Below are positions 1 through 64,000 of a stretch of DNA of 64,000 nucleotides, piece by piece. Location of the stretch: contig MU053881.1 in assembly GCA_013239625.1 (NCBI GenBank), positions 1,798,001 through 1,862,000 on the forward strand, given 5' to 3'. The position numbers and the translations under genes are program-made. Within the stretch, counting starts at the first letter, position 1. Every line of letters starts with the position of its first letter. The notes beneath the pieces are model-generated. The model saw only the letters and a program-made list of their open reading frames with translations. It had not been told where the DNA came from and did not search any database. Origin of the DNA: Lama guanicoe. Lineage: Eukaryota.

Positions 1-13
1 CTCCCCATCACTG

Positions 14-19
14 TTTATT
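14..19 (-). terminator. Candidate B4GALT7 polyadenylation signal AATAAA
   Basis: TTTATT on plus at 14-19, about 210 nt downstream of the B4GALT7 stop codon. Confidence 0.65.
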
Positions 20-226
20 GCTAGCAGCGTTGCAGGTACCCTGTGTGTGTCCTGTCCTGGCTCAAGCCTGCCTTGGGGGCGGGGCTGCTGCAAACACGTG
101 GCTTGCTGTCCGCTACTTCAGGCCACGCCACGTCCTACTGGAGCTGGGCCTGAAGCTTGAGGCTTTGTCCTGGGCCTGAGGAACAGTGTGGCCTGTAGGC
201 ACAGGCTTCCTTACTGTCCAGCCACC

Positions 227-7774
<7,548 letters not shown>

Positions 7775-9269
7775 CGTGGGGGGAGGCGGCGGCGCATGGG
7801 GCTCGAGCTCCCAGCCGGGCCGGCCGGGCCTCCCCGGCCTACGCGGCGCCTCCGCCTCCCGCCCCGCCCAGGCCCGTCCGCCCGCCCCTCGGTCCGCTGG
7901 GTCCGTCGCTTCGGCCGCGCCGTCTGCTCCCCGGAGCTGCAGCGTCAAAGGTTCCGCTTCCGGAGGCACATGTGAGTACTCCAACCGCCGGAACTGCTGC
8001 CTTCCGGGGACCGCTTGACATGCCGAGAAATTGAGGTTTCAGAGGGGGCTCAAGACAAAGGACTGGGGCTGGACTTAGACTCCGGACTTACAAACCAGCA
8101 CCCTGGCAATGATCTGCACCTTCCGCCTCTTCCCAAGGGAAGGCAGGGAGAATCTGAGCAGTCGCGCCGTCAACCCAGGTGCACTCTTCCTCCGCGACAA
8201 GCTTGGAGGAGGGCAGGGCCAAGCTCAGGGATACCCCAAACAGTAGTCAGGAGCCAGGCACTAAACACAGATTGGCTGGATTCGAACCCTGACTGTGCCA
8301 GTTCGGCTATGTTGGGGGTGGGTGGGGGGTGGGGGGCAAGATAATCTCTTTTGCTTGTTTCCTCACCTGAGTATATAAATGGTTCCTGATCTACATGGTT
8401 GCTGTGAGGATTAAAGGAGAAAATGCAAACACTGGTACAGTGATGGGCACAGTAGTCCACGCTATATAAATGATAGCTGTCATCTGGGGAGGGGTACTTC
8501 AGTGGAGCTGAGGTGAGAACTGCGGAAGGGAATAAGGAGATTGACTTCCCATATCTGCCCTGTCACCATGGGAACTTAGGCCCCAGCTAGGCCAGCTTCC
8601 CACCTGGGAAGAGAGTGGCAGAGTTATTAACTTGATCTCCTCTCTTCTTCCAGGCAAAATTTAAATCTCCTAATAAATAGCTAACATCGAATGAGTTTTT
8701 ACTATGTACCAGTCATTGTAAATTCTTTACTACTGTTATCTCAGTATGTCCTTATGAATATTGCACTTATTATGCCCACTTTACAGATGAGGGAACTGAG
8801 GCACACAGAGACAATTCAGGATGTAAGCCCAGGTAGTTTGGTTTCACAAGCTGTGGACTCAGGCACTCTGCTTCTGAGAGGACTTCACTATGGGTGGGAA
8901 ATTAATCATTCCCAGCAGCCCCTTTTCTCCCTTTAACCAAGCATACAACCCACCAGTCCCCTTCCCACTGAACTCTCCCAGGGCACCACACCCTGTACCA
9001 GAACCTTGACAAATCCAGCCTAGATTTGGCTAATGACAAAGGCAAGGCTGACCCCTGCAGAGACCAGTCAGATAAGGCCAGTGATGGAAGCAGGAAAATG
9101 GGACTGACCTGGGAAGCACAAGCCCAGATAGCTGCCATTCAGTCCAGCTAATTGTAGTCGCATTGAGATGAAGCCCCAGTAGTATCAGATCTGACTTAGC
9201 TCAAGGAATCAGATTTCATCTAAAAACCTAAATTAACTAATTTTAAGCTATGTGGTATCTATAGTCATG

Positions 9270-9690
9270 TTGGCAATTAGTACCCTTAATATGAGGGGAT
9301 GAGAGTGGCACTTTTCTTCTGTGGCCTCTCTTTCAAAAACCCAGGACCCTAGTCTAATGATGAGAAAACAGCAGACAAATCACAATTCAGGGAAATTCTA
9401 CAAAATACCTGAACAGTACTCCTGAAAACCGTCAAGATAATGAACAAGTAAAGTCTGAGAAACTGTCACAGCCAAGAGAAGCCCAAGGGGAGACAACGAA
9501 ATGTAATTTGGTATCCTAGACAGATCTTGGAACAGACACTAGGTAACAACTAAGGAAATCTGCATGAAGTATGGACCATCACTACTGGTTCATCAGTTTT
9601 AACATGTACTCATGTTATTGCATCATGTTAATAAGGTAAACTATCTTCACAATTTTTCTGTAACTCTAAAGCTGTTTTTAAAAAAAGGTT
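9270..9690 (+). mobile_element. Old L1 (L1MC-like) 3' fragment
   Basis: Resembles L1M 3'UTR (CCCTAGTCTAATGATGAGAAAACAGCAGACAAATC...) and ends in an A-run. Confidence 0.5.
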
Positions 9691-10485
9691 TTTCCTAAAT
9701 GTGGAGGTCTAGGTGGCAATATGAGCTCAGACTACATTCTCCTAGCAATTCAAGTAGTCCCCAAATTTGTCTCCCCACCCCCAGTCTCTTTCTCACACAC
9801 TGTTGGATAACCTCTCCCAAATTCATATTCAGGGGGTTCTTATACTCAAAACTTTGCTGAACAGTGGTAACATCCAAATCTCTTATCTGGGGTTCAAGGC
9901 TCTTCTAACTCTAACCAACCTTCCTTTCCAGCTTTCTCACAACACCTCTCCCTCAACACCAGCTGAAAAAATGCTCATCCGTCTCCATTCCAGCTGTTTG
10001 CCTGTCTCTCTCAACCACCTCTGCCTTGCCTTCTTTCATCAAAATCCTTCCTCTTCTTCAAAGTCTTTGCTGAAATCTCATGCTATTGGTTAAGCCCATC
10101 AATATCCTCATCCCCACCAGCCCAGGGCTTTTTGTCCTTCCCACACCAGCAGATCCCTCTGTTCAATGCACACTACCTTCCCTAACTAGGCACTTCCTTG
10201 CAGCACAATTCTGTCCACCTACTGTAGAAGGCAGAGCAATTCACAGGGGAGCTGGTGTAGAGGAAATGGTGTGAATTTGAGCACCAACCCCACAATTTAC
10301 TTGTCGGATGATCTTGGGCAACACCACCAACCAGGGAGGATCAAAAGAATGAAGTTCACAGGTGGATATTCATCTTAGGATGTGAAGAGCTTTGCCCGTT
10401 GGGAAAACACACTCCCTCAAACACCCTGTGGTGTTATGCCGTTGACAGTAGAGTAAATTTACACTGGACAAGAAGTCAATTTTTT

Positions 10486-10491
10486 TTTAAT
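10486..10491 (-). terminator. Candidate TMED9 polyadenylation signal ATTAAA
   Basis: TTTAAT on plus in an A/T-rich tract about 675 nt downstream of the stop codon. Confidence 0.45.
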
Positions 10492-11165
10492 TGGGAAACC
10501 AATGTAACAAACTTAGACTTATTGAAAATGAAATCAGTAACTAAGATTCTGCAGGCCCCACCCCCAACCAGCACCAAAGCCTCTGCTTGGCCTGACCCGT
10601 TTCTCTAGCCCCAAAAAGAACAACCACATGAAGAATCCGGGGTCAAATTCAGGGCCACGTTCCCACGCTGCCACCCCACTACCCCACCCTCAACACACAT
10701 GCCCCAGATCAGCAGGCTGGGTCTAGGCCCAAAGGGGGAGTAGTGAGGTTCCCCAGGTGGCAGGGAATCAAAGCTACATCCCAACCTGGTCAAAATCCCA
10801 AGTTAGCAAAGGAAGACAGAAGGAAGATTGGCTTGCCCACCCATGTCCCTCCCCCCAGCCACCCCAGACAACAGCCTCACATCCCTGATCAGTAACACTG
10901 TGATTCTGAGGTGTCAGTAGGGCTCCCAGTGGCTTCACCAGCCCCTGGGAGATTACTGCAAAGGGCCCAGAGCCCAGGAGAAGGAGCAACTGCCCCACCA
11001 CCTGCTCAGTATTAGCAAGCCAAGCTGCTGCCCTCAGCATGTGCTGGCCCCTCTCCCCAGAACATCCATGGCTGGGAACCAGTCCTCCTGCCAGACAGAA
11101 GTCAGTCCAGGAGGACCTTTCTTCCCCAGTCAGAGAGGAAGGATGGCCTGTGAGGCTTGGGATGG

Positions 11166-14100
11166 CTACACCAGCTTCTTGGCTTCAAAGAAGCTCTTGA
11201 GGTGTCGCATCTGCCAGACGCCGATGGCTACGAGGATGAGGGTCTGCAGGATGGACCACCACAGCACCCGCTGGTTGGTGCTCTCGCTGGTCTGCCGGAA
11301 GCGCTCCTCTCGCCACTGTGGGAGGGGAGAATGAAAGAAGAGCCTGAGTTGGTTGGGGGTCACCTGCAGTTCACTAGAACTGCTGGATTCCTTCCCTGGA
11401 AGATACCCCAGGACCAACCAACTTTGCCCAGGTTCCAGGCAAGTGCCTGAAAAAAGCCATTTCACCCAGGGACTGTTTTCACCCTCACCAGTCAGATGAC
11501 CTCAAACAACCCACTCACTTCTCCTAAGTCTGTCTGCTCATCTGTCAGGTACGGTCCTCCCCCAGGTGCCTGGGGGAGTGGTAAAGTGGTTGTGGTATCA
11601 CCCTATCAGACAGAGCTGTCCTGCAATGCTCAGAAGGGGACCTGCTCTGAGCCCTCTGCCCGGGTCTCCCAAACTGCTCCTTGAAGATTGTGGGCACAAG
11701 TTGAAAATTGGTGGCTCAGGGGCTGGATCTAGCCCGTATGTGTGTTTTGTTTGGTTCACGTAGTGTTCTGACAACATTTAAAACCTGAAAAATTTCACAT
11801 AAACAACCTGAATCTCTAGCTCCTCCTAAAACCCAGAGCTAGCATCTCTGCAAGGCTGTCCTCAGCTGGTAACATGAGCCATTCCTGTTTAGAGAGGGCA
11901 CTATTTTACCAGTCCTTATAGTCACAAATCCATTCATCGTACCTGCCTAGCTCCAGAGTTTGAAACTCTGGTCCTGGGAGCACTGAGGACCATGGAACTA
12001 GCACCCAAGGTGTTGATATCAATTCCTGCTGTCACTTTGTGTATCTCCTAATAAGACAATGACAGCCTCTTAAGAGATCTGTCTCCTCAATTACAAAGTA
12101 GAGCCAGTAATACCCATGCCACCACTTAGCCTAACAACACAGCAGAGACACGTAAGTCCCTGGGGTTCAAAATGAATCTGACGTGCAACTCCTGGCTAAG
12201 TGAGTGCGCAGCGTCTGGGGAGAAGCCCACTGCTCCCGGCCTGACCACTCACCCGCTGGTAGTTCTGCTCTTTCTGGATCTGCTCCACCTGCTCCACCAG
12301 CTGTCGCACACGTAGCTGCAACTCACTCAACTTGTCTTTGGCAGCAATTTCTGCATAGTCATTGGCATGTTCACCTACCTGGATGTCCAGATGAACTCTC
12401 TGGAGACAGACAAGGAAGATAAGGAGAATCAGGTAGTCCTGCTGTGTCTTCCTGCCAGGGCCTAACAGCTGGTCCTCCCACCTTTCTTCATTTGTTCATT
12501 TAGCCAACACTGACTGAGGCCTCCTCAGTGTCCGGCCCTATGGGGCTCTAGGCCCATAGGCAAGAACAAGCCTTGGCTGATGCTTGCCTAGAGCATATAC
12601 AAAGAGCCCTGCAACCATGTCCTGAATATCCACCGGAAACCCGGTCTTATCAGGAGACACAAAATCTGACACAGTCATCTCACACCCACAGTATCACCAG
12701 TCTCCAGCCCTGACCATGGGCTAGAGGCTGAAAGCCATGAGTCCCATGTGGGTCCACTTACCAGCATGCCTCCAGCAAAAAGGGAGAACTTGGTGGAATT
12801 GGAGTGAAGACAGATTTGGTGCTCACCAGGGGTGTGGGAGGTGAAGGTGAACCTGCCTTCAGAGCCATACTGCCGGGCCAGGATGACCTGGAGAGAAGAG
12901 GCTTCGGTGAGTGTTATAGTGGGGATGGGGCTGGACGGTGATTAAGGCAGTAAGAGCCTCAAAAGTTGACAGGCAGAGCCTTAGGCACCCTGCAACACTA
13001 AAAGGTTTAGTGCTGGTTAGCAGCAGGTGCCAAAAACTTGTCTTCAAACAATTTGGAGCAGGGGTGAAGAGTCTAACATTAGTCTGGCACATGACCACAC
13101 TTGGAAAGGGCTTTCTTTATTCATGGCTTGTGACCTTTCAACTCTTTTGGTGTAATTATTTTTTTTTAAGTGAAAGTGACAGCTAAAGGGTTTTGGAAGG
13201 GGAGGGTACAGCTCAAGTGTTAGAGTGCATGCTTAGCATGCATGAGGCCTTGGGTTCAATCCCCAGTACCTCCTCTAAAAATAAACCTAATTGCCTTCCT
13301 CCCACCAAAATAAATACATACATACATACATACATAAAATTTTAAATTAAAAAAAGAGTTTTGGGTTTTTGGTTTGTTTGTTTTAATATCCTTATCTGTC
13401 AAAATCAAAAGCTGCTCATTCTTTTCGGAAAGTACCCTATTCCGTGAAATCCTAAAGTCTAGATGTCACAGCTTTAGAGTTGACAAAACTCTTCGATTTC
13501 CAGCAGCACAATTAATCCACCCATCACCCATTACCCATTACCTATCTATAAGATAGACGAATTTCCATTTCACAGACCAGGAAAATGGCTCAGGAAAAGT
13601 AAAGGACTTCGCCGAGTCCTAAAGTGGTAAGAGGCTGAGAGGAGCAGCCAGCACTGCAACAGCCCAAGGCTGGCCTGGAGTGAAAATCCAGCATCTTCCC
13701 ACAATACCAACTGTTTTTACCAGTTTAGCAGATGCGGAAACCAGGAAGGGAAGTAACAGAGCCTGCTTGGTCTGGCGCTCAAGTGCAGAGCAGAGGGCTC
13801 AGCGAGGTTCAAGGGCCGCCTCACCTTGTCCTCTGGGTCCTTCACCTCCACGAACATGCCAAGCCCGGGGGTGGCCGGCTGGTACTCCTCTCGCTGCTTG
13901 TCATACAGCTGCGTCCGGTAGTTTCCTGGGGAGAAGCGAGGCGAGCGCAATCAGAGGAGCGCGGGGAGGCGCCGGGTCCGCGGCCACCGGTGCACGGCGA
14001 GGCCGGCTGCTCCTGGCTCCGGAGAGCTGACTTGCCCGCACCCCGCGCCCCAAGACCGCGGTCTAGTCGCAAACTCTCCCCCGTCCCCCGCACCTATAAC

Positions 14101-14277
14101 CATGGTCTCGTCCGGAATCTCCTCGATAAAGCACTTCTTTTCTGTCTCCCCGATGTGAAAGTAGAGCGCGCCTCCGCGGGCCGCGAACAACAGCAGCAGG
14201 AGGAGGGCCCGAACGACCCTACCCAGCCCCGCTCCCGGGCAGGGCCCAGCGACCCGCGCGCTCTGCTCCGCAGCCAT
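11166..14277 (-). CDS. TMED9: Transmembrane emp24 domain-containing protein 9 (p24-alpha2/p25), complete, 5 exons, 235 aa
   Basis: Exons (minus): 14277-14094, 13925-13825, 12887-12762, 12399-12253, 11315-11166 (184/101/126/147/150 nt, total 708), all GT-AG. Signal peptide, GOLD domain ([27 protein letters not shown]...[12 protein letters not shown]), coiled coil, TM helix, tail [10 protein letters not shown]. Confidence 0.98.
13199..13355 (+). mobile_element. tRNA-derived SINE (camelid Vic-1-like) in TMED9 intron 2
   Basis: Head GGGGAGGGTACAGCTCAAGTGTTAGAG...GGTTCAATCCCC with Pol III A/B boxes, A-rich (TACA)n tail, near-perfect TSD AAAG(G/A)GTTTTGG. Confidence 0.85.
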
Positions 14278-14500
14278 CTTGCCCCACCTGCCCGCGCAGC
14301 CGCGGCCGGCCGCGCCACGTAGCCCTGCCGCCGCCGCGGGGCGTGCCGGGACAGCGAGTTCAGCCGGGTGGACTACAAGTCCCGAGATGTCCCGGGAAGG
14401 CGGCGCGGCAGTACCTGATTGGGGCGCCGCTTCTACCTAGGACCAAATTGGGGCCCCAGAAACGAAAAATTCTTTCCGTTGACCCTCGTCGCGGAACGGC
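13800..14500 (-). promoter_or_regulatory. TMED9 CpG island promoter with ZNF143/THAP11-type motif (14372-14389) and CCAAT box (14418-14422)
   Basis: ACTACAAGTCCCGAGATG matches the ACTACAnnTCCC composite motif; ATTGG on plus reads CCAAT on the sense strand; CpG-dense. Confidence 0.8.
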
Positions 14501-16098
14501 GACTGGTGATGATTATCAATTTTTTATAGATGATGAAACTTGCGAAGTTTGAGTCACGAAGAGAATTATGAGCAGGAACAGGATTCGAACCTAGGATCCT
14601 TGATTTCCCTCGGCACAACATCTGCCAGTCAGAGCTTCTATTTTTAAAAAATGAACTTTGAGAAAAACGACACAAACCATCATCAATTTCTCTTCGAAAA
14701 TGACTCAAATACTGAAAGAGAGAAGGAAGAGGAAGAAGAAGAAGTCGTCACAATATCCTTTTACCATTTTTTTGCCCATCAAACCCCAGCCACTCCTGTA
14801 TCTGATTTGTATGCTCCCAGGCATTTCCCTTTATCCCCCTACAAACACGCACACTCAACTTGCTCACTTACTCACTCACATTCGCGCTTGCTTTGCTGCC
14901 GAATCCCAGCCGCTACGGCTCAACTCTGGACCGGGATCTAGAACCCTAGTTGCCGGCAGGTAAAGGGGTATTTGTGGAGGGGTTGAGGCGGAACCGCTGT
15001 TTTGGAGAGTTCTGCACTCAGTGTGAAATCAGCAAAGATCTGCGTTTAGTGTCCTTCCTGGATTTTATTACGAATTTCAGTATGTTTTGGCAGCTTTTCT
15101 TCGTAGTTAGCAGTTTATAATTGTTCTACCTCAAGGCGTCATAAAAGTTGGGGTTTTCTATTTTGAGTTCTCTTTGTTGTTTCATTTGGCCCTAGGGAAG
15201 GAGATTTAGTGGGATGTATTTACATTTCTCCCTCGATGGAAAGTCTTTACCTCATTTTTCTTACCAGTAGTAATATTCCATAATATGAATGTATCTTATT
15301 TTTTAACCATTACTTTATGAAAATGGTTAAGATTTCTTTCCCCCTAATTATTTGCTCTTACAAATAATGCTGCAATAAAAGTTCTTGTTCATTTTCTATA
15401 AAGCATTACTGTAGGACATAGTTTTGTCGATAAGAGATCACAAATTGCCCTCCCAAAAACTTTGTACAAATTTACAATCCCAGCAACAGTTTGTTGGGAG
15501 TGCTTCCTTCCCCAAACCCTGGTCAGAGCTTCTCAACCTTTTTAATCTTTACTATATCAGTGAGGGAAAAATGGTATTTCACTATCCTTTTAATTTCTAT
15601 TTCCTTGAATACTGAACATTTTTTGTTGGTCATTTGTTTTCTTCTATAAATTGCTTGTTGTGTTTTCCTCTGTGCTATTATAACTACATACTATTACTGC
15701 TGTTGTAACCACCACTCAGAATTAAATGATTACAGAATTAATAAATGATGTTTTATAATAATACTTTCAGGTATTTTTAAAATTCAACTTTTTTATATTG
15801 AGATAATTATAGATTAACATGGAGTTGTAAGAAATAATTAAGAGAGATCCAAAGTACCCATTATCCAGTTTCCCCCAGTAGTATCATTTTGCCCAAGTAT
15901 GATACAATTATCACAACCAGGATATTGACATTGATATAGTTAAGACACAAAACATTTCCATCACCACAAGGATCTTTCACAATTATCTTATTATAACCAC
16001 ACCCACTTCCCTACCCCCCCACCCCCTCCTTAACCCCAGATAACCACTAATCTGTGTTTTCCATTTCTGTAACTTTGTCATTTCAAGAATGTTATATG

Positions 16099-16332
16099 GG
16101 GGGGTGGAGGGTGGGAAGGGATAGTCTGGGATTTCAAAATTGTAGAATAGATAAACAAGATTACACTGTATAGCACAGAGAAATATACACGAAATGTTAT
16201 GATAACTCACAGAGAAAAAAATGTGACAATGAGTGTGTATATGTCCATGAATGACTGAAAAATTGTGCTGAACACTGGAATTTGACACAACATTGTAAAA
16301 TGATTATAAATCAATAAAAAAGTTTAAAAAAA
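16099..16332 (+). mobile_element. Young 5'-truncated L1 3' end inserted in an older minus-strand L1M relic (~15780-16460)
   Basis: AATAAA plus poly(A) tail; perfect TSD AAGAATGTTATATG at 16085-16098 and 16333-16346; same 3'UTR family as the copies at 27.0 and 37.6 kb. Confidence 0.85.
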
Positions 16333-16789
16333 AAGAATGTTATATGAATGGAATCATATAGTATGTAACCTCCTGAGATTGGCTTTTTTTTCACCCAGCA
16401 TAATTCTATGGAGATTTATTCAATTTATTGCATGCACCAACTGTTAGTTTCTTTTTATAGTTAAAAAAAAGCCCATTACACACAATGTATAAAGATATAA
16501 TTTTGTAACATAAACAACTGAAAGAGGTGAGAACAGCGCTGTTAAAGGAGCAAAGTTTTTGTATGTTATTGAAAGTAAACTGGTATAAATTCAAGTTAGA
16601 GTATTACAACTTTAGGATGTTAAATGGAATCCCCATGGTAACCACAAAGAAAATAGCTAAAGAATATACACAGAAGGAAATGAGAAAGGAATGTAAATGT
16701 TTCACTACAAAAAGTAATGCAAAAGATAGTAAATGCAGGAAGTGAGGAACAAAAAACTATAAGGGAAATAGAGACAACAAAATCACAAC

Positions 16790-17640
16790 AGACTGCTAAA
16801 CAACCATTAGCAAAAAAGAAAACTGGAACCTAGCGAAAAAGGTCATCTTAAACTGGAAACGAAAAGGGAACCACAGTGGGATGGGGCATGCTCCTGATAT
16901 AATCAGTATAATCCAGCCCCATATCCCCAGGATGGGGGGCAAGCGACCGACAAGCTGAAGGATAATTAAGTCACAGAGGCCCTCCCACAGGAGTGAGAGT
17001 TCTAAGCCCCACGTCAGGCTTCCCAGCCCAGGTTCTGGCATTGGAAGGAGGAGGAGATCCCCAAGACATCTGGTTTTGAAGGCCAGTGGGGCTTAATTCC
17101 AGGAGCCCCTTGAGACTGGGGGAAATAGACTTCATTCTCTTGGGAAGCATACACAGAATTTCACGTGCGCCAGGTCCAAGGGCAGAGGCAGTGATTTCAT
17201 AGGAACCTGGGCCAGACCTGCCTGCTGGTTTTGGAGGGTCTCCTGGGGAGGTAGGGAATGGCTGCAGCTCACCCAGGGTACACAAAATGCTGGTGGTGGA
17301 CATACCGAGAGTATTCAACTACAAGAGGCTGACATCTTGACTGGTTCATTAGCACCCACCCAACAGCTTGTAGGATTAAGGGCTGGGAAGCCTCAGGCCA
17401 AACAACATACTGAGTGGAAACACAGCCCCACCCATCAGCTGACTTTTGGAGCCACAAAGGCCTCTACCCACCAGAGGTCCAGGACCAAGCTTCACCCAGC
17501 AGTGGGCAGGCACCAAATCCTCCAGCCAGGAAACCTGCATGGGCTTCTAGTCCAGCCTCATCCATCAGGAGGCAGATAGCAGAAATAAGAAAACAACAAT
17601 CCCAAAGCCTGTGGAAGGATTCCACAAACACAGGCCACAC
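16790..17640 (+). mobile_element. L1 5'UTR-like fragment in the TMED9/TMED9-like spacer
   Basis: Resembles laurasiatherian L1 5'UTRs (GAGTGAGAGTTCTAAGCCCCACGTCAGGCTTCCCAGC...GGTTTTGAAGGCCAGTGGGGCTT), from recall. Confidence 0.55.
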
Positions 17641-19519
17641 ACTACTTTTACTACTTGGGAAGCTATGTCACCCATCCTAGCATCTAGGTACTTGGCTTTG
17701 AAATCTTGCTGTAAAGTCGCTGGTGCACTCTCTCCTCACATGCATGTCCCTGCAGGCCCTAGTAATTTTCTACTTTTGTCCCTTTAGGGGATTTCTGAGG
17801 GCAGTCCACTGGACCACTGCCATGCAACAGTGTTACTGTCGGCCAGTGCTGGTCCCTGAATGTCTGTTATATTTCTGCAATGAAGTAAGTACTGAAATTA
17901 AGTGTTTAGAAACCTTTGTAGAAATTTAACATTTATGTGACATCCAAGCACACAATAAGTTTGTTTTACAAAAGTACTGGTTCATGAGGGATTAGAAATT
18001 TTTATGAAAACTCAAAACTAATACCAGTCCTTTGCTGCAGGCAGTGATACTGGCGATTGCAGTTCAGGACCATGGACAGCACCTCTTTCTGCCTCCCCAG
18101 CCCTGAGCGATCACCCCTGCTCCCAGCTCCTGGTGAATGGCCTTGGTTAACAACTACTTCCCAAATCCAACAGATGCTTTTCAGCCCTTGTCTTAATTGA
18201 CCTTTCTGAAGTGTTTGCCTTTGCTAACACATGCATCTGTCATTTTTGTTTAAAGACCATTCCCAAAGAAGGAATAAAAATGTCCCCCTAGAATTTAGCG
18301 GTGTGCCACACCGTTAAAATGAAGGGACAATTCCTGGTAGCTAAACATATTATTAAAACACTGTCTTGATATTGCTTCTTTGCTTTTCAGCGGTCTCTTA
18401 GAGGGCAGGAGACAAGTCTTATTCATCTTCGTGTCCAACATGTATTGTAAGCCAGAGTTTGTAAACCCAGAGTAAATGCCTTTCACTTGTCAGCTGGATG
18501 ACCTTGGGCAAGTTATTACTTAACTTCTCCTTGCCGCTGCTTCCCCAGATGTTAAACTAGAATCCCATTAGAGTCCACCTTATAGAGTTTCTAAAATATT
18601 AATTCAGTTAATACATTTAAGAGTGCTTAGAACAGTGTCTGGCATAGAAGAATTAAAAGTATTATTATTTTCATCCTCAATATTTTATATTGCTGAATAA
18701 AACAATGAGCATCTATTATCATCAGACACTAGATGGTGTAGGTCTTCATCCCACCACCTGGCTAGGGCTCCTGCTGTATATTGACAGTAGTTTGAATCTA
18801 CACTGTCCTACTCAAGGCACCGTGAACTTTGGAATTCCTGAGATTTGCTTTTCCTGGGTCCCATCCTGTTATATTGACTGCACTCTCCCATCCCACCCCT
18901 TTCAGTTGTGTATCACCTTTTCTTTTCCAGTTGGATTCCTGCCACCTTCTGTCACCCTCCAGTCTCACTCACAATCTCTTATGTTCACACTGGATGAAGG
19001 GTCCCACCTGTACAAGTGAGCCTGGCAGCTCCTGCCCCCCTCAGTGATTCAGCCCAATTTACCTCCTCCTCCCTTCCTGTTCCCATAATCTTTCTCCCCC
19101 CAGTCCTTTAACTGGCCTACTGGCTGCTAGGCACTTCCAGGTCCCTCCACCAAAATGTCCTTGCTCCCCCGTTGCTCAGGGAGATTTTAACCATCTTTCA
19201 GAGCTTGAATCAAATTTATCCCTTCCATAAAAGCCATGGTATTTTTCCCTCCCTTTCCTGAACTACTACGTCAGCCTCTGAACCCTAGAGGGCTTCTCTG
19301 CAGTTCTCATTCCGTCTCACCTACATCAGTTCTATGCTCCTCGAGGTTCAGGTCCAGGTCATAAACTTCCCACCTGCCCACACTCTCAACACCCATCTCG
19401 GCAGCCGCTCTGCAAGTTTCAGAGGGCAAGCCCTTTTCTCTCTCTGAGGCTATTACTCCCACCAGCAGGATGGGGCTAAGAGTACCTGGCTCCCTAGATT
19501 TTATTAAGCGAGGAGGGGC

Positions 19520-19935
19520 AGGGAAAGCGCTCGAGAGAGCCTCATTAGTTGGGTGGGGGCTCCGGTGGCCCTTCAGCAGCGCGGGTCCGCGGGAATGCGC
19601 CTGGGGCGGAGCCGCGCGGGGCCTCCTGGGAGTTGTAGTCCGTGCCGGAGTTCGCAGTCTCCGCAGGTCCCGCACGGAGGTGGCAGGCTCGCCCGGGAAG
19701 GTGGCGGGGGCCTGCGGGGTGCAAGGCGCTGGGCCCGGCGCCGGCCCCCGGCGGCGATGGAACCGAATACGGGCAGCGGGACTGACGCTGCCACTGCTGC
19801 TGGGCCAGCTGCTGGCACTGACCGGCGGCGGGGGCGCGTTCTACCTCGAGGTCCGCGAGCTGGAGGAGAAATGCTTCATTCAGGAGATCCCCGATGGCAC
19901 CATGGTCATAGGTGCGCGCGCAGCCAGTCTCGGCC
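19520..19935 (+). promoter_or_regulatory. CpG island promoter of the TMED9-like gene with SP1 GC box (19603-19612) and ZNF143/THAP11-type motif (19627-19639)
   Basis: GGGGCGGAGC and TGGGAGTTGTAGT (reverse complement ACTACAACTCCCA); retained CpG density. Confidence 0.75.
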
Positions 19936-21874
19936 TTGCCCTCCCCTCGCCCAGAGTCCTGAGTGGGGATGGGGGATGGAGATCCGCGAGATCAGCTCAG
20001 GCCCGCACCTCCCCTCTGCTGTCGGGGATGGGCTTGGGTGGGAAATGGGTGCACAGGAGTGTAACCAAAGCATTCTCTCCCTTGCCTGTGCTGAGTGGAG
20101 CTGGGGGCACAGAGGAGACAAGTCTGATCCAGATCCGGATGACAGCAGAAAAGCGGGGCTGGAGAGTGGAAGAGAGAGGCTGAGGACTGGGGTCAGGCCC
20201 CCGCAGTGAGATGCCTGGATCTTCCTGTTCCTCCCTACCCCTACCCCCAACCCCTTCCCTGGCCCTCTGTGACTCCAGGAGGTCCTGAGCAGAAAGCGGT
20301 GCGGGGTTTGGTCATGGGTGTGGATGGGGCTGCATCCAGTCTACCTCTCCATTAGGTAACTACAAGACAGAGCTATACGACCCTGCTATGGAAAAGTACC
20401 AGCCCTCCCCTCAATGGATCAATTTGTTCGTGTTTGTGAAGGACCCTGAGAACAAGGTGAGGTGGACCTGGACTCCTTGCCGCCCCCGGGGCCTCCAGCA
20501 TCAATGCCTAGTCCTCTCTAGTTCTCCACTTCTCAGAGGAGGGCCCGTCTCCTCACAGGCAGAAAAGCTGAAGGAAGGCCATGCTCTCTGCAAACTGTAG
20601 AGCATCCTGCATTGGCCATCCTGGGATCTGAGACTTTCTATTCCACTGATGCCATTTCTCTTACACCCTCCCCGCTGGGCTGGCCTGTGGAGGTCAGGAC
20701 CTGGGATACCCCCAGAGTTCCTCTCCTAGAAGCAAGTTTCCAATAAGCTTCTCTGTGCTCACTGGAGGCTGCTTCCTCTAGAACCTGCTGTCCCGTCAGT
20801 ACGGCCCTCAGGGCAGCTTCACCTTCACCTCCCAGTCCCCTGGAGAGCACCAGATCTGCCTTCACCTCGAGTCCATCCGGTTCGCCCTCTTCTATGGTAG
20901 TAAGCTGGTGAGTGTGGCAAGGGGAGGTCCACTGACCTGGGGAGCTCAAGGTCTCAGTCCCTGGGGTGGGAAGGTTGCAGTGGGTGGTGCCTCTTGAGGA
21001 GGGCTGGGCTTTCTATGAAAGACAGCTCCTGAAGGATGAGAGGGGAACCAGGATGGAGTCACTCTGTCTTAAAATCCTCCCTTAGCTCCCTGACATCCCA
21101 GCATAAGGACCAATGTGAAATTTAGAGCTGTTCAGCAGCAGAATGCTCCCAGGCTCTTCATTGCCACCTCCCACTGACACAGAACTAGCAGCTGCCTGCC
21201 TCAAACACTGAGTCATACCTCTGTTTCTTTGCACATTTGGTCCTGTCCCTTCTGTCTTTTGGACGTGGACTTGATCTGGGGTTTTGATACCCAGAGCAGG
21301 GCTAGTCCCCGCCTCAGTGAGTGTGAGGAACTGAACTGCCCACTTTAGTTCAATGTCAGGCCCAGACTGGGGTGTGGAAGCTGGGTTTCTCGCAGGTGCA
21401 TATAGCTGAGCTTCCTGACCCCCATCCTTGGTTCCCCTGCTCCCCAGGCCATTCACTTGGACATGCAGTTGGGTGAACGCACCAATGATTATACAGAATT
21501 TGCGGCCAATGACAAGCTGACTCTGCTGCAACTGCGCATACAGCAGCTGGTAGAACAGGTGGAGAAGATCCAGAAGGAGCAGGAGCACCAGAGGGTAAGG
21601 GGTGGGCTGGCCCAGTTGAGACAGAGAGGATGTGTAACCTCCCAGGGACTGGCTCTTCCGGCTCCTCCTCTGGGGGGCGGGGATTCATTTCTAGCCGGGC
21701 GCCTTTTCCGTTCTCACCTCCCAGTGGCGAGAGGAGCGCTTCCGGCAAACCAGCGAGAGCACCAACCAGCGGGTACTGTGGTGGTCCATTCTGCAGACCC
21801 TCATCCTCGTGGCCACTGGCGTCTGGCAGATGCTGCACCTCAAGAGCTTCTTTAAAGCCAAGAAGCTGGTGTAG
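19757..21874 (+). CDS. TMED9-like p24-alpha paralog (GOLD-domain type I membrane protein), 5 exons; start codon unresolved (possible 1-nt frameshift, start loss or recent pseudogenisation)
   Basis: Exons (plus): ~19757/19767-19911, 20356-20456, 20782-20907, 21448-21594, 21725-21874, all GT-AG. Exons 2-5 are 101/126/147/150 nt, as in TMED9, and contain no internal stops. Translation: (I)[221 protein letters not shown]. The only upstream in-frame ATG is at 19470. Confidence 0.88.
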
Positions 21875-23241
21875 ATGGGCCCCAGAGACCAGAGGCCTCG
21901 CCCAACTCACTCCCCTTCCGCTGGCTGATGGGAAGTGGCCTGGCCCAGCCTGTCTCTTGGCTTCTCCCTCCCCTCCCAACCCTGAGGGACTTCCTTGTTA
22001 CTGCAGGGGGACAGAGGACCTCTTTAATTTGGTTTCTCATTAAGAACTAGGGAGAGGATGGGTTCCAGCTGGAGACACTTGGGTGGGAGGAGCTGTAGGC
22101 TCAGCTGTGATGCTGAGCAAGAGAGAGGGTGAGTGTGCGCCCAACCCCCATGTTAAACAGGATGGGTGAACCATCCCAAGATGGAGAAATAAGAGTGAAT
22201 ATAAATTATAACTGTCAAGTTTTCTGACCTAAATATATGTTGCCTCCTACTCTACAGTTCATTCTATGTGTCCAATCAGATGTTAACATTTGAGGCCCTC
22301 CCTGCATTGATGGGGGACTGATTCCAAAATGTATGGGGTGAAGGATGCTTTGCCCCAGAAGCCTTAGCAACATGTAGAGCCTTTTCCAGAAAGGTCCAAT
22401 TCGGGCCCATCTTTTGGGTAACCCAAGTGCTGGTGGCAATCCTGTGCCTCTCTCTCTTTCCCTGGGATCTGATCAGGTTTACGTGCTATCCCACCCAAGT
22501 CAGCTGGACTGTTGGGTTCTTCAGGAGTCTGAGGAGCACCTCTGTCTTCCTGTTATTTTTCAGTCGACTTGTGTCTCTCTTTATGATGCCATTGGATAAT
22601 CTCTTCAAGAGATGCCTATTTTTGCAGTATTCCAAGTCACTGTTTCCATTATATTCAGCATTTCCCGTAATGCAGTCTTCACAAGTGCACACAGGTATAG
22701 ATGCCCCCATTGCTTCTGCCTGATCTAGGCCACATTCTTCCAAGCCTTGTGCTGGTTGCCCTGTTGGAATAGAGTCATCTCTCATGTGAACTTGATGTTT
22801 TCTGTTATAGGGAAATTCACTGCTTGGCACCCTCAAGAAAATCAAGTCCAAATCATCAAGGCCAGAGATATCAATAAAGGAGACTCTCCATGGGGAGAGG
22901 CAGCTACGATAGCCCCAGTTTTTAGCCCCTGAGACAGACTCACCCTCCCTGGGATACTCCTGAGGGATGACTGCAAGACTCAGGGTGCTACTCACTTGAG
23001 AGTCTGGCCACATTGGCCTCTGAAAGTACGAATGAGACTGAAGGCTGGGGGCAGGGACCACTGGAAAGTGACCTCTGACCAGAGAATGTGACCTTAGGGT
23101 CACTTCCCTCATTGGAAGGTGGGGGTGGGGAGGGTGCTTTGCTCTCTGCTGCATGGGAAGCACGGTGATCCAGAGGGGGACCTTCTTGCCCATGGAACCT
23201 GTGGCATGACACCAAATGAGGCAGGGTTAGGGTTAGGGTTA

Positions 23242-26200
23242 AAGTTTTAAGGAAGCTCAGTGAGCTACAAGAAAACATAGAAAGACAATTGAACAAAATT
23301 AGGAAAACAATACATAAAAAAATGAAAAATCTAACACATAAAAGAACCAAACCAAAATTCTGGAGCTGAAGAATACAATGAGTGAAGTGAAAAGTGCAGT
23401 AGAAATCATCAACATCAGAATGGATCAAGAAGAAGAAAGAATGTGGAGTTAGAAGTCAGGACCTTTGAAATTATCCAGTCAGGGAGAACAAAGAAAAAAG
23501 AATGAAGAAAGGCTCTGTGATCCATGGGATAATATTAAAAGAAACAATTTGCAAATCATTAGAATCCCAGAATGAGAAGATGTGGTGGGGGGGGCAGAAA
23601 AGTTATTTAAAGAAATAATGGCTGATAACCTCCCAAATGTGGGGAGAGATTTGGCTATCCAAGTTCATGAAGCTCAAAGGTCACCAAACAATTTAAAGAG
23701 ATCTTCTCTAGGACATATTATAATAAAACTGTCAAAAGTCAAAGACAAAGAGAAAATTTTATAAGGTGCAAGAAAAAAAAGAAGCTTATAACTTATAAAG
23801 GAACAGTCATGAGGCTATCAGAGGATTTCTCATTAGAAACCTAACAGGCCAATAGAGAGGGGGATGATATTTTCAAAGTGCTAAAAGGAAGAAACTGCCA
23901 AGTGAGAATACCATATCTGGCAAAGTTGTCCTTCAGAAATGAAAGAGAGGTAAAAACTCTCCCAGACAAAGCTGAGGGAGTTTATCACCACTAGACCTGC
24001 CTTGCAAGAAATGCTGAAAAGAGTCCTTCAAACTAAAATGAAAGGATGCTAATTAGCAACAGGAAAACATGAAAATATACAACATACTGACAAAGGTAAG
24101 TATATAGTCAAATTCAGAATACTCAAATACTGTAATGTGGTGATATATTAACCATTTTACTATAAAAGTTAAAGGACAAAAGTGTTAAAATAACTATAGC
24201 TATAATAATTTAATGAATACACAATATAGAAGGAGGTAAATTATGACATCAAAAACAAAAGGAGGGAGAAAAAGAATAGAATTTTTGTGATTTAAGTTGG
24301 TATCAGCATAAAAGAGACTATTATACCTATAAGATGTTTTATGTAAGGGTAATGGGAACCACAAAGCAAAACCAATAGTAGATACACAAAAGATAAGCAG
24401 AAGGGAATCAAAGCATAATGCTACAGAAATTTAATTCACAAAGGAAGGCAGCAAGAGAGGAATAAGAGAACAAAGAAGCTATAAAACACCCAGAAAACAA
24501 TAAGATGGCATTAGTATGTCCTCACATATCAATACTTACTCCAAATGTAAATGGATTTAATTCTTCAATCAAAAAGCATAGAGTGGCTGGATAGATTTAA
24601 GAAAAAAAAAAAAGACCCAAATACATGCTGCCTAGAGGAGACTAAGGACACACTTAGGCTCAAAGTCAAGGAATGGAACAAGATACTCCATGCAAGCAGA
24701 AAGGAAAAGAGAGCAGAAGTAGCTATACTTACATCAGACAAAGTACACTTTAAACCAAAAACTATAACAAACAATGAAGAAAGTCATTCTATAATGATAA
24801 AGAGGTAAATATTTTCATCAAGAAAATGTAACAATTGTAGGGCCCAGGGGAGGGGGAAAAAAGAAACTATAACAATTGTAAATATATATGCATCCATTAC
24901 TGAAGCACCTCAATATGTTAAGCAAACACTAACAGAGCTGAAGGCAGGAATAGACAACAATACAATAATAATAGGGGACTTCAATACCCCACTGTCAACG
25001 ATGGCTAGATTATCCAGAAAGAAAATCAATGAGGAAACATTGGACTTGAACTAAACTTTAGACCACAGGAACCTAAAGTGAGTGCTTCGCGTGCACTGAG
25101 GTTCTGGGTTCAATCCCTAGTACCTCCATTTAAAACATTAAAAATTGAATAAAATAAAAAGGAAAAATCTCAAATAAACCATCTCACTTTATACCTCAAG
25201 GATCTAGAGAAAGAAAAAATTTAAGCCCAAACTTAGCAGAAGTTAGGAAATAACAAACATCAGAACAAAAGTAAATGAAATAGAGACCAGAAAAACAATA
25301 GAAAAGATCAACAAAAAGAAGAGCTGATTTTCAAAAAGATAAGCAAAATTGATAAACCTTTAACTAGACTAAGAACAAGAAGAGAAGAGAAAAATAAATG
25401 GAATCAGTACTGAAAGAGGAGGCATTACAGTTGATACCACAGAAATACAGAGGATCAAAGAGACTACTGTGAACAATTACATGCTGAAAAACTGGACAAT
25501 TTAGAAGAGATGGATAAATTCCCAGAAATATACAACCTACCGAGATTGAATCATGAAAATATAGAAAATCTGAACAGACTAATAGCAAGTAAGGAGACTG
25601 AATCAGTCATCAGAAACCTCCTAACAAAGAAAAGCCCAGGACTAGATGATTTCCTGGTGATTTCGACGAAACATTCAGGGAAGAACTTATACCAATCCCC
25701 CTCAAACTCTTCCCAAAAAATGGAAGCGGAGGGAACATTCCCAAACTCATTTTGTGAGGCCAGCATTACCCTGATACCAAGGCCAGATAAGGACATTACG
25801 AATCAAAACCATGATGAGCTTTACCTCACCCTGTTAGAATCTATAATCAAAAGATAGGCGATAACAAGTGTTGGAGAGGATGTGGAGAAAACGGATCCTT
25901 GTGCACTGTTGGTGGGAATGTACACTGGTACCGTCTCTAAATCAGGATGGAGGTTCCTCAAAAGATTAAAAATAGAACTACCATATGACCCAGCAATTCC
26001 TCTTCTGGATACATATTTAAAGGGACTAAAATTACCCTTTTATTAGCCTAAAATTACCCTCTGCCTTGGAGAGACACCCACACCCCCCATGTTCATTACA
26101 GCATTTTTCACAATAGCCAATACATGGAAACAATCTAAGTGTCTGTCTACAGATAAACGGATAAAGAAGATGATATGGACACACACACACAAATATTATT

Positions 26201-26700
26201 TAGACATAAAAAGTAAGGGAATCCTAAAAAAAAAAAAAGTAAGAGAATCCTGTCATTTCGACAACGAGGTGAAACTTGAGGATGTTATGCTAAGTGAAAA
26301 AAGCCAGACAGAGAAAAACAAATACTGTGGGATCTTACTTGTATGTGGAATCTAAAAAAGCTGAACTTAATGAAACAGAGAGTAGCCAGGTATTGTGGGG
26401 TGCAAGGAATGGGGAGATACTGGTCAAATGATACAAATTTTCAGTTATAGGAAGAGTAAGTTCTGGGGATCTTATGTACAGTATGGTGACTATAGTTAAC
26501 AATACTATATTGTGCACTTGGAATTTGCTGAGAGAATAGATCTTAAATGTTCTCACCATACACACACAAAGTTAGCTATATGAGGTGATGGATGTGTTAA
26601 CTTAATGTGGTTAGCATTTCACAAAATATGCGAATGTCAAATCATCACACTGTATACTTTAAACTCACACAAAGTTATCTGTCAATATATCTCAATAAAG
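23242..26700 (+). mobile_element. Degenerate, internally deleted LINE-1 (ORF1, ORF2 endonuclease and pre-RT fragments, 3'UTR)
   Basis: ORF fragments LFKEIMADNLPN..IQVHEAQRSP (ORF1), CCLEET..LKVKEWNKILHAS (EN), MDKFPEIYNLPRLNHENIENLNR..KKSPGLDDF and FPNSFCEASITLIPRPDKD (ORF2); many stops; ends CTCAATAAAG; SINE remnant at ~25075-25160. Confidence 0.92.
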
Positions 26701-26719
26701 GTGGAGGGGGGAGAATTGC

Positions 26720-28480
26720 AACCTTTTGGACATCAAAGGATACCATCAAGATAGCAAAAAGCCTTGAGTCTGGTGTGGATAGAACATATAAAGAATTCTT
26801 CCAACTCACAACAAAAGGACAAACAGTCCAATAAAAATAAAAATGGACAAAGGATTCAAGTAGAAATTTCTCCAAAGAAGATAACAATGGCCAACAAGCA
26901 CAAAAAAAGAAGCTCAGCGTCATGAGTCATTAGGGAAATGTACATCATAACCACGTGCAATGCCATGCCACACCCAATAGAATGGCTATCATTTTTTTTA
27001 ACATTTTTTTTGAGTTATACTCATTTTACAATGTTGTGTCAAATTCCAGGGTAGAGCACAATTTTTCAGTTATACATGAACATACATATATTCATTGTCA
27101 CATTTTTTTCCTCTGTGAGTTACCACAATATCTTGTATATATTTCCCTGTGCTATACAGTATAATCTTGTTATCTATTCTACATTTTGAAATCTCAGTCT
27201 GTCCCTTGCCACCCCTTGCCCCCGTGGTGACCACAAGTTTGTATTCTATGTCTATGAGTCTGTTTCTGTTTTGTATTTCTGTTTTGTTTTGTTTTGTTCT
27301 TAGATTCCACATATGAGCGATCTCATAGGGTATTTTTCTTTCTCTTTCTGGCTTACTTCACTTAGAATGACATTCTCCAGGAACATCCATATTGCTGCAA
27401 ATGGCATGGCATTATTCTTTTTTATGGCTGAGTAGTATTCCATTGTGTGTGTATGTGTACACCACAACTTCTTTATCCAGGCGTCTGCCAAGGCACATTT
27501 AGGTTGTTTCCATGTCTTGGCTATTATAAATAGTACTGCTATGAACACTGTAATACATGTATCTTAGAAAGGGATTTCAGATAAATATTTCTAAAGGCTG
27601 CATTTTCTGTTAAGTGATTCCACTGAAACCATATGGTAAGTCTATTCCTAGTCTTTTGAGGAATCTCCATACTGTTTTCCACAGTGGCTGCACCAAACTG
27701 CATTCGCACCAGCAGTGTAGGAGGGTTCTCTTTTCTCCACAGCCTCTCCAGCATTTGTTTGAATGGTTATCATTTTAAAATGGTGACTAACAGGTGTTGA
27801 TGGACATGTGGAGAAGTTGGAACCCTCACACATTGCTGGTGGGAAATGTAAACAGAGCCGAGGCTGTGGAAAACAGTTTAGCAGTTTCTCAAAAAGGTAA
27901 CATGGAGTTACCATATGACTCAGCAATTCTCCTCCTAGGTATTTATTCAAGAGAATATAAAGGATGTGTTTGCACAAAAACTTGAACCTCAGTGTTCATA
28001 GCAGCATTATTCCTAGCAGCCAAAAAAATGGAAACAACCCAAATATCTATCAACCAGTTAATGGATAAACAAAATGTGGGATATCTGTACAATGGAATAT
28101 TAGTCAGTATTGAATGAATAATAATGAAGTACTGATATTTATTACAACATGGATGAAACTTGAAAACATTAAGCTAAGGGAAAGAAGCCAGACACAAAAG
28201 GCCACATATTGTATGATTTCATTTCTATGAAATGTCCAGAATAGGCAAATCCATAGAGAGGAAGTAGATTAATGGTTTCCAGGTGCTGGGGCTGGGGAGT
28301 AATGAGGAGTGACTGCTTAATGGGTGGGGCTGCCTTTTGGGTGCTACAATGTTCTGGAATTAGATAGTGATGATGGTTGCACAATATTGTGAATATACAA
28401 AAAACCACTGAATTGTACACTTTTAAATGGTTAAGATGGTGAATTTTACGTTATGTGAATTTTATCTCAAATTTTAAAAA
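26720..28480 (+). mobile_element. L1MB-like 3' region interrupted by a younger antisense L1
   Basis: ORF2 C-terminal and 3'UTR motifs (GAAAGAAGCCAGACACAAAAGGCCACATATTGTATGATT...ATGTCCAGAATAGGCAAATCC). Confidence 0.8.
26996..27760 (-). mobile_element. Young 5'-truncated L1
   Basis: Poly(T) start on plus; minus-strand MFIAVLFIIAKTWKQPKC (ORF2 C-terminus); TSD GAATGG(C/T)TATCATTTT at 26980-26995 and 27761-27776. Confidence 0.88.
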
Positions 28481-29059
28481 CCTATGCATTCATTACGATA
28501 CCGAAACAAATGACATGAGTAATAAAGGTAATAGAACCAGGAAATAAAGGTAACAGAACCAGGAAGTCAGCCTGTTTCCTGAGCATCAGCAATTAACAGG
28601 AAAGAAACCAACCTTTCCTGAATAAACTGCTTTCCAGGACAACCAAACAGCTTTAATTGATAAGAGAAAGTTCTTCCCTGTGGAAATGTTCCAGGTAATA
28701 AATGTGAAAGAAATGATGTCAGAAAAAGAATTAGAGAAGAATCACTCCCTTGCCACCCATAGTGCAGTAATTGAGTCAGGCAATAGTCAGTGGATGAAGA
28801 CACTGGGTGAGAGGCTGATGGGAAACTTCACAACGGAGGATTCAGACTAAACCCATGGATGCATCGTAGCCTGTCTCAAAGGTGGGACAGAACTTGTGCC
28901 TCCAGATGGATTGCAATATGCTGCCCACAGACCACTAATGAAGTAATCTTGCTATAGAGTTGAACCTGGATCTGATTAAGCCTCTCGGGTTTATTTCCAT
29001 TTGTAGGTATTCAAGAAATCAAGGTAAAAGTTAAGTGACACTCTAAAGAAGAACATGGA

Positions 29060-29426
29060 CTATCTTTGTTTGGATCTCCTAGAAGCACAGTTTGACACTA
29101 GGACTCTCATGCAAGTGCTCTCAAAGGAAACCTGCAAGGAAGTAAGGGGAGGGAGAGAACAGGGGAAGAAGTTAAGGAAATGAGTGCTGTCAGCTGAAGT
29201 CTAGACTCTGCCTAATCCCCTGGAAAGCTCTGGAGCGTGAACATCACTACAGTGTTGTCCCCTCTCAGGTCCAGGAGACTACATTTCAGCATCCCTGTAT
29301 CAGTCAATCATGGCTGCAGGCCATGGTGAAGAGGGTGAGCTCCAGTTGGCCAAGAGCAATTTTCTAGAGACAGTTCTCCTGAGTAGAGGGCAGCTGTGAG
29401 CCCTTAGCAGCCAACATTCACTGCAG
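29060..29426 (-). mobile_element. ERVL LTR16/LTR33-like solo LTR with its 5' tip displaced to ~29780-29824
   Basis: Minus-strand GCTGCAGTGAATGTTGGCTGCTAAGGGCTCACAGCTGCCC resembles the LTR16-class consensus as recalled. Confidence 0.55.
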
Positions 29427-30360
29427 CCATACTGTCTCCCACAGTGGCTGCACCAAATTACAATCCCACCAACAGTGTAGGAAGGTTCCCTTTTCTCCAC
29501 AGCCTCTCCAGCATCATTTGTGGATCACCATTCTGATCCATGTGAGGTGATACCTTATTGTAGTTTTGATTTGCATTTCTCTGATAACTAGCAATATTGA
29601 GCATCTTTTCATCAGCCATCTGTATGTCTTCTTTGGAGAAATGTCTGTATAGGTCTCTTAAGTCTGTTTTGAGGGACAGCAGTCTCCCTTTTATTTTCAA
29701 TGACTTTATTTTATTTTTTATTTTCAATAACCTGCTGATACTGATCGTCCTGTATAATGGCTCTCAATCTGTTTGTCTGCATAGTAGATGGTGTTGCTGC
29801 CCCACCCAGATTCCCTTTACTGGCAGCCACTATGGAAAACAGTAGGGCGATTCCTCAAAAAACTCAAAATAAGAGTTACCTTATGATCCAGCAATCCTAT
29901 TCCTGGGCATACATCCAGAGGAAACTCTAATTCAAAAACACATGCACCACAATGTTCACAGTAGGGCTTTTCATGATAGCCAAGACATGGAATCAACCTA
30001 AATGTCTGTCGACAAATGACTGGATAAAGAAGTTTGGTATACACACACACACACACACACGTGTGTGTGTGTGTGTGTGTGTGTGCACATGCACAATGGA
30101 ATACTACTCAGCCATAAAAAAGAATGAAATAATGCCGTCTGCAGCCACATGGGGGGCTGACAAATATCATACTAAGTGAAATAAGCCAGAAAGAAAAAGA
30201 CAAATACCCTATGAAACCACTTACATGTGGAATCTTAAAAAAAAAAGACACAAATGAACTTATTTACAAAACAAACAGACTTACAAACATAGAAAACAAA
30301 TTTATGGTTACCAAAGAGGAAAAGTGGGGGAGGGATAAATTCGGAGTTTGAGATTATTCA
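29427..30360. mobile_element. L1 ORF2 C-terminal/3' fragments in opposite orientations (minus 29427-29655, plus 29823-30360)
   Basis: Minus RHFSKEDIQMAD...; plus MFTVGLFMIAKTWNQPKCLSTNDWIKK. Confidence 0.8.
30041..30084. repeat. (AC)10(GT)12 compound microsatellite forming a perfect palindrome
   Basis: Read directly; 30041-30080 is self-complementary with no spacer. Confidence 0.95.
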
Positions 30361-31094
30361 ATCTAGAGAATGAGTCCACTGCTGTATATCTGTACGTTTG
30401 CAGGAATAAATGAGTGGAGGAATGAGACCTGGTCAAACATAGCCTTTGACTCACCACGCACTTTTCTGGTTCCAGGAATGTTCTCAGACAACATGCTCCC
30501 TCTGCCTCTCTGTGACCCTTGGGAACAGAAGAGTAGACGGTGACAGCAATGAGCATCTGCAAAGAGGGGTTCTTAACCGGACTCCCAGCTCGCTCTCTCC
30601 AGCTCTCCTCCCGCCCCTGCTTGGCCTCCCTCCTCACTGGCCCCCAAGACACGCCACCACCCCAGGAGCCTCATCCCTTCCCTGCCTACCTGAAGCTTCC
30701 TCCACATGGCATAGAGACCCTACTTGAATCAATAGTCAAATCCTTCCTTGGAGGCTGCAGAGCAGGGCCCGGGGCTCAGCACCAACGCACTCTTACTTAA
30801 TCCCACCTGCCCCTCCCTGAGCATCGCTGCCTGGCTGGGAGGGTCCTGCTCTCTACCGGCCACGAGCCTCGCAGACGGTGTCCATCCCTCAATAGAAAAA
30901 AAAGTAAAACTGGAAGCAGGGCCTAGAGGACTCAGGATGGAGGTTGACGGCTATGGAGGGAAGAAGGAGGAGCAAGGAAGCGCCCGTGGGACTGGAGGAT
31001 GGAGAAAGGCTTCCAGACTGAGCATTACAGCCCGCAGCAGAGGAGAGCAGAGCGTGAATTTCTCTAGGTTCCTACCTTCCAGCCTTTTGTTTAC

Positions 31095-31230
31095 TTTTTT
31101 TTAAAGCACTTTTTTTGTTTTTTGGGGGGAGGAGGTAATTAGGCCTGTTTGTTTGTTTGTTTTAATGAAGGTACTGAGGACTGAACCCAGGACCTTGTGC
31201 ATGCTAGGCATGCGCTCTACCACTAAGCTA
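31095..31230 (-). mobile_element. tRNA-derived SINE of the same family
   Basis: Reverse complement of TAGCTTAGTGGTAGAGCGCATGCCTAGCATGCACAAGGTCCTGGGTTCAGTCC with a T-rich tail on plus. Confidence 0.8.
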
Positions 31231-33618
31231 ACAGAAGAGTGCTGATCGAGGGGCTGGCCCTAACCTTGACTGTGCGGTACAGATGACTAAGACTCTCTCT
31301 TGGGAGAGGAGCTTCCAGTGGGCGGGAAGAGACATATACATAGAACTATGCCTGGGAGTCAGGGCTGAACTAGGGAGTGAATGGTGTGCTGTTGGCAGCC
31401 AGGGGAGGCACAGAGGTAACCCTTCACAGCAGGTGAGCCCTGGAAATCTCCAGGCCTCAAGCAGAATGCCAGAGCCACAGCCCCAGAGCTTCTGGAGTGG
31501 TGAATGAGTACTGCGGGGAGGTAGATGAGCCCAAACAGGATCTCAGGGGGTCAGCGGGGCAGAACTGCAGGGAGGGGCAGCAGCACTGGGACTCTGTACC
31601 AAGAAGAGGCTTAGGACCAGGGAGGATGAAGGGGCAGGGGCAGTAGGGGAGGGGAGCCAGGATTCAGTTAAGCTATGAAAGGCTGCCCGGAGGACACAGT
31701 AGGCATCTGGGGGCTTGGGGATAGGTGGAGAACAGCAAGCAGAGTGGGGCAGAGGCCAAGTAGCCTAGAGAACCAGCTGTAGAGGCTGAGCTGGAAAACA
31801 CAAAGCTGAGAGCCCTGGGGATTGTGACTTGAGCTGTTACCAGCTTCTAACAGTCTCACAAACAGCTCTAGGCCCCTCCAGGTCCTAGTGCTCCGGAGAG
31901 CACTGTGGGCCCCTGCAGAGTTTGTATCTGCCTGGCAGTTGGACACAGACCCCCACAGGGGCCCCAAACAGCACCAGGTGGGAGATGACTGTCCCAGTAA
32001 CTGTCCTAAGGGCCCCGTCCTGATGGAGGGCTCCGTGTCCCCATCTGCCTAGAACCTGGTCCAGCCTGGCCAGGTCCCTGTTGTAACTGGAAGGAGATGA
32101 GGCAGAAAAACCCAATGTTGACTTCAAACGGGAGCAAACACATTGCTAAGAGTTTTACAGCCATTGCTCCTTTATATAAAGTAGTATTTCTGCCTTTCTG
32201 TAAGATAAAAATGTTTGCTACCACTTTATAGAGACAGCTGGACTTTCTCCAAATTCAGAGGCAATGTTTGGCGTAGTCTGACTTAAAATATGAGCTATAT
32301 TATTCACTTGAAATTTGATTCTAGAGGTATCCAGGCATTTCATTTATTTTTACTATTATAAGCTGGAATGTGTGGGCGGGGGACACTCCTGTAAAGACTT
32401 CAAGTGAGATTCAGAAATGTACATTAAGTTAATTAAATTACATTGAACTTTGCCTGCATTTTACAGGAGGGGGGGGAGTGGTGGCTCCAAATCTTCATTG
32501 CTTCCTCCCAAGCATCTGCTTTTGGTCCTCTGTTTACTGGAATGACACACTAGAAAGGACTCCTCATGACTCGCTGTCTACCTCGTCCCCCAGACCCACC
32601 AAAAGCAGCAAAGTAAATGAGAAACAACAACTCTCTGTCTTTGATTAAATGAGGGAAAACCTCAAACTCCAGACTCTAAGATAAATAAGGAAAACTGCTA
32701 AGGGCAGGCAACACTGGGCCATCCAGGGAGACCTTCAAGGCAGGGCCAGTGCAGGCCAGGCCCATGCAGGTGGATGGCGTCTGGAGGGTGGGGAGAAAAC
32801 AAGCACTTTTGACCCAGCAGAGTGGGAGGAGATAAGGTGCTGGGGAGATAAGAGGTCACATGAAGGACGTGGCAAACAGCTACCTTGGCTAACGTGGGCA
32901 GCAGGGAGGGACTCCAGAGGAGGGAGCAGCTCTGAAGCTGCCGCTCTTGCTAAGCTCAGCAGAAAAGTCAGCAGCCCAATGGCACACACCCGTCCAGGGA
33001 GGCATTGGCATGAGATAGTGCAAACACCTTGGCTCCTCCCCAACACATCCTTGTGAAAACAGCTCATCCAAGAAGAATTCAGCCACAGAATGAATAGGCA
33101 AAATATCTATACTGTGGTGGTGGTGGTGGGGGGCGGATAGAGGAAAAACAAAGGAGCAAGTGAAGACCATCTCTCAAAAAGATTTTATCACAGATAAGAT
33201 GAGCATCACGAGCCAAGATTTTCCCCAAGAACCCACAGAACCTATGAAAACCATCACCTCCATCATGCAAGGTCGCAAGGCTGAGATGGAAATGACAGGA
33301 CAGCAGAAAGAGATGAAAAGATTTTTTTTCTAGGAGAGCTCAGGAAAAAGAGGGGGAGGAGAATTTGACTATGACCGAAATAAAAGGCCACACATGAAGC
33401 CACGAGGAGGGGACGAGGGATTGTGGATAACAATCAGGGACAGAGAGGAAAAGATAAAGAAAATTAAGAAAGATGAATTGAAAAAGAACAAATAAGGAAA
33501 AGGGTTAGAGAAAAATGGCAGACATAGAACAAAAGAGATCTGCTGGACACATCGTTGGAATCACTGAAGAAACAAGCAAGAGGAAAAAAAAGAAATATTC
33601 AAAAATGATTCAGGTAGT

Positions 33619-33775
33619 GGGGAGGGTATAGCTCAAGTGGTAGAGCACATGCTTAGCATGCACGAGGTCCTGGGTTCAATCCCCAGTACCTCCTCTAAAA
33701 ATAAATAAGCCTAATTACTGCCCCCCCCCGCCAAAATAAAATAAATAATACAGTAATAAATAAAAAAAATTTTTT
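33619..33775 (+). mobile_element. tRNA-derived SINE with a perfect 16-bp TSD
   Basis: Head GGGGAGGGTATAGCTCAAGTGGTAGAGC...GGTTCAATCCCCAGTACCTCC; TSD AAATGATTCAGGTAGT at 33603-33618 and 33776-33791. Confidence 0.9.
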
Positions 33776-33791
33776 AAATGATTCAGGTAGT

Positions 33792-34250
33792 GGAAGGAAC
33801 CCATGTCCATCAGCTGATGAGTAGAGAAGCAGAATGTGGTCTATCCATACAACAGAACAGTGTTCAGCCATAAAAAGGAATGAAATTCTTGTATTTGCTA
33901 CGACATGGATGAACCTTGAAAACGTTATTCTAGGGGAAAGAAGCCAGACACAAAAGATCACATCTTGTACAATCCCAGTTATGTGACGTGTCCAGAATAG
34001 GCAAATTCACAGAGACAGAAGCAGATGACTGGTTGCCAGGAGGGTGAAGGGAACGGAGAGTGACTGCTAATGGGAATGGGGTTTCTTTGGGGGATGATGA
34101 AAATGTTCTGGAATTAGACAGTAGTAATGGTTGCACAACCTTGTGAGTAACTTGAAAACAGCTGACTTGTATACCTTAAAAGGGTAGATGTACTAAAATA
34201 GTGTGTGGATTTTATCTCAATTCAAAAAAAAAGATTTAGATGAAAACAAA
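33792..34250 (+). mobile_element. L1MB-like 3' end
   Basis: CAGCCATAAAAAGGAATGAAATTC...GAAGCCAGACACAAAAGATCAC...TTTATCTCAATT followed by an A-tail. Confidence 0.8.
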
Positions 34251-34649
34251 AGGAAAATGATTCAGGTAACTCTTGCAAAATAGAAGAAATTGTGAATCCA
34301 CAGATTAAAACGGGCACCACACCATAACCCAGAAAGAGCTCCCACACATCAGTCAGCACTGAGACATCGCCTGCAAAGATGCTGAATTTCAAACATAAAG
34401 CAAAAATCACAGCTTCTGGGCAGAAAGGAAACAAGCACACAAAAATCAAGCCACCTGCAAGGGGTAAATCAAGCTGCCGTCAGAATCTCCAAAAAACTTT
34501 CACTGCCAGCAGATAGTGCAGCAAGGCCTGGAGAGTCATCGAGGAAAAAAAAAATGTGACTCAGGAATTTCCTGCCTTTCTCATACAGCTTCTAGGCACC
34601 AGAGAGATGTTTTCGACGTTTCAGAACTCGTGAGGAGCCTGCTAGAAGC

Positions 34650-34810
34650 TCACCACTTGCAGTGGGACCTGCAGCATCAGCCTCACCTGGGAGATGCCCT
34701 CAGACACGCAGACTTTCAGACCCTGTCCCAGACCTACTGAACCAGAAGCAGCAGTTTGACTAGATCCCCAGATGACTCTTAGGAACATAAAAGTTGGAGA
34801 AGCACTGTCC
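34650..34810. mobile_element. MER5-like (hAT-Charlie) DNA transposon relic
   Basis: CAGCATCAGCCTCACCTGGGAG...CCCAGACCTACTGAACCAGAA...GAGAAGCACTG. Confidence 0.6.
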
Positions 34811-37621
34811 TAGAAGACAATTTGCAGCCAAAGACAAACAGAAAAACTAGCCGTGACAGCAGCAAAGTCGGTGGTGAGTACTGAATGCATTTAAGTGTAC
34901 AACTGAGCCAAAAACAAGCAGCGATTTTGGTTCCAGAAAATGAACGTAGAAACAATCAAAGAAACTGTCTTCAGTAAAGTCAGAAAAGGAGAGAGGCAGA
35001 AGTGGTGGCTGACATTAAAAGTAAGTTGATTTTCTCATCTTTCTCAGCAGAAGAGTAACTAGATACCATCTTAAGCTAATAAGTAGTAAGGATATATTTA
35101 AAGAAATAACACAGGGTGGCGATACCAAAACCACATTAAATGCTGAAGGCGGGAGACTAGTGGGCTCTTTACTGGGGAATCTGACCCCCAACAAATGGTC
35201 CACATCATCACCCACTGTGAAGCCCCCAGTTGACAAAGCTCACCATGTTTTCAAAGTTCCCAGTTAACCTCTTAGTCCCCATTCTTAATCACGAGCAGGG
35301 AGCCAGGAATCACTGGACATCTGATGAAAATGTTGAACACATTAAAACAAGAGAAAAAAAGCAACCTGAAGAGACTAGACATTGCACTGGGAGAAGAACA
35401 TGTTATGCATGTGTTAAAACTCTTCAAATTATGCACCAAAAAAGTGAATACTTCTGCATGTAAAATTTTTAATTAAGATTTTTAAAACTCTCTTTGAAAT
35501 CTTTAAAATATATATATCCTTAAAATAATAATAGAACGCTATTTTTAAAAAAGAAAGAAGGAAGGAAAGAAGGATAGAAGAAAGGAAGGGAGGGAGGAAG
35601 ATTCAGAAGAAAAAAAACTCTTGGAAATTCAAAAACTGAGAACATAAATGGAAAACATGCAAAGTGAAAGTTGGAAGATAATTTGAGAAACTCTCCCAAG
35701 AAGGAGGGCAAAGAAAAGGGATAGAAAAGATGAGAAAAATGAGAAAAACTCTCCAGTTGTGCATCCATGAAGTTGGCCCTGCTCGCACACATTTTTAAGT
35801 TAGCATGTAAAATTGATACATAAATTTAAACAGTTGCAAAAGATGTGATTTTAGTACCTTGCATACTTGCTTTAAAAATATTTTCTTCCAGTTCTCAGAG
35901 CAGCATAATAAGTTAATTTCTTGTATGGGAAACGTTTGTCACGACTTCTGGTCTGTGTTGGATGGATAAACAAACTGCGGGACTTCCATCCAATGGAATA
36001 CCACTCAGCACAGAGAAAAATGGACTGTGGAGACAGAGGACAGCACGGATGAACTGCAAAAGAGTGATGCTGACGGGAAGAAGTTAGGCAAAACAGTGCA
36101 AACTGTATGAAAATGCAAAACATTCACAGAGACGAAAAGCAGATCAGTGGTTGCCTGGGGAGAAGGGAAGGAGTAGGAGGGAAAGATCACAGGCAGGTGG
36201 AGAATGTGTCTGAAGTCTCCCCAGCGGAACGTGAGTGAGAGTGATGTATAGTCATTTCTGGGTATTGCTCATGAAAGCATCCCACGCACCCCTCGCGCTC
36301 TCTTCTTTCCTAACCTGTCATTGGATGGGGAGAACCCAGATGAGGACAGAGCCACAAGAGAGAGGGGGACCAGATCCCTGGACGACTGCATGGAGCAAGT
36401 CCCCTTTGTCCGGCATCAGGTTGTGACATGAACAAGAACTAAACGATTAAGGTATTAAACCCCTGAAGTGTTAGGGTCGTTTGTTACAGCACTTAGCCCA
36501 CCCTGACTAATACAGAGTCCAGCGTCAGCCCGCTGCCAGAAGAGAGCTGCCTGGCTGCCTCAAAGTCAGGTTCCCCCTCGGGCTCAGGCGTGTTCCCCGA
36601 GGCTCAAAAACTGAGCTGAGCCCTGGGAGTCAGCCAGCTGTGGGAAGGGGCAGTCCGTAAGCCCGGGCTGGTTTTCTCATAAACCCATCGAGCAAGTTCT
36701 GCGATGGCTAGGGAAGGAGACTGCCTGCTAGCCACAGAAGGATCCACACTGCCCACGGGCTTGTAAGACATTCTTCTGCATCGAGACCCTTTGGGTGAGT
36801 CTTCGTCTTGGACACAAATAATCTTATGCTCTGAAGCCATTCTGGGCAGTCTATCTACATTTATTTTCCTCAAAACTTCCTGTCACTAAACCTTCAGACT
36901 GTTTCCTTCCAAGCCCCTGACCAACAGATGACACCATGAGCAAACGCCCAGGAATCAGAGTGTCATTCCTTCTGGGCCTCTGGGCACGCTCCCCGTTTCT
37001 AGGTCCCTCAGGCCTTCTTGGAGGAAGACTGGAAGACTCCAGCAATCTGCTTCTCACTGGAGCTAGCAGCGTCTCTACAGGGCTTTAGATTTTTCCTCCT
37101 CAGTCAACTCACCATAAACAACTCTCCCCAAGACCATGACCATCAGTAGCAGGAGAGGAATGTAAACAACCTGCTCAGGCAGCCTACCTGTGCCTTCCGG
37201 GCTCGCTGGACCAGGCCATCTGCGTCACTTCCTCTTCGTGATGGAGTGCTGCTGGCCACCCCTAATTCTGGGGCTGGGGAGATGAGATAACGCAGTAGCT
37301 CAAGTTACGGCCACCTGCTACGCCACGGTCGGGCATCCAATTTCACCAGACCCCTGGAGCAAGCCAGGAGCTGTTTCTCAGAAGGAAAATTAACAGTTTG
37401 CTGAGAGAGGTCATAACTTTGCTCCAAAATCCAATATCTGAGTAGCAAAGCCAAAGGCAGAACTACCCACTCGGCAGCCTGATCCAGGAAGAAATCCTTC
37501 TCCTCGTGTGGTTCCCCTCAAAGTTTTCAAGTGACCCAGCAGTAGGTAAAAATAATGTACCTGAATACAGTATACTTTATACCCAAGTCTGAGGAAGCCC
37601 AGCAAGCACGCAGCCCTTTCT

Positions 37622-38313
37622 TTTTTTTATTAACTTTTTTTTATTGAGTTGTAGTCATTTTACAATGTTGTGTCAAATTCCAGTGTAGAGCACAATTTTT
37701 CAGTTATGCATGAACATACATATCTTCATTGTCACATTTTTTTTCGCTGTGAGCTACCACAAGATCTTGTATATATTTCCCTGTGCTATAGAGTATAATC
37801 TTGTTTATCTATTCTACATATGCCTGTCAGTATCTACAAATTTCAAACTCCCAATCTGTCCCTTCCCACCCCACTCCCCCCTGGCAGCCACAAGTTTGTA
37901 TTCTATGTCTATGAGTCTGTTTCTGTTTTGTATTTATGTTCTTTCTTTTTCTTTAGAGTCCACATATGAGCGATTTCATATGGTATTTTTCTTTCTCTTT
38001 CTGGCTTACTTCACTTAGAATGACATTCTCCAAGGACATCCATGTTGCTGCAGATGGTGTTATGTTGTCATTTTTATGGCTAAATAGAATTCCATTGTAT
38101 AAATATACCACATCTTCTTTATCCAGTCATCTGTTGATGGACATTTAGGTTGCTTCCATGTCTTGGCTATTGCAAATAGTGCTGCTATGAACATTGGGGT
38201 GCAGGTGTCTTTTTGAAGTAGGGTTATGTGCCCAGGAGTGGGATGACTGGGTCATATGTTAAGTCTATTCCTAGTCTTTTGAGGAATCTCCAGACTGTTT
38301 TCCACAGTGGCCT
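37622..38313 (-). mobile_element. Young 5'-truncated L1
   Basis: Poly(T) start on plus; highly similar to 26996-27760; TSD GCAGCCCTTTCT at 37610-37621 and 38314-38325. Confidence 0.88.
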
Positions 38314-38889
38314 GCAGCCCTTTCTCAGTGGCCGGGACTGCAATGTCCAGCAGCTTGTCCTTTACTTGGTGTGGAATATCTCTACACACCCCAGACCCCT
38401 AGATAGTTCACTAAGTAGACAGGCCCCTATGTATTTGTGGGATTTATTATCTGCCCTCTGGCACACACATCGTGCTTACCAAATCATCTAGAGTATCTGC
38501 TACTTCCTGTTCTCAAGGTCCATCTGGATATTGTCATCAGTGTCACAGCAGATTAGCCTGATGTCCACTGGAATGCTGATTTGGTCAAAAATTCTGTAAA
38601 CTGAGTGTGTCTCGAGAGTGACATACCCCTGAAGCAAGACAGTAAAGGTTTACTGTACCCCTGCTAGAGAAACACAAACTGTTCCCGAAGTTTGGTGTAG
38701 AAGAAAGAGCACCGACCAGACCTATAATTGTGGGCCAACAATTGCACCTATCTGCTCCAAGAACGACCACTCTGAAAAAGTACCTGCAGGTGGGTTCCCT
38801 AGCATAGTGAGTTTATCATAATGCTTTGTCATTCTTTTTTTTTTTTTTTGCTCCATCATTCTTTAAGGCCTTCTGTCTTTTCCGTTAAT

Positions 38890-39630
38890 GTATGAATGGA
38901 AAAAAAGAAGTGTGATATATATACCTAGATAGACAGATAACTGAATATATTATGCACATATATAAAGAAATACATGAATATATATAAAATATATATGGGA
39001 ATATATATAAAGTACATATATAAAACATAAATATTAAAGAATATTATTCAGCCTTAAAAAAGAAAGAAGTCCCGGGGGAGGGTACAGTTCAGTGGTAGAG
39101 TACATGTCTAGCATGCACAAGGTCCTAGGTTCAATCCCCACTTCCTCCATCAATAAAATAAATAAGTAAACCTAATTATCTCCCCCCTAAATAAATAAAT
39201 ACATAAATAAATAAATAAAAGAAATCCTGCCAGATGAAACTGGAGGACATTTTAAGTGAAACAAGCCAGTCACAAAAAGACAAATATTGCAAGATCTCAC
39301 TTTTATGTGGACTATTCCTTTTAAAAAAGCTGAACTCATAGAAACAGAGAGTAGAATAGTGGTTATCAGAGGCTGGTACAGGGAAAAAGAGGAACTTTTT
39401 TTTTTTTAAGTAGAATGGTGATTGCCAGGGGCTGGAAGGACAGGAGAATGGGGAGTTATTTAACGAGTACAGAGTGTCAGTTTTGCAAGAAGAAAAGAGT
39501 TCTGAAGATGGATGGTGGTGATGGTTGCTCAACAATATGAATGTACTTAATACCACTGAACCGTACACTTAGAAATTGTTAAGACAGTAAGTTTCCTGTT
39601 ATGCATATTTTACCACAATAAAAATAAATA
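38890..39630 (+). mobile_element. L1MA/MB-like 3' end containing an AT-rich tract and a SINE
   Basis: TATTATTCAGCCTTAAAAAAGAAAG...AAGCCAGTCACAAAAAGACAAATATTG...TTTTACCACAATAAAA. Confidence 0.75.
39074..39220 (+). mobile_element. tRNA-derived SINE nested in an L1 3' end
   Basis: Same head motif, (TAAA)n tail, TSD-like AAAGAA(G/A)TCC. Confidence 0.85.
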
Positions 39631-40499
39631 AATGGGGAAAAATATAATCTATCTTCTATTCTGGCCAAACTGAAGAGGTAATGTTGATATAGTGGGCATT
39701 ACCCTGAATCACCACCCAAATCTTTGATGATGATTCCTGTGATAAGATGAAGTATTATTTTTTCATTTACCTTGTTGGCAGTTAGGGAGAGCTTCAGGGC
39801 CTTCCATTTAGCCCTTCCTCTCAAAACAACCCTTGATCCCTGAGTTAGGCCAATGTCAGAATTCTGCCCCTGTGGATGGATCGACAGCACCTCTACACAT
39901 AACCTCCATATGGTTTCAGGGTACCACTGGCCCTGGCATGAGACAGACTACACTCAAAACTATTTTTAAAAATTTATACTATGTGCATGTCTTATATATT
40001 CAAAAAAAGAAGGGAAAGAAAAATATCCCATTTTTAACAATTACATGCATAATCATTACACTTTTTAAAGTTCCTTTGTGTACCACTCAAAATCTCGCGT
40101 ACATACCACCTCCTGAGAAACACTGACCTGGTACGTGCCTAAGTCATCTCATCTTTATCACACTTGTAATTGCGTATTTAAGTGTCCACTTTCCCCACCA
40201 GACTGAGGGAGGAGCCAGGTCTGAGTTTTGCTGTCACAAGCACCAAACGCTGGACTCCCCGTGGACCGTACATTGAAAATAAAGACCTAGGCAGCCCCTC
40301 CGTCCCTTTCAGCTCAGTCTGTCCAAAAGCCCATGAGTTCTGGCTGGATGATGTTGAGCAACCATTTCGCCTTTTGTAGCCTCAGTCTTCTCCGCTGCAA
40401 AATGGGAACTATGGTGCCTGCCACGCCGTGTGGGTGCGAGGAGTCAGGTAATGATTGTGAAAGTAGCGTAGCACCATAGAAATTACTAATTCACTCATC

Positions 40500-60881
<20,382 letters not shown>

Positions 60882-63800
60882 TGAGTTTGGGAGGCATCAG
60901 GGTGAGGGAGCCTGGGGGCCAATGATTGGAGGAAAAACAAGTCCTGGCGTCAAGCCACTGGATTCCTCAAAGCCAGGACTTGCTTCAGTCAGTCAGTCAT
61001 GTATTCATTCAGCAAACATTTCTGCAAGTACTGGGAGCCAAAGCATGATGCAGTTAAGTTCTCCCCCTGGAGAAGATCAGTCCAGTGGAGAGACTGACAC
61101 AAAACTGGACGAGCACGTTAGCGTATGACAAGTGCTGGGATGAGGGAAGCCCCCCATCCTGCCTGGGCGTGCTGGAAATGGCTGTACCACGGGGCTAACT
61201 CTAGAGCTGAGTCATGGGGAGTGAGTACGTATTCATCAGGAGGGCCCTCCTGGCAGCGGGCACAGCATGTCCGCGGCAGCTTTGTGTAGCCAGAGCTCAG
61301 ACAGGAGAGGCAGGACAAGTAGTGGAGGTGAGGGAAGGGCCTCTTAGGCCCTGCTGAAGAGCTTTAACTTGATCCTACTGCTGAGGGGTGGGTTGCTGGA
61401 GGATTTTAATTGAAGAATGCACTTGGTCAGATCTGTATTCCAAGATTACTGTGTGACAGTCTGGAAGGTAGCCTGGAGGGGTGCTGCTCCAGGCTAGAAA
61501 ACCAAAAGCCAGGGGAGAGATGATTGATAGTCGGGCTGGAGCAAGAGAGATGGATTTTCAGAGGAAGCAGCAATGACAGGCTCTGGTCACCTGATTGCAG
61601 GACAAGATGATGGGGTCAGGGATATGTCTGTCTCAAGTGTTTGCTAGGGTGACTGGCAGGATGGTGTGGCTGGTCCTGAATAAGGATGGGATTGGCAGAA
61701 GACTGGGAATTCAGCTGGGGCACATTGACTTGGAGAGTCTCGTGAGATATCTGAATGGAGATGGAGGTGTGGGGCTGGGAGTTGCCAGCATGGAGGTGTA
61801 ATTGAAGCCAGGGGAATGACCCAGCCTGAGGGCTGAGTGAGCTCCTCCCAGAGGGCTGAGGAGAGAACCAGGCAAGCTATACTCAGGCAGCCCTGATGCC
61901 AGGCGAGCCCCAGGGCTTGATGGCTCATCCCCTGCCGCCTCATTACCTCTTGGCCTGCCTGGCCTCAGCTACGTCTACACAGTGCCACACTCAGGAGCTC
62001 AGCGGCTGAAGAGAGTTTGACAGTCAGCTAGCTCCAGGTCCCGGGTGGTCAAACAGCCCTGGTGCTCTGGAAAGCAGCAGTGATTCTCCATCTTTATCCA
62101 GCCCAAAGGACAAGCCAGGATTCCCTTCCTGAAGCCTGAAATAGTGAACCAAAGGGTCCCACTACTGCCTTCAGAAAATGATCAGCATTTTCCGTCTCCC
62201 GTCCAGCGTTGCCTGGCCAGAAGTATGCGGTGGACAGCAGTGGTCTCTCCAGCCTTTCCTGGCCTCCTAAGGCTGTGGTTCCCAGTTGGGTCCCCGTGAG
62301 CACACTTTGCAGTTCCCAGGCCTCATGTGCTTTTCTGTACATTTCTGTGCCTGGATGTCTTTTCTCCATCTCAGTCACCTCCTTGTCCTCCTGACAACCT
62401 CCTTCCAAGCCCAACTCAGACGTTTCCTTGCGTGCAGTCTTCCTCAGGTAACTGCTTCCACTCTGCTACAGCTGCACCTCTCATAGCTCTCTCCTGCCAC
62501 GTATCGTTCTCACTCGGCCAGAACTTCCACACAGCTGCTGTCTGCCCTGCTCCGTCTGGAGGCCAGGATACAACACGAAAGCAGACCGTTCCACTGTCAC
62601 GTAACAAGCGAGTGTGGTCGTTGTCTGTGTACACGTCCGCCGCCTCCCCGGTGCCCCTCCTCCACCTCCCTGATTTATCTGCAGTCTGGCTGTCCACCAG
62701 AAATACAGCTTCCACCAGGAACCACCCTCCCGCCTGGGGAGACGGATAAAGCTGAGTGTCTTTCCAAATCATGACTCTCTCCCTCACGTCCTCTGCACCT
62801 TTGAAACTGACCCCTGGCTCTATCATTTACAACCTCCCACCACCACTCCTGTTTGTTGGCCAAATACTGTCACCTGTCCTCCTTCCCTTCCCAGGCCAGT
62901 TGAGGTCCCCTGACCCTCCTTCCCTCACTCTCCTACCAGTGCTCAGTTTCTCACCCTGTTCCCCTTCCATTACACCCGCTCAGAAAAACCGCATTCCCAG
63001 GTTCAACCCCAGCCTGCCTCTCCCCGACAGCACCTCGAGGAAGGCACCAGATCGAAGGCCAGCTGGCCTCCCGCCTGCCTGAGCCCCCACCGTGCAGCTC
63101 TCTGGTCTTCCAGCCCTTCTTCACTTCCACTCCCCACAGCCCCTTTGTCAGACCTCCATTCTTCTCCAAGCGCCAGCGCATTTTCCGGCAGATCACTTCA
63201 CTTCCTGTTTCAACAAGGATTAAAAGCCCAGTGGAGAGGCACTCTCTCAGCGTCTTACCACCTCACCTGCACATCTTTCTTGTCATGAGGGAAGAGTTCG
63301 CCTTTTCCTGCCTCCTCAGTCTAACACCGGCTTCCTGCCGTGTGCTCCAGCCTCTCCTCTGGGCGGCTTCCCATCAGCATTTCACTGGACCCACTACTCT
63401 CTTTTCTGAAAGCCAGCTGTTCTCTGAGCGCAGGACCCCTCTCCCTACCCCAGTCTCTTTCCTCTCATCCCGGGAGAACGTCATACGGGTTCACTGTCTT
63501 TCTTCTCCCGTCAGCTCACTGCAAATTGTTTCCACCCCCACCCTCCACAGAGCCACCAGTGACTTCTTTGTTGCCAAATCATGTTCTCCTGTTCCATCTT
63601 TTCCACGAGGCAACATCTCACATCTTGTGTTCCTTCTCCTTTCCAGACATTGTTTTCTTTGGCCCCTCTGACCTCAGCCAGGTCGGGGCAGGGAAGGGGC
63701 AGTGGGGAGGCTGTGTCCTTCGTTTCTCACTTCCCCTCTGCCCTTTCCTCTGTCTCCCTTGTGAGCTCCTCACCCTCTGCCCGGCCCTCCCACTCGAGGG

Positions 63801-64000
63801 CATCTCCCGGGGAGAGAGCCATCTGGGTAGTGTTGCCTCCTGGTCCGTTTCGCCCACCTCTCTCCTGTCTGCACATAACAGTGACGTCCCCTGCTGCTGC
63901 TGGGCCTTCCTCACAGACGTCCCGCAGCTGCTCAGACTCAGGGTATCCCACACTGAACTTGTTACCTTTCTCCAGAGAGCCCGCCCGCCCTTCTCTGTTG

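Follow-up and report, generated by a model that had tools for sequence, protein, structure and literature searches.

According to the available text of PMC10620864, mammals have ten recognised p24 genes, and TMED11 (p24-alpha1) is a pseudogene in human. The closest described relative of the gene reported here is TMED9 (p24-alpha2), which has been solved as a homo-octamer and a homo-dodecamer (PDB 9CJK/9CJL) and studied as a receptor trapping misfolded secretory cargo; the tail motifs FF and KKLV are assigned roles with COPII and COPI, respectively (available text of PMC11414720). TMED9 is also present in the TMED2/9/10 structure entry 21gl. Here, we describe TMED9L ("TMED9-like"), a five-exon p24 gene on the plus strand of a 64,000-nt stretch of Lama guanicoe DNA (the window), where it stands head-to-head with TMED9. 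TMED9L is a real, and probably a functional, fourth alpha p24 gene. Overall, the data are best explained, in our fairly confident judgement, by a TMED9 duplicate under purifying selection that would encode a type I ER-Golgi cargo-receptor subunit.

TMED9 proper occupies 11166..14277 on the minus strand (exons 14277-14094, 13925-13825, 12887-12762, 12399-12253, and 11315-11166), and its spliced exons give an open 235-aa protein. Its ATG (14277) is 5.48 kb from the corresponding ATG of TMED9L (19757). The coding part of TMED9L exon 1 (19758..19911) encodes a hydrophobic signal-like segment, which precedes FYLEV in frame, followed by the first GOLD strand with its cysteine. Exon 2 (20356..20456, 101 nt) is entered in phase 1 and left in phase 0, exon 3 (20782..20907, 126 nt) carries the second GOLD cysteine, exon 4 (21448..21594, 147 nt) covers the end of the GOLD domain and the coiled coil, and exon 5 (21725..21874, 150 nt including the stop) holds the coiled-coil end, the TM helix, and the tail. 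Exons 2-5 have sizes and phases identical to those of TMED9 exons 2-5. Every acceptor is AG, and every donor, that of exon 1 included, is GT. The spliced frame runs from 19758 to 21871 without a stop and encodes both GOLD cysteines (EKCF and HQICLH), the coiled coil, the TM helix, and the FF and KKLV tail. A preliminary description of this DNA had claimed a divergent plus-strand five-exon gene about 5.5 kb from TMED9, with TMED9's sizes and phases in exons 2-5, canonical splice sites, no stops, and these same protein features, all of which were reproduced. Its hand-counted identities to the window's TMED9 were also recovered exactly: 19/34 for exon 2 with the split glycine codon (18/33 without it), 26/42 for exon 3, and 33/49 for exon 4. 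FAM193B was sought as a neighbour by running Pfam on 11 long plus-strand open frames from the 22-64 kb part of the window, and none of them matched (0/11).

The protein belongs to the p24 family by several measures. Two TMED9L orthologs (P0003 and P0034) scored 164 and 168 bits against Pfam EMP24_GP25L (PF01105; cut-off 25.9 bits), covering profile positions 1-182. When the exons of the window were taken singly, only exon 4 (27.6 bits) and exon 5 (66.7 bits) exceeded the cut-off. The closest solved structure was TMED9 (PDB 9cjk, E 5e-98), and the TMED10 and TMED2 chains matched much more weakly (E 3e-19 and 2e-12). Trees were built from the alpha members alone (TMED4, TMED9, and TMED11, besides TMED9L). 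In these, 17 TMED9L orthologs formed a single clade (SH-aLRT 100) that joined placental TMED9 with a support of 99 when exon 5 was included and 91 when it was left out, and never joined TMED4 or TMED11. The phylogeny without exon 5, which had been proposed in advance, agrees with the earlier claim of a further p24-alpha subunit gene, and the trees support an extra alpha-type gene derived from TMED9 rather than from TMED4 or TMED11.

Two simpler readings of the locus were considered. TMED9L might correspond to one of the known alpha genes, as an ortholog of TMED11 or TMED4 that simply sits beside TMED9. This idea is refuted by the clustering with TMED9, with or without exon 5, and by separate TMED4 and TMED11 loci on other contigs (L009 and L010) of the same genome, and we give it practically no credence. 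The TMED4 locus was 94-100% identical to named TMED4 per exon for exons 2, 4, and 5, with values of 64-70% for exons 3 and 1, where the alignments overran the exon borders; TMED11 exons 3-5 were 71-98% identical to named felid TMED11 per alignment. Alternatively, TMED9L could be a recent or artefactual TMED9 duplicate, for instance a young copy or one introduced by the assembly, as might be thought from exon 5, which is 94% identical in nucleotides and 46/49 in amino acids to TMED9 exon 5. However, exons 1-4 are merely 65-75% identical in nucleotides with a paralog dS of about 1.0, and no alignment to TMED9 is obtained for the introns or for the flanks of exon 5 (intron 4 and the 3' side). Orthologs in many orders also share the same specific residues, and independent DNA runs contain 0.90-0.96 of the words of the stretch. 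Divergence, orthologs, and independent DNA together refute a recent or artefactual copy, which we consider extremely improbable.

The likeness of exon 5 itself may reflect gene conversion, as suggested by its dS of 0.21 compared to about 1.0 elsewhere. The nine nucleotide differences are evenly spread, and the identity ends exactly at both exon borders. GC3 is 0.86-0.90 in both copies, a composition that leaves less room for silent divergence, and the TMED9L-specific exon 5 residues (T and K) are common to several orders.

The duplication is old, since the paralog dS over exons 1-4 is about 1.0 and orthologs are found in both Laurasiatheria and lagomorphs. For finer dating the tree has little power, because the set was without marsupial or monotreme TMED9 and the placental TMED9 proteins do not vary over exons 1-4. 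TMED9L would have arisen from TMED9 by a local, inverted duplication before the Laurasiatheria-lagomorph split. "TMED9-like" LOC models exist for lagomorphs and for each of the six laurasiatherian orders, with named orthologs in camelids, cetaceans, hippo, pigs, ruminants, perissodactyls, carnivores, pangolins, mole, shrews, one bat, and lagomorphs. For primates, rodents, afrotherians, xenarthrans, and marsupials, no annotated ortholog was among the database matches listed, suggesting that TMED9L is dispensable in many lineages. The preliminary description had guessed that an automated "TMED9-like" LOC model might exist and had named no counterpart at the human locus; the guess was right, and the listed matches hold no annotated primate ortholog. 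Its further claim of an old duplication followed by long purifying selection is borne out by the dS, by this distribution, and by a paralog dN/dS of 0.25.

Comparisons among orthologs support strong conservation of the mature protein. Among non-shrew laurasiatherians, TMED9L proteins show 1-19 differences in 149 mature residues, with only 3 between rhino and pangolin and 4 between rhino and otter. The coding part of exon 1 hardly varies across camelids, carnivores, moles, and a bat. On the other side of the balance, camelid TMED9L has about 10 lineage-specific changes in the 149 residues. Purifying selection would keep TMED9L in most laurasiatherians, camelids among them.

Next, we considered the start of the frame. 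The TMED9-type ATG (19757..19759, plus strand) has a strong context, gcggcgATGg, but misses the frame of the signal peptide by one base: the codons of exon 1 start at 19758, and translation from this ATG gives 52 codons with a stop in exon 2. Being both strong in context and out of frame, it would draw scanning ribosomes away. Ahead of the signal-like segment there is a single in-frame ATG, which lies 96 codons upstream (19470..19472, plus strand, context agcaggATGg), heads a 96-residue extension, and serves as the start of the 321-aa NCBI camelid models. The sole other in-frame ATG, at 19902, is downstream of both the signal-like segment and the first GOLD cysteine. With the ancestral ATG out of frame in the camelid, the signal peptide would be reached from ATG 19470 or from a non-AUG codon. 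The extension is unconstrained: 12/96 of its residues differ between the window and the Camelus model, compared to 4/199 in the mature part (Fisher p 4e-4). Mustelid models begin with MEQSAS at the TMED9-type ATG, in frame, and pangolin models are likewise in frame. Judged from predicted proteins, other ungulates, a bat, bears, and cats have the ATG out of frame as well, and a leucine codon (CTG 19782 in the Lama window) is now ATG in bears, cats, and mongoose. This pattern looks like the repeated repair of a start that elsewhere may depend on a non-AUG or far-upstream codon.

A small CpG island covers exon 1 (19500..19950; GC 0.66-0.76, CpG observed/expected 0.74-0.93, and at most 0.3 on both flanks) and is likely the promoter region of TMED9L. 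Within it, on the minus strand at 19626..19639, lies ACTACAACTCCCAG, a candidate for what we take to be a ZNF143-type promoter motif, a likeness of sequence only. It was the one match in the window, and 42 of 100 shuffles gave at least one match. The same sequence underlies the 'LLGVVVR' pseudo-peptide common to the upstream parts of several species' models.

The splicing of TMED9L was examined in three RNA contig runs. The exon 2-3 joint (20456/20782) was found in 3/3 runs and the exon 3-4 joint (20907/21448) in 2/3, while the exon 1-2 joint (19911/20356) was seen in 0/3 and intron 1 was covered in all three. Of the four joints for which spliced RNA had been proposed as a check, two were seen and the first was not. 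RNA contigs drop rare variants, and the stretch examined ended at 21650, before the exon 4-5 joint. One contig of 2,662 nt starts more than 1.1 kb upstream of 19200 and extends without splicing across exon 1 and intron 1 and into exon 2. The exon 1-2 junction was likewise found in 0/23 short database ORFs, all of which continue from an exon into the intron next to it, and several species' models start inside intron 1. The depth of introns 2 and 3 was similar to that of the exons in runs X1 and X2, which suggests that unspliced RNA or DNA is abundant there. In some transcripts, exon 4 is joined to an alternative 3' exon (30476..30727, plus strand), which replaces the TM helix and the tail. The basis for this exon is a loose end after 21594 in run X3 that maps to 30477, and it corresponds to the C-terminus of the Camelus model P0004.

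One interpretation of these observations is that camelid, and perhaps other ungulate, TMED9L is a transcribed gene in decay, with its start lost by frameshift, exon 1 unspliced, the RNAs non-coding products that retain introns or terminate alternatively, and the frame a remnant. The out-of-frame ATG 19757, the retained intron 1 with its absent exon 1-2 joint, the loss of the TM helix through the alternative exon, and the damaged look of the sheep and goat (caprine) models all point that way, as does the lack of a full-length spliced ORF from read assemblies among the best 120 matches. Yet all five exons are open and their splice sites are intact, and the camelid mature part has changed six times less than the adjoining upstream sequence. 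The near invariance of the exon 1 coding part extends across species most of which share the out-of-frame W reading, and the missing exon 1-2 joint is weak evidence because the contigs drop rare variants. We therefore regard decay as unlikely, although it deserves some weight, and prefer the reading of TMED9L as a p24-alpha gene maintained by selection.

The functional sites named in the available text of PMC11414720 were mapped onto 14 TMED9L rows. C49, C121, L161, L164, L171, I178, L214, L225, F228, F229, and K232-V235 were kept in 13-14 of the 14 rows; the GOLD cysteines C49 and C121 were invariant, window included, as were F228, F229, K232, K233, L234, and V235. E52, a cargo-edge residue, was Q in 14/14 TMED9L rows and E in 28/28 TMED9 and TMED4 rows. 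The positions that bridge trimers through the coiled coil were also replaced: E163 was L or Q in 14/14, N183 was E in 14/14, Q165 was H in 12/14, and Q177 was partly changed. The PIP-binding R223 was L or Q in 12/14. Mature TMED9L would be a type I ER-Golgi cargo-receptor subunit with a disulfide-bonded GOLD domain, a coiled coil built on the hydrophobic core of TMED9, and a TM helix followed by the FF and KKLV tail. We infer that it cycles between the ER and the Golgi and enters p24 assemblies like TMED9, and that it differs from TMED9 in the cargo held and in the extent of self-assembly. A further-reaching proposal is that TMED9L has been neofunctionalised, with a non-canonical start in most lineages and with E52Q and the changed inter-trimer and PIP contacts making it a subunit that enters TMED9-type assemblies, limits their higher-order growth, and alters the cargo retained; this we think rather improbable.

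A literature search of main texts by TMED9-like names and by paralogy found no paper describing TMED9L, and the sole match was a fish protein. Published lists of p24 members, in the text available, are without it. TMED9L is thus known to annotation pipelines, yet uncharacterised, and set beside the ten genes recognised in the accessible account it would be the eleventh mammalian p24 gene. No ortholog is annotated for it in human or mouse, but livestock, horses, carnivores, cetaceans, and rabbits have conserved it. As a natural TMED9 variant that keeps the coat signals and coiled-coil core and changes the cargo-edge glutamate and the higher-order contacts, it offers a ready-made comparison for testing TMED9 mechanisms. 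It also calls for caution when dog, pig, cow, or rabbit cells are used to model TMED9 function. Its unstable start codon would provide a small, clean case of non-canonical initiation on a secretory protein.

Compared with the known p24-alpha genes, TMED9L resembles TMED11, the lineage-variable alpha member, in being dispensable in some mammals. TMED11 nevertheless forms a long separate branch (100) in both trees, lies on another contig, and is 47-52% identical to TMED9L. TMED4 (p24-alpha3) shares the alpha subfamily and the tail type with TMED9L, whose orthologs are 60-65% identical to it, but belongs to a separate clade and a separate locus in the Lama genome. TMED9 is the nearest, at 68-71% identity to TMED9L orthologs, and the two have in common five exons that match in size and phase, the GOLD disulfide, the coiled-coil core L161/L164/L171/I178, the TM core L214/L225, and the FF and KKLV tail motifs. 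The only tail residue to differ is E230, which is K in the window and in laurasiatherian TMED9L copies. In contrast to TMED9, about 40% of the GOLD residues have been replaced in TMED9L and then frozen, as seen in exon 2. Between camelid, rodent, primate, and bat, TMED9 does not differ at any position (0/149), whereas TMED9L orthologs show 1-46/149. TMED9L also differs from TMED9 in its fixed E52Q, in the replaced inter-trimer residues E163, Q165, and N183 and PIP-binding R223 (sites as named in the text available), and in having the ancestral start codon out of frame in most of its lineages.

TMED9L, a TMED9-like p24-alpha gene beside TMED9, has five exons at 19758-21874 on the plus strand, with AG acceptors and GT donors. 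Its spliced frame of 225 codons is open, encodes both GOLD cysteines and ends with a TM helix followed by the cytosolic tail. TMED9 lies on the minus strand (exons 1 to 5 at 14277-14094, 13925-13825, 12887-12762, 12399-12253 and 11315-11166), and its product is 235 aa. The start regions of the two genes are divergent and 5.5 kb apart. Exons 2-5 measure 101, 126, 147 and 150 nt with equal phases in both genes, as the preliminary description had stated. Exon borders, splice sites and the open frame confirm its five-exon TMED9-like gene divergent from TMED9, and its amino acid identity counts to TMED9 were reproduced exactly: 19/34 for exon 2 with the split codon (18/33 without it), 26/42 for exon 3 and 33/49 for exon 4.

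An automated model, which the preliminary description had thought might already exist, was found under the automatic name "TMED9-like" in the public annotation of dozens of species. The exon 4 peptide as query returned 49 proteins from camelids, cetaceans, hippo, pig, peccary, ruminants, horse, rhino, carnivores, pangolins, mole, hare and rabbit; nearly all of the named ones were "transmembrane emp24 domain-containing protein 9-like" or unnamed GOLD-domain models. The full-length otter model as query added shrews, pikas and one bat, and the next matches were TMED9 proper (68-71% identity) and TMED4 (60-65%). Neither match list held an annotated ortholog from primates, rodents, afrotherians, xenarthrans or marsupials, where copies or relics outside annotation could still exist. 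The alpaca model P0003 differs from the window at 4 of 321 residues, a near identity that marks the window as camelid DNA. No description of the gene was found in the literature under the names and terms searched. A 2023 review counts ten mammalian p24 genes, the alpha genes being TMED4, TMED9 and, outside humans, TMED11 (PMC10620864).

TMED9L is a fourth alpha gene, derived from TMED9. A 53-row maximum-likelihood tree (17 TMED9L, 16 TMED9, 12 TMED4, 5 TMED11 and 3 outgroups) recovered TMED9L as a single clade (SH-aLRT 100) nested with placental TMED9 (99), and TMED11 as a separate long branch (100). When exon 5 was left out (149 columns), the single clade (100) still grouped with placental TMED9 (91), apart from TMED4 and TMED11. 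Both trees are of the "quick" type, with SH-aLRT as the only support. Other contigs of this genome carry TMED4 and, for TMED11, exons 3-5 at least. Placement in both trees and these separate loci therefore rule out TMED9L as a TMED11 or TMED4 ortholog, the clustering that, according to the preliminary description, would have refuted its reading. Elsewhere, G000:C1858:350867-351394 (genome:contig:positions, minus strand) holds a 222-aa open frame without introns, 32% identical to TMED9L over residues 37-224, which may have arisen as a retrocopy of a different p24 gene.

Since orthologs are present in both Laurasiatheria and lagomorphs, the accepted mammal phylogeny places the duplication before the split of these groups. 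Between the two genes in the window, exons 1-4 have a dS of ~1.0 and a dN/dS of 0.25. The TMED9L clade sits on a long stem (0.52 changes per column when exon 5 is left out), and within it the protein has changed little. Of 149 mature residues compared, 1-19 differ among non-shrew laurasiatherians (rhino-pangolin 3, rhino-otter 4, horse-dolphin 5) and 31-46 when shrews or rabbit are set against the others; for TMED9, the mature residues from exons 1-4 show 0/149 differences among the camelid (window), rodent, primate and bat rows. These comparisons indicate an early burst of change and, after it, long-lasting constraint. Substitution patterns indicate that constraint continues within camelids, with the window and the dromedary model differing at 4/199 mature and 3/26 signal-segment residues versus 12/96 in the extension upstream of the signal segment (mature versus extension, Fisher p 4e-4). 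RNA contigs of a related species differ from the window at 34/1,312 intron bases (2.6%) and 7/376 exon bases, too few for a direct test. Some lineages are not keeping the gene. Caprine (sheep, goat) models P0019, P0021, P0023, P0025 and P0047 show a missing 5' portion of exon 3, readthrough into intron 4 or small deletions, which suggests decay. P0301, a short exon 1 ORF, has EKRF for EKCF, losing the first GOLD cysteine, and is probably a decayed ortholog.

Exon 5 (21725-21874, against 11166-11315 in TMED9) is far more alike, at 141/150 nt (94%) and 46/49 aa, with a dS of 0.21. The identity stops exactly at both exon borders and its nine differences are evenly spread, a pattern that fits an old exon-limited conversion. 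Extreme constraint combined with high GC3 in both copies fits the likeness equally well.

The locus is transcribed and partly spliced. Part of the stretch was present in 20 of 24 listed runs, five of these 20 recorded as RNA; splicing was surveyed over 19200-21650 in three contig runs (X1, X2 and X3) and one raw-read run, which contributed nothing. The exon 2-3 joint was found in 3/3 contig runs and the exon 3-4 joint in 2/3. The exon 1-2 joint appeared in 0/3, with intron 1 covered in all three, which is weak evidence because contigs drop rare variants. In X1 and X2, introns 2 and 3 had depths like those of exons, and exon 1 depth was zero. A 2,662-nt X3 contig carries exon 1, intron 1 and exon 2 unspliced, joined to exons 3 and 4. 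It begins >1.1 kb upstream of 19200 (approximately 18067-19200), and therefore some transcripts, or contaminating DNA, extend over the sequence preceding the CpG island. An X3 contig also joins exon 4 to an alternative 3' exon at 30476-30727 (plus strand, acceptor ccag/G), matching dromedary isoform X1 (P0004) and putting 83 unrelated residues in place of the TM helix and tail.

What makes TMED9L of interest is mostly its unstable start codon and the residues that have changed at TMED9 sites defined by experiment. A strong context (gcggcgATGg) surrounds the ATG at 19757, which corresponds to the mustelid model start MEQSAS, itself similar to MAAEQSA of TMED9. This ATG is shifted by one base from the frame of the signal-like segment and GOLD strand, and translation from it would end at a stop in exon 2 after 52 codons. 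The coding frame has W there, as do predicted proteins or ORFs of camels, dolphin, whale, pig, peccary, bison, horse, rhino, bat, bear and cats. Bear, cat and mongoose models have M in place of the window Leu (CTG 19782), giving MALPLLLG; judged from proteins alone, mustelid and pangolin models are one base shorter between the old ATG and the 19782 codon, putting the ATG in frame. The pika model follows the ATG frame through exon 1, at the cost of the signal peptide and the cysteine. All three patterns have the appearance of start repair.

How the camelid signal peptide is translated admits several candidates. Upstream of the signal segment the window has a single in-frame ATG, at 19470, where the 321-aa NCBI camelid models start (a second in-frame ATG, at 19902, is inside the GOLD strand). 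This start borders the CpG island (19500-19950) on its upstream side, and its use would result in a long N-terminal extension of 96 unconstrained residues. A non-AUG codon such as CTG 19782 could serve instead, but the strong out-of-frame ATG stands upstream of it, and removing that ATG from the mRNA would take a cap site downstream of 19757. Upstream parts of several species' models share an "LLGVVVR" pseudo-peptide, explained by ACTACAACTCCCAG (19626-19639, minus strand), which resembles a ZNF143-type promoter motif; the single match is not above chance, as 42/100 shuffles also give one.

Functional TMED9 residues, as described in PMC11414720, were mapped onto 14 TMED9L rows. TMED9L retains the disulfide and the residues of the coiled-coil core (L161, L164, L171, I178) and TM core (L214, L225), together with H224, the FF and KKLV signals and almost all residues that form intra-trimer hydrogen bonds. 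In contrast, E52, a cargo-edge residue whose E52R change weakens cargo binding, is Q in 14/14 TMED9L rows and E in 28/28 TMED9 and TMED4 rows. Among the inter-trimer contacts, E163 is L or Q (14/14), Q165 is H (12/14), N183 is E (14/14), and Q177, whose change to A lowers oligomer size, is K or L (8/14). R223, which binds PIP and whose R223E change lowers oligomer size, is L or Q in 12/14. TMED9L would most likely be an alpha subunit that shares the coats, coiled-coil and TM packing of TMED9 and differs from it in its cargo edge and in self-assembling less strongly into higher-order forms.
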